A stretch of DNA of 63,924 nucleotides, the filler included, from Aduncisulcus paluster (lineage: Eukaryota), in the NCBI GenBank assembly GCA_024181965.1. It is 9 parts of 9 records of this genome, joined end to end, with 100 filler letters (N's around TTAATTAATTAA, not from the genome) between each part and the next. Parts side by side here need not be neighbours in the genome. Positions count along the whole stretch, not along the records: positions 1 to 11,861 come from BQXS01000018.1; 8 more parts are not named here. One strand, given 5' to 3'. Positions 1 to 63,924 of this stretch are shown piece after piece. The notes under the pieces were generated by a model that saw only the letters and a list, made by a program, of their open reading frames with translations, ran no database searches and was not told the origin of the DNA. The translations under genes and the position numbers were made by a program. Within the stretch, counting starts at the first letter, position 1. Every line of letters begins with the position of its first letter.

Positions 1-2813
1 GGAAGTGCCATTCAAATCTATGTTTAGGTCTTATGAATTCATACTTCTTGGATGTCTTCTTACCATCACAATCAGTGAAAGTGAAGCGAAGAGAGGGTGA
101 ACTGGAATCCTTCTCCACACAGATATAAGCACCTTTCATTGGACTAGGTGATGGAAAAGGGATGGAAAGATGGGATAATTCCACCCTACCTTCACATTTT
201 AACATTTTTTGAACTTCTTCACTTCGGTCATACTCCTTAGATTCCTGACAATACAAATCATGCTTTCCCTTGACCATCTCAAAAGAAGGATTATTAACGG
301 CTGCATTATCACGTGGAATGGGGATGGCAGATGCATCGCCAGAATTCACAAACTCTGATTTAATGGTGGGCTACATATCATTTTTGAAAAAGAGATATAT
401 AATGGTATTAGAAACAAATCGAGAGATAATATTGTAAAACAAGATTAGCGTGAATCGTATCAAATAATAAAACAAAGAAATATGAAAATATTAAACCAAT
501 AAAATATAATGAACATACAGCTTTAGACCATTGTTCCTCAATGGATTCTCGAATACAACGTTCTTCAGGGGTTTCTTCTCGAAGGAATTCGAGAGAGTCG
601 ATGTTGAAATCTCGACTATTCTCCTCAACCCACTTTCCTTTCCCTTCAATCTCACACAATACAACATTATCTAAATCAATAGGAAGGAAGTGCCATTCAA
701 ATCTATGTTCAGATCTTGTGAATTCATACTTCTTGTATGTCTTCTTACCATCACAATCAGTGAAAGTGAAGAGAAGAAAGGGTGAACTCCAAAACTTATC
801 CACACAGATATAAGCTCCTTTCATTGGACTAGGTGATGGGAAAGGGATGGAAAGATGGGATAAGGATACACCACCTTCCCCTTTTAACATTTTTTGTGCT
901 TCTGAACTCGTATCATACTCCTCAGATTCCTTACTCACCGAATCATTCTTGCACTTAACCATTGAGAATGAAAGCTTAACAATTGAAAACAAAGGGTCCT
1001 CAAGCTCTGGATTATCATGTACAATGCGAATAGAACTCCATCCTTCCTTCACAAACTCTGGTTTCACAACTGGAGCTTCAGACCATAGTTTCTCTCTGGC
1101 TTCACAAGATTTGATTTCTTCAGGAGTTTCTTCTCTACTAATGAAAACAATGGATTCGATTCCAAAACCAAAGCACTCTTCCTCTCTTCCTTCCCCTGTA
1201 ATCTCACAAAGAACAATATCAAGGAGATCAACAGGAAGGAAATGCCAATGATAGCCTTCAACTTCAGGAAACTCGTATATTTTGGATGTTTTCTCACCCT
1301 TTGAAGATATGAGAGTGAAGATAAGGTGTGATGGAGGTGAAGGATTGCTTGAAACACCACGTAGACAGATATAAGCCCCTTTCATTGGGGAAGATGAGGA
1401 AAAAGGAATGGATATATCGGTAAAATATCCTATATTACACTCTCCTTTCATCATCATTTGTGCTTCAGAACTTTGATCGTACTCTTCATCATATTTTTCC
1501 TTGGTTCCATCTATTGCTTCGATAGTTGGAAGCTCTGCACTCTTAATATTGGGGGAATCTCGAGGAATTGGACAGCATTTATAATTTCCTTTGTGAATAA
1601 ACTCAGGTTGCACAGTTTGAATAACAGCATCTGTGGACGAACTCATGTGACAAGTGTCTTCTTCTTCTTCTTTCACAGGTTTTGATGGCAAAGATAAAGT
1701 TGATGTGGGTGTCTTGGAGGAACTGAAAGGAACAGGAACATGAGTAAGAAGAGGAGGAGAGGTAGGAATATCATCACCTCGAAGGAAAACAAGTGAGTAG
1801 ATCCAGAAATATCGACTATTCTTCATATCCCACGTTCTTTTCCCTTCAATCTCACACAATACAACATTATCCAAATCAATAGGAAGGAAGAGCCATTCAT
1901 ACCAATGTTTAGGTCTTGTGAATTCATACTTCTTGAATGTCTTCTTACCATCACAATCAGTGAAAGTGAAGAGAAGAGAGGGTGAACTATCATTCTTATC
2001 CACACATATATAAGCACCTTTCATTGGACTAGGTGATGGAAAAGGGATGGAAAGATGGGATAAGTGTACAATACCTTCCCCTTTTAACATTTTTTGTGCT
2101 CTTGAACTCTGATCATAATACTTAGATTCCTTACTCTTCGAATCATCCTTGCACTTAACCATTGAGAATGAAGGATCAACAAGCTTTGGATCATCACGTG
2201 GAATGGGAATAGAATCTCTACCAAAAGATTCTTCATCTCCTTCCTTAACAAACTCTGGATTCACAACTGGAGCTTCAGACCAAAGTTTCTCTCTGGCTTC
2301 ACGAGATGTTATTTCTTCAGGAGTTTCTTCTCTACTAATGAAAATGAGAGATTTAATTTCGAAACACTCTTTCCATCTTCTTTTACCTGTAATCTCACAC
2401 AGAACAACATCAGAGAGATCAATAGGGAGAAAGAACCAGCTTGTTTTTTCTAATTCAGGAAATTCATATTTTTTAACCATTTTCTCCCCCTTTGAAGATG
2501 TGAGAGAGAAGATAAGGTATAAGGGTGGATAGGTAAATCGGGTATATTCTCCAATGCAAATATAAGCGCCTTTAATGGGAGTAGATGTGGAGAAAGGAAG
2601 GGAGATTTCTGTAAATTTTCCCCAATAATGCTCTCCTTTCATCATCTTTTGTGCATTAGAACTCTGATCATATTCTTCATCGCCTTTTCCCTTGGTCCTA
2701 TTCTTGGCTTCGATAGCAGTTATATCAGGACTCCTAACATTCGGGGCATCTCGAGGAATTGGAGAGCTAGATAAATAACCTTCATGAATAAATTCTGGTT
2801 CAATGAGTTGAAT
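1..2813 (-). CDS. 'MKGAYIC' repeat-domain family protein, domain order A-B-A-B-B; runs off the window start
   Basis: The ORF 408-2645 extends in frame up to an acceptor at 2814 (TTAG|IQLIEPEF). A GTATGT..TAG intron at 518-371 joins WSKA|PTIKSEFV, matching WSEAPVVKPEFV in the other repeats, and exon 370-1 encodes a fifth domain. A possible first exon lies at 2930-2862 (GTGTGT donor, uncertain). Confidence 0.85.
371..518 (-). other. Spliceosomal intron (148 nt)
   Basis: GTATGT donor at 518, TAG acceptor at 371, AT-rich; removal restores the repeat-domain alignment. Confidence 0.85.
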
Positions 2814-3037
2814 CTAACAAATTAATTGAGAATTTAGTGGAAATAAAGCAATAAAACACACCCGAAAGAGAAAAGGAGTTATGAAAACAATATGGGCATT
2901 ATTTTTCAAATTAATTATATCAAACATCATAAAATGTATAAATTCGAAAACTTTCAGAAACATACAAAATATTGGCTACGTTTTGAGCTTGATTTTGGAT
3001 GCTCGCGGGAAAATATTGACATTATGTTCTAAAATAT

Positions 3038-3813
3038 GTATGATGAGAACACGAACGATAATAAAAATAATATGATAATTTTAACAAAGAATGCCACCAC
3101 AATCATCGAACATGAAGTGAGTTTCAAGGAGAAAATGACGACAAGAATAAAAAAGAACAGCCAGCGGGAGAACCAGTGAATAAAACAGGGTGATTATGGA
3201 TTGACAAGAAGTTAATATCTAACTAACGAAAAATTATGACATACAATATTTTCAATATTTCTTTTACAACGGGAAGAAATGAAGTTTTAGAATTCAAAAC
3301 TCTGTATAATAACAATGCAAGATGACATTGCAGAATATATCGATTAAAAAATATAAATGGTTTCTTTCTAACATATATTGGATACCAGTCTTGTCATTCC
3401 ACTCCTGACACAAAANNNNNNNNNNNNNNNNNNNNGTATGATGAGAACACGAACGATAATAAAAATAATATGATAATTTTAACAAAGAATGCCACCACAA
3501 TCATCGAACATGAAGTGAGTTTCAAGGAGAAAATGACGACAAGAATAAAAAAGAACAGCCAGCGGGAGAACCAGTGAATAAAAAAGGGTGATTATGGATT
3601 GACAAGAAGTTAATATCTAACTAACGAAAAATTATGACATACAATATTTTCAATATTTCTTTTACAACGGGAAGAAATGAAGTTTTAGAATTCAAAACTC
3701 TGTATAATAACAATGCAAGATGACATTGCAGAATATATCGATTAAAAAATATAAATGGTTTCTTTCTAACATATATTGGATACCAGTCTTGTCATTCCAC
3801 TCCTGACACAAAA
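3038..3813. repeat. 378-bp duplication flanking a 20-N gap (likely unmerged overlap or two alleles)
   Basis: 3038-3415 matches 3436-3813; I saw one substitution (TAAAACAGGG vs TAAAAAAGGG). Confidence 0.85.
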
Positions 3814-3943
3814 TCGTTTCCTAAGTCCCGAGATTTGTTCACATATTGCATTGTAAAGTTTTATTATATGATGATGAGTTGTGGTTGTAATCTGTGAATG
3901 TCATGGACTTACTGATAGACAACATTTTAGCAATAGATATATT

Positions 3944-6256
3944 TTATTCCATCACTTTCATTCCAAATTTTTCATCAAAGTCGACATATTGTTTTAATTC
4001 ATCGGAACTGACAGAAGGACGCACGATTGCCAAAGATCTCTCGAAATCTTTTGCACAAACACGCCTAACATCACCACTGGTTCCATTTCTGACCTCCTGT
4101 TCTGACGCACAATCCCTTATAAACTCTCTGACAGGTGCCAAAGACGCCTCTCTCAACAGCACTGAAAGATCAGACCCCGAGTAACCATCAGTCTTCTCCA
4201 CAATGTGCTCAATCTCATCCGATGTTAAGCTATGATCTATCTTTTCACGGTACAATGAACTCAAAATGAGGTATTTCCTCGCTGGAGCATCTGGCAACGG
4301 GATATAAAACCTTCCAGCTAATCTGCGTCTTGCTGCCTCGTCGATCCAATCTGGTCTATTCGTAGCACCAACAAGAATAACCAAAGGATTCTCTGGCATT
4401 TCTCTCTTACACCTGCTTGTTTTCTTCCCATGATGACTATCACCAACACCACCTTCCTCCTCTTCCTCCTCGTCATCTTCCTCATCTTTTCCATAGTAAC
4501 GAGGAGTACTCCTTGAAAGAACACTCGAAACAGGGCTTGAAGCAGGCTCAGAGATGGGAAGAAGAAGAGGAAGAAGAGGAAGAGGAAGAGGAACCTGTGA
4601 CTACTCCATCAAGTTGTACAAGGAACTCGGTTTTCATTCGTAATAAATGGTCTTCGCTATCACTTCGCTTTGTAAGCAATGAATCTATTTCATCAAGGAA
4701 TATAACAGATGGAGCACAGTACCTAGCAATACTAAACAAAGCCTTAACCATAGCTTCCCCTTCTCCAATCCATTTGGAAGTCAGGGAAGACGCAGAGAGA
4801 GAGAAAAATGTAGCATTGACTTGACTGGCAATCGCTTTACCAATAAGGGTTTTCCCTGTACCAGGTGGCCCAAATAATAGAATACCCCGCGGANNNNNNN
4901 NNNNNNNNNNNNNCAGTACCTAGCAATACTAAACAAAGCCTTAACCATAGCTTCCCCTTCTCCAATCCATTTGGAAGTCAGGGAAGACGCAGAGAGAGAG
5001 AAAAATGTAGCATTGACTTGACTGGCAATCGCTTTACCAATAAGGGTTTTCCCTGTACCAGGTGGCCCAAATAATAGAATACCCCGCGGAGGAGCACGCA
5101 TCCCTGTGAAAAGTAAAGGATTCTGGAGAGGCCACACAACGCATTCCTTGATAGCCTTCTTGACTGGTTCAAGACCGGCAATGTCATCCCACTGCACTGA
5201 TACAGAACCCTGGACTATTGTAGACTCTACCCGAGTGATTAATGAGGACTCAAGATGCTCCAGACCTGGATACTTTGTGTTCTTCTCTTTATCTTCATCA
5301 TCCTCTTCTTCTCTGGAGCCAGAACCACCTCTATCTGGACTTCCGTGCCTATCATGTCGTCTTCGTCTCTCCCTTCGTCTCCTCTCTTTCTCTTTCTCCC
5401 TCGATCTGCGCTTCTCTTCTTGCTCTTCTTCTTCTAACTCTTCTTGCTCCTCTCTCACGCGATCCTGTTCATCCTCATCGAGTAAGTTAAAGCTACTTTT
5501 GAGAACGTCAGTCCTACGATATGATTTGGCTTCCTCCGCTCTTTTTTGCTTCTCCTGGCGTCTTCTTGCTCGTGCATCAGACGGACTTTGTGGAGACTGT
5601 GAGCCTCCGAATATATCAAACGATTGGCCTTCCACATCCCATTTTTTCCTTGTCGAACTCCATTGGTCTTGAGCTGCGGAAGAAGAGGAAGATAGGGATG
5701 TACTATTCGATTTAGATGGTATTGTTTGTGTTTGTTTGGTCGATAACGTTGGAGATAATTGTTTTTGAAAAGAAGAAGCCTGTATTTTCATCATCATTAA
5801 TTCTCTCTGTTGTATCTGGAGATCTTGTTGTTGTTTTTCTATAATATGTTTTTGTTCTTTTATGTGTTGCTCTAGTTTCGCCAAATCTTGGACAGAAACT
5901 TCAGGATCTTTAGGAATTGGCTTGAGGATAGGTCCATCAATATAATATCCATTTGAATCCATCGAGTGGAGAGATGAATCTTCTATATGCAATTTAATGT
6001 CTTTTGGAAGCATTCCATCCCCAGCACTGCCAAGGACAGCAGCCAAAGAAGGATTATCCTGCCCGACAACAAATTCAGCTATTCTAAAGACATAAAAAAG
6101 ATATTAGATTTCATTATTTCGTAATATGCGGAATATTATGAATGAAAAAATGTCGACATACCTTAATAAATCAAAGGAATCAGGTGATCCTTGAGCAAAA
6201 GCATCTAACTCGATTGAGTATAAATCTGACAAAAATTGAAGCTTATCGTGGAACAT
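3944..6256 (-). CDS. FIGNL1: Fidgetin-like AAA+ ATPase (meiotic clade), broken in the assembly
   Basis: Motifs [19 protein letters not shown] (Walker A), [22 protein letters not shown] (Walker B) and [16 protein letters not shown]. Exon 1 is 6256-6162 (MFHDKLQ...), with a GTATGT intron at 6161-6084. A duplication (4717-4893 = 4914-5090) flanks an N gap, and there is a frameshift in the poly-Ser tract near 4560. Confidence 0.8.
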
Positions 6257-6422
6257 ATTGCAAGTGTAAAAATGGAGACAGTCCTTTAAAGAACTGTCAA
6301 AGCTCTTCCACCAAAGAAAAAGGGGTTATAAAATATTCCAGCGATCAAGATATTTTTAAAGATTTATTTGTTGTGTTTCGGTTCGGTATATCGTTTCTTT
6401 GATTAATATATATTGATTAAAA

Positions 6423-7081
6423 TCACCAAGGTTCACCACTATCACTTCTCTCATCCATTTTCATCTGTTCAATCTTTTCATCATCAATAGCTCCTGCCAA
6501 GACAAAAGCTGCTTCAGCGGCCTCCATTGACACTGCATCACCACCTCCCATATCTTCAAAACCAAGGAATTTATGTTTCACGGTTCCATGGACGAAGAAA
6601 ACAACAGCTGGCAACACTCTGAGGCTTAACTTTGTAACGAAGAAAGGAGCTTTAACAGCATCTATACGTATGAATTTGGTCTCTGGGTGCTTTCTGGCAA
6701 GAGGAGCAAGAACATCATCCATCATCTTACATTTGGCAAACTCAGGATGGAAAAAGTGACACAAGCACCTCTCGGGATCAGAAACTGTTTTAATAAAAGC
6801 CTTTTCAACAATTGTATGTATCTCTCCTCGTCCTTCTTCTACACGGCGCATATCTTCTTGTATTCTGTAAAAAGAAAGGAATTTCAAGATGAAAGGGAAG
6901 GGAAAATAATTATAATTAAATGTAAAACGGAAAAAACTTCGAAAAAATATAAAATAATCGTAAATACTAGTGTAATCATGGATTATACATACTTTTTATG
7001 AATTTCAGCTCTACGTGCAGCTTCGAATCCTCCAAAATCGTCATCAGCCAAGAAATCATCAAAACTATCCGATTCTGACAT
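6423..7081 (-). CDS. TXNDC9: Phosducin-like protein 3 / thioredoxin domain-containing 9
   Basis: Motif CHFFHPEFAKCKMMD..LARKHPETKFIRIDAVKAPFFVTKL.LRVLP. Exon 1 (7081-6993, MSESDSFDDFL...) joins in frame across a GTATGT..CAG intron at 6992-6865. Confidence 0.85.
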
Positions 7082-7348
7082 TAGGTTTCGTACAATGATA
7101 ACAAAGAAGCGTAATTAAAAAAATGAAATTCTTGCGGGGTTGTCCTAATGTCAAGAATAATGAAAAATATTCGAATGATATTTTTATTTTAAGATAAAAT
7201 TAAATATTATGAAGTAAAATGCTCATATTATATTTATTTAAAGCGTGGAATAGGAGTTAATTTCAAAGGATGAAAAAATTTGCCGATTTGTCAACAATAA
7301 GATTAAAATTCCATAAAGCAGTGCATAAATTGTTGTATAAACATAGCT

Positions 7349-10300
7349 ATGGTTCAAATTAAAATATGCATTGATAATTTATGGATTCCAAATACATCCT
7401 ATCAAGATATTCTTAAAAAACTCGGTGAAGTAGAAGTTAATGAGAAATCAAAGGTTGTTAAAGCTGATCCATCTCATATAGCATATATTGTAAAAATGTT
7501 TGATGTCATAGAAATCTCAGATCCTACCCCCATCGAGACATTGATCTATCATGATCGTCCGAGTCGCCAATACCCTCTAAATAAGTCAAAACTATATTCA
7601 CTTCCATCACTTAAACTTGATATTCCCCTTCAACCGGATGGCAAGGCAAACGAATCACTATCGTCTCTTGCTCATGTTTATGTCGTAGCTCTATCTCCTT
7701 CGCTCCACTCGTCGTTGTCCGGTGACTCCAAGGCACTTGCGGCTGCAATTACAAGTTTAGAGCCAGTAGAATTCGCTGGTGGATGCATAATTTGTGGTCA
7801 TGACTCAACTCGTTCTTCATGCACTCAAATCACATTGTTACCCGAATCTACCGACAAATTGGGGTTCCATGGGAGTTATACCATCTCATTTTTCCCCGAA
7901 TCTCCGTTAATTTCGAAGGATACTCTGTCGGATCTTTTCCCAGTAATTGTTGAGCTCACTGGCGTCGAAAACCTTCCAATTCCACAGACAAGAGAGAATA
8001 GGGTCAAAGATATGATCAAAAGTGTCAAGACATTTATTAATTATTTTGGCAAAACCTACAGTGGTGATGAAATACCAATAGAAAAGCTTCTCAGCATGCA
8101 ATCCTATGATTTATCTGTAACATCCGAGAATTTGTCAGAAGAAGAAGAAGAGGAAGAAGAAGAGGAAGAGAAAGAGGAAGAAGAGGAGAAAGAGAAAGAA
8201 GAGTTTGCAGGAGAAGAACAACAAGAAGAAGAAGACAAGGATAAGAGTTTCAACATATCCCAGACAATTGCTAAAGATTTTGGCACTACTTCCACAAGTG
8301 GTGCATATTCTACACTAGGAATGCTAGGAATGACGACTAGTACAAGAACAATGACTAGTACAAGAACAATGACTAGTACAAGAACAATGACTAGTACAAG
8401 AACAATGACTAGTACAAGAACAATGACTAGTACAAGAACAATGACTAACCCAAAGCTTTCAATGACAAAATCAGAGTGGTTTGAAAGATCCATGAAGAGA
8501 GAGCAAAAGAAAAGGAGAATGAGAGAAGAGAAAGAGAAGAGAGAACTCCTCAGAGGTACAGGTAAAGGTAAAATAGAATCATCACGAGCCAAGAAAGGTG
8601 GCTGTAAATCTTCAAAGCCTGTAATCCCTGCATTTTCCCCTAGGCTAACGTGTGTTTTCACACCAGGTAGTGATTCACGTTCCAGCGTATCCCATTTGCT
8701 CTGCACTTCACCGTTAACTGTGATGTTACAAGTAACTACCCGTGACGGTGGTGTCTCTGTCTATTCTGCGGTCACAACACTCTCTCAGCTGACTACAGGT
8801 GTCAGAAGGGTTGAAGAGGAGCTTGCAATGCGTATTGGAGGAGATGTGAGTTCATTGGAAACACAAGAAAGTGATAGAGAAGGAAGCAAAGGTAATGAAG
8901 GTGGGAAAAAGAAAGGAAATGATTCTTCAGGAAAGCCCTCAAAGAAATCTTCGAGTAGTGAGCAAAAGACAGACGATGAAGAAGAGAATGATGATGGAGT
9001 GAAACCAAAGAAGAAGTCAATGTTTTCTCTTAAATCTGCATTCTCTGCAGTCAAACGCTCTAGAAAAGTTAATTTCAACCCTTCATTACATACATACACT
9101 GATTCTACTCAGGATTTCTCCTCTATCTCTTCTTATACACCTGCTCCTCCTCCTCTCCTTCTTTTCTCCTGCACTTCATCCAGTTCTTCTTCCTCAGTCT
9201 CTCCCTCTTCCCCTCCCTCTTCCCCTCCCTCTTCCTCTCCCTCTTCTGGTCCAGGTCCCAAGATGTCTGCCCTCTCGGCTCCTTCCTCTCTCGAGTCTGA
9301 CCTTTGTATCAACCTTCGAGGCTGCCTTGGATTATCTCTCAAGGAAATATCAGTTCCCAGTGGTGCTATCAATGATGATGAGACCAATGGAGATGATACC
9401 GATGGCGTTAAAGGGAAAGATAAGAAGAAAGGACAAGGAAAAGATACTGCTTCAAAAACAAAGGGAGGTGCCACGAAAGGGGCTGATAAGAAAGAGAGAA
9501 GTTCTGATGGTCTCAATGATGATCGATCTGGACAAGAAGATCCACATGCATCATCCGCTTCTTTCACTCGTCTCGTGTTATCTCTATCTCCATACACTGA
9601 GACTGAGGATATTCGAAGAGTATACGTGGCCATAATAAGAGAAAACAGACGTGTTGTCGCTGAGGTAGAGAAGTCTGATGGTTCTGACACTGCTCTGTCA
9701 AATAATGGTACTGCTAAAAAGGGTAACAAATCAACAAGCAAGCAGGGTGCAGATAAAAAGAAACAAACTACTTCTGCAAGTGGTAGCAAAGGATCTTCTG
9801 GTAGTGGCATTAATAATACTTCAGATGAGAAAGATGAGGTAGAGTTGGAAGCTGAAGCTCAAGAGCGGCAGAGACGAGCTAATTTGGCAAAAGATCAGCG
9901 TTTGATAGATGATACTGACTATTTCGAGAATGAATACCGTCGTTTATCCCTCATATCTTTCTCAGAATCCTATTTATATAAACAGAATGCTATCTCTGGG
10001 TATCATATCATGTTTTACATGACAGGTCATTTGATTGTCTTGGAAGGTCCCTCGTCTCTCATGCTCAGACTTCATAAGGAGCTATCAAGTGTTCTTCGTT
10101 GCCTTGGGGATTGTGTATATCCAGACGATGCTATAAGCTCTGCTGTCCTTGTATCAGCTGATGTATCTGTTCCTCGCAGAGAAATGTACATCTCTTCCTC
10201 TTCTTCCTCTTCTTCCCCTTCTTCCTCTTCCTCCTCTTCTTCCCCAATTATGTTAATACCAGTGCAAGTCAGACCTGTAGTGCCTCGACTAAGGAAGCTT

Positions 10301-11861
10301 GAATTGATTGGCAGTGAGTACTTTACTGTGACAAAACAATCTTATATTGGTGGTTCAGATGCTAGAAAGAATGGAGCTGGAGGTGTTGGGTCTCAATACC
10401 CCAATGGAAAGTACATTGGCAAAGATGGTCAGAGGAAACCGACCGAACAGGATGAAATCCATGAACAGCGTGAAAAAGAAGTCAAACTGCTTGAAGATAT
10501 TCATAAAATGTTCCATTCATTCACTTCTCTTCCGTATCTCTTTACTTCTTCAGTTGTTATGGCTCCCTCCCTTGACCTTCCTTCTGTATCTGCTTCAGTA
10601 TCGTCAACAACGGGTTCAACAACGGGTTCAACTTCGTCATTTGATGGGTCTCAGAGCAAAGTTAGAGATAAAAAAGAAAAATCAAAAGGCCAAGAGGAAG
10701 AAAGAGAAGATGAAGCGTCTCAATCGTCACAAAGGAGAAGGTTAAGTGTCATTCCGACCTCTCTGATTGTCTCTGGTCTTAACAAACTCTCCTTCTTGTA
10801 CTCTGCTTTCCCTTCTCTCTCCTCTTCCTTGCCTCTTGCATCTCTAATACCCCTCTTACCAACAATGAAAGAGTCCCTTGGGATGTGCATCCTTAACAGT
10901 GGCAGTGAACAACGTTGGGATAGCGGTCAAGGACAAGAACAGAGTTTACGACTCCGTGAAAGATGCTTAAGTCGAACAATGCACGAAATTGATGAAGAAA
11001 CTCGAATGGAGCAGAAAGGAACTGGCAGTATCCAACAATTGGTTGAATCTTTGCCCTTTGAAGAGCAAGATAAACTTGAAAAGATCACCATTCAAACCGC
11101 CAAGCTCCATGCGACTATCCCTTCCCACTATGCTGAGGAAGAGAGGCTCAAAGAATGGGACAACCCTATTTACGAGCGTTTGTTGCGCATTAGAAAGAAC
11201 CAGGGTGTGTGTAAGGATTATACTGCTGAGAACATCGATTGCGTGCAAGTTGTTCAGGCTGCTGGGAGGGAAAAGAAGATAAAAGTCGACTTAGAAACAC
11301 TGGACACCCCTTACATATTCCAGGCATCGAGAGGTGTCGATAAGAGGAAAAGTGGACAGATTGACGCTTTAAGAAGTTGTTCTGAAGGAAAGAAGGAAGG
11401 GCAGTTGGGGGATTCTACTGGTGCTGGTGCAATGTCTATGTCTGGAACGTTGTCTGGAACGTTGTCTGGAACGTTATCTGGAACGTTTTCTGGAACGTTA
11501 TCTGGGACCATTGCTGACCGAGTCCGTCAACAGCCGAAGTGTTATTCCATCTCTTCGTCCTCGCAACAAGAACACCCTCTCGAACGTCCATATGAGGAAG
11601 CCTTCCCGTACTCGCACCGGACAAGGTTCTCACGTCCCAATTCCTTTGAGAAGGAGCACTGTTATAGTCAAAGGCTTGAGATTGTGCATGATGGGACCGT
11701 GTCGATGGTTCCAAAGCCACGAGAGTTGACTGGACGCCTTTCTGGAGGCACTCGTTCCATAGGGTATGAGAAGGAAATGGACAGGGCATTCGTGGATCAA
11801 GCGAAAGAAACTCAAAAGATCTTTTTCCCAAAGCAGCCGATTCCACAGATGCGATTGTATC
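7349..11861 (+). CDS. Large low-complexity hypothetical protein, 3' truncated at contig end
   Basis: Open frame of ~1500 codons with poly-E, poly-S and K-rich tracts; no family recognised. Confidence 0.75.
8335..8447 (+). repeat. 18-bp coding tandem repeat, 6 copies plus a partial (TSTRTM)
   Basis: GACTAGTACAAGAACAAT repeated exactly. Confidence 0.95.
11441..11508 (+). repeat. 12-bp coding tandem repeat, ~5.5 copies (SGTL/F)
   Basis: TCTGGAACGTTN units. Confidence 0.9.
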
Positions 11862-11961
11862 NNNNNNNNNNNNNNNNNNNNNNNNNNNNNNNNNNNNNNN
11901 NNNNNTTAATTAATTAANNNNNNNNNNNNNNNNNNNNNNNNNNNNNNNNNNNNNNNNNNNN
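11862..11961. other. Artificial contig linker N44-TTAATTAATTAA-N44
   Basis: The 12-mer gives stops in all six frames. Identical linkers lie at 22474-22573, 35171-35270, 38467-38566, 42168-42267, 45616-45715, 58799-58898 and 61758-61857. Confidence 0.97.
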
Positions 11962-12312
11962 TTAACCCATGAGAAATTCAGCCACCCACAGCTGACAGAC
12001 AGTGAGATCTTCTGTTCCCTTGAGACGATTGAAGGTGGGAAATACAATGCCGTGTATCAAGTGTTTCTTGCCGTGTTCGATGGTCTGTTGAACCCTGACC
12101 GTCTGAAACGAATGACGATCCACCAAGCCCGCTCTCTGACGAATGATATCAAATATTTACTGCCGCGTCTTGGAGAAGGGTGGGAATGTCCATCCATCGA
12201 GGAGTACATTGCCCGTCAGCTTGAAGAGTATGATGGGTGTACAGGGACAATCCATAGCAGTAGCAGTAGCAGTAGCAGTAGCAGTAGCAGTAGCAGTAGC
12301 CGTGTGAAATAA
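11962..12312 (+). CDS. 3' fragment, probably the C-lobe end and tail of a lineage-expanded protein kinase
   Basis: Open from the contig start; GLLNPDRLKRMTIHQA resembles kinase subdomain XI (L..DP.KR.T..EA). It ends in a (TAGCAG)n poly-Ser tract. Confidence 0.5.
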   Translation, partial: LTHEKFSHPQLTDSEIFCSLETIEGGKYNAVYQVFLAVFDGLLNPDRLKRMTIHQARSLTNDIKYLLPRLGEGWECPSIEEYIARQLEEYDGCTGTIHSSSSSSSSSSSSSSSRVK

Positions 12313-12566
12313 GGAGTTGATAAAGATGTGCTCTAGTTGGTGAAGTGTAATCTCCCAGCTCTCACGGTGCCACCGTCAGTGGATTCCATTGGAATTGGAA
12401 AATGGAGGTAATTTATTGAATAAACCCCCCTTCGGTTTATTGTCATTTCGCAAACGAAGCTTCTAATGTTCTTGTCACTTCATCTGAAAGGATTCCAAGA
12501 ACTGGATATAGGTACAATACTGAGGTCCTTCTAGGAGGTCGTTCTTCAGGGGAGAATAAAATAATT

Positions 12567-15500
12567 TTATTTACTTAAGCTCAAAAGAAGTCCCGCCACA
12601 TCCTTTCTGGTGTCATCTCGTTCTGTTTGAATGATATTCCCCTCAAAGTCGACAACTTCTTTCAACACCTTTCGATCATCCTCAGAAATGGCAGACTTGG
12701 CAATACACTTCCCATGAATCAGCTTCAACAATATCCGAGTGCTGTGAGAGATTAGGGCGGCAGCATCAATCACAACATCTTCCTCTCGCTCTTCAATGAT
12801 ACGACTGCGACTGAGCTTTTCAAACGTGCTCAGCAACAACACAGGAGTAGACAATGAAACAAGAGAAGCAGACGACTGGTGTGCGGCAACGGCCTTGAAG
12901 GACACCTTTGGAGTGTGCACAAACCTGTTATTGAAGATGGGCTTATTGTTCTCATCAAGATCCTGCAAGGCATTTAGTTCAACAGTAGACAAGGAAGACA
13001 TCCTCAACTGATGCTGATGCTGATGTTGTCTCACATGTTGGCTACCATATGATACACCATCACTGACACCAGACATGACAGGAATAACACTTGAAGCAGA
13101 GGAACTTGAAGGGCTAGACCCCAGTTTCATAAGATCTTTATCAGAGTGAACAGAGAGGAGATGGTCAAGCATCGTCAAGACACTATCGAGACTGAGAATC
13201 GTTACGCGAGAGATGCACTCGAACATGTCATGTGAGTGTTGAAGACGAGGGTTAGGGTTTGACAGAATAAACGTGAGCACATTCATACCCTCATAAAGAC
13301 ATTTCTGAAGCGTTGGACGACTGAGCTGATCGATCTCTCCACCTTCCAAAAATACACGCTTCACGCACTCCATAGCCAAAGATATCTCATAAATTGACAG
13401 GGAAAGCATGAAAAGGTATGAATGGGGAATTGGAGTGCGATCACCCATGGAAGAGTAAAGGGAAGACAAGGCACCACGGTTAACGATGGAGGAAGCCAAG
13501 TCAATGCCACCTTCAAACATCATATCGATATCCATAGTTTCCATACCATTATCCTCTTCCTCTTCCTCTTCTCTTCCCATAAATGACATTCCCATTCCCA
13601 TTCCCATTCCTCCTCTTCCTCCTCTTCCTCTTCCTCCCATGAATGAAGACCTTGTTCCCTTCAAACCATATAATCCAGTTCCAGGGAAGATAGCATTCAT
13701 GACCTCCTTCACTCGGACACCCGAAAGAACATCCACGAGGAAAGGCATGGACTCTTCAATGAGTTCCTTGGAGTAAGGAGAGGGGATTGTTGCAGACAAA
13801 GTATGTGACATCACACAGAAGAGACACACAGAAAAGAAGGAATGAGATGTAAAAGAAGCAGGTGCATATTGAAGATCTCTTGCGTGGACACTCTTTGTAC
13901 GTGACTTCTCACACAATAGTCTAGAAACATACTCATTGGGGATTTCAAGGGGATTCAAGAGAACATCTGAAATATAGGGCAAGGAACAGGCAGATGGTAA
14001 AATGTGACGGTACCCTGAAGACACAGAAGACATTGTTCCAATTGAACCAGTTGGAGTATCAGTACTACCATGTCCTTTCCCTTCATCTTCTTCATCCTTA
14101 TTCCACGCTGTTGTTCCATCTGAACTGGAACTAGAAGTAGAAGCGGAAGAGGAAGAGAATGCACCGATCTTCTTTGCTATCCTGTCTCCCATTCGCTCCC
14201 TCTTAATGACTTTCACCAACTGCCTGGAAGTTAATAGAGACAAGGCAAGGGAAGGTGACAGAGTCAGAGCACGACTGAGCAACAATGTGGAGGTGTGGGT
14301 GAGAGATGGAGAGCCAGATGAGAACAGAAGAGGGTGACCCAACAGGAGAGATGTTAGGCTGGATGTGAGAAGAGATTCGGATGAATTTGCAGCTACACTC
14401 AGAAAAACATCAATGCAACAAAGAATGGTTTCGATCTTGACAAACACACACTCCTTTTCAGCATATAGTTCAATCTTACGCCCAATATGAGCAAGGAGTT
14501 CGGTCAAAGTGTTTGCAACGGCAGTCTGGTCCAATTCAACCTCAACCTCAGCCTTCATTCCTCTACCAGAGACACACACAAGCAACTGAAGCATTGCACA
14601 AAGAGATACAACCAAGTTCTCACACTCACACTCACACGTCAAGCAGACCTCTATGGTGGAGCATAGACGATCACACACACGGGCAATATCATAAGGGTTA
14701 GGCACAAATGACGAGACAAGAGTATTTGACAGGATACGGTGTGAGAGAGGAGAGAAGAGATCAAATAGATGAGATAATAGCGGAGCATGACGGATGAACA
14801 CAGGTGAAGGAATACTCACTTCTCCTGTAGGATCGAATAGACATACAATCTCATGTGTAAAACTCTCCATCCAATTCGTGAGAACAGTCACTTCAGAGGC
14901 AGCATCTTTAGGTGGTAAGATAGGAAGTGAGAGCAACACAGTGACAAAAGAGCTGATTGATTTGGTTAATGTGGGGATTATCGGGAGTAAGGCCTGAGCT
15001 AATTTAGCATCACCCAAACTACCATCTCCTCCTTCAATCTCACAGACACATGATCCAAACAGTCCCATTGTGTACCATACAAGACCACTCATATTGCACA
15101 TAGTATCCGTCTCACATGACCACTCTTCTCTCATTGAACGAACAAGAAGAGTTGATGCACGTAGGATGTTCTCCTCATCTTCTCCTTCATCGAATAGACA
15201 TACAATCTCATGTGTAAAACTCTCCATCCAATTCGTGAGAACAGTCACTTCAGAGGCAGCATCTTTAGGTGGTAAGATAGGAAGTGAGAGCAACACAGTG
15301 ACAAAAGAGCTGATTGATTTGGTTAATGTGGGGATTATCGGGAGTAAGGCCTGAGCTAATTTAGCATCACCCAAACTACCATCTCCTCCTTCAATCTCAC
15401 AGACACATGATCCAAACAGTCCCATTGTGTACCATACAAGACCACTCATATTGCACATAGTATCCGTCTCACATGACCACTCTTCTCTCATTGAACGAAC

Positions 15501-18500
15501 AAGAAGAGTTGATGCACGTAGGATGTTCTCCTCATCTTCTCCTTCATCCTCTTCTTCCTCATCTTCTTCGTGTAAAACTCTCCATCCAATTCGTGAGAAC
15601 AGTCACTTCAGAGGCAGCATCTTTAGGTGGTAAGATAGGAAGTGAGAGCAACACAGTGACAAAAGAGCTGATTGATTTGGTTAATGTGGGGATTATCGGG
15701 AGTAAGGCCTGAGCTAATTTAGCATCACCCAAACTACCATCTCCTCCTTCAATCTCACAGACACATGATCCAAACAGTCCCATTGTGTACCATACAAGAC
15801 CACTCATATTGCACATAGTATCCGTCTCACATGACCACTCTTCTCTCATTGAACGATCACTTCTCCTGTAGGATCGAATAGACATACAATCTCATGTGTA
15901 AAACTCTCCATCCAATTCGTGAGAACAGTCACTTCAGAGGCAGCATCTTTAGGTGGTAAGATAGGAAGTGAGAGCAACACAGTGACAAAAGAGCTGATTG
16001 ATTTGGTTAATGTGGGGATTATCGGGAGTAAGGCCTGAGCTAATTTAGCATCACCCAAACTACCATCTCCTCCTTCAATCTCACAGACACATGATCCAAA
16101 CAGTCCCATTGTGTACCATACAAGACCACTCATATTGCACATAGTATCCGTCTCACATGACCACTCTTCTCTCATTGAACGAACAAGAAGAGTTGATGCA
16201 CGTAGGATGTTCTCCTCATCTTCTCCTTCATCCTCTTCTTCCTCATCTTCTTCATCATTCACACCATATGTGGAATACCCAGCACCGATACCACCGATAC
16301 CACCGACACCAACATCATCATCCTCATCCTCTTCACCTTTTAAGTAAGGACCACTAAGATGACTGCCAGCGGTACCATTAGACATTCCATGGATTCCACC
16401 CAATCGTTTACCCCCAGTTACAGTGAGGCTTGATGCAGACATTCTTTTCCTATCTCTCTTCTCCTTCATGGCTCTGATAAATCTCTGAGCATAAAAGAGA
16501 TCCTTTGAGATTAGGTTAAGAATAGATGAAATAGAGAACAAGAGAGCAGGAGTCAGTTCAGAAAAGGGGGATGAGATTGAATGAGTGATAGCTCTACGAA
16601 CACACGAAGAGAGGAATAAAGATAGTCCTTTCAGACATTTCCCTTCTTCACGGCAGAAACACTCTTTATCTCGGATATGATTGAGAACTACAGTGGGGTA
16701 TACATCAATTGCACATGAGAGCACTGCAGACAAGGATGAGACTGAAGGAGAAGAGAGAGAGAGAGAAGGAGAAGAGAGTAAGGACAGGGACAGAACAAGA
16801 GTATTGGTGAACTCAAAATGTCCTTCAGGGAGTGCAAGGATGGTGACAGTGGATGAAGAAGACACAGAGCCAGGTGTGGATGTGACATACTCTTGGAGAG
16901 AACTCTCAGAACATACCTTAAGATCTCCGCCTCCAATGAGTCGTTTGACTTCCTCAACATTGACAAGACGACCTCCAAGCACAGAGCTAATGAAGGAATG
17001 GTGTCTATCTGTAGATTTGTGAACAAGCACCTCGATGAAACGACCTACAGCAACACACAACCATCCACCATCATTAAAGGGATCATAACAAGAACTAACA
17101 CTAGCACTGGCACTGGAACTAACACTAGCACTGAGGCCGGCAGAAATACCGGCAGAAATACCGGCTTTAGCCGGTGAAGCAACCTTAGATAGCATGACAC
17201 TGAGTAACTTCTCTCTGATGAGTTTTGGCAAACGATTGATTGAACTCACAAAACTATCACATCCGCGATATCCAACTACATATGTCAGTAACCGTAGTAC
17301 AAGCGTATGAGTGTATGTATCATTGCATTTCCACAAGAGAGACAGAAGAGAGATACTAAAAGATGTATTGATGTCTCTTGTAAGACTGGACTTAGCAGTT
17401 AATGTCATGAAGGATATATTAGAGATACTAGGAGGGATACGAGGAAACAGTGCATTGTAGAACTTAATATGGGAAGCATCACTACCATTCACAGATAAAG
17501 ATGATGAAGAAGAAGAAGAAGAAGAAGAAGAAGAAGAAGAAGAAGAGCTGGAACTCCTATAGCTGTTTCCTTTGTAGATAGCACTAGAACTAGATCCTTT
17601 GGAAGAAGAAGAAGAGGAAAAAGAAGAGGAATGATGTTGTTTGATGTGATGCTCGTGTTCTTGTATTTGTTCGAGTTCAACAAGAGAAAGTAAAAGTTCA
17701 CACAATCCTGAGAATTTCATCTCACGTACTTGATGCTCTAATTTCATTTTCTCTCCATCTAAACGTTTCTTTTTCAACCGTTGCTCCTCTTCTTTCTTCT
17801 TTTTCTCCTCGGAAGATGAAGAAGAGGATGAAGAGGATGAAGAGGAAGAGGAAGAGGACCCAAACAAAGAAGAACCACCGAACAAAGAAGAAGAACCAGA
17901 CCCAGACCCAGACTCTTTCTTTTTCTGGTCTTCTTTCCTTGAATGAAGCCCACCTTCTTCTTCTTCCCAATGCTCTAGACGATCTTTTTCTCTCAGATAA
18001 GTTGACACAATCCCCACTATAGCAGCGAACAGTTCACTCTCACTCCTGACTTTGGCTCGGACATTCCTACATAGTTCCTGAGCACAACGATCAAAGGATG
18101 ACACACTGGCTGGATCTGTGGCAGAGGTTGGGTAAGACACAAGGAGGGAAAGGGTATGAGCATGGATTTGGAAGATATGTAGTACCTCGGGAGTCAGATG
18201 TTGTCTTGCAAAAGTGTTAGGTAAGATCGTGAGAATAAACTGCATAAAGGGTTCCAGTTGACGTGACAGGTAAGTGTGTGCCCTCATATGTTTCACAGCT
18301 TCACCTATAACTTCACAGAATCCCTCAGTAACTCCATAAAAACCAAAGGAATGCTCATGGGTCTGAATATCTTCTTCAAATACTTTCTTTATAAAGAGCC
18401 ATATTGGTGTATGTGAGAAGAGTAAAGAAGGATGTGATGAGATACTTCCATCATGAAGCTTATTGGATGTTGAGGAGGAAGAAGAAGTTCTCTCGGTGGG

Positions 18501-19337
18501 AGATTTTTCCCCAGAAGCAGGGAATAACCCAAGGCCAGCAAGAATCTCGGGTCTACCCTGACGCATAACAGCAGCAATTAGTTTCCAACACAACGCTCTA
18601 AACTGCAATCCTTCAATACCCTTTGAGAAGAGGCCACTGATGGAGAGAAGACACAGAACACTCGGCCATACTCTGTTTCTAAACTCATTGTTATTATTGA
18701 AGTGAGATAGCATTCTTTGACATGTTTTTTCCAGTAACGAGCCTCCCATCATTCCACTGGCCATATCGTCAAGCAGAATCTGTTGAGTCTCATCGTGAGC
18801 GAACATTACTTGAATCTTGGGAGTAAATTCATCTCGAATGTATGGAGGATTGGACAATATTGGACAAATGTCAATCAGAAGAGATAAGGTGGAAAAGAGA
18901 ATATCACGCGTATCATCTCTTAATTTTCTCTCGAGAGATATTGAAGAGCCGGCAAAATATTGTGTCTCTTGCTTCAGCCGTCTAGAATAATCAGAAAACT
19001 CGCATAAAACAGTTTCTCCTAGAAATGCAACAATAACACCACACGAAACGGACGGTAAACTCAACAATGGAACGGGAGCTTGACCAGATTTGGTAACAGT
19101 CTCAGCTCTTTCACGGATTTTTCGCCTAGCAGCTTGATGCTTAGATAGCCAAGGATTATCGGGAGGAGCACCTCCTTCAAGTTCTATTCCTTCTAAATAT
19201 GCCGCGACAGCCTTCGAATATCCACCCTTCATGATTTTACCAAGAAAATTACAAACAGAACAATAATCATCAACAGTCTGGATATTTCCACATTCTGTGC
19301 TGCGTAGAAACTGTAAGATACGATGATTATCAGCCAT
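12567..19337 (-). CDS. Large helical (ARM/HEAT-like) hypothetical protein of ~1900 aa, split by a mis-assembled repeat
   Basis: ORFs 15846-19439 and 12567-15491 join into one frame (..FDPTGEV|SIPSPVF..) if the three extra repeat copies are removed. Leu-rich amphipathic helices alternate with Ser-rich loops; the likely start is MADNHR at 19337. Confidence 0.7.
14816..16254. repeat. Four identical staggered copies of a ~290-400 bp coding segment
   Basis: Copies lie at about 14816-15190, 15190-15570, 15571-15856 and 15857-16254. They have different end points and no visible substitutions. Confidence 0.9.
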
Positions 19338-19647
19338 CTTAGGAATCAGAATCGAGTTCCTTTCGATGCAAAACAAACAATCTTTTTCATCTCGACATGG
19401 TGAAGTATTCAGAATAAATAAGATAGAGATTATCTCCAATTCTTACATTAAAATAATCATCTTTCACTTTTTTACTTGGAAAATTATTATAGGAAGCAGC
19501 AAGGGTGGCGGAATAGTAATCAAAGAAATCTATCGGAGATTACAAACATATTTGAAACTATTTTGAGTCATCTACTTCAATAATTCCATAAAAATGCGTT
19601 GCGTACGAATACTATTAAATTGAAATTGTGATCGGCCTTCTTGGAGC

Positions 19648-21322
19648 ATGGAGAGGACATCTGATTTATTGGAAAGAAGAATTGAGGTAAAATTACAAGG
19701 TATGTTCATATTTAAATAGTAGTTTTTAGGTATTTTATTAATTCGACCCCTAATTTTTAAATGTCCCTTTAGATGAATATGAGGAATATGTATTTCAGCT
19801 TAAGTCTGAATTAGCTAATCATTCACACCATCTTCTTCCTCATCTTCTTCANNNNNNNNNNNNNNNNNNNNAATTAGCTATTGTAAAGGAACAACTAAAT
19901 CATACAAATGAGGCAAATAAGAAATTGCAAGCTTTATTGCGAAAGGAAGCTAAAAACAATGAAGTCCTGCAGCTATCTGAGAGACGTGTTAGTCAAGAAT
20001 TACAAAATTCAAAAAAAACTATTAGAGAACTTGAATTTAAATTGCAATCCTTAAGTAGAAAAGCGGAAGAATCGGAAGTCACATTTTCTGAATTATCTTA
20101 TCAAGTTGAGCGAGAACGATCATCTAATCTATCATTATTACAAGATACTGGTGATTTGAAGGCTATTATTTCTGAGAAAGAACAAATGCTTGCTTCATAT
20201 GCTGGGATTATAGATGCTGAGCGTGCACTTGTGAGTGAGTTGAGAGAGAAACAAAGCCAATTATCACAAGACAAGAGTGCCCTGGAGGTTGAAAATGAAT
20301 CTTTATCACGTGGATTACTGTTATCGACTCACAGAATCAAAGAATTAACAGGTGCTCTGAATGGATGTAGAATTGCATTATCGCAGCAAAAACAGTTATC
20401 CTCCGTGCAAAGAAGTGAGATTCAACAGCTCTCTGCCTCATTACGGACTGTAGTTCTTGAAAGGGAATCATGGAGAGAGAAATCCATTCGTATCGATCGG
20501 CAGTTCGCATCCACTTTAACTTCTTTGAGACAATATGGTACTAGCCCATCGACTATCAGCAATATATTGAGTCATACCGCTGCTCATTATCCGACAACGA
20601 CATCATTCTCCATCCCTCATAAATCTTCACCCTCTCAACACCCTCATCCTCATCCTCCTCAAGGCTTTTATTCTTTCTCAACGGCATCATCACACCAACC
20701 ACACTCAATACAATCACAACCGCAATGTAGCAGTGCTGGTGATGGTGCTAGTGATGGTGGTGGTAGTAGTTCGATAAAGACGAAAATACAACAACATCCA
20801 AAGGTCACGATGATGATTCCTTCATCAGTACATCATTCTTCTTCTTCATCGGTACATACAACGACCTCCACTACTACTTCTACTTCTGCAGCTTCACCAG
20901 GTGAGAAACAATCGACAAAAATAGAAACATCTTCTCAAAATATGGTGACGACAACCAAACTTCCAACATCAATTGTGACAAGTGACGTCGTTATTAATCA
21001 TGAACATGGATTATTAGAGCATGATCAACTACAAAAGCCTCACGAATTCCACCATTCTCCTCTTCAAAAATCTCTTGTAGAACAATGGAAACAGGAACAA
21101 AAGGTTGCTAGACAACAAAAACAAAAGGAAAAATCGACAATAATGCCTTCTAAATCGCCGACATATCAACCTGGACAAATGGGGCATATTGAACGTTCAA
21201 TTGACCATTCAGCAATTATTATGCACTCTAAATCTCAAGATTCAAGTAGTACTCCACATACAGAAGGGAGTATTATTACACAAGACTCGACTCAAAGCAT
21301 TTTTTCCAGCCAGGTTGAATAG
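19648..21322 (+). CDS. Coiled-coil protein with a Ser/Thr/His-rich tail
   Basis: Exon 1 (19648-19699, MERTSDLLERR...) is followed by a GTATGT..TAG intron at 19700-19772. Heptad-rich sequence continues across the 20-N gap via an AATTAGCTA overlap. Confidence 0.75.
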
Positions 21323-21500
21323 GTAATCCATAGACCTGTAGATACAAATATCTATCATTAATAATTTTGTAATAAATACTATATTTTGGATTTTATTGGA
21401 ACTTATTAACCTTTTGATGTATTTTGGGTTAGTTTTGGCCGATTAACTTTGTGTTCTCGGTTTTGTCATCATAAGGTGTTTCATTCCATTTTTGAAGGAT

Positions 21501-22473
21501 ATGTCTGAAAAAGAAGGAGAAATAATTGTTGATTCTGCCCCTAAAACCTCTGATTCTGTTGATATTGAGGATATCCACGAAAAAGTTCCCCAAGCCACCC
21601 CCGATTTGTTGAGTCGTCTTCACAAACAATCTTATTATGTTGTTGAAGGTGGACACGCTACTGTCAAATTGTGTACCTGGTTGAAGAAAGCCATCGCTGG
21701 TGGAACTCTCTGTTACAAACATAAATTCTATGGCATCAGCACTGCGCATTGCTGCCAGTCATCTGTCTCGCTTGCATGCTGTAATACATGTGTTATGTGT
21801 TGGCGTGATCAGAAGAGTCCTGTGTGCACTGCCTGGAAGCCCGAGTGGAAATATCTTGACCCCGTCCCCCTGGTTGATAAACTCCTTGAGGGTCAGCGTT
21901 CCCTTGTCCATGCCAAGAGGGGAGTTCCTGGACTGGACGAAGAAGTTTGGAAGTCTGCCCATGAAGCCCGTCATGTCGCCCTCTCCCTTGTCGGTGAATC
22001 TCTTTTATACCCTCAAATCAATGAACTGATCCTCGAGCTACACCGCAGAAAGTTGAGCACATTCCTCGTTTCGAACTCCCAGCTCCCCGAGAAACTCAAG
22101 GCCATGCCCCCTGTCACCCAGTTGTACCTCTCTGTTGACGCTGCTGACCCGGACACATTAGCCGAAATCGACCGTCCCTATGTCGGCAAAACTGACGCCT
22201 GGCGCCGATTGAACGAGAGTCTGTCCATTTTATCCACCCGTCAAGAGAGGACAGCCATCCGAATCACTGTCATTAAGAAGCTGAATTGCCGTCGTGAAGA
22301 CATTCCTGGGTATGTCAAACTCATTCGTTTGGGCCATCCATGCTTCATTGAGCTGAAAGCCTTCTCGTTTGTCGGTGGAACAAGACATCGCCATGGCTTC
22401 TTCTCTCTTGCCAACGTTCCCTGGCCAGACCAGTGTGTTGAGTATGCAAGGTGGCTTGAGGCTGCCCTTGAAG
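21501..22473 (+). CDS. TYW1: tRNA 4-demethylwyosine synthase (radical SAM), 3' truncated
   Basis: VKLC.W, CYKHKFYGI..H.C auxiliary-cluster motifs, CxxxCxxC (CCNTCVMCWR), GVPG, HVALSLVGE, STFLVSN and TQLYLSVDA. Confidence 0.93.
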
Positions 22474-22638
22474 NNNNNNNNNNNNNNNNNNNNNNNNNNN
22501 NNNNNNNNNNNNNNNNNTTAATTAATTAANNNNNNNNNNNNNNNNNNNNNNNNNNNNNNNNNNNNNNNNNNNNGGCCGAAGTCTGCTTTTTGTTTCCGAA
22601 TTGACCATGTTTGTTTTTTGACGGAATCTATCACAATC

Positions 22639-23103
22639 ATGGCCGACACACCATACACTGAAAATTCTATGAGCAGAAAAGAACTCAAGAATGCTCAAAA
22701 GAGTGTGAAAAAGGCCAAGAAAGCCGAAGACAAGAAAAAAGTCATTCAGATGAACCATCATCGTGGTAATATTACACGTATTCTTGTTATTATCAGCTTA
22801 ATCCTTCTTGTTGCCCAGAATGTCTTCACTATTTTCGGTGTAGTGAACATGGCAATCGGATTCTGTATTGCTGTATCTCTGTTCCTTGCTTTCGTCATCC
22901 TGATGTGTGAATTCCACAAATGGCCCGGATTGACAATGTATTTCTTATTCTGCGATGTTCGGTTCGGCCAGGCCATTACTTTTGCTTTCTTACAGTTCTT
23001 AGAGATGGGTGTTGATTTCGATAGCATTCGCTTCTGGATTGGAGCTGCTGGGATTGTCTTGGCAATCGCAATCTTCGTGCTTGGAACTTTATTTAACCAT
23101 TGA
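22639..23103 (+). CDS. Small multi-pass membrane protein, possibly TVP15/COPI-associated family
   Basis: Basic N-terminus followed by ~4 hydrophobic helices. CEF...YFLF....GQAITFAF resembles the family's E...F.FL....GRG.FY.F pattern. Confidence 0.55.
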   Translation: MADTPYTENSMSRKELKNAQKSVKKAKKAEDKKKVIQMNHHRGNITRILVIISLILLVAQNVFTIFGVVNMAIGFCIAVSLFLAFVILMCEFHKWPGLTMYFLFCDVRFGQAITFAFLQFLEMGVDFDSIRFWIGAAGIVLAIAIFVLGTLFNH

Positions 23104-23591
23104 GGGGATGGATCGAAGCGATGAATGAAGAGATTTGAAATTGGTGTGATGTGTGACTTAATAATGGGGGGAAAACAAAGGGAAGGACTTTGTGAGATCA
23201 ATCGTTGTTTATTTTTTTTTTTTTTTTTTTTTTTGGCGAATGTCATATTTGACATGAATTCTAACAAAAATCCAGTTTGCCATCATATTTCGACTTCCAA
23301 TAAATTATTGACTTTGTTGTGCGGTATCTAAAAATAGACTAAGAGTTTAAACACCGAGAAGGTTCCGTTTTCTTGATGAGAATGATGTGATGAAGTCTTG
23401 ATGATGATTGTATTTGGGGTCAGTTAGATCTTCTAAAATCAGTAGAATAATATGGAAAAACTACAAACATTGATAATATCGAAATATAACGAAATATAAA
23501 CATAATAGAATTGAAGCCAAAATTGAGTGAAGAACATAATTCAAATGGATCGAATCCATTGAGAATCTATTTTTGGTAATTTGAAATTTCT

Positions 23592-26500
23592 CTATTTCTT
23601 TTTATCATCAACAATGCTTAACACAGCGTCAAGACACTTTGCTATTCCCTTCAAATCAAGGTTTCTATCAGTGTTGGTGAACGATGAGGCAATCCAGACT
23701 CGCTGGCAAAGTGTAAATAAATATGATGTCAGACAGTCAGCCTCCGCAAGAGCACTCCCCCGTGTTTCACTGCGTCCGCTATCGGATATTCGCATCCCCA
23801 TGGTGGATTGTGGCTTTGTGCGTGATCTCCCTCCGCGAGCACTCCTGTGTTCCTTTGATCTTGCAGACATCTGTGCCGTGTCCTCAAAGATAATTTCTGG
23901 GAGTTGCGCTTTGGACCCCAATAGTTGGCCCAGACGACGTGATTCCGACCCCCAAAGAGGAAGGACTCGTTCGAGGTATCTGATAGCTTTCTCAACCGAA
24001 GGAGTGATAGCTGCTTTGATAGAAGCGACAGAATCGACTTGAATTGAGTGTTGTGTTACATGACGGTCCATGGAACTCAGACTTAGACCTTTCCCTCTAA
24101 CACTCCACGATATGGATGTTTTGGTCGAATAGAATGAGAAATGGGACAAAAGAAGACCTCTCTCACGCATGCACCAAACGAGAGCATCGAACTTGGGCAT
24201 CTTCTTGTACCCACAACCACTCATCCACACGGCTTTCCTCCATACCATGGCGGCACTATACCGGCTGCAACCGGGACACATCAACTGCAGGAAAGGAAGA
24301 ATGTGTGAGAAGGATGAAGAAAGAGTTGTCATCTGGGATATGGAAGATGTCAGTGGCCGTGAGATCGTTTTGGTGTCATCCATGCCTCCAACCCCCATAT
24401 TTCCGCGGGACTCACGAATTCTCCCTTCCTTCCCACGTCTCGATGATGAGTCACTCTCGTTTTCCATGCATACTCCGGCATAAGCAACACGCAGGGCAGC
24501 CATCCTATTGGTCATCTCACGGTCATACACTGTCAGTAACAATCCACAGAGAAGACACACATCGACATTACCACTGTGGACGGCAGCTGCAACCTCCGTC
24601 TGGGCCAGAATATGCTGAGAAACAGCCTCACAGACAGAATGCGGAACACCAGCCAACACAGCAGACACTACACTCCTGGCGTGGCTCATTGTAATTGACG
24701 ACGAAGGCACCTCAGCCTCACGGGGAGTAGTCATGGATCCATATGTGCTGGAGATATCCAGGTGTTTCTTGGGACGTGGCAAGAGTTGAGATACAGGTGG
24801 GATCGGTGCACAGGGTGGAAGACCCCCAAACGAGAGAAGAATGGCATAACAAAACACTATCACACTCTCCTCACTATAACGTCCCTCAATCAGTCCACCA
24901 ATGTAACGGACTTCATAGGATTCTGTTCTATAATGAGTGATTGCACGCAGGAGGATACCATAGATGAGATCAGCAAGATCACCATCGAATGAACTTGATA
25001 CGCTTCGTGATGAGGCTCTTGCTGAAGCCATGGCTTCCTTGCCATAAGATTTATACAAGAAATACCAAGCAAACGCAGACAATTCCTCCATTTTCCCACT
25101 GAATGCACAGCCTCCGAGAACTCCTCCAGGGAACACTGCCTCCGTAATGTCCATAATTCCATTGCTACCGATGTTATCGACATGAGTGAAAGTGTGGGCG
25201 ATAAATCCTCGAATAATATTGAATAATAACGAGATAATATCGGCAAGGGGGGGCAACATCGCGTCTGCACTATTCAAACTCTTGCCAGAGGACGTCACAA
25301 CTCCTGTGTCTTCGCTGATTGTGGTTTCAAAATGCAATAGAGACGTCCTACGTTCCGATTTCTTCCCTGCTCCTCCGACTGATCGTGCTGTAGTCGATGC
25401 TGATGGCATGCTTGTCTCACTCCAGATATCCTCCATGACAGGTAAGCAAGGTGGCAACAGAGTCAGACCGAAATGGGGAAGAGGTTGAGCCAAAACTATT
25501 CCAACTGCTCCTTCCAACGCTTGGAGTGTCACGTATCCTTGACTAACGAGACCTTCATCCGAGGAGAGTGTTGTCAGTAACAGGGCATCCCTTGATCGTA
25601 ACTTGATAACTTGCGTGTGGAGCTGAGTGTTCTCCTCACGAAGCTGGTCGAGCTGAGAGAGAAGATGTCGATCTAAAGTCTTCTGTCGATCCAATGCTTG
25701 TTCAACATCTTCCAGCTGTTCAACCCTTTGATTGGCATTCCTCAGATCTTGCATCACCTTGTTGATCTCAGGAATATCATTGGCAGACTTCTCGAGGCGT
25801 TTGAGACGCTTGGCAAGGAGAGTAGCTTGTGGAATGATTGAGGGTTCACTCCCACGGCGGTGTCTATGAGCATGACGATGTCTATGGGATCTACGAGAAG
25901 CAGATAAATCTTCTTTCCAGCGTTTGGAGCCACGTGAAGGGGATTTGGGCACTTGGTCCTCTTCTTCTTCCTCGGTATAAGAATATTCCGAATATTCCTT
26001 ATCTTCTTCTTCCTCCTCTTCCTCTCCTTCTTCTTCCTCTTCGTCTTCTTCATCTCTTAATATCTTCATCAACTGTTGAACACTCTGCAATTTACGCCAC
26101 ATTTCCTGTCCACCAACCCTTGCACCTTCAGTGATCTTCTCTTGACACGACAGACAGACACCTCTTTGGGAGGCCTCCTCATCAAGCAAATGGCGCAGCC
26201 TGTGAATCTCCTCTTTCTGTTTTTGAATGAATTTCTTTTGTTTCTCAATCGTACCTTGTGCATTCATAAGCTGAGAATGTAACGAACGGATCTCATTTTC
26301 TCGATCAGCTGTGGTCATCTCCAGAGTCTTGACACGACGTTTCAAAGCTGAAGCATCACTACTAACAACTTCACGACGAATGGTCTCAACGGTTCGACGA
26401 AGCAAAACAATGTTTTGATCAGCTTTCAGACGGAGAGCCTTCTCTTTGCTAACGGATTGAGCCGCTGATTCGAGAGCTTTTTGAACACTATTTCTAGCCT

Positions 26501-27230
26501 CTGCAAGGGCTTTCTTCTGAACTTTGAGTTGTTTTGATAGCTGTAGATGTGCTTCTCTTTGAGTATTACTATGGGCTTTCCTTTCAGCGATCAGAGCAGC
26601 TTCGAACTGTGAAGCACGAACTCCGAGCATAAATATAGCTGTTCGAAGATCTGCACTACCACGAGATACAGAAGTTCGAATGAATTGAAGGAGATCTCCA
26701 AGTTCAGAACAATTTTGTTGCAGGACCAAAGAAAGATCTGAAAGGGCAAGATCAGCTGCAACATGAAGTTTAGTACCTCGTTCAAGGACACTGGTACCAT
26801 CATTTTCTGTTTTTTGAGGATGCTCTGGATATCCAACGGCTTCCTTTAATGCTTCAAGAATGGCCAAAACCACAGCTCTCGAAAAAGCTGGTATTTCTGT
26901 CTTATGAGAGGGATTAGTCCCTGAAGCTGCTTTATCTGGTAGTTGTATATGCACAACACTATCTTGATGTGGAATGGCTCTTCCTTTTGAAGAAGGAACA
27001 CCACTTCTTTCGGATTTGGAGGAAATCGCATGAGTCATGGGTTTTAACTTCGCTCCTAGAGCTCTCGATTTTGATTTACCACCAATTACAGATGAAGCTA
27101 GATTATTAAGGATTGCTTCGCCCTGTTTCTGCTTTTGAGTGGCTGCTTTTGTAGACTGGACGGCAAATGACGAATATCGAATTGATGTTGCCAAAGAAGG
27201 CGCTTCTGATAATCCAATCATGTGCTTCAT
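23592..27230 (-). CDS. Large coiled-coil hypothetical protein
   Basis: 1212-aa ORF with a long heptad region, an acidic tract and a helical C-terminal half. Confidence 0.8.
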   Translation of the reverse strand: MKHMIGLSEAPSLATSIRYSSFAVQSTKAATQKQKQGEAILNNLASSVIGGKSKSRALGAKLKPMTHAISSKSERSGVPSSKGRAIPHQDSVVHIQLPDKAASGTNPSHKTEIPAFSRAVVLAILEALKEAVGYPEHPQKTENDGTSVLERGTKLHVAADLALSDLSLVLQQNCSELGDLLQFIRTSVSRGSADLRTAIFMLGVRASQFEAALIAERKAHSNTQREAHLQLSKQLKVQKKALAEARNSVQKALESAAQSVSKEKALRLKADQNIVLLRRTVETIRREVVSSDASALKRRVKTLEMTTADRENEIRSLHSQLMNAQGTIEKQKKFIQKQKEEIHRLRHLLDEEASQRGVCLSCQEKITEGARVGGQEMWRKLQSVQQLMKILRDEEDEEEEEGEEEEEEEDKEYSEYSYTEEEEEDQVPKSPSRGSKRWKEDLSASRRSHRHRHAHRHRRGSEPSIIPQATLLAKRLKRLEKSANDIPEINKVMQDLRNANQRVEQLEDVEQALDRQKTLDRHLLSQLDQLREENTQLHTQVIKLRSRDALLLTTLSSDEGLVSQGYVTLQALEGAVGIVLAQPLPHFGLTLLPPCLPVMEDIWSETSMPSASTTARSVGGAGKKSERRTSLLHFETTISEDTGVVTSSGKSLNSADAMLPPLADIISLLFNIIRGFIAHTFTHVDNIGSNGIMDITEAVFPGGVLGGCAFSGKMEELSAFAWYFLYKSYGKEAMASARASSRSVSSSFDGDLADLIYGILLRAITHYRTESYEVRYIGGLIEGRYSEESVIVFCYAILLSFGGLPPCAPIPPVSQLLPRPKKHLDISSTYGSMTTPREAEVPSSSITMSHARSVVSAVLAGVPHSVCEAVSQHILAQTEVAAAVHSGNVDVCLLCGLLLTVYDREMTNRMAALRVAYAGVCMENESDSSSRRGKEGRIRESRGNMGVGGMDDTKTISRPLTSSISQMTTLSSSFSHILPFLQLMCPGCSRYSAAMVWRKAVWMSGCGYKKMPKFDALVWCMRERGLLLSHFSFYSTKTSISWSVRGKGLSLSSMDRHVTQHSIQVDSVASIKAAITPSVEKAIRYLERVLPLWGSESRRLGQLLGSKAQLPEIIFEDTAQMSARSKEHRSARGGRSRTKPQSTMGMRISDSGRSETRGSALAEADCLTSYLFTLCQRVWIASSFTNTDRNLDLKGIAKCLDAVLSIVDDKKK

Positions 27231-27647
27231 TATTTCATAAATTCATAATACGAGAAGAAAAATCAAACTTTAATGTTTGTCCCTGGCTATCATTTTTAAT
27301 GAATTTTTCTTCAAATATTTCATTGTTATTTCCATCCTTATTGTGTAAATAATTAATATTACCATTATAAGGTTATTTTTTCTGACTTGAACATTATTGG
27401 GTCTATTATCCTTGATAATTGAATAGTATTTTATTTTTTTTAAACATTTTCATGATTAACGATCTATTTTCTTTTGGAGTAGTGCATTCTTTGTGTTTTT
27501 TATTTTCAGATTATGCCTGCTTCTAAGAATGTGTACGAAGAAACATAGGTAAATGGATTTTCTTGTTCTTTTCATTCTATTTTTTTGCATATATATTATA
27601 GTTATTCTAATTCTGTTATCTGTTGGTGTTTATTGTACAATCTTTCA

Positions 27648-27824
27648 ATGACTCGCTATTTATTCATCCAATCAAAAGATGGATTCATCCTTCCCGTAAA
27701 AGCTTCGGCAGTTTTAGCTCAATCCGAATATCTTAATCGGCTCATTAATGCTGAAAAGGTTCTTCCAAACCAAGTGGTGCGATTTTATGAAGGAGACGAA
27801 ACTCCAATAATTACGCATAAATAG
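27648..27824 (+). CDS. Short ORF resembling the Skp1/Elongin C (POZ) N-terminus; incomplete or degenerate
   Basis: YLFIQSKDGFILPVK....QSEYLNRLI resembles Y.KL.S.DG..F.V......S..I..ML, but it stops after 58 aa. Confidence 0.3.
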   Translation: MTRYLFIQSKDGFILPVKASAVLAQSEYLNRLINAEKVLPNQVVRFYEGDETPIITHK

Positions 27825-28232
27825 AATCATTTTTGTTTTTAAGCTCCGTTTCAACGGTTGATTTCTCAGAAGATAAAGAAAAAGCGTGAGAAAGCTGAGA
27901 CAAAGAAACAGAAGAAGAAACATTGGAGGAAGCGGAGGCACATGAAATAAGAAGCTTTTTAGAGTAGTAAACATGATTGAAACCTTTTATGGCCTCAAAA
28001 GAAAAGGGTTACGCATTGAGTTTCGAGAGACATACATCAGATGGATTTCATCAAAGAGATCATCCCATAGATGTCAATGTCATTGTGTGAGTGAAAAAGG
28101 GGGATGGATTTGAGGGATGTTATCGAGTAGCAATGGTTTACTAATTAACAAGCACCTGATGAGAAAAAAGTTATATTTCTCATGATATTCTTGGACATTT
28201 GTCGATATTAAGGGAGAACATTTTTTTGAAAT

Positions 28233-28668
28233 CTAAAAATAGAATTTCTAAAAATAGAAAATGAAAAAACTATTTTCACATTATCTTGTCTAAAACACAA
28301 ATTTTAAGCACTTTGTTTCTGATTATCACATTTTTAATAGAAAGTTTCTATTAGAAACAGAAATTTCCAATTCTGTTCTTCAGTATTAAATTAAACACAC
28401 AAAAAAAACATCTTCAAGCTGTGATTGAATGAAATCTGACGAATGCATGAAATAAATAGATAACAATTAATTGCCAGAGCCTGAAATTCAGGCTGAATCT
28501 CAATTTCTATCAACATTTTGAGTTGAGTGGAGTGAGGACTTCAGATGACGGATTTGACTAATAATATCCATCAAGCGGTTAATATTTGTTAATAAAACCA
28601 TTAAAAACTCAATGATCGATCAATACTATTCATGAACAACCTAAAAATAGATTTTCTAAAAATAGAAA
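28233..28668. repeat. Two copies of CTAAAAATAG-AWTTT-CTAAAAATAG-AAA, 408 bp apart
   Basis: Decamers at 28233, 28248, 28641 and 28656. Confidence 0.85.
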
Positions 28669-28918
28669 TGCTTCAAAATAATTTTAGAATCGACCATTAT
28701 CTTTAGACTACCCTGATTTTTTGTTGTACAGATACACATAAAACATGATTTTCACAACATCTTGAAGAGAACCCAACATACTCTTCGAAAATATTATAAA
28801 TACAGAGATATACAAGATTCAAAGAATCCTTTCGAAAGTTTCTTGCAATTATAAACTGAAAAAAAGAAATTTTCTCAACCACTTGAGAATAGAATCAAAC
28901 CAATGATTATCACTCATA

Positions 28919-29979
28919 CTAACGATTTGGATACGGAGTTCCAAATGCAGCATAGAATTCATCATGGCTTTTTACCTCATCGGGACTAACCGAAGAATGA
29001 AAATGTTCGAATGCATTCTGAAAATCTCCAAGATTGATAGGTCTGATTGCATCCGGTGTGGCTGTTGCCAACTGTTCCCGAGGAATCTCACGAAGAGGTG
29101 CCATGCTACAGTCACGAATCATACAAACAATATCAGATCCAGAAAATCCCCTTGAATGTTCTGCTAAATAGATCATGTCTTCCTCACTTATACAATGAGA
29201 CATTCTAAGCTTTGCAATATTGGCTTCAAATATCTTTTTGCGTGCTTCCAAACAGGGGAGTTCACAATAAAATCGTTTTTCGAATCTCTTTCTAATAAAA
29301 GCATCAAGACGATGAGGGTACGCGTTGTGGCAATAAATAAAATGGCAGGAACTTCATACATTTTTTCTGATATTGAAATAGATGTCATGAGTGAAGGCAG
29401 TTTAAAAAGCTGAAGAATAAGCTCAGATTTCAGTCTTCTAAATCTTTCATTCGAAGAATCTAATGATATCAATGATATAAAATCATCAAATACAATTATT
29501 GAAGGGGCACGATTAAGAGCCAATGTAAAGAGAGCACGGACATTCTGTTCATCTCCAGAAATGAAATGAGAAGAACAAACAGAAAAGAAGGTTGAATCGA
29601 CTTGACTGGAAATTGATCTGGCAAGAACAGATTTTCCTGATCCGGATGGACCAAAAAAGAGAAAATTTGTAACTTTACGATAACGAGAAAAAAGAACAGG
29701 AAATCGCGAAGGAAGAATTATGGATTCCATTATACAACGCTTGGCATCTTCCAGCCCGTGAATATCATCCCATTTCAATCTTGGAGTCCCAGGAACAATG
29801 CAAGACTCAAATTGTTTAATAATATGTTCAGGAAAACTAGATAGTGAATCTTCTACTGTTTCATCATCTTTTGTTTGGTGGGGATTTGACATACCGACCA
29901 AAACAGAGAACTTCTCTGTAATTGGATTACTTTTCGAAAACTTGTCTGTTTGACACAAGATAGATATTAGATGAATCAT
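28919..29979 (-). pseudogene. Divergent meiotic-clade AAA ATPase (spastin/katanin/Vps4-like) with a frameshift
   Basis: WDDIHGLEDAK..IMESIILP, GPSGSGKS and IVFDDF lie in one frame. PHRLDAFIRKRFEKRFYCELP..GFSGSDI and a Vps4_C-like end lie in another frame, with the switch near 29320. Confidence 0.6.
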
Positions 29980-30773
29980 TGTAAAATAGAAAAATCGATC
30001 AAAATTTTTATTTGTTATTTGTATTATCCATTTTGGATATAGACCAATAGTTGGTCACCAACTGTCATGACAAATATGCACATACCAAATGAGTAAATAA
30101 TAATAGTAAAAATATGAACATATTTCGGGATTAGATCCGATTAACTAATGAATGATAGTACAATTCTAATCCTCTTTCTTCTCAATGGCCTTTTCCTCTG
30201 CTTCTTTTATCTTTTTATCGACTTCTTCCCTTATTTTCTTATTGTATGGAGCAAATTCTTTGATAAACCACTGCCATGGAGTCCCAGGAACAATGCAAGA
30301 CTCAAATTGTTTAATAATATGTTCAGGAAAACTAGATAGTGAATCTTCTACTGTTTCATCATCTTTTGTTTGGTGGGGATTTGACATACCGACCAAAACA
30401 GAGAACTTCTCTGTAATTGGATTACTTTTCGAAAACTTGTCTGTTTGACACAAGATAGATATTAGATGAATCATTGTAAAATAGAAAAATCGATCAAAAT
30501 TTTTATTTGTTATTTGTATTATCCATTTTGGATATAGACCAATAGTTGGTCACCAACTGTCATGACAAATATGCACATACCAAATGAGTAAATAATAATA
30601 GTAAAAATATGAACATATTTCGGGATTAGATCCGATTAACTAATGAATGATAGTACAATTCTAATCCTCTTTCTTCTCAATGGCCTTTTCCTCTGCTTCT
30701 TTTATCTTTTTATCGACTTCTTCCCTTATTTTCTTATTGTATGGAGCAAATTCTTTGATAAACCACTGCCATG
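29782..30773. repeat. Exact 495-bp tandem duplication that creates the chimeric ORF 30166-30474
   Basis: 29782-30278 equals 30277-30773, with a 2-nt TG microhomology at the junction. Confidence 0.9.
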
Positions 30774-31029
30774 AGAGGAAAAAACAGATCAAAATCCCAA
30801 TAAAACCGAGACCAAGACCAAGATGTTGTTGACAAACTAAATACCCAACGTAAAGCAATCCAATAAATAAAACATCTAAAAATATAACGAGGCCTGCTCC
30901 AAATCCCGGATTGAGCCATCTAGTCATAGGTGAAGTGAAGACTTTTTCAATTGGTTCGATTTCAATTTCTTCTTCTTTCTTTTGCTGAGTTTCTTTATCA
31001 CTTTTGTCAGATTTTTTATCTTTGACCAT
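30661..31029 (-). CDS. Pkr1-like ER membrane protein (V-ATPase assembly factor)
   Basis: NPG followed by two TM helices with a central H and S.QWFIKE, then a charged tail ending KKED (KKxx ER-retrieval motif). Confidence 0.6.
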   Translation of the reverse strand: MVKDKKSDKSDKETQQKKEEEIEIEPIEKVFTSPMTRWLNPGFGAGLVIFLDVLFIGLLYVGYLVCQQHLGLGLGFIGILICFFLSWQWFIKEFAPYNKKIREEVDKKIKEAEEKAIEKKED

Positions 31030-31548
31030 ATTTATCCTCAGTCCGTCTTCAAATCATGTGATGAAACCCATTTTGTCATAGCTTCAGATCTTGCATGCTT
31101 ACCATATTTTAATGGACTGTCAAGCTATTATAATAAGTTTTATTCATAAAATAACGTGATCAATATTGATTTAACTCATAAATAAAGCAGATACAATTAT
31201 TTTGTCGTAGGATGAAGTAATCGAAGTTAATAAATGAAATATATTCGTAATTCATCAAATAAAATTTCAAAGTGATCTCAGAAATTCATGAATAAGGAGT
31301 ATAGCGAGTAATATTGGAGATCATCAAGATTATTATCTTCTTCATCACAAAATAAGTAATTTATTTGTGATTTTTGTATTCTTTATGAGTATAGGATATT
31401 CGTAATATCAGTCAAACAAAGTTATTACGGAGGAATCTTCAAGATCATCATCGACATTGGTTTTTCCTTCTTGAACAATTGTTTATTAAAATTTTTGTGC
31501 ACGAATTTGCTGTAAAAGAAATTATATTTTGGATTAATTACCTTTATC

Positions 31549-33168
31549 ATGCTTCATTTTATTCCCAAGTCAGTTTCACACATATTTCCTTCTTCCTCTC
31601 TTTGTGATCCGTTGTTATTAAGAAAATTTAGCGCTTTACCAGTTTCCTTTGATGAAAAACATGTTATAGCATCATATGATGATCTCTGTTCAACATTTTC
31701 CAAGTTACCGACACGTCTAAATTTTCGTCGTATTGATAGTAGAAGTCAACTGGACCCATCTATTCGTTCTGCTCTTGATAAAATATCCCCATCTAAGAAA
31801 GAATTACCCAGTATGAAGTATTTATATCGGATTATTAATGGGCCGAGTTCTTCTCATACAGGTGGTCCCACTGCTGCCTGTAATATTGTTAAAAAAGAGA
31901 ATCCAGGAGTTAACCACTATCGTGTTCATCTGTTTGGGTCCCTCGCCGATACTGGCAAAGGACATTTCACTGACATTGCTATTGTCAACACTCTTGCTCC
32001 TGCCTCCGTCACCATTGAGTGGCATTATAAACAAGACCTTGAGGGAAAAGAGTGTGGTATGCTATTCGAAGCCCTTTCAGGCCCTCCAACAACTTCCCCA
32101 GAAATTCTCTCAACCACCAAATTCTGGAGTATTGGTGGAGGAGCTCTTGAGGACAAAAATGGAATTATTGATGAGACAAAGGGCACTAAATACAAGGAAA
32201 TGCATCTACGTGATGTCCACTCAATTCTTGATGAATGTGAAACTTCTGGAAGACCTCTTCATGAGCTAATATTTGCCGCTGATCTTCCTGATCTTCGTGA
32301 GCATCTTCACAAAGTTTGGGCTGCAATGAAGGATAGTATCCATCGTGGTTTGAAGGAAACTGATGTCCTTCCCGGAACTCTTAGGTATCCTCGTCGAGCC
32401 TGCAACACTTACCGAAGAGCCATGCAAATGCATCCTTCAACCAATGCTACTGTCAAAATCATGGCATATGCACTCGCTGTATCGGAAGAAAATGCCTGTG
32501 GACATGTCGTCTGCACGGCTCCCACTTGTGGATCTTGTGGAGTGCTTCCGGGTCTCTTGTACCACATGCAAGAGGAGCTTAAGGTTAGCGATGACGATAT
32601 TGTTGACGCCCTGGCCACAGCTGGTGTATTCGGAAATGCCGCCAAGACTGATGCCACCATTGCCGGTTCCAAGGCTGGATGTCAGGCTGAAGTAGGAGTT
32701 GCCGTTGCCATGGCTGCCGCTGCTGCCACATTTCTTCTTGGAGGTAGTGCTCGTGTGATTGAAAAAGCAGCCCAGAGTGGATTAGAGTCCATGCTTGGAT
32801 TGTCCTGTGATCCTGTCGAAGGGTATGTGCAGATTCCATGCATCGAGCGTAATGCTCTTGGAGCCACCCGTGCCATGTCATGCAGTATGCTCGCCCTTGC
32901 CCAGACCGATCCTGATCATTTTGTCTCGTACGATGCAACTCTACTGTCAATGTTGGTGACTGGAATCTTGATGGATGAGAGTCTCAAGGAGAGGAGTGAT
33001 GGTGGACTTGCCCAAATTGTTCCTCAGGGGAAAGGTCTTATCACCGAAGATAGAGATAAAGTGTATGGTCTCATAAAATTGTTGGCCAAGGCAAGATTAG
33101 CAAGAAATCAGGATCAGAGGCCCATTGATATTTCTGGATATGAAGATATCGTTCCAGAAATCGAATAA
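31549..33168 (+). CDS. sdaA: Fe-S-dependent L-serine dehydratase (single chain, bacterial type) with an ~85-aa N-terminal extension
   Basis: GPSSSHT.GP, GSLADTGKGHFTD, SEENA.G..V.TAPTCGSCGVLP, GCQAEVG and GLSCDPVEGYVQIPCIERNA; the three cluster Cys are present. Confidence 0.95.
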   Translation: MLHFIPKSVSHIFPSSSLCDPLLLRKFSALPVSFDEKHVIASYDDLCSTFSKLPTRLNFRRIDSRSQLDPSIRSALDKISPSKKELPSMKYLYRIINGPSSSHTGGPTAACNIVKKENPGVNHYRVHLFGSLADTGKGHFTDIAIVNTLAPASVTIEWHYKQDLEGKECGMLFEALSGPPTTSPEILSTTKFWSIGGGALEDKNGIIDETKGTKYKEMHLRDVHSILDECETSGRPLHELIFAADLPDLREHLHKVWAAMKDSIHRGLKETDVLPGTLRYPRRACNTYRRAMQMHPSTNATVKIMAYALAVSEENACGHVVCTAPTCGSCGVLPGLLYHMQEELKVSDDDIVDALATAGVFGNAAKTDATIAGSKAGCQAEVGVAVAMAAAAATFLLGGSARVIEKAAQSGLESMLGLSCDPVEGYVQIPCIERNALGATRAMSCSMLALAQTDPDHFVSYDATLLSMLVTGILMDESLKERSDGGLAQIVPQGKGLITEDRDKVYGLIKLLAKARLARNQDQRPIDISGYEDIVPEIE

Positions 33169-33524
33169 TAATACGTCTTATAAACCCTTCTACATGATTT
33201 TATTTTTCCAGATGAGATCCAATGCTGAAAGGTAAAGTAAAATATTTATGTTAATATTTGCATAAATTTCTGTTCATTTTAAATACCGGTTGTAAATATA
33301 TCAGCCAAATACAGACTCTACATATCAAGAAATTTTTCAACAACAATTGAAATGATTTTTGGCAAATGAACAATTAATAAACCAAATGTCTATCTCACCC
33401 AATTTTTTATTGAACCAAAATATTAAATATTTGCTCCACATCAAAAAATTTGGTCAAAATCGGAGTATTTGCATCAATTCCATTTATCCACCTTTGTTAT
33501 TTTCATATTAAAAACAAATAATAG

Positions 33525-35170
33525 ATGATTACCCCCATTATCGATTTTGGACAACCGATATATGGTGCTTCAGGCCATCCTGGATATGATGCTATTTCCA
33601 TGGAATATCAGAGCCCAAATCGCAAGCCAGCGACACCCAAAAAGAAACCCAAGCCAAAGCCAACAGTCTGTAAGCCTTTTAATATCACTAAAGTGAAACC
33701 TAAGCCGAAACCTGTTATATCTCCATATGCTGAAGAGGATGGTGAAATAAGGCAGTTTAAAGCTAAAGATTTGCCAGCTATGTATCGTGAAAAAAAGATT
33801 TCGAAGGATGTTTCCATGCTTGAGAAAGCTTCTGAGGAATTGCCTCGATCTGAGTCACGTGAGGATTTACAGGATGAAGATGTTGCTGAAAATCCATTTT
33901 TCGGCGATACACCCGGTGAAAATTTGGGTGATGACGATGATAAGCCTGGATTAGATTCGAGCCTTCCAACAACCCCCCAGAAAAGTGCCTTGACTCCAAA
34001 AAGAATTGTTCGCACCCCTACATCTCAGAAACCATTTTCTGTATCGACAAAATATAGGAAAAAACTTCAATCTCCATCTCCTGCCAAAGTTATGAGAGAT
34101 GAATATGAAAAAGAGCGATTCAAGGCTAATCCAGTTCCAGATTTTACTAAACTTCGCCCTCAATATGCCATAAAAACAACCAAAGCCGATATGCTCAAAG
34201 AAAAACACCTTGCAGAGGAAAGGAAGAGAATATTACGAAGAGAAATTGGTGAGCTTGAAAAAAGCAAGATAAATCGTCGTAAGCACGAAGAATATGCTGA
34301 AAACCAACGAATTGCAGCATTAGCCAAAGAAATGGCGATTAGGGAGCTTAAAAGACGCGAAATTATCCAGCAACGTGAAGAGGCTCAAAAAGCTCTTGAA
34401 ATTGTTCAATTGAAGAAAAAACAAGCCGCTCATTCTGTTTTCCAGGAAACAGTCGCTCTTGAGGAGCTTGCAAAGATTGAGAAAGTCCGTCAATATTCTT
34501 CCAACACTCGAGTGCATGCTCAAGTCAAACATGAGCTTGAGGAAGCCAAACAGAAAGTCAACGATGTTCTTCAGTCCAAACGTGATCGTGCCCGTGAAGA
34601 AGTCACTCGAGAGGATGATTATTTGAAACGCATCAAAGTGGCTCAGGATATTGCCGAGCGTAAACGGAAGAAGGCTTTGTTCCAAAAGACTCGTGAAGAT
34701 GAGAAGAGGCTCATGATGACTCCAGAAGAACGCAAGGATGTGACACGTCCTGTCTATCAGCGTGCTACCCATGAGGAAGTCATGAACGAGTGCAGTGGGT
34801 TCGGGCTTGGCGCCATGAGTCTGGCTGAACTTGAGGCCACCCGACGCAAACAACTCGAAGAAGAGAAGAAGGAGATTGAAGAGAAGCAGCTCCACGTTCG
34901 TGCGGAGAGGGAGGAGAAGAAAGAAGAGCTGGAGCGTCTCCACAAGGCCATTGTTGCCCAACGCAAGCTTGAGAGTGCCGAACAACGTCTAAGAAAGCAA
35001 GAAGCCAAGCGTCGTGTTGCCAAAGCTGAGGATAAGGTGAAGAAAATGACCAACCAAATGTTAGAATCCATCGATCATTTCAGCATTGGGCAAAAAATTA
35101 TGAAACAACGCCGGAATAAGGAAATTGATCTTCTCAAGAAGCGAATTGAACGTGAGAAGAAAGAGAGAGC
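33525..35170 (+). CDS. CFAP99-like cilia/flagella-associated coiled-coil protein, 3' truncated
   Basis: T..KPFNITK.KP, FKA.P.P repeats and G.GL..MSLAEL within a K/E/R coiled coil; recognised from memory of CFAP99. Confidence 0.6.
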
Positions 35171-35270
35171 NNNNNNNNNNNNNNNNNNNNNNNNNNNNNN
35201 NNNNNNNNNNNNNNTTAATTAATTAANNNNNNNNNNNNNNNNNNNNNNNNNNNNNNNNNNNNNNNNNNNN

Positions 35271-36200
35271 GGATCACCTGGCTTCGATCAAAGTTCTGGT
35301 GCACAAAAGATGATGCGTGGAGAGGAGAATTATGATTCTATCTTTACTTTTATCTCGCTTCCTTTTTCTTCTCCTACCCCAATGAAAGGCGCTTATATCT
35401 GTTTGGATTGTAGTTTTTTACCAGAACATCTTCTCTTCACGTTCACTTCTTCAAAGAGTGAAAAGATATCCAAGAAATACGATATTATAAAATTTCAAGG
35501 TTGGCTTTGGTTTTTCTTGCCCATTGATCTCTCTGACGTTGTTTTATGTGAGATCACGGGGAAAGGAAGAGAAAAAGAATGGTTTGTAATCAGATCTCTT
35601 GTTTTCTTTCAAGAAGACACCCCCGATGAAATCATGGCCCGTGAAGCCAAAGAGAAACTCTGGTCTGAAGCTCCAGTTCTGGAACCCTATATTGCTTGGT
35701 CTATAACTTGTCCGGATGATTTCATTTCCATTCGATCCGATGATCCTAGGCGTGTCAACCCTTTGTACTCGATGGTCAAGTGCAAGAATAATGTGTTTTG
35801 TGAGGAATCTGTGTATTATGATCAGAGTTCTCAAGCTCAAAAAATGTTGAAATGGGAAAGTGGTGAATGTGGGCAAGACGCTGTTCTATTGTCCCATATT
35901 TCCATCCCTTTTCCATCACCTAGCCCCCTGAAATGTGCGTATTCCTATGTGACTGAGTATTGTTCACCCTCTCTGCTCTTCACTTTCACAGATTGTACTG
36001 GTAAGAAGACATCGATAAGGTATGACTTTTCAAGGCCTATTGGTGAATGGTACTACCTTTACATTAACTTGCCGAATGTTGTGTTATGCGAGATTGAAGG
36101 AAAAGGAATGTGGGATAGGCGACAAAGTAGCCAGTTCTGCATCGACACTCTCGTTTTTATTAAGTCGGAGGAACTCGAAGCTGCATCTGAATGCAAATAG
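35271..36200 (+). CDS. Divergent 'MKGAYIC' family member (A-B), 5' truncated, no kinase
   Basis: Same framework (PFSSPTPMKGAYICL, FLPIDLSDVVLCEITGKG); the stop codon follows the B domain. Confidence 0.85.
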   Translation, partial: GSPGFDQSSGAQKMMRGEENYDSIFTFISLPFSSPTPMKGAYICLDCSFLPEHLLFTFTSSKSEKISKKYDIIKFQGWLWFFLPIDLSDVVLCEITGKGREKEWFVIRSLVFFQEDTPDEIMAREAKEKLWSEAPVLEPYIAWSITCPDDFISIRSDDPRRVNPLYSMVKCKNNVFCEESVYYDQSSQAQKMLKWESGECGQDAVLLSHISIPFPSPSPLKCAYSYVTEYCSPSLLFTFTDCTGKKTSIRYDFSRPIGEWYYLYINLPNVVLCEIEGKGMWDRRQSSQFCIDTLVFIKSEELEAASECK

Positions 36201-36298
36201 ATATGTTTGTCGACAAGGATGCATAAACCGAAACCTTATTTCGTTATGTGTTTGTAATAAGTAAATATTTAATGTTTTAGATCCTAGATTACTTTGAT

Positions 36299-37291
36299 CT
36301 ATCGAACAACTTTTTCGATATTCCAAAAAACGCTTCTGAGTTTCTCAACTGCTATTTTTGGAGGTATCCCCTCAGAAATGAGGGTAATGACGTTCTTAAT
36401 TACTGGTTTTCTGGATTCCGCGGATGAAAATCCAATTCCACCAAACACTTCCTCCAGAGCGTCCATTGCTTGTCCATATTTATATGCTAAGCAACTTGGA
36501 TCTTTCATAGAAGTCTCAATCGTATCCTTAGTCGTGAGAGATGGGACCAAATAAGAGGATTCAGAGAGAGAAATACCGAAGGAATCGAGACAATCAGTGA
36601 ATACATCCTCACAATGTGAAGCTTCATCATTTTTAGAAACAATATGCATATCTTCAATTATTGATGAGATTTTTGCTTTAGATAGGGCTTTAATCGACAA
36701 TGAATCAGGTTTTGGAACGACTTTTGAAGATTCTCTATCATCATCTTTCTCCGGCAATTCGCAACAAGCTTTCAACATATAATCATCAAATTCATTAATT
36801 TCAGTTGAACTATGTTTCGAGGGTTTTGAGAATATCTTTCCAAAATGATTTCGGATTGAAGAATCGAAAGCCAAAGATACTACAACATCAGGATTGGGTT
36901 TATATACAAAGAGATAAGGAAATTTAGACCCAGGATAAAATACAACTAAATTAGCTTGATTGAGAAAGAATATTCTCTTCGGCCGACATGATTCGATGTT
37001 AGTGTCAATATTATCCTCATCAACTTCGACATCAGCATAGCCAAAGGCTGGATATTCAACAAGTTTTAAGCACGGATGCCTGTCCTTATGGTCTTTATAA
37101 AATGATAGATAACCAACATCGCTGTAATGGGGCAAAAAACGTGTTGGAGAGTAAAGAGAGGGCATTTCATGAAGGAATTGAAATACTTTAACTTTTGCTG
37201 AAGTATATATTGCTGATTTCATCAATTTGTTTGATTTTTTATATTTGTGAGGACTTAGTCGAGAGGAAAATCTATTTTCAAGCATAGCCAT
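36299..37291 (-). CDS. Hypothetical protein (330 aa)
   Basis: ATG-initiated long ORF with normal composition; no family recognised. Confidence 0.65.
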   Translation of the reverse strand: MAMLENRFSSRLSPHKYKKSNKLMKSAIYTSAKVKVFQFLHEMPSLYSPTRFLPHYSDVGYLSFYKDHKDRHPCLKLVEYPAFGYADVEVDEDNIDTNIESCRPKRIFFLNQANLVVFYPGSKFPYLFVYKPNPDVVVSLAFDSSIRNHFGKIFSKPSKHSSTEINEFDDYMLKACCELPEKDDDRESSKVVPKPDSLSIKALSKAKISSIIEDMHIVSKNDEASHCEDVFTDCLDSFGISLSESSYLVPSLTTKDTIETSMKDPSCLAYKYGQAMDALEEVFGGIGFSSAESRKPVIKNVITLISEGIPPKIAVEKLRSVFWNIEKVVR

Positions 37292-37430
37292 TCAAAGAGA
37301 TTGATTTTACAAACAGAAATGTATAATCATTAATCACATATATTGATAATATATTTATTATATATTTATATTTGTTTTTTCAACGCTTTCACTACTATGG
37401 ACCATTTTCGTCGTTTTCTGTGGAATAGGT

Positions 37431-38466
37431 ATGGATTTGTTAGGAGGTATGTATTATTTTTTTCTTTATATGAATGTTTGATTTGTTTATACGTTTTTTT
37501 TAACCTTTTATTTTGTGTTTTTTGTCTTCAATTCTGTGTTCGTCCTATAAAGATTCTGTGACGAAAGAAGAAGCCGAAGAAATATTAAAACGAGATTTTT
37601 TCGATCAACAAGAAGATTCTGAACCCTCTGAAAAACCTAAAAGGAGAATAGTAAGCCGTAAATCAAATGTTTCTTCCGATACACTAATTGGAGATGAAAT
37701 TGGTTTATCATCATTTATTTTATCTTCAAAACCTGTATTAGTTCCGTATATTGAACAAATATTATCATTCGAGAAAGATATCAAGAAATCGTATTTTCAG
37801 ACCCATAAACCAACCTCTTTTGATTTTTCTGCGAACAATGGTGATGATGCTGAATCTAGCGATACCGGATCGGATCAATCTATTCCTGTTACCGAGGAAA
37901 ATCTCGCTCTCTTGGAATTTCCCCGTGTTACTCTTTCAAATCTAACCCTTCCACCTGAATATATTGAATCCAACCAACATAAAGAACGTGATTTCCTCTT
38001 TTCTATGCTTGGACACTCTGAGCTTTGGTTCCAACAGCTGCCTGACCACGGCTATCATCCTTCTGCAACCGCCAAACAAGTTGCCCACAAAGTCAAGGAG
38101 GACGAGTCTGTTAGAAGTCATTTAAAGACGCTTTTATTCGGCAACAAGTGGCTTGAGCAGCCCAAACATGCCATTTCCCAATCTTCACAAGGAATGCCGG
38201 AAGAAGAAGATGATGATGAAGAAGCTCTCTATGCTGGCGGATATATTCTTGAAACGGACGAAGAGAGAGAAGAAAGGCGGCGTCAGGCCAAGCAACGTAA
38301 GAGCGATGAAGGCAAGAGACGTCAGGAAAGGTTAGAAGAAGAACTTAAGCTACGATGTTCTTTTGAAGAGATTAAGAAGAATCTCCGAAAGAAAGCATCA
38401 TTAATAACTTCTAAGGGGGCTAAAGTAGGCCGTCGGAGGAGAGGATATGATGAATCTGCTGATGAC
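37431..38466 (+). CDS. Hypothetical charged protein, 3' truncated
   Basis: A micro-exon (37431-37446, MDLLG) and a GTATGT..AAG intron (37447-37552) join in frame to the long ORF. Confidence 0.65.
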
Positions 38467-38566
38467 NNNNNNNNNNNNNNNNNNNNNNNNNNNNNNNNNN
38501 NNNNNNNNNNTTAATTAATTAANNNNNNNNNNNNNNNNNNNNNNNNNNNNNNNNNNNNNNNNNNNN

Positions 38567-41500
38567 AGATGGAACAACAGAGAGATTGAAGTGTTGTTGG
38601 CACTGAAAGAAGTGAGAGATGATGGCGATGGGAAAAGACCAGACTCAGTGATATCGTATAATGGATTGTCATTCAAGGAGAGTGTTGTAAGATTTGTGAA
38701 TGATGTGAAATCTGTGTCTGGACTAACATTACATCCATCAGCATAGAGGATGGAAATTGAGGTTGGAGGGGAAGAGAGTAAAGAAGAGAAGTCTAAAACA
38801 TTTGAAGCATAACTCACATCAAGAGAGACAAGTTTCGTGAGATTGGAGATGGTTGAGAAACTCGTCAGTGAGGAACAGTTGTTTGCAGTCAAGGTCGTGA
38901 TTGAGGTTGGAATGGAAGAGAACGAGGACAATGCAGTGTAACTAACATCAAGAGATGTGAAAGTTGATGATGAAGAAGAAGAAGAGGATGGGAATAGAGC
39001 AGAATTTGTCAAATCATACGATGAATTGTTCTTCAAGGAGAGTGTTGTAAGATTTGTGAATGATGTGAAATCTGTGTCTGGACTAACATTACATCCATCA
39101 GCATAGAGGATGGAAATTGAGGTTGGAGGGGAAGAGAGTAAAGAAGAGAAGTCTAAAACATTTGAAGCATAACTCACATCAAGAGAGACAAGTTTCGTGA
39201 GATTGGAGATGGTTGAGAAACTCGTCAGTGAGGAACAGTTGTTTGCAGTCAAGGTCGTGATTGAGGTTGGAATGGAAGAGAACGAGGACAATGCAGTGTA
39301 ACTAACATCAAGAGATGTGAAAGTTGATGATGAAGAAGAAGAAGAGGATGGGAATAGAGCAGAATTTGTCAAATCATACGATGAATTGTTCTTCAAGGAG
39401 AGTGTTGTAAGATTGGTGAAGATAGAGAAGTCACTATCAGCAGCAAGATAGACAGCCTCAAGAGACAACTCAACGAGGGACAAAGGAAGGTATCCAAGAT
39501 CAGTATTCCCAATGGACACAGAACTAGACGAAGTGCCAGAGATAGACAAAGATGTGAGGTTCACAGCATGTTGAAGACCTTCAAGGGAGTCCACAATGGA
39601 AGCATGCACAGAAGTCACGGTTGCCATGTCTGCAGGAGTCAAATCATCACAGGAGGAATCGTGAGCAGTTGGATTAGAAACAGACAAACACACAGCACTT
39701 CGAAGGTTGGAATCGGGAATATAAACATATTCACATGAATCTCCATGGAAACCAGATCGACATCCACATGTGATGTATGAAGCCCCAACTTCAAGAACAG
39801 GTTTCATATTGGAATGTCTTTCACATACTTGGATACGAATAGCATCATCAACACCTGAAGTTGTAATACAAGTCTCATTTTCAGTATCATACTCATACCC
39901 ACTATCACATGCAGCAACACACTCTCCACTGGCTTTGTCAAGATAGTACCCATTCCAGCATTCAACAGCCCAACGATTAGGGTACACTTCACGACATACT
40001 TGGTAGGATGAAGAAGACACAGATGCAGAACAATGACATGTTTGGTCAGAATATGTTATAGATGAAAAAGTAAATTTTGTTTGCAATACACTCACCATCC
40101 CTTCAACATCACAGATATTATTACCACTGATATCAAGAGATACCAAAGCATCACTCGGGAACAAGGATGAAGTGAAGAGTACTGACACATCCGAAATATT
40201 ATTGTTGGAAACATTTAACGTGGCAAGCTTGAATGGAACAGTTTTATCACTGGCTAAATCAGTGTCAGCCACAATTGGTGTTAAGTCAAGAATTTCAGAA
40301 AATTCATACAAACCACAGTTACTAGCCGAGAGAGTTGTGAGTCCAGATTCGATTGGAGAAGCGCTTACAGCTTTAGCTAGAATTTTGATGACCAATTGAT
40401 CATATTCTGAAGAAACACTATTTTGACTTAGATCATAGCCATCAACGTTCAAAGATGTCAAACCAATGGGACTGGTCGAGGAATCACCAATTCCTTGTGC
40501 ATACTCAAGACCTTGTAAGGTCGTGATATCATTAACTGAGGAAATATCATTGTTGTAAGCCACCACATCAGTCAAAGAGAGAGAAGAACAAGTAAGAGCA
40601 GATCGTAAAGTTGCAACACTAATGACATCGTTATCCTCAATATCAGTGCTTGTGAGACAGTTGTTGTTTGCATCTGACAAGTAAGCACGTATATAGTCAT
40701 CGTGAACAGTGAAACATGCTCCAGAAGTTCCTTCCTTGGCAATGAATGAACATTGTTTCTCATTATCAATATTGTTATATACTTCATTTCGGATTACAGA
40801 AGGACAATCAGAATCCTCCTGACTATCATCACAATAATACTGAAGATTCACATCATTAAGAGGACATTCATTTGGATAGAAATAATATTCTGGAGTATTG
40901 TTATGGTGAAGTGGAAAGATTGACGATAAATAAGACCAATATAAAGAATCGTCTTCCGAACGACACATTGAAATATAATTTGGATATGGAAGACCAGATG
41001 TTGTATCAGCAATTTGAATAACTTCAATCGCAATGTTCCTGTAGAACACTGAAATGTCGTAAATATGGGGATTTGCGAGGATATACGCGTGAGTAAGTCT
41101 TGTCATCTTATAAGACGATTCAGAAATATCGAGAATATCCATTGTATATACTCCAGCATCATGAATATGGGTATAATAATAAAGAATCAAGATCTGCGAC
41201 AAGTCAATCGTTGGCAAGGTTAACGTGATAAAGTTATATGAAACGTCAATTTCAGCAATATTTATGAGTTTTTCGCTTCCTTCAATAGAACGCAATGAGA
41301 AGTTTTTGGCATCAAGAATTGATATTTGAGCCATTTCAAACTCTGAAACATCGCACATTGTAAAGCCATGTGAAGTAAGTTGGCATATCCTCATTCTATA
41401 TTGGGAATCAGGGATATACACTTGGTACAATTGGTCACAATCATCACCATACCATGTTGCACGACACCCGCATGTAATGGAAGTAGCACCAACTTCAAGA

Positions 41501-42167
41501 ACAGCCATCATATTGGAATGTCTTTCACATACTTGGATACGAATAGCATCATCAATGGAAGAACTGGAAGAAACACATGTTTCAGTGGTTGTATCGTACT
41601 CATACCCACTATCACATGCAGCAACACACTCTCCACTGGCTTTGTCAAGATAGTACCCATTCCAGCATTCAACAGCCCAACGATTAGGGTACACTTCACG
41701 ACATACTTGATGATTGGCAGAAGACACGGATGCAGAACAATTGCATGTTTGGTCAGAATATGTTATAGATGATAGGGTTGGGAATTCGGTTTGCAATTGA
41801 CTCACAATTCCTTCAATATCACAGATATTATTATCACTGATGTCAAGAGTTGTGAGGAAATTATTTGGGAAGATAGATGATGTGATGAGAACAGATACAT
41901 CAGAGATGGAGTTGTTTGAGAGATCTAGGGATGTCAGTTTGAATTGGTCTGTGGTTGAGTCTCCAGAAGCAATGGGAGTCAAGTCAAGCACATCACTGAT
42001 AGCACTCAATCCACAGCCACTCGCAGATAATATCCTCAGACCAGAATCAATGGTTCCAGACGTCACCGCCTTTGCCAAGATCTGAACAACCAACTTATCA
42101 TACTCAGCATTGGAATTAATATCTCCACGCAAGTCATACCCATCAAGGGTCAGAGAGGTCAGTGAAG
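38567..42167 (-). CDS. Internalin-like LRR plus Cys-rich/EGF-like protein (internal fragment; probably surface or secreted)
   Basis: LxxLDLSNNxISD LRRs, IPDSNLRSAVC cap, EGF-like CGCRxxWxGDxC, and two copies of a Cys-rich module. Open at both contig ends. Confidence 0.85.
38672..39414. repeat. Exact in-frame 360-bp (120-aa) tandem duplication of an LRR block
   Basis: Sequence lines are identical at an offset of 360. Confidence 0.92.
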
Positions 42168-42591
42168 NNNNNNNNNNNNNNNNNNNNNNNNNNNNNNNNN
42201 NNNNNNNNNNNTTAATTAATTAANNNNNNNNNNNNNNNNNNNNNNNNNNNNNNNNNNNNNNNNNNNNTCCATGAAGCATCATGGGATTAGATTCGTAGCA
42301 GTATACAGACATATGTATAGCATCGTATTCCGAGTTCTTGATATTTTTGATTGTAAGCAAAAGCAAGTGAAAATGAACAGAAAGGCAAGGATAAGGATAG
42401 AAATGAAATGGAAATATATCCATGTTATTGAATAGCATTGAAATCGTTCATAAATGTTCTTAACACGTGAAATGGAACTATATCCAGTCCTGAGGGTTCT
42501 CCAAAAGCCTGAGATATCGAGAATAAACACCATGGCATGGAAATGAAAATAAAACATGTTTTTATCATTTACCAGCATTTAATTCGTTTAT

Positions 42592-45108
42592 ATGTGTTTT
42601 TTTAATTTTCCAATCTTATCTATTGAAGGGTTGCTTGTTCAGTCCTCCATTTTGGAGGCGGATGCTGTTATTCAAACTGTGGAACCTGAGTTTGTTCATG
42701 AAGGAGAATACGATTGCTCCCCAATTCCTCGAGATGCCCCCAATATTAAGAGTGCAGAGCTACCAACTATCAAAGCAATAGATAGAACTGAGGAAGAAGG
42801 TAAATATGGATACGATCAGAGCTATTATGCACAAAAGATGATGAAAGGAGAGTGGAATGATGGACAATATACCCATATCTCCATTCCTTTCTCTTCAACT
42901 TCACCAATGAAAGGGGCTTATATCTGTCTACGTGGTGGTTCAAGCAATCCTACACCTCCATCACACCTTATCTTCACCTTCATATCTTCAAAGGGTGAGA
43001 AAACATCCAAGAAATACAGATTTCCTGAATTTGAAGGTTTTCATTGGTATTTCCTTCCTGTTGATCTCCTTGATGTTGTTCTGTGTGAGATTACAGGGAA
43101 AGGAAGATATAGCAAGTATTTTAGAATCGTTTCCCTTGTTTTCATTAGTAGAGAAGAAACTCCTGAAGAAATCAAATCTCGTGAAGCCAGAGAGAAACTT
43201 TGGTCTGAAGCTCCAGTTGTGAAACCAGAGTTTGTTAAGGAAGGAGATGAGGAATCTTATGGTAGAGATTCTATTCCCATTGCTCGCGATGATCCAAAGC
43301 TTGTAGATCCTTCATTCTCAATGGTTAAGTGCAAGAATGATTCGGTGAGTATGGAATCTAAGTATTATGATCGGAGTTCAGATGCACAAAAAATGTTAAA
43401 AGGGGAAGATGAAGAGGATTGTGTTGAATTATCCCATCTTTCCATCCCTTTCACACCTAATCCAATGAAAGGTGCTTATGTCTGTGTGAATAAGTATGCT
43501 AGTTCTCCCTCTCTTCTCTTCACTTTCACTGATTGTGATGGTAAGAAGACATCCAAGAAGTATGAATTCAAAAAACTTAAACATAAATATGAATGGCACT
43601 TCCTTCCTATTGATTTGTGTAATGTTGTATTGTGTGAGATTGAAGGGAAAGGATCGTGGTATAATAAGAAGTGTCGAGATTTCGACATCGAATCCCTTAT
43701 TTTCCTTCGAGATGATGATATTCCTACCTCTCATCCTCTTCTTACTCCTGTTCCTGTTCCTTCCAGTTCCTCCAAGACTCCCACATCAACTTTGTCTTTG
43801 CCATCAAAACCTCTGAAAGAAGAAGAAGATTTTATTCAAATGAGTTCATCCACAGATGCTGTTATTCAAACTGTGGAACCTGAGTTTGTTCATGAAGGAA
43901 ATGAGGCTTGTTGTCCAATTCCTAGAGATGCCCCCAATATTAAGAGTGTAACCGATCCAACTATCGAAGCAATAGATGGAACCAAGGAAGAAGGAGATGA
44001 AAAGTACGACCAGAGTTTTAACGCACAAGAGATGATGAAAGAAAATATTTTTTTTGGAAAGTTGAATTTTGGATATTTTACCCATATCTCCATTCCTTTC
44101 TCTTCATCTTCCCCAATGAAAGGGGCTTATATCTGTCTATATAGCTATTCTTCAGCTCCATCACAGCTTATCTTCACTTTCACATCTTCAAAGAGTGAGA
44201 AAACATCCAAGAAATACGAATTTCCTGAATTTTATGGTTGGCATTGGTATTTCCTTCCTGTTGATCTCCTTGATGTTGTTCTGTGTGAGATTACAGGGAA
44301 AGGAAGAGAGAAAGAGTATTTTAGAATCCTTTCCCTCATTTTCATTAGTAGAGAAGAAACCCCTGAAGAACTCAAATCTCGTGAAGCCAAACAGAAACTA
44401 TGGTTTGAAGCTCCAGTTGTGAAACCCGAGTTTGTCAAGAAAGGATATAGAGCATCTTTTGGTAGAGATTCTATTCCCATTCCACGAGATGATCCAAAGC
44501 TTGTTGATCCTTCATTCTCAATGGTTAAGTGCAAGCTTGATGCATTTAGTAAGGAATCTGTGTGTTATGATCAGAGTTCAGATGCACAAAAAATGTTAAA
44601 AGGGGAAGATCCTGTACTCTTATCCCATCTTTCAATCCCTTTCCCATCACCTAGTCCAATGAAAGGTGCTTATATCTGTGTGGATCATAGTTGGAGTTCT
44701 CCCTCTCTTCTCTTCACTTTTACTGATAATTATGGTAAGAAAACATGCAAGAAGTATGAATTCACAAGACTTAAACATGAATATGAATGGCATTTCCTTC
44801 CTATTGATTTGGATAATGTTGTATTGTGTGAGATTGAAGGGAAAGGAAGGTGGGATGAGAAGAATAGTCGATGGTTCTGGATCTACTCCCTTGTTTTCCT
44901 TCGAGGTGATGATATTCCCACCTCTCCTCCTCTTCTTACTCCTGTTCCTGTTCCTTTCAGTTCCTCCAAGACACCCACATCAACTTTGTCTTTGCCATCA
45001 AACCCCGTGAAAGAAGAACAAAAACAAGAAGAAATTGTTATTAAAGGAAATGATAAGGATTCGGCACCAAAAGACACCAAACAGAAGAAACATAAGGATA
45101 AAAAGTGA
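42592..45108 (+). CDS. 'MKGAYIC' family member (A-B-A-B) with a Pro/Ser and Lys-rich linker
   Basis: Four domain copies; stops at AAA AAG TGA, where the downstream kinase ORF continues in the -1 frame. Confidence 0.85.
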   Translation: MCFFNFPILSIEGLLVQSSILEADAVIQTVEPEFVHEGEYDCSPIPRDAPNIKSAELPTIKAIDRTEEEGKYGYDQSYYAQKMMKGEWNDGQYTHISIPFSSTSPMKGAYICLRGGSSNPTPPSHLIFTFISSKGEKTSKKYRFPEFEGFHWYFLPVDLLDVVLCEITGKGRYSKYFRIVSLVFISREETPEEIKSREAREKLWSEAPVVKPEFVKEGDEESYGRDSIPIARDDPKLVDPSFSMVKCKNDSVSMESKYYDRSSDAQKMLKGEDEEDCVELSHLSIPFTPNPMKGAYVCVNKYASSPSLLFTFTDCDGKKTSKKYEFKKLKHKYEWHFLPIDLCNVVLCEIEGKGSWYNKKCRDFDIESLIFLRDDDIPTSHPLLTPVPVPSSSSKTPTSTLSLPSKPLKEEEDFIQMSSSTDAVIQTVEPEFVHEGNEACCPIPRDAPNIKSVTDPTIEAIDGTKEEGDEKYDQSFNAQEMMKENIFFGKLNFGYFTHISIPFSSSSPMKGAYICLYSYSSAPSQLIFTFTSSKSEKTSKKYEFPEFYGWHWYFLPVDLLDVVLCEITGKGREKEYFRILSLIFISREETPEELKSREAKQKLWFEAPVVKPEFVKKGYRASFGRDSIPIPRDDPKLVDPSFSMVKCKLDAFSKESVCYDQSSDAQKMLKGEDPVLLSHLSIPFPSPSPMKGAYICVDHSWSSPSLLFTFTDNYGKKTCKKYEFTRLKHEYEWHFLPIDLDNVVLCEIEGKGRWDEKNSRWFWIYSLVFLRGDDIPTSPPLLTPVPVPFSSSKTPTSTLSLPSNPVKEEQKQEEIVIKGNDKDSAPKDTKQKKHKDKK

Positions 45109-45615
45109 AAGAAGCTGTGCAAAAAGAAGCTGTGAAAGAAGCTGTGAAAGAGGAAGAAGAAGAAAAGACAGAATCTTGGGGAAAGAAAGATATTCCTTCA
45201 AGTTCAAAACAACAAACAGAATCACTCACTCAAGAAACAAAGACATCTGAACCTACCAAATCCAACCCAAACCAACCAACTTCTTCTACTCCTTCTCAAC
45301 AGCCCATTTCTGTCCCACTCCCTCAGACCTTGACTTCCTCCTGTACCATTACTCCTCTTTGTATCATTGGGAAAGGTGGGTTCGGTGTTGTTATCCTTGC
45401 TCGTGTCGAATACCCTGCTTCATACTGCTCGCCTCCTGTGTTGTGTGCTCTGAAGTGTATGAAGAACAAAGAGTCATGTGAATACAATGAGAAATGTGTG
45501 AAAGACATGAAGAAAGAATTCTCTCGTCAGCATCGGTTGTATTTCAAATCATCATTACAAAGCTGTATCCCTCGTCCTCTGCATATCCTTGATCTTCTCG
45601 ATGGTGATCTGAAGG
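45105..45615 (+). CDS. Linker plus protein kinase N-lobe (out-of-frame continuation of the 42592 gene), truncated
   Basis: IIGKGGFGVV glycine loop, CALK catalytic Lys and KKEF alphaC Glu. Confidence 0.8.
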
Positions 45616-46608
45616 NNNNNNNNNNNNNNNNNNNNNNNNNNNNNNNNNNNNNNNNNNNNTTAATTAATTAANNNNNNNNNNNNNNNNNNNNNNNNNNNNN
45701 NNNNNNNNNNNNNNNATAAGAGAACTTTTCATTCTTTTTTGAAGCACGACGAACTCTTTTTTAAAGTTACTTCAGAACTTGTAAAAATGGGTTCCATAAC
45801 GAAAATGAGCCTCTTATCCTTATCTAAACGAATATCAAGACTTGTGTGCACTAATTGCAGAAATAATAATAAATGATAAATAAACTCCTATTAAATAAGA
45901 GACCAAACAGAGAGAGAGAGAATAAGAAAAAGTTGGTGGAGATTTCAAATAATATAATAAAATAATAATACAGAAAAAGAAGATACAAAATAATTATTTG
46001 ATATACCTGTTTTCAATACTTTTTGAAGCCGAGATAAATGCCATTTAAAAAAAAAGGAATTTAAATGTTTCGAAATCAATGGATTACTCTGTCTTCACAA
46101 GGAACTTTTGATTATTGACAACTACAAATCAAAAAAAATGAACAAAAATAACACAGTCAAAAATAGTAAAATGACTCTTTGAAGCCGAGTCAATCAATTT
46201 TTAATTTCTTTGTTTTTATAATGTTTGAATTTCAAGAAAGTCTTTTATCCAATAATAAATCGAAGAAATACAAATAATGTAGATAATGAATAGTGGATCA
46301 AGAGATAAGAATTTAATCAAATAGAAAGAAGGAAAGAGAGGGAAAAAGATAAATTTCAAAAACAACACGACATATATTTATATAGAAACTAATTCGAAAT
46401 TTCTATACAGATATACATTTGATTCTGTCATATTTCGGAAAAGAAATAAAAATAGAAATAGAGAAAAATAAAAAAGAAGACAATAAATACAAATTCATAT
46501 TAAGGAAGGAAAAACATGTTTTTTTGAACATGACAAAAAATATCACAAAGCAATTTGAAAAGAAAGAATAAAAATAATAAAAATAATAATATTTGATTGC
46601 AATCTTTA

Positions 46609-48354
46609 TCATTCTCTTGCACTGATGAATTTTCTCTTCTTACTACCATCTGGTTTAGGTTTACCCTTGCTCAATTTTCTTCCTTCTCTCCTGGCGCTCG
46701 TTTCACGGGCACTTGTACTTTTCAGAACAGCTTCCTTACGTTTCCTTTTCATCTTCTTCTCTTCCTCCTCTTTCTTTCTCACCAGTTTGTACACTCTCTG
46801 GCGATATTCATCCACAGTAAACTTGATATCATCGCTGATCGGAACAGTCAGAGGGGCAGTTAGATGGGGAACAGGAGCAACGGGGAGGGAAAGCGGAGGC
46901 TTTTCGGGTGTCCCTTCCCCACGGGCGAATACTGCAACGTATGGATGGTGGAGAGCATCAATGGCTCGTATGCGGTGAGAAGGGGAGAAAGATAGGCATC
47001 TGGCAAGCAAATCAATGGCCTCAACAGAGGCTCCTGAGAGAATGAGGGATAATCGCCGAACCAAGTGTATAGAAGGGGTGCAATAGGCAAACCGAGCACT
47101 CAGTTCAGGGTTTGAAGCAATAGAAGGGAGAACAGAAAAAGAGGAGGATAAGCTTGATGGAGAACAATGTTTCAAGGGTGAGGAAGAGAGGGACGATGCT
47201 TGAGAACCTGATGGTGAGACAGTGGTGGAGGATGGAGTGGAATGGGAGTGGTGTCTTCTCAAATCTGACTTATGGGAATGTGACGAATGCCTTGACCTAG
47301 AATGATGGAGAGAGCCTGATGACTTGGTTTTATGCAAGGACTTATGATGGTGGGAATGGCCGTGTAAGTCAGAAGAGGAATGTTTCATTGATTTACGATC
47401 AGATTCACGAATAAAGGGAGTGGATTGAGTGATTTTGCTCTCAACCTGGGTATCAGCAAGTTGATCTGAATGATTGTCAAAGCCAGGACAAGAGCGGGCG
47501 TGAGAAACCTTGATAGAGCCAGAAACAGAGCTTGACATACGCTGTCGGCTGGCACGGCCGTAGGAAGGTTTTACAGACACTGGAAGAGCATCCAGAAGAC
47601 TGTGAACAAATGGAGAATCAAGTTCTTTGATAATTTCATCAGAAGGATACCCGGTTACATTAATAATACGAGTAAGTTGGTTAAGAGAACAAGATCCTGG
47701 AAATAGTGGTTTACCTTGCAATAATTCTGCAAAAATACATCCAATGGCCCACATATCGACATCCAATGTGTATCTTTGAAGACCCAATAGAATTTCAGGG
47801 GGTCGATACCAACGGGTGGCGACATAGTCGGTCATGAGGGATGCTGGAACAGAATCGCCGGAAAATGCTTGGGAAACAGATCTAGCAAGTCCAAAATCAC
47901 ATATTTTAATGGCACAATCGCTATCAATAAGGATATTGCTGGGTTTCAAATCCCTATGCAAAACACTCCCGCTGTGAATGTAATAAACGGAAATAAATAG
48001 CTGATATATGATATATTGAATATGGATATCCTGGAGAATATCAGATCGAATCACTGCATGAAGATCAGAAGGGAAATACGGGAAAACAAGGTAAAGATCA
48101 CGATTATTATCAGCAGTATGGATATTTAGCAAGGAAATAATATTGACATGACGCAAACTCTTCAAATAAAAGACTTCACGATACGCACGTTGAGCATCTG
48201 TACCATTTTCAAAAACACCAATACATTTTTTTAACGCGACCAATTTTGAGGTCTCTCTATCCTTTGCTTTGTAAACAATTCCATATGCTCCTTTTCCTAT
48301 CTTGCTAATTAGCTGATACCGCTTTAAAATGTGCTTATCAACGGAGAAAGACAT
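46609..48354 (-). CDS. MAPK15: Atypical MAP kinase, ERK7/ERK8 type
   Basis: GKGAYGIV, TDAQRAYRE, DNNRDLYLVF, HRDLKPSN, DFGLAR and MTDYVATRWYR (TDY motif), plus a large S/H-rich insert. Confidence 0.9.
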   Translation of the reverse strand: MSFSVDKHILKRYQLISKIGKGAYGIVYKAKDRETSKLVALKKCIGVFENGTDAQRAYREVFYLKSLRHVNIISLLNIHTADNNRDLYLVFPYFPSDLHAVIRSDILQDIHIQYIIYQLFISVYYIHSGSVLHRDLKPSNILIDSDCAIKICDFGLARSVSQAFSGDSVPASLMTDYVATRWYRPPEILLGLQRYTLDVDMWAIGCIFAELLQGKPLFPGSCSLNQLTRIINVTGYPSDEIIKELDSPFVHSLLDALPVSVKPSYGRASRQRMSSSVSGSIKVSHARSCPGFDNHSDQLADTQVESKITQSTPFIRESDRKSMKHSSSDLHGHSHHHKSLHKTKSSGSLHHSRSRHSSHSHKSDLRRHHSHSTPSSTTVSPSGSQASSLSSSPLKHCSPSSLSSSFSVLPSIASNPELSARFAYCTPSIHLVRRLSLILSGASVEAIDLLARCLSFSPSHRIRAIDALHHPYVAVFARGEGTPEKPPLSLPVAPVPHLTAPLTVPISDDIKFTVDEYRQRVYKLVRKKEEEEKKMKRKRKEAVLKSTSARETSARREGRKLSKGKPKPDGSKKRKFISARE

Positions 48355-48710
48355 GCTGATTATCTCTATGGCAGAACAAATCTAAAAAAACGATAAATAT
48401 TATGTGTAAAGATATACAAATCACAATAATTTGCTTTTCCCCGAATTTACACTTTTAGATCGACAGGAAATTAATGCCGCATCATCGCGGCGATGATGAG
48501 TATCAATCCTACAAACAAAATAGATACAGTAGCATATAAAAATATTATAAATGACTATTTTTAGTGTAAATTTTAAATTTATTCTGGTATTAGATCTCTC
48601 CATTCTAATGGAAAATGATTTTGAAAATAATTAGATCTATGTTTTGTTAAAAAAAGATTTTAGGAAGCCAATGCACAGAATATCAATAGCAAAAATAGAG
48701 AAAGCATAGT

Positions 48711-49350
48711 CCCTTGCATCTTTCGTTGTAATATTGCTTGAAGAAGACATGAAGCTCGAATACTATTTTTTTTATCACAGAATCACATTCTTCATGTTAT
48801 GATTTGATTGGAGTATTATTTGACTAACAAATTATTTTTTTCTTGGTTTCTGAGCTTGTGAAGAGTTGACCCTCATTCAACGAACTTTACATCTGGATGA
48901 TCGATTGCACCTTCAATCAAACACTGCCAATCCTCTTCATTTCCGAGTCTCACAGATTTATACAATGCTTTCATCATTCCTTCAACATTTCCCATTTGAC
49001 GATATGAATGGGAAAGGATCNNNNNNNNNNNNNNNNNNNNCCCTTGCATCTTTCGTTGTAATATTGCTTGAAGAAGACATGAAGCTCGAATACTATTTTT
49101 TTTATCACAGAATCACATTCTTCATGTTATGATTTGATTGGAGTATTATTTGACTAACAAATTATTTTTTTCTTGGTTTCTGAGCTTGTGAAGAGTTGAC
49201 CCTCATTCAACGAACTTTACATCTGGATGATCGATTGCACCTTCAATCAAACACTGCCAATCCTCTTCATTTCCGAGTCTCACAGATTTATACAATGCTT
49301 TCATCATTCCTTCAACATTTCCCATTTGACGATATGAATGGGAAAGGATC
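48711..49350. repeat. 310-bp duplication flanking a 20-N gap (unmerged overlap)
   Basis: 48711-49020 equals 49041-49350. Confidence 0.9.
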
Positions 49351-49681
49351 CGATATGCTTCACGACTTGTGTGGGGATTACTAATACAATACATAACAGC
49401 TTCAGCTGCTTTTTGAAATTGACCAATTCTATAAAAACCTCTTGCTGCATATAACCAACCTTTTGCATCTAAAAGATGAATTGGAGCACAAATCATTTTA
49501 AATTATTCATTATTGACGTGGAAAAATAAAAAAATAGATTGATTGAGTGATTGATATTAATATTATAGTTATAAACATCGAAAATGATGGCGAAATAGCA
49601 TAAATTAAATAACAATAGAAATAGCATACCCGATGGAGTAATTCCAATGGTTTCTTGAATATCTTTTATAATGCTTGACAT
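49203..49681 (-). CDS. Small TPR-like protein (~105 aa)
   Basis: Exon 1 (49681-49630) and a GTATGC..TAG intron (49629-49469) join in frame. Helical pairs W...A..FY..G.F..A and AY..L...Y...G are TPR-like. Confidence 0.65.
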
Positions 49682-50224
49682 GACTTATTACCTATTACTT
49701 TGGAGTTAACAAAATCAGTCGTGAAAGCAAATTCGTATGGAGATGGGAAATGAGAGCCTTTTTGAAAAAGTCAAGGGGAAAAAAAGGAAAATAAGATTGT
49801 GAAAATTGTTTATTTTTCATTAGTTTCCAATTAAAAATAGATTTGGGATTTTCAGCCAACCTGGTCAATTCACATGAATATTACCGAGTCCATTGAAAAA
49901 ATTATGTTTATCATCAAGGAGATATTATTAAAATAAACATCATATGGTATTTCATTCAAAGTTCTCCATTGGTCGAAGTCTTTCAAAGACATCAAGTTGA
50001 TGAATACTGTACAAATGTGAAACTCAAGTTATAGCAAATTCACAATAGAAATCAACGAGTCAATTCAGATTCCACTAATCCACTAGACACACACACAGGT
50101 ATGCAAAAGAATATAAACATGTTACCAACAATCGTGAATGGAGAAGAGATAAAATGAAGGAAAATTATCATTATATAATGATAATATACTTATTCAAATC
50201 GTACCATACATTCTCATTTGATTA

Positions 50225-53200
50225 TCACTCTATCCACCATCTTCTCCCCTTTCTTATAGCTGCACCCATAAAGAGAGTCCTCGAGGTCACCATAACATCA
50301 TCAACACCTTCTGAAGTGGCTTGAACAGTGACTTGGGCAGCCCCACAGCCCATTTCAGCGACAAGCATGTTAACCTGAAGGACGACTGAGCTGGATACAC
50401 GGGCAGGGACAACGTGATCAGGCTCAAACAGGGCGACAATGCAATCAAGTTGAACTGGGTTCAAATTTGGACATAGCACGGAACGGAGTTGAGGGTCAAG
50501 TAGAGCACTTTTCCCTGTCAGAAGAACGTTGGAGAGTTGTGAACAGAAAGGAAAGAGGAAGGCCGGGTTTGTCAGGGCTCTGTGGGTATTCTGGAGGTTG
50601 TCATCACTATATAAAGCAATGGATAGAGCTTCATCTTGCTCTAACTGAAGAGTATCCAGTTCAGATGCAACACTGGTGCACCATTTCACCATAGTTTCAA
50701 TTAGAACCTTGAGAGAGAGAGCCGTATTGCCAGAAAGAGGAGGAGGAGGAGGGAGAGCTGTGGAGCTAATATGAGATGTGGATGGAGAAGGGGTCATTGA
50801 ATGTAACTTGGCGCGTTTCTCTCTTCTTTTCCGATCTTTTTCTTCTTTCACCCATGCTTCTCTTGCAAGCACAATGCCATTGAAGACACACACGTCAATC
50901 TCACGAAGAACACGGACCAAGAGCCATTTCACAATGTGTACACTGGTCGTATTTTCAAGGGATAATAACATAAACAAATGAGAAAGGAACGAGAGAAGAT
51001 TTGACATAGGACTGGCCATTCCAATGCCTGGGGAGGTGGTCACAGAAAGATATCCGGCAACAGCGGCGGGATCAGCAATAACAGCAGACCCAGCATTCGA
51101 TCCACCTTTGCCCACTCTTGGAGTGGACATTCCATCCTTATTTCCGACAGTCACAGATGCCCCCATGGTGCTACCGTGCAGAGCAGGAGTGGATGGTTGC
51201 ATGGTTAACGTGGGAACACCTGAATCTTTCCCTTCTTTGCCCTTTCCTGAGCCATGGCCAGATATTCCAGGGGATGTCGTGTCTACAGAGGAAAGCAGAC
51301 TCCCTGCATCAATGATATCAGAAACACGGGATTCACAGGCGGACGACACACATGAGAATGCAAGGGAAGAGAGCAAAGAGAGTGCTCTAGCAAGACGACG
51401 AAGAATGGATGACAGGTGGAGAGGAGAGGAAGGAGAGTTCTCAACAAGGGAGCACAAGAATGAAGCCAAGGAAGACACGGAAGGGAACGAAGGTGAAGGA
51501 ATGTCAAGAGATGGAGATGGGGTTGAAGGAGGATGACCAAGACCAGCTTTGAATTCTAACTCAATAATACTATTGGCTGAACGCTCTCCAACAACACCAA
51601 GAGAACCACTACTAAAGGCAGAGCCATACATGGAGAACACATATGGAATGTCAGTCGAAGATTGAGTCTCAGATGGACTTGTCGGCAAATCACCGGCCAT
51701 AGGCGGTAGTAATGTCTTGGCAACAGTTTCAAGGCGGTCAGAATGAACCTCAGTCGATGGTCTCCCATCTCTGGCTGAATGTCTCCGACTCCTGGCACTT
51801 TCTCGTATTTCTCCGCCCAAAATCTGTTTGAGTTCTTTCCTAATTCCTTCCTCTGTCGTTGTGTAAGCACCCTTGATCCTTTGTTCACTCCTGAGATGAA
51901 GAACAAGGGGGGATAAGGGCTGTGTTCCAGAGTTCCAGGCCTTGTCGAACGACATAAGGATATCTTGAAGCATCCCAGAGAGGGGATTTGACACACAAAC
52001 ATCAGGAAGACCTTGAGAATATCCACTTGGGGTAGACTTGGCAGCAAATGTGGCTTGTTTTGTGCCACTTGCAGTAGCTTGTTGAGTAGAAGTGCCAGGG
52101 TGGGGTACAGAGGTCGAGAGTGGAATTGTTTCCCCTGATATTTTGTGTGCTCTTCGATTCCTTCTTCTCTTCCTCTCAAACTCCCCAGCTTTCTTTTCCA
52201 ATGAGCTTACAAAACACCCGACACATACACACGTATTCCCCCAATAAGACAGGGCATCGACATCCTGTGACTCTGAGAGTTCAATCAACAAGGACAAGAG
52301 CGAAGGGAGAAGAGAGGATAAGAGGTGAGTCAAAGATAATGAGAGAAGAGCAGACGATTGTCCACAGGAACTATGAGAGGCTCCATTCGGGAGAGAGCCA
52401 GTCGTTCCAGATGTAGTGGAGGAAGTGGCGGACGAGGAGGAGGAAATGGTGGAAATTGCACCTTCTCCAAGAGTTGTGGATGGAGACGACCGTCCTGAAC
52501 CACAAATATCAGATTCTATAATTGGCTGTTTACCACTCTGAACTGTTCTTGAGGACGGTTGATTAGATTTAGAGGCTGGGGTTATACTCTTTTGTTCCTT
52601 ATTGTTCTTTGTGACACGTGGATCTTCCTTGGTGAGGTCATCAGAGGAAGAAGAGGAGGAAGACACTGGATCAAGCAAATGTAAATCCTCAACGATTTTC
52701 AAGCAATGGGCTGATTGGCGAATGACTTCAAATAATAAACCAATGATTGCCACTGCAGAGGATGTTGAACTGTGAACATAGCTATAATCTTCCATTTCAA
52801 ACAGAGTCTCCAACTCTGACTGCACGAAAGAGAGCAAGGATACAAAATGCCTATTGATGATAATTTCTTGCTGCTTTTGGATATTCTGAAGACGCAGATC
52901 CTCCATCATTGTCAGTACACTGAGTCCCTCTTGTTCTGTGTGCACAAGAACACTGTCACAGCTCTCATCGGAAGTTGTGTCGACTCCACGTCCATCACTG
53001 GCACCTCGCCTTGTCCTATGTGTCTGGCGTTGGGTTGAGGTAGATTGGCGAGGAGTCGATGCTCTCTGCTCTTTGACAAGGGTCTCAGCAGCCATCTCAT
53101 GATATACTACTGTATCTTGCTTCTCGTATTGATAATTTTTCTCAAACACAGTATGTGGGTGATGCTCATCAGGAGTGGATGCGGAATGGATTGTTGAGGA

Positions 53201-55390
53201 AACTGTTGGAGAAGAAGAAGATGCACCTTGGACTTGGAGGGCAGGTAGTTGGTCACTCATATCGTGGGTCTCCATTCCAGTGAGTTTCTTCGATGGAGAG
53301 TCTCCTCTTCTTTCAAATGAAAAGTTAGGGTCAAACTCATCTTGTGCACCAGTATCAACATCTTCAGTGACTACTGTACGACTACCTCCTTGAACAAATT
53401 TAGGTGTGTTAACGTGTGAAGAGGAATGCTTTGAGGGTGTCTCAGTTGCGGAGATGGATGGAGACCAAGCATCATGATGATTGGACAACTTCAAAGTTGA
53501 TCCTTCGCCTGGAATTGTCGCACTATCAATATTCACACCATCCTTATGATCATCTGAGTTTCCGCTACTGTATGGTATTGGAGAAGGTGAAGCATGGGGA
53601 GAAATGGGAGTTGCTTGAGGATGAGATTTGGATTCCCCAGATTTTGATCCCTTATCATCAGAATGATCATGCACATCATGTTGTTGATCGGCCTTGACAG
53701 AATCGTCATCATCTATATTTAGACTCTCTATAACTGTATCGGTGTCTCCGCATTCACTGAAACTCATGCCACTTGGATGATGTCTATGGAATGACTGGGA
53801 TATGGTTCCAGACGATGAAGACTCGGAGAAATGGGGGATTGTCCCACCGGCATGACCATTGGTATCGTTGTCCTTGAGTTCAGCTTCATCATGAGTGGTC
53901 TTGGGGGGTTTCTCAATGGACATAAATGGAGTGGATAATGAAACGGATGGGGATGGGATATCTAAGGAAAGGAGGTCAAGATCTTTGGAATCTCGACGGC
54001 GTTCACGCTCTTCATGGGAGAACAGTGAGCACAATTCAGAGGTTCCACCGATTGTAATGGACCGCTTGTGCCTTGAATGTCCACTACCTCGTCTAGATGA
54101 TGATTGAGCTCCATGGCCGGACCACGGGGAGAGAGCAGCCCCAATTCTCTCTCTGTCTGTTCCTCTTTCCGCCATTCTATCGAACACTGCATGTGAGAGA
54201 CTTCGTTTATGAGGGGAGAGCGCTGACATGGAAGGGGAACGAGGAGGAAGACCAAATGGTGATGGTTTGGATGTAAATTGATGTTGATGGTCACGAATAG
54301 ATGTTGGTTTGTCAAATGGATGATCAGAGAACTCATCAAAACTGGTGTCATTGGCCGTGGTCCCTGAAGTGTGTGATATGGTATCAAGTTCGTTATCAAT
54401 ATTGGGGCTAATTGAATTAAAATCACCTTGGTCACGACTTTCTTTGGTCTCGATTGGCACTGTCTTATCATCACGGGGGTGGGAAGCAGAAGGAGAGACT
54501 TCAAGAGATTTCTTACTCCCATCGGACTCAATGCTGGAAAGTTGGGATTGACTGGCTTGCTGTTCTCTCATTTTCTTCCAACGTTCACGATGTTTTTCTC
54601 GCTCTTGCCTCTCTTTCTTCCTCTCACGTTCCTTGCGTTCGTTTTCCTCAATCCATTCTAGTAAAATCTTTTCATCGCCTCGGACTGCCCCTGTCGAAAT
54701 GGGACCTACCATCATCCCAGGTTGATCACGTTCGTGATAGACAGCAATGCTCAAATTAAGGGTACCACAGAGAGTGGTTGCAGCCATGCCAAGCTGAGAA
54801 AACAATGATCCAACTGGCCGAGAAAGGGCCCGGGCAATATTAAACCGAAGATGATACGTTGCTACTTTTGGGGATAATGAATCTGTATCAGATCCATGGG
54901 CAGATTTATGTGGAGATATTGTAAATAGGTGAGGATGCGTTTGAGGAGTAGGAATGACAGTGGTTCCAAGCCTATCTGAAGGATTAGATGAAGATATTGT
55001 TGATGAAGAATTTTTAGGTGGATTTTCTATGGATTGAGTGAAGTATGTTGCTAAATTCAGAGATAAGTTTCCAATCGTCAAATCACCAACGTGTTTTAAA
55101 TGGACAGTTTTAGATTTAATTGATGAGCTGTCTAGAATAAGTTCTATTGAAAGAGATTTGTCTTTGACAGGGGAATCTTTCTTCCCAGGCATCATGGTGC
55201 AAACGAAACTTGATTTTCCCTTAAATTCAATATCTCCACTTTTACAAATGGTAAAAGGCAGCGTTCCATTAATTTTGGAGCCTCGTTTGAACTTCAGAGC
55301 AACCATCGCTCCTTCAATTGGAAAGCCTTTCAAGCTATGGAAAAATACTTCGTACTTTGTTTTTTCTCCTTTTGAATTTAATTTAATCAT
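50225..55390 (-). CDS. NT-C2 (EEIG1/EHBP1-type) plus C-terminal DIL (dilute) domain protein
   Basis: N-terminus has LKFKRGSK..G, IEF....F.CTM, K.L.I and IG.L.LNLA.Y. C-terminus has LSYWGN, IDVCVFN.IV, and QLSNVL...K......RSVLCPNLN.VQL..IV..F.PD....V. Confidence 0.75.
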   Translation of the reverse strand: MIKLNSKGEKTKYEVFFHSLKGFPIEGAMVALKFKRGSKINGTLPFTICKSGDIEFKGKSSFVCTMMPGKKDSPVKDKSLSIELILDSSSIKSKTVHLKHVGDLTIGNLSLNLATYFTQSIENPPKNSSSTISSSNPSDRLGTTVIPTPQTHPHLFTISPHKSAHGSDTDSLSPKVATYHLRFNIARALSRPVGSLFSQLGMAATTLCGTLNLSIAVYHERDQPGMMVGPISTGAVRGDEKILLEWIEENERKERERKKERQEREKHRERWKKMREQQASQSQLSSIESDGSKKSLEVSPSASHPRDDKTVPIETKESRDQGDFNSISPNIDNELDTISHTSGTTANDTSFDEFSDHPFDKPTSIRDHQHQFTSKPSPFGLPPRSPSMSALSPHKRSLSHAVFDRMAERGTDRERIGAALSPWSGHGAQSSSRRGSGHSRHKRSITIGGTSELCSLFSHEERERRRDSKDLDLLSLDIPSPSVSLSTPFMSIEKPPKTTHDEAELKDNDTNGHAGGTIPHFSESSSSGTISQSFHRHHPSGMSFSECGDTDTVIESLNIDDDDSVKADQQHDVHDHSDDKGSKSGESKSHPQATPISPHASPSPIPYSSGNSDDHKDGVNIDSATIPGEGSTLKLSNHHDAWSPSISATETPSKHSSSHVNTPKFVQGGSRTVVTEDVDTGAQDEFDPNFSFERRGDSPSKKLTGMETHDMSDQLPALQVQGASSSSPTVSSTIHSASTPDEHHPHTVFEKNYQYEKQDTVVYHEMAAETLVKEQRASTPRQSTSTQRQTHRTRRGASDGRGVDTTSDESCDSVLVHTEQEGLSVLTMMEDLRLQNIQKQQEIIINRHFVSLLSFVQSELETLFEMEDYSYVHSSTSSAVAIIGLLFEVIRQSAHCLKIVEDLHLLDPVSSSSSSSDDLTKEDPRVTKNNKEQKSITPASKSNQPSSRTVQSGKQPIIESDICGSGRSSPSTTLGEGAISTISSSSSATSSTTSGTTGSLPNGASHSSCGQSSALLSLSLTHLLSSLLPSLLSLLIELSESQDVDALSYWGNTCVCVGCFVSSLEKKAGEFERKRRRNRRAHKISGETIPLSTSVPHPGTSTQQATASGTKQATFAAKSTPSGYSQGLPDVCVSNPLSGMLQDILMSFDKAWNSGTQPLSPLVLHLRSEQRIKGAYTTTEEGIRKELKQILGGEIRESARSRRHSARDGRPSTEVHSDRLETVAKTLLPPMAGDLPTSPSETQSSTDIPYVFSMYGSAFSSGSLGVVGERSANSIIELEFKAGLGHPPSTPSPSLDIPSPSFPSVSSLASFLCSLVENSPSSPLHLSSILRRLARALSLLSSLAFSCVSSACESRVSDIIDAGSLLSSVDTTSPGISGHGSGKGKEGKDSGVPTLTMQPSTPALHGSTMGASVTVGNKDGMSTPRVGKGGSNAGSAVIADPAAVAGYLSVTTSPGIGMASPMSNLLSFLSHLFMLLSLENTTSVHIVKWLLVRVLREIDVCVFNGIVLAREAWVKEEKDRKRREKRAKLHSMTPSPSTSHISSTALPPPPPLSGNTALSLKVLIETMVKWCTSVASELDTLQLEQDEALSIALYSDDNLQNTHRALTNPAFLFPFCSQLSNVLLTGKSALLDPQLRSVLCPNLNPVQLDCIVALFEPDHVVPARVSSSVVLQVNMLVAEMGCGAAQVTVQATSEGVDDVMVTSRTLFMGAAIRKGRRWWIE

Positions 55391-55445
55391 CGTTATTCGA
55401 ATAACTCATATAATAACCTAGACAAGATCGTGTTTTGGGATCACT

Positions 55446-55963
55446 ATGGTTGAAGAAAAGGATATTCAAAAGGTAAAACTAATGCCTTTACTTGTAAAGT
55501 ATGTTAATAAGTTGATTTCTCATTATTTTATTTTTCTATTCTACTAATTCTCATGTTCAAACATCAATTCTTGTTTCCTGGATTATTATTAAATCTCAGT
55601 GATCCTCAAGCATTTTTTCTCTTAAGAAAATGGATGTTTTTTATCGCTCTTCTTAGTTTGGGGCCTTTTTTCTCACTGAAAGTAGCTTTACCAGCTTTGC
55701 ATTTTTCTGTCGAGCAAACGGCTTTATGGAGTTGCATAGGTGCTGTTATTGGACTGATTTTAGCGTTTACTATTTATTATATATATGTTGTTAAAGTAGA
55801 TTTTAGTGGGGACTCTGAAGTGGAAGTATTTGAGGAAGATGAAAGTGAAGCCAGTGAGGAATTGCATGAGAAATCTGATGAAGAAAAGGAAATTATTGGT
55901 CCAAAAATGGATGAAACTGAAAAAGAAGATGATTCAAAAAGGCCTATTACAAAGGAAGAATAA
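55446..55963 (+). CDS. VMA21-like two-TM protein (V-ATPase assembly)
   Basis: Exon 1 is 55446-55498, followed by a GTATGT..CAG intron (55499-55599) containing TACTAAT. Pattern LRKWMFF.....GP ... S.I.AVI......IY, then an acidic tail. Confidence 0.55.
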
Positions 55964-56256
55964 TAGCTATCACTGAGCCCTCATATCTCTAAAAATATAT
56001 TGGATTCAATTGATTTGATCCTTCTAAGAAGAATATTGCTCTTAATTATTTCATTTTTCCCGGAAGAATCACTGTCGAATTTATTATTAAAGAGTTTGCG
56101 AGCGAGGTTTAATGAGGCAAGAAAATAGTCAATTTATTCCATTCAAATCGCATAAAATAAAACTGTTTTAATAAAACAGATCTGTTTGGAATTTTTCAGT
56201 CATATTTTTGTTCGAGAATTTTGGCCTAAATTTTTGGCCCAAAATTTTAGGGCGAT

Positions 56257-58798
56257 TTATAATCTCTTGTAGAACACAATGAACAATGGATAAGATGCAG
56301 GCAATTCATATTGAATGAACTCACGGTAATTAAATTGCCCAATAGCACTGGTGTGCAACCGACCTTTTCCACCCTGTGCATCGGGGATAATAGGTGGCCG
56401 TGTTGCTTTAGGAGTTCTCTCGGTAGGACCTAAAACCTTGGGCTTAGGGCCAATGATATTTAGGGCAAGCATGATAGTGTACTTCTCTTCGGTGGCACTC
56501 TTTGGACTCGAATATTGATCAGCTTTCTCAATAACTTCTGCAAAATAATTACCCCGACCAAAAGCAGAACTGGAAGTGCTTTCTCTATAATCGAATCCAC
56601 TGATTGCAATTTTCTTCATAATATCGAAGGAAGTACCATGGAACAATAGTTGCTCATCAACATCAGTGCAGAGGCGTACTCTGGATTTCCCAAATGATTT
56701 TACCTTGTTTGGATTCTTATTGGCAGGTTTGATGAGACAATCTCCATATTTCCGGCGAATGTCTGCACGAGCATCACAATATTGCTTGAAAAGGAAAGGA
56801 TTCTCAATTCGAACGGCATCTATGACCTCGAATTTTGTATAAGGTCTAAGACAGACTTTCTGATCATGTGCATGTCCAAGAGAAAGGCTATCTGTACGAG
56901 CGAACAAAGGTTTAATGAAAGAATCAACTTCAGCAGGACTTAATCTTGTGGAACAATCACCAAAAGTTGAAACTTTTTTGAAAGATTTTAGACCATCCAT
57001 GACAAATTGGTCTTGTTTAAACATGGTAAAAAATGATGGAACAACAACATTAGAGCAATCAAGCATCTTTTTCTTGAGTTCTTTTTCCTCTTTGGCTTTT
57101 TGCACCTCAAACTCAGTTTTTTCCTTCTCCATTTGTGTCTTTCTTCGCTTCATCGTACGATCAATCTTGGTACCGTCTATTTGGAGCTGCATAGACATCA
57201 TATTTTGCTCTTGATGGCGTTGTTGTAGGCCCTTTTTCTTTTTGGCAACCTTTGAGTGCTTTGCTTTTATAACATCTACCTTCTGTTTGGCACCATAAAT
57301 CTCATCAAGGTGTATCTCCAAACTTCCCTGTCTCAGAGCCACATTCTCTTTTTTCTTTTGAGCCTTTCGAACAACAGCTCTAACAGAATGTGCCGTGGAT
57401 TGAGTCATGCTATCATTCTCTTCAATGTCTCTATTGATCTTGGAGATAAATTGAGCTTCTTTCATAAGTTTGTCACGGATTAGACGTGCTTTCTTAACCT
57501 TTGATTGCACATCATGTTCTTCTGTTTTGATTGATTCAATTCTTCCCTTTTTTTCGGCAAATTCTTCTTCTTTCGTCTGGAGTTTTGATTTTTCTTTTTT
57601 CAATTGAGATTTTGTCACTTTGTATTTGCTATTCTTTTCCTGAAGATCATCGGTGTATCGTTCAAGACTATGCATCTCAGATTGAAGATCCATCTCTAAC
57701 TTAAAAAGAGTAGAAGTATCTTTACGGGAGAGCATTGGTTGAAGCTCTTCGAAAAGTGATTTCAAGGTTTTCATCTGTGTGGTCATTTCCTTCATAGAAG
57801 AGGATTCAGGTCCACCCATACTTGCATCTTCATCCTCCTCTGTAAATTTTCGAGGCTTCTCTTTCTCCTCCTCACTTTCTTTTCTTTCCCTTTCATAAGA
57901 GTAAGAAGAGGAATAAGAATAGGATGAACTATATTCCTCTTCATCTTCAGAGCCAGAGGAGGAAGAGGAATTCAGCTTGGAAGGGGTGGTTGGCTTGACT
58001 GGCTTCTTTCGAATCACACTTTTGACAGACTTGGGGAGTTCAATTTCAATGGATTTTCCCGTAGATGAGGATGGATCTGTCTCATACAGATTCGCAATAC
58101 TTGTTTCAATTGCTAAATAGCCTGAATAATCAATACGCTTGCTCTTTGAGGAATCTTTCAGGGAGTCAATAGAAATGTCAACAGGAACGGGAGATATCTC
58201 GAATTTTTCACATAACTCGGGTGGAACATAACACAAAGAACTAGCAGCTTCAATCTTACTGAACAATACACACATCGTTGTACGTGTGGACCCGCTGCTG
58301 GGAGCTTTGTCGGGATTGTCAAAGCAAGAGTGGATGTAAGAAGGCCGCAGATCAGGAAACTTTATGTGAGGATTGAAGTCTTTTCTATCCACAGACCAAT
58401 TTGGGTAGACAACGAAAACTCGAGAGCCGTCAGAAAAGGCGAACAGGGGATGCAAGACGAGATGGCCGAAAGGAAAGTCTTCGTCGCACCAATCTGACTC
58501 GTCAGTGGGGATACAATCAGATGATTCATAATAAATACCACATAAATCGTTGGAACGACTGATGTAGACCTGACCTTTGCGCTCCATTTGTAAAATCTTG
58601 TGAATGTAACCAGATGACTCGGGAATCTTCAAAAGTGATTTTAATTTGCAAATTCCTTCGACTAAAGAATCTTTGTGAAGTTTATACCTGTAAAATAGAG
58701 GTATTCTATGGATAAAATGTAAATTGCTACAAATGACGGACCAATGTTTCTGAAAGTCATCCATCGAGACTTTTGAAATTTCTAATGCTTTCATAGAC
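56257..58798 (-). CDS. Coiled-coil protein with a C-terminal PARP catalytic domain, 5' truncated
   Basis: RIENP.L...Y, E.LLFHGT, GFD, FGRGNYFAE...KA.QY and EFIQY.....YP.F.V.Y. Confidence 0.88.
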
Positions 58799-58898
58799 NN
58801 NNNNNNNNNNNNNNNNNNNNNNNNNNNNNNNNNNNNNNNNNNTTAATTAATTAANNNNNNNNNNNNNNNNNNNNNNNNNNNNNNNNNNNNNNNNNNNN

Positions 58899-59429
58899 GG
58901 TCTTATGTTTTGCTCAAGGATTCAATCCTTGGATGATGATATTGTGTGCAAGAGATACGATGAAGAATATGAATCCTCAGAACAGATATGTTCCTCTCAA
59001 ACTTCAAAAATGAGTTATCGAAAGATTCAAACGGTGGCATCGAGTGAGCAACAGTTGTACCCAGATATGCTCTCAACCATCTCTGGGAAACTCATATCCC
59101 TCGAACCAATGTATGGAGTTCCTCCTTGTACAAGCTTCTCTGATGGTGTCCTGATTCGTGTTTATGAGGATTTCGTTGTGAGATGTGATGGGGACCTTGA
59201 AATGTGGGTGTATGCTGGTACAATGAGTAAGGAAACCATTTCATTTGGGGATGAGAATACGAATGGAACTTTCTCAGAGGATTCTTGGAATGAGGAGTTT
59301 GGAATGTTAGGAATTGGGTCGGTTGTGAGGAGACAACCGATAGAATCTGTTGCTGATGACAGTACAAAGTCCTTGCAGACAGCCCAACAATTCTTTCCTT
59401 TTGCCCAAGTTGCGGGTGTTATGTTATAA
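58899..59429 (+). CDS. Hypothetical protein, probably a 3' fragment
   Basis: Open frame from the contig start to a TAA, followed by AT-rich DNA. Confidence 0.5.
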   Translation, partial: GLMFCSRIQSLDDDIVCKRYDEEYESSEQICSSQTSKMSYRKIQTVASSEQQLYPDMLSTISGKLISLEPMYGVPPCTSFSDGVLIRVYEDFVVRCDGDLEMWVYAGTMSKETISFGDENTNGTFSEDSWNEEFGMLGIGSVVRRQPIESVADDSTKSLQTAQQFFPFAQVAGVML

Positions 59430-60009
59430 AGTTTTTTAATGATTTTTACTTATTTGTTTAATGTTATTGTTATTATTGTGGATTTTCTATCAATATCTGG
59501 CTAAATTGATAGCCATTAATTTTGATTTATTTATATTGGTGAAGTTATCTTCTTCACTTCCTGTTTGATCGTGTTAACCACTTCCTATTTACTTATTAAT
59601 AATTGATTTATCGTGTCTTTGTGTTAAATCTCATGCATTATCTAATATTTCTATGGCAAGTAAAATGAAATAATTTATGCCGAGGCACCAAAATAAATGC
59701 GGGTAACACTGTCAAAATCGTGAAAAATCGACAAGATCACTTTTCAAGGAGCAAAGTGGGATCATGGAACCTCAAAAGTGAATGTAATTTATTAAAATGG
59801 ACTGTAATCCTATAATTTCATAACAAGGGCATCTTTCCACATGTTACAACCAAGGATCAACATCTCACCGGTTGCAAACGATGAAACAAATGGAGAAAGC
59901 TATGGAATCATGCTCTTTGGAGTCCAATGTTACAGAGAAAAATGAATAATAATAAACAACAATGGCTATAATATTATATTAATTTGAAAAATTTAATTCG
60001 GAATCTAAC

Positions 60010-61757
60010 TCACCTGGATCGCTTCAAAGTTCTTTGTTTTTCAGCATTTCTCACGACTTGTTCATCCGTTTTGAGACCCTTTTTCTTACAAACATAGAGA
60101 TATAATTTCCTTGCAATACTCATTTTCCCTTTCCCGCTTTCCACTCCTTTCTTACCCCATTCTTCCTCTTCCGCCTGTGTTATACCCTTTTTCTCAAGCA
60201 ATGGCTCACCTTTTACACGGGAATAACCATAAAATTGGAGCATAAACGTTGTATTTCCACTCCCAGCATCTCTTAAAGCATCAGTCAGGCCTCCTGTGGC
60301 TTGGAATATACTATCGGAGTCAGTTTCAGAGTGAATAATGGTTATCTTATCCTCTCCACTGGGCGAATAATCCCCTTGCATTGTGATCTGAGTCGCTTTC
60401 CCAGAATGATGCTGTTTCTCCTTAATACAATCGCTGAGGCGGACAACCTTTGAGTTTCCATACCATCCACTATGAGAATTGGAGTTTGAAGACTTCGCAT
60501 CAGAGTCTTGCGTCATATCCTCGATCTTCTCTCCCTCCCAAGTGATCATTCCTTTGCCTACGCTTTCAACCAGAGGAACAATGGCCTTAATAGTGAATGA
60601 GGCTCCACTCGCATCAACGACTTCCTCTACAATAATACTACGACGTTTCCTAAGTTCCTTATATACATTGCCAAGACAGCTCGAAGGGAGAGCCACGGTA
60701 AGTAGAAGCGTTGGTTCAAGAAGACGAAGAGAAGACGAGGTCGTGAGGGCTGACGTGAAACAGGATGTAAACAGAGTAATGATTGAGGAATGTAAAGAGG
60801 GTGATGGGGCTCGAGATAAACAGGGAGATGAGCCAAGGGATATCGCAGACAAATTGATCTCTTCTTCTTCCTCTTCTTCCTCTTCTTCCTCTTCGCCATG
60901 TTCTTCCTCTTCCTCTTCTTCCTCCTCTTCTTCCTCTTCCTCCTCTTCATCTTCACCTTTACCATGTCTTTCTTCTTCTTCCTCTTCTTCCTCTCCAGCT
61001 GTATATTCATCATCATCGTCATAATGCCAATATTCAACCCTCTTCTCTTCTTTCTCATGATCTTTCTCTTCTTCTTTCTCTTCTTCTAGCTTTTCTCTCT
61101 CTTGCTTTTCTCCCTCTTCTTCCTCTTCTTCTTCTCCTTCTCCTTCTTCTTCTTCCTCAGATACATATATAGGTTCAATCTTCTCAGTTTCTTCTATTTT
61201 TAGATATTCACACATGAATGCGCAAGATACAACTTCTCCACTACATAACGGGCCCTTTTGACAAACGACAGAGAGTGAAGATATCAACAAGGGATATAGA
61301 ATAGAATGTGTATGACCATCCAGCTGTTGGAAAAGAGGAAGAAGCTGAGAGTTGGAACAGTTATACGGAGGGGCAAATATAAGACATGTTGGAGAAGGAA
61401 TGTCAAGACTCGATCTCGACGCTGATGCCTTATCTGCGGAGCTAAAAGAAGGATAATAACCACAAACACGATCGCTCATGTCTTTGCTCCATCCAAAAGC
61501 TTGTAACAGAGATGAAATAACAACAAGAATTGGGTCAACAACGGAAACATGTGTTGCAGAATGAGTTTCTTCGAGAATCTTTCGAACATTTCTGACTTTA
61601 TCCTTGAATCGTTCTCCTCTCATCTCTTGACAAATAACATCAGAAATTGGAATAGCTTTCGTCACAAGTTCACACTCAATGTTAAATACTTTCTCATCAT
61701 CATTATTGGGAGTTGATTGACGAACTTCCCGGAAAGACCTATGAAAATAGTGTGGAG
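60010..61757 (-). CDS. EFL1: Elongation factor-like GTPase 1 (Ria1), C-terminal part
   Basis: GPLC, RLLEP, LGNVY..L.KRR..I..E, F.IKA.VPLVES.G, and the diagnostic end ARK......KKKGL..DEQVV.NAEKQRTLK. Confidence 0.88.
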
Positions 61758-61857
61758 NNNNNNNNNNNNNNNNNNNNNNNNNNNNNNNNNNNNNNNNNNN
61801 NTTAATTAATTAANNNNNNNNNNNNNNNNNNNNNNNNNNNNNNNNNNNNNNNNNNNN

Positions 61858-63384
61858 GAAGCATCTTCTTCAGAACACATGGGAAAGGAATGGCATCAAT
61901 AAGAACAAGAAGAACCTCTCCGAACCCACCACTGCCAATGATGCACTGTGAAGTCAGCGTGGATGCAGATGTCAGGGTTAGCGAGTCGTGCTTGGGGTTA
62001 GACTTGGGCTTGCCATCCTTGGGGTTATCTTTCTTTTTATCCTTATGTTTCTTCTGTTTGGCGTCTTTTGGTCTTGGATCCTTATCATTTCCTTTAATAA
62101 CAACTTCTTCTTCTTCTTCTTCTCCTTCTTCTTTCACAGCTTCTTTAACACGTTTTGATGGCAAAGACAAAGTTGATGTGGGTGTCTTGGAGGAACTGGA
62201 AGGAACAGGAACAGGAGTAAGAAGAGGAGGAGAGGTGGGAATATCATCACCTCGAAGGAAAACAAGGGAGAGGATGTTGAAATAATTTCGACTCACGAAT
62301 TGTCGATTATTCTCCTTCCACCACATTCCTTTCCCTTCAATCTCACACAATACAACATTATCCAAATCAATAGGAAGGAAGTGCCATTCATATTTATGTT
62401 CAGGTCTAGTGAATTCATACTTCTTGAATGTCTTCTTACCATCACAATCAGTGAAAGTGAAGAGAAGAGAGGGTGAACTATCATGCTGATCCGCACAGAA
62501 ATATGAACTGGAATCCTTAATCACACAGATATAAGCACCTTTCATTGGACTAGGTGATGGGAAAGGGATGGAAAGATGGGATAAGCTAATAGAATCTTCC
62601 CCTTTTAACATTTTTTGTGCTCTTAAACTCTGATCATACCCCTTAGATTCCTTACAAAACGCATCATTCTTGCACTTAACCATTGAGAACGAAGGATCTA
62701 CCAGCTTTATATCATCTCGTGGAATGGGAATAGAATATCTTCCTCCTTCCTTAACAAACTCTGGTTTCACAACAGGAGCTTCAGACCATAGTTTCTCTAT
62801 GGCTTCATGAGATTTGATTTCTTCAGGAGTTTCTTCTCTACTAATGAAAACAAGGGATTTGATTCCAAAATACTCTCTATATCTTCCTTTCCCTGTAATC
62901 TCACACAGAACAACATCAGGGAGATCAACAGGAAGGAAATACCAACGCCAACCTTTAAATTCAGGAAGATATTCTCTAAATTCAGGAAAGTCGTATTTTT
63001 TAGGTAATTCGTATTTCTTGAATGTTTTCTCACCCTTTGAAGATGTGAGAGTGAAGATAAGGTGTGATGGAGGTGGAGAATAGATATATATATACAGATA
63101 TAAGCCCCTTTCATTGGAGAAGATGAAGAGAAAGGAATGGATATTTTGGTAAAATGTCCTAAATTCCACTCTCCTTTCATCATCTTTTGTACATTAGAAC
63201 TCTGATCATATTTTGATGTTTTTACAAACAGTATTTTTTTGGATTGGTCCTTAGCTTTCAAAGATTCATACTTTGGGATCTTAATATTGGGGACATCTCC
63301 AGGAATTGGACAGCATCTATCATCTCCTACATGAACAAACTCAGGATCCACAGTTTGAATAACAGCATCTCTGGATGAACCCAT
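61858..63384 (-). CDS. 'MKGAYIC' family member (A-B) fused in frame to a protein kinase N-lobe; frameshifted in domain A, 3' truncated
   Basis: ORF 63384-62797 (MGSSRDAVIQ..GAYIC) and ORF 63169-61802 overlap, with the frame switch at a (TA)n tract at 63084-63094. It ends IIGSGGFGEVLLV...CVLKKML. Confidence 0.82.
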
Positions 63385-63408
63385 TTGAATAGAGATAGAA
63401 TTTCTTAT

Positions 63409-63502
63409 CTAAAAAAAAAAATCAAGCAGAATAATGAATGAATCCGGTTAAAATATTTCTTAATATACATTTAATAAAAGATATGACATATAGTAAACAT
63501 AC
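63409..63502 (-). other. Probable 5' UTR intron (94 nt)
   Basis: GTATGT donor and poly-T TAG acceptor 24 nt upstream of the ATG at 63384. Confidence 0.6.
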
Positions 63503-63924
63503 AATTTCCTTGTACGACGAGAAAAAATGGAGGACTGAACAAGCAACCCTTCAATAGATAAGATTGGAAAATTAAAAAAACACATATAAACGAGTTAAAT
63601 GCTGGTAAATGCTAAAAACATGTTTTATTTTCATTTCCATGCCATGGTGTTTATTCTCGATATCTCAGGCTTTTGGAGACAATACCCTTTAATATTCTTC
63701 AATGCCTTTCTTCCCTTTTTTATTTCTGTCTTTTTAGTATCTCCCTTTCTCAAATGAATGCATCAGCTTCTCAGGCTTTTGGAGAACCCTCAGGACTGGA
63801 TATACTTCCATTTCACGCGTTAAGAACATTTATGAACGATTTCAATGCTATTCAATAACATGGATATATTTCCATTTCATTTCTATCCTTATCCTTGCCT
63901 TTCTGTTTCATTTTCACTTGCTTT

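Follow-up and report, generated by a model that had tools for sequence, protein, structure and literature searches.

A family of predicted jelly-roll domains in the metamonad Aduncisulcus paluster with a near-constant scaffold and hypervariable positions that are probably under diversifying selection

Introduction

Large paralogue families in which an invariant scaffold carries a few positively selected surface positions are a hallmark of recognition systems: the LRRs of NLRs and VLRs, the repeats of fungal NLRs and the B30.2 domains of TRIM proteins are examples. Aduncisulcus paluster, a free-living metamonad, is the source of the 63,924-nucleotide stretch of DNA analysed here (‘the window’). 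A sequence-only reading of its beginning found protein domains that keep almost the same framework from copy to copy and change radically at fixed sites, and attributed this to diversifying selection on a ligand-binding surface. Is selection the cause of the variation, where do the variable sites lie in the protein, and what might they be for?

Genes and domain copies in the window

The region from 580 to 2300 sits within one minus-strand gene, in which a single exon codes for alternating domains of two kinds, A and B, of ~145 residues each. Thirteen domain copies have their DNA in the window, in four loci (Table 1), and the DNA repeat families are 83–88% identical over 300 nt. The frame of the large exon is open upstream to 2813, just past an acceptor-like site (...tttgttag). 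At its other end, the hydrophobic tail of the ORF P0001 is read-through into the intron; the splice junction (...EEQWSKA/PTIKSEFVNSG...) is found in P0039, a gene model encoded by the window itself. According to P0039, the gene runs on to the left of the window, via more domains, to a kinase.

The second array is followed by a K/E-rich linker, and the frame shift between it and the kinase N-lobe is probably a small intron. The third locus shares its frame with an ORF from 33525 that is K/E-rich and coiled-coil-like, the two being continuous over a masked run of N. In the fourth locus, the B copy carries in-frame insertions within two hypervariable loops, after AYICV (IKDSSSYFCA) and before F-x-I (QFVSRNY). 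Its A copy changes frame within a hypervariable loop, where the DNA is a TA-rich run, and part of the loop that precedes W is duplicated.

Two sequencing runs yielded only thousands of short Logan contigs over this repetitive region. The run that is guessed to be RNA has no cover in bins 389–582, and one of its contigs stops fitting at 370, but neither observation serves as evidence on expression or splicing.

Table 1. Features of the A/B loci, by position along the window (blank cells, nothing recorded)
Feature	Position	Strand	Details	Basis
Large exon of multi-domain gene	519..2813	-	A1-B1-A2-B2	ORF reading and repeat families D1-D6
ORF P0001	408-2645	-	table-11 reading of exon 519..2813
Spliceosomal intron	371..518	-	148 nt, GTATGT...TAG	sequence; junction found in P0039
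Next exon	2..370	-	linker and start of another B domain (EKDS copy, 2-343), clipped by window edge
A1, A domain copy	2337..2645	-	core; N-terminal extension to about 2813
B1, B domain copy	1782..2228	-	149 aa unit; DKND / RTWDMK / YFWIY
A2, A domain copy	1140..1589	-	first domain of AlphaFold model
B2, B domain copy	582..1028	-	149 aa unit; DKFW / GKWVEE / DFNID; second domain of AlphaFold model
B1 hypervariable loop after AYICV	1989..2000	-	D77-D80	site classes from paralogues
Further B1 hypervariable codons	2223-2225, 2136-2138, 2118-2123, 2100-2102, 2070-2075, 2064-2066, 1902-1904, 1833-1835, 1824-1829, 1809-1811, 1803-1805, 1797-1799	-
B2 hypervariable loop after AYICV	789..800	-	D77-W80
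Further B2 hypervariable codons	936-938, 918-923, 900-902, 870-875, 864-866, 702-704, 633-635, 624-629, 609-611, 603-605, 597-599	-
Second family gene	42703..44901	+	A 42703-43146, B 43264-43707, A 43912-44346, B 44455-44901
Linker and kinase N-lobe	45102..45615	+	IIGKGGFGVV...ALKCMK; downstream of 42703-44901 array, other frame; then N runs
Third locus	35271..36161	+	A 35271-35609, divergent B 35724-36161
Fourth locus, B copy	62255..62749	-	in-frame insertions within two hypervariable loops
Fourth locus, A copy	62843..63156	-
Kinase domain start	61858..62000	-	IIGSGGFGEVLLV...VLKKML; in frame with fourth-locus array; masked beyond

The pattern of variability

Every string quoted in the sequence-only reading is found in the window, but only two of the five or six copies quoted lie inside 580–2300, the range given for them; the rest come from the window as a whole. 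After AYxCV the B copies read DKND (B1), DKFW (B2), EKDS (2–343, minus strand), NKYA (43264–43707, plus strand) and DHSW (44455–44901, plus strand), and after GK they read RTWDMK, GKWVEE, GSWYNK, GRWDEK and GMWWKE, the last in 62255–62749 on the minus strand. The last strand takes the forms YFWIY, DFNID, DFDIE and WFWIY, and the middle position of the V-x-L that precedes SHLS is H, S, E or L.

The same pattern extends well beyond these few copies. Among 113 unique extended B units (out of 115), Shannon entropy is not spread uniformly: 18 of the 143 core columns (12.6%) account for 36% of the sum. Mean pairwise identity is 15.7% at these 18 hypervariable columns and 85.9% over the framework (90 columns), with 35 intermediate columns at 53%; the 113 domains display 112 distinct 18-residue signatures. 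That the hypervariable pattern is far above chance, and generalises past the window, is thus confirmed. The earlier statement that variation is ‘confined’ to short loops and alternating strand positions holds in the main, but is slightly too strong because the 35 intermediate columns are moderately variable (1–2.5 bits); these fall mostly in the N-terminal extension and in the loop before YEW. The hypervariable elements proper comprise two loops, one following AYxCV and the other following GKG; the single residue ahead of YEW; each x of R-x-F-x-I-x; and the V-x-L position, together with a few residues immediately upstream. These sites are biased toward aromatic and charged residues, with enrichments of 3.2-fold for Y and for W, 2.9-fold for N, 2.3-fold for R and 2-fold for D and E; across the 113 domains they are poor in P, L, I and V. 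The A domains vary at the same positions as the B domains (Spearman 0.72; 7 of the top 12 sites in common, p 5e-5).

Selection on the variable codons

For codon analysis, 107 paralogues from elsewhere than the window served to define 19 hypervariable codons, which were then examined in the window's own copies. Pooled over the 10 pairs of the five close copies, pN is 0.568 and pS 0.235 at hypervariable codons; at framework codons the values are 0.028 and 0.110, and framework dS is 0.12. In alignment, runs of at least 20 identical framework codons are broken by single codons that differ at two or three bases. Pairwise dN/dS over the whole unit is already 0.76–1.71 among the five close copies, and the A domains behave alike, with hypervariable pN of 0.40–0.61 against framework pS of 0.10–0.17 (three close copies).

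Maximum-likelihood estimates under a partitioned codon model of seven copies bear out the expectation of dN/dS above 1 at the variable sites: ω is 0.17 for the framework, 1.03 for the intermediate and 6.1 for the hypervariable class, for a model that takes five to seven paralogous copies from one window, a single tree and single-nucleotide steps, and whose ω recombination or multi-nucleotide events can inflate. For the hypervariable class ω=1 is rejected (2dlnL 67.2, p 2e-16). When each class is given a free rate multiplier, 2dlnL against ω=1 is 26.1 (p 3e-7); the five close copies alone give an ω of 10.3 with 2dlnL 87.2, or 27.2 with the free class rate, and in the free-rate models ω ran to its upper bound, so that those fits give no size of ω. 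The reference assembly was made from short reads and is in fragments (N50 4.6 kb; PMC9933649), so that individual copies could be chimeric.

Diversifying selection, as the sequence-only reading had it, is supported at ~18–19 positions per domain by the uneven entropy, by ω above 1 at the hypervariable sites and by the placement of these sites, which are not scattered along the fold (see below). The scaffold is held near constant by purifying selection. It is very alike at synonymous sites too, and this points to recent duplication, concerted evolution, or both.

Fold and location of the variable sites

Sequence comparison places the repeat in no described family. Pfam has none for it (P0001 at E≤1; the other window arrays at E≤0.01; 39 further members), and no profile match was obtained in the window arrays and the 39 members to F5/8 type C/discoidin/CBM32 (PF00754) or to APC10/DOC (PF03256). 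The best hit of a profile search of solved structures (PDB) has a meaningless E of 0.34, and in the ESM Atlas the best feature score, 0.86, is under the 0.9 cut-off, one weak row being named ‘galactose-binding domain-like’. Some family members are named in UniRef for a CS/NudC domain, but the CS family is absent from all five so-named proteins (P0019, P0024, P0029, P0079 and P0104; Pfam E≤0.01). An LRR receptor of NLR or VLR type was also rejected: no LRR match in Pfam falls in the A/B region, and the predicted fold is two sandwiches. Where LRRs occur in the family, in one member (P0045), they form a separate partner domain.

AlphaFold2 predicts the A2-B2 pair as two jelly-roll sandwiches (pLDDT 91.4, pTM 0.88) joined by a linker helix that, like the scaffold, is highly conserved. 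In Foldseek the model's top matches include pairs of CBM32 modules (E 1.5e-8), along with neuropilin b1b2 and the C domains of factor VIII, and VIA-align gives Z of 11–13 to CBM32, APC10, HECTD3-DOC, IFT25 and PITHD1 for both A and B. Against CBM32, Z is 10.9–13.2; pairs reach the upper value, and single modules score 10.9–11.6 with rmsd of 2.5–3.3 Å over 120–135 residues. DOC domains are level with these: APC10 (5a31_L) has Z 12.0 (147 aligned, rmsd 3.6), HECTD3 11.6, HERC2 11.1 and CUL7 11.2. IFT25 follows at 11.4, PITHD1 (1xpw) at 11.2 and the PITH domain of TXNL1 (9e8o_u) at 10.0; PITH (PF06201) has no Pfam match in the family, and its fold scores are equalled by other superfamily members. 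A and B are thus predicted to be eight-stranded jelly-roll β-sandwiches with a galactose-binding-domain-like fold, of the CBM32, discoidin, APC10-DOC or PITH type.

Scatter along the fold is not seen in the model: the variable residues occupy coil (by DSSP) in alternate connections between strands, and alternating positions on the strands to either side. From this topology, and from a crude linear mapping onto CBM32, we infer that they gather at one pole of the sandwich, the ‘apex’, and over the outward-facing side of the neighbouring strands. In CpGH31 CBM32-1, the GalNAc site is built from four apical variable-loop regions (PMC5291390); mapped linearly via 4lpl_A, three of these four GalNAc-contact regions would coincide with hypervariable clusters in the A domain (58; 90–93; 156, 158). 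By linear interpolation, 6 of 15 in-range hypervariable positions fall in windows spanning ~22% of the domain, a weak enrichment.

The family and its kinases

The family is large, and has so far been found only in A. paluster. Among the 115 matches of P0001, 114 are named A. paluster and the other is the gene model that the window encodes. Searched against 1.84 billion representatives, a profile built from 11 domains of the window gave 165 matches at E≤1e-3; the source was looked up for 10 of these, the weakest included, and all 10 are A. paluster. At least 222 proteins (222 of 225 collected) contain A/B domains, 567 in all, which puts their share of the 15,316 proteins predicted for this organism (PMC9933649) at about 1.4% or more. 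A and B always alternate, in arrays of 1–14 domains. We found no account of the family in literature searches, nor of any such family in metamonads, and the genome announcement (PMC9933649) does not mention it. On this evidence A/B is a new sequence family, of predicted discoidin/DOC fold.

The arrays usually appear to lie N-terminal to soluble, apparently active Ser/Thr kinases. Kinase motifs occur in 82 of the 222 proteins (HRDxKPxN in 54, the GxGxxGxV loop in 76), PF00069 or PF07714 is listed for many P0001 matches and was detected in 10 of the 28 distant members, and example kinase sequences retain HRDxKPxN, DLG and the VAIK lysine. A thioredoxin domain is present in some A/B proteins. A membrane receptor kinase was rejected on the lack of a recurring hydrophobic segment or signal peptide in 119 sequences: a hydrophobic 19-mer is present in only 17, mostly inside the kinase domain, and the N-terminus seen most often, MSSSTDAVIQTV, is no signal peptide. 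The A/B proteins are therefore predicted to be cytosolic.

Proposed mechanism and alternative explanations

Taken together, these properties probably describe one system: alternating A/B sandwich arrays, attached to kinases, in which the scaffold is conserved and positions at the apex have been diversified for ligand recognition. Each copy would present a different apex, rich in Tyr, Trp, Asp, Asn and Arg, and would recognize a different ligand; capture of that ligand by the array may then localize or activate the attached kinase. Could the same variability have arisen with no positive selection at all? If the loops were unconstrained and the scaffold were homogenized by gene conversion, the loops would hold old neutral divergence, and dN/dS above 1 would be an artefact of falsely low dS. 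In favour of this, dS in the framework is very low and identical codons form long runs, 385 of 820 pairs of sites are incompatible, and arrays of near-identical modules of such varied length invite unequal exchange. We nevertheless consider this improbable. Hypervariable codons alternate singly with invariant ones (R-x-F-x-I-x), and conversion tracts cannot skip codons so placed; ω=1 is rejected even when the hypervariable class has a rate of its own; pS at these codons stays far under pN; their composition is strongly biased, unlike the outcome of neutral drift; and a PHI-like permutation test gives no clear spatial signal of recombination (p 0.17, 41 informative sites). Nor is it at all likely that targeted or multi-nucleotide mutation (loop-focused slippage or duplication, micro-conversion from divergent donors, or a hypermutation system) makes the variability and that selection adds little. 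Most hypervariable codons do differ at two or three bases, the tandem insertions and frame change of the fourth locus fall exactly within hypervariable loops, and pS is about twofold higher at hypervariable than at framework codons, so some local elevation of rate is possible. Against this, the last-strand triplet takes 88 distinct forms among the 113 domains, and the loop tetrad 90, which rules out a small set of donor cassettes, and the variable positions in the model are single, outward-facing strand codons, which suggests a structural rule rather than one of sequence context. Diversity-generating retroelements leave an adenine-specific, AAY-centred pattern; the codons used here include TGG, AAG, ATG, GAA and CAA, a misfit by which mutagenesis of that kind was rejected. 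The contigs of one DNA sequencing run show no alternative letters at 97% likeness, although contigs drop rare variants and absence of variation is not implied.

Two further explanations accept the selection and differ on what is bound. The variable surface might be a pairing code among members of the family, for A-B or homotypic association of the kinases in the manner of Dscam or protocadherins. Kinases are commonly regulated by dimerization, the two domain types alternate throughout and are variable at homologous positions, and the pTM of the A-B model implies that the domains pack in a defined way. The conserved linker helix and scaffold are the likelier A-B interface, however, and couplings among hypervariable positions are mostly within loops, with weak signals between them (z about 4), so we hold a pairing code to be rather unlikely. 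Alternatively, the apex might bind carbohydrates, such as glycans of bacterial prey, and the family might track glycan diversity. It is sugar-binding CBM32 modules that match best in structure, and Tyr and Trp abound at the variable sites, much as they do where sugars are bound (PMC5291390). But proteins with no recurring signal peptide or anchor, predicted to be cytosolic, would be away from the glycans of prey; intracellular, protein-binding members of this fold (APC10/DOC, IFT25, PITH and muskelin) are just as good matches, their Z differing by about 1–2; and Pfam finds no sequence match to PF00754. A lectin therefore strikes us as a poor prospect, and diversification for the recognition of ligands more generally as the better account.

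Relation to known systems

The closest structural parallel is CBM32, or F5/8 type C, exemplified by modules CBM32-1 and -2 of Clostridium perfringens ZmpB (7jnd, 7jnb) and by CpGH31 (4lpl). The jelly-roll sandwich is common to both families, as are tandem modules, and most A/B hypervariable positions appear, in the model, to lie where CBM32 has its ligand site, on apical sequence-variable loops (PMC5291390). The sequence relationship is undetectable by Pfam or by PDB profile search. CBM32 modules are secreted bacterial sugar binders, on glycosidases, that differ from one another throughout, whereas the A/B modules are eukaryotic, predicted to be cytosolic, joined to kinases and near-invariant in scaffold. 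The intracellular, protein-binding domains APC10/DOC, PITH, IFT25 and muskelin-discoidin match as well in structure as CBM32, and TXNL1 has a thioredoxin domain beside its PITH domain, as some A/B proteins have one beside their arrays. These are single-copy, conserved housekeeping domains, with no sequence match to A/B, and we know of none that forms a large hypervariable paralogue family.

In evolutionary regime the parallels lie elsewhere. The exposed faces of NLR and VLR LRRs display alternating hypervariable strand residues, aromatic and charged, and in this the A/B domains resemble them. The A/B domains have no LxxLxLxxN periodicity, and since each is predicted to be a β-sandwich and not an LRR solenoid, the comparison drawn in the sequence-only reading holds only as an analogy of evolutionary regime. 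Selection in the B30.2 domains of finTRIM and TRIM5-type restriction factors is concentrated in variable loops, and these too are β-sandwich recognition domains. The finTRIM B30.2/SPRY proteins of teleosts are a large, duplicated, lineage-specific family in which positive selection is reported (PMC2657112); they differ from A/B in fold family, in their RING-B-box-coiled coil partners and in being vertebrate antiviral proteins, where the A/B proteins have kinase partners and belong to a protist. The repeats of fungal NLR-like (STAND) proteins (WD40, ANK and TPR) appear to evolve under the same regime as A/B: according to PMC4986451, they are near-identical, with few positively selected positions on the interaction surface, in cytosolic proteins with an effector domain, and their concerted evolution is demonstrated, whereas for A/B it is only suspected. 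The A/B units likewise combine two features of such fungal repeats (the highly internally conserved, or HIC, type), namely high conservation between units, in DNA as well, and few positions with dN/dS above 1 (p 2e-16 to 2e-7). Fungal STAND repeats form solenoids or propellers; A/B is predicted to be a 145-residue sandwich, lacks NACHT and NB-ARC, and has a kinase as effector.

Implications

The hundreds of cytosolic kinases could constitute a germline-encoded, intracellular recognition repertoire, with antibody-like hypervariable sensors of discoidin fold for non-self, be it a virus, a bacterium inside the cell, an effector of prey or another individual of the species; we put this forward tentatively, as a possibility that is on balance doubtful. 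If it were true, A. paluster would have an innate-immunity-like system built from a fold and an effector unused for this in animals, plants and fungi. Should the apex bind a diversity of ligands, this family would offer a testable model for how a unicellular predator tells targets apart inside the cell and for the independent origin of recognition repertoires, and the small, stable scaffold, with its ~18 tolerant positions, might find use in binder engineering.

Genomic organization and family

The minus strand of positions 1-2813 is part of a single gene. It encodes alternating copies of two homologous domains of ~145 residues, A and B, and the reading frame of the exon that carries the P0001 ORF stays open upstream as far as 2813. 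The hydrophobic C-terminal tail of this ORF is read-through into a 148-nt intron. P0039, the gene model encoded by the window itself, contains the spliced junction (...EEQWSKA joined to PTIKSEFVNSG...) and extends leftward past the window edge into more domains and then a protein kinase. A domain HMM puts the window's total at 13 copies, spread over four loci. A sequence-only reading had placed the B variants it compared within 580-2300; only B1 and B2 lie there, and the five or six variants span all four loci.

Positions of A/B features, other genes and masked stretches in the window
Feature	Position	Strand	Details
ORF P0001	408-2645	minus	745 aa; A1-B1-A2-B2
Intron	518..371	minus	148 nt; GTATGT...TAG
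B1	1782-2228
B2	582-1028
A/B locus	2-2813	minus	domain HMM
A/B locus	35271-36161	plus	domain HMM
A/B locus	42703-44901	plus	domain HMM
A/B locus	62255-63156	minus	domain HMM
Insertion IKDSSSYFCA	in 62255-63156 copy	minus	after AYICV
Insertion QFVSRNY	in 62255-63156 copy	minus	before F-x-I
Starts of internal A-B units	1590-1640	minus
Starts of internal A-B units	43840-43900	plus
A + divergent-B unit	33525-36200	plus	apparently in frame with 565-aa K/E-rich coiled-coil-like ORF, across masked N run
Split ORFs	3944-6046	minus	Walker A motif GPPGTGKT of an AAA+ ATPase; N-terminal parts of low complexity, rich in E/K/S; probably a single gene with intron(s)
ORF, about 1,200 aa	38515-42219	minus	leucine-rich repeats (LRR_4, E 1e-16), EGF-like cysteine-rich segments, large internal duplication; unrelated to A/B family
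ORF, 590 aa	46609-48381	minus	by eye, MAP-kinase-like Ser/Thr kinase (HRDLKPSN, DFG, TDY activation-loop motif); long H/S-rich tail
B2 hypervariable positions	model 252-255		entry to first long strand (DSSP string)
B2 hypervariable positions	model 277-280, 309, 332-335, 340/342/344		DSSP string
B2 hypervariable positions	model 231, 236-237, 243		just upstream (DSSP string)
N runs (examples)	3416-3435, 11862-11961, 45616-45715, 61758-61857

At two loci, each internal A-B unit opens like a protein N-terminus, with …MSSSTDAVIQTV(Q/E)PEF…, the very sequence with which annotated proteins of the family most often begin. Whole A-B genes, together with their start codons, thus seem to have been duplicated in tandem as the arrays grew. 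The family copy at 62255-63156 carries small in-frame insertions exactly in the hypervariable loops, partly resembling flanking sequence, and its A domain contains a duplication of FKKYELPKKYDFPEFREYLPEF and, in a TA-rich run of a hypervariable loop, a change of frame. This copy could reflect loop-length diversification, decay or assembly error.

Of the 115 proteins matched by P0001, 114 are named Aduncisulcus paluster and the other is the model of the window's own gene. When a profile built from 11 domains of the window was run against 1.84 billion cluster representatives, 165 proteins matched at E<=1e-3, and all ten matches looked up, the weakest among them, come from A. paluster. Domains number 567 in 222 of the 225 collected proteins (1-14 per protein), and kinase motifs occur in 82 of the 222, many models being partial. 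The draft genome, with an N50 of 4.6 kb, is predicted to encode 15,316 proteins. Partners other than kinases are thioredoxin, nitroreductase, MSP and LRR domains, some of which may be gene-model fusions. The unit at 33525-36200 would be a further non-kinase context. Pfam has no model for the repeat, as judged from the window arrays and further family members, and solved structures give no sequence match.

Predicted structure

AlphaFold2, given the A2-B2 unit (546-1628, minus) and 54 aligned family sequences, predicts two beta-sandwiches linked by a conserved helix (mean pLDDT 91.4, pTM 0.88). The leading Foldseek matches are the paired CBM32 modules in ZmpB of C. perfringens (E 1.5e-8), neuropilin b1b2, factor VIII C1-C2, DDR1 and allantoicase. 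VIA-align, against 48,161 chains, matches each domain separately (model residues about 20-165 and 190-355; all Z 10-13) to CBM32 and F5/8C modules, APC10 (Z 12.0), the DOC domains of HECTD3, HERC2 and CUL7, IFT25 (Z 11.4), PITHD1 (Z 11.2), the TXNL1 PITH domain (Z 10.0) and the muskelin discoidin domain. From these matches, the predicted fold is a galactose-binding-domain-like jelly roll, with no one family inside it singled out as nearest.

Variable positions

Of the 143 core columns aligned across 113 unique extended B units, 18 account for 36% of the entropy. At these, pairwise identity averages 15.7%, versus 85.9% at 90 framework columns, and the 113 domains display 112 distinct 18-residue signatures. 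The hot sites comprise the tetrad that follows AYxCV, the residue immediately ahead of YEW, three sites of the loop downstream of GKG, all three x of R-x-F-x-I-x, the variable residue of V-x-L together with the two preceding it, and four further upstream (one after MVKCK, two before YDQSS, one in a short helix). Variation had been described as confined to loops and alternating strand sites; the hot columns bear this out, but ‘confined’ is slightly too strong, as 35 more columns are moderately variable. Hot sites are rich in Y, W, N, R, D and E, and poor in P, L, I and V. Variation in the A subfamily (81 unique domains) falls in the same alignment columns (Spearman 0.72; 7 of the top 12 shared, p 5e-5). 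A small set of cassettes does not account for the combinations: the 113 domains hold 88 different triplets in the last strand and 90 different loop tetrads.

Two features of the B2 model, its hypervariable positions on the DSSP string and the conserved turns between them (PSPSPMKG, DCDGKK, DLDN), show the variable segments to be alternate connections between consecutive antiparallel strands. By topology, this would place the hypervariable segments at one pole, and the conserved turns and C-terminal exit of the domain at the other. In CpGH31 CBM32-1, four regions (971-975, 990-993, 1015-1024 and 1087-1090) lying in variable apical loops make up the GalNAc site (PMC5291390). Mapped by interpolation along a colinear row (model 21..164 with 4lpl_A 954..1095) rather than by residue alignment, three of these four regions land on A-domain hypervariable clusters (58; 90-93; 156, 158), a weak enrichment.

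Selection and competing explanations

Codon analysis used the DNA of the window copies only. To avoid circularity, codons were sorted into 19 hypervariable (H>=2.5 bits), 40 intermediate and 90 framework on the basis of 107 non-window B paralogues. Whole-unit dN/dS is 0.76-1.71 among five close copies. Pooled over their 10 pairs, pS and pN are 0.110 and 0.028 in the framework, and 0.235 and 0.568 (dN about 1.06) at hypervariable codons. A partitioned GY94-type likelihood model written for the analysis, with branch lengths shared among classes, gives omega of 0.17, 1.03 and 6.1 (framework, intermediate, hypervariable) for seven copies, with 2dlnL 67.2 against omega_hyper=1, and 0.19, 1.15 and 10.3 for the five close copies (2dlnL 87.2), estimates drawn from few sequences, a single tree, single-nucleotide steps and a short-read source assembly. 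The excess of dN over dS anticipated at variable sites is present, and three close A copies behave alike.

Of the rival explanations, neutral loops on a converted scaffold are the most directly contradicted. Giving each class a rate of its own, to allow for locally raised mutation, still leads to rejection of omega=1 (2dlnL 26.1 for seven copies, 27.2 for the five close); omega then lies at its bound, so the rejection holds but no magnitude is given. The alternation, moreover, is codon by codon: long identical framework runs are broken by lone codons differing at two or three bases, as in the last strand, CGA-[TAT/GAT/TGG/CAA]-TTC-[TGG/AAC/GAC]-ATC-[TAC/GAC/GAA/CTC]. A PHI-like test for recombination among the few window copies (p 0.17) decides neither way. 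The invariant F and I of this strand are TTC and ATC in all six copies that cover it (600-602 and 606-608 in B2), including a divergent copy with dS of about 0.6 to the others, which may reflect codon bias or homogenisation.

Each of the rivals, which also include targeted mutation, a code for pairing between paralogues and a lectin role, keeps a low probability. Best supported is a reading in which diversifying selection acts on an apical surface for recognition in a new domain family of discoidin/DOC-like type. The closest analogues in evolutionary regime are the highly internally conserved WD40, ANK and TPR repeats of fungal NLR-like proteins, in which positive selection falls on a few binding-surface positions within otherwise near-identical repeats (PMC4986451); expanded teleost TRIM genes are a second. 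The comparison with LRRs made from sequence is apt for the regime, although the A/B repeat is not an LRR member.

Cellular setting and implications

Strongly hydrophobic 19-mers are limited to 17 of 119 sequences, where most of them lie within the kinase domain or within read-through of an intron, and the commonest annotated N-terminus is not a signal peptide. In the kinases the GxGxxG loop, VAIK lysine and HRDxKPxN are retained, and DFG takes the variant form DLG. On these grounds, the proteins are, most likely, active Ser/Thr kinases that are soluble in the cytosol and carry recognition arrays at their N-termini; the array would direct the attached kinase to a target or switch it. The window has 20 N runs, among them masks 20 or 44 N long that often come in pairs 12 bases apart; the runs break several ORFs, among them both kinase domains downstream of A/B arrays, where the kinases are seen in part.

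Literature searches on the organism and on this evolutionary regime turned up no account of the family, and the genome announcement does not mention it. The A/B repeat is a new sequence family of known fold and known mode of evolution; what is unexpected is the combination, arrays with a soluble kinase, and the organism.
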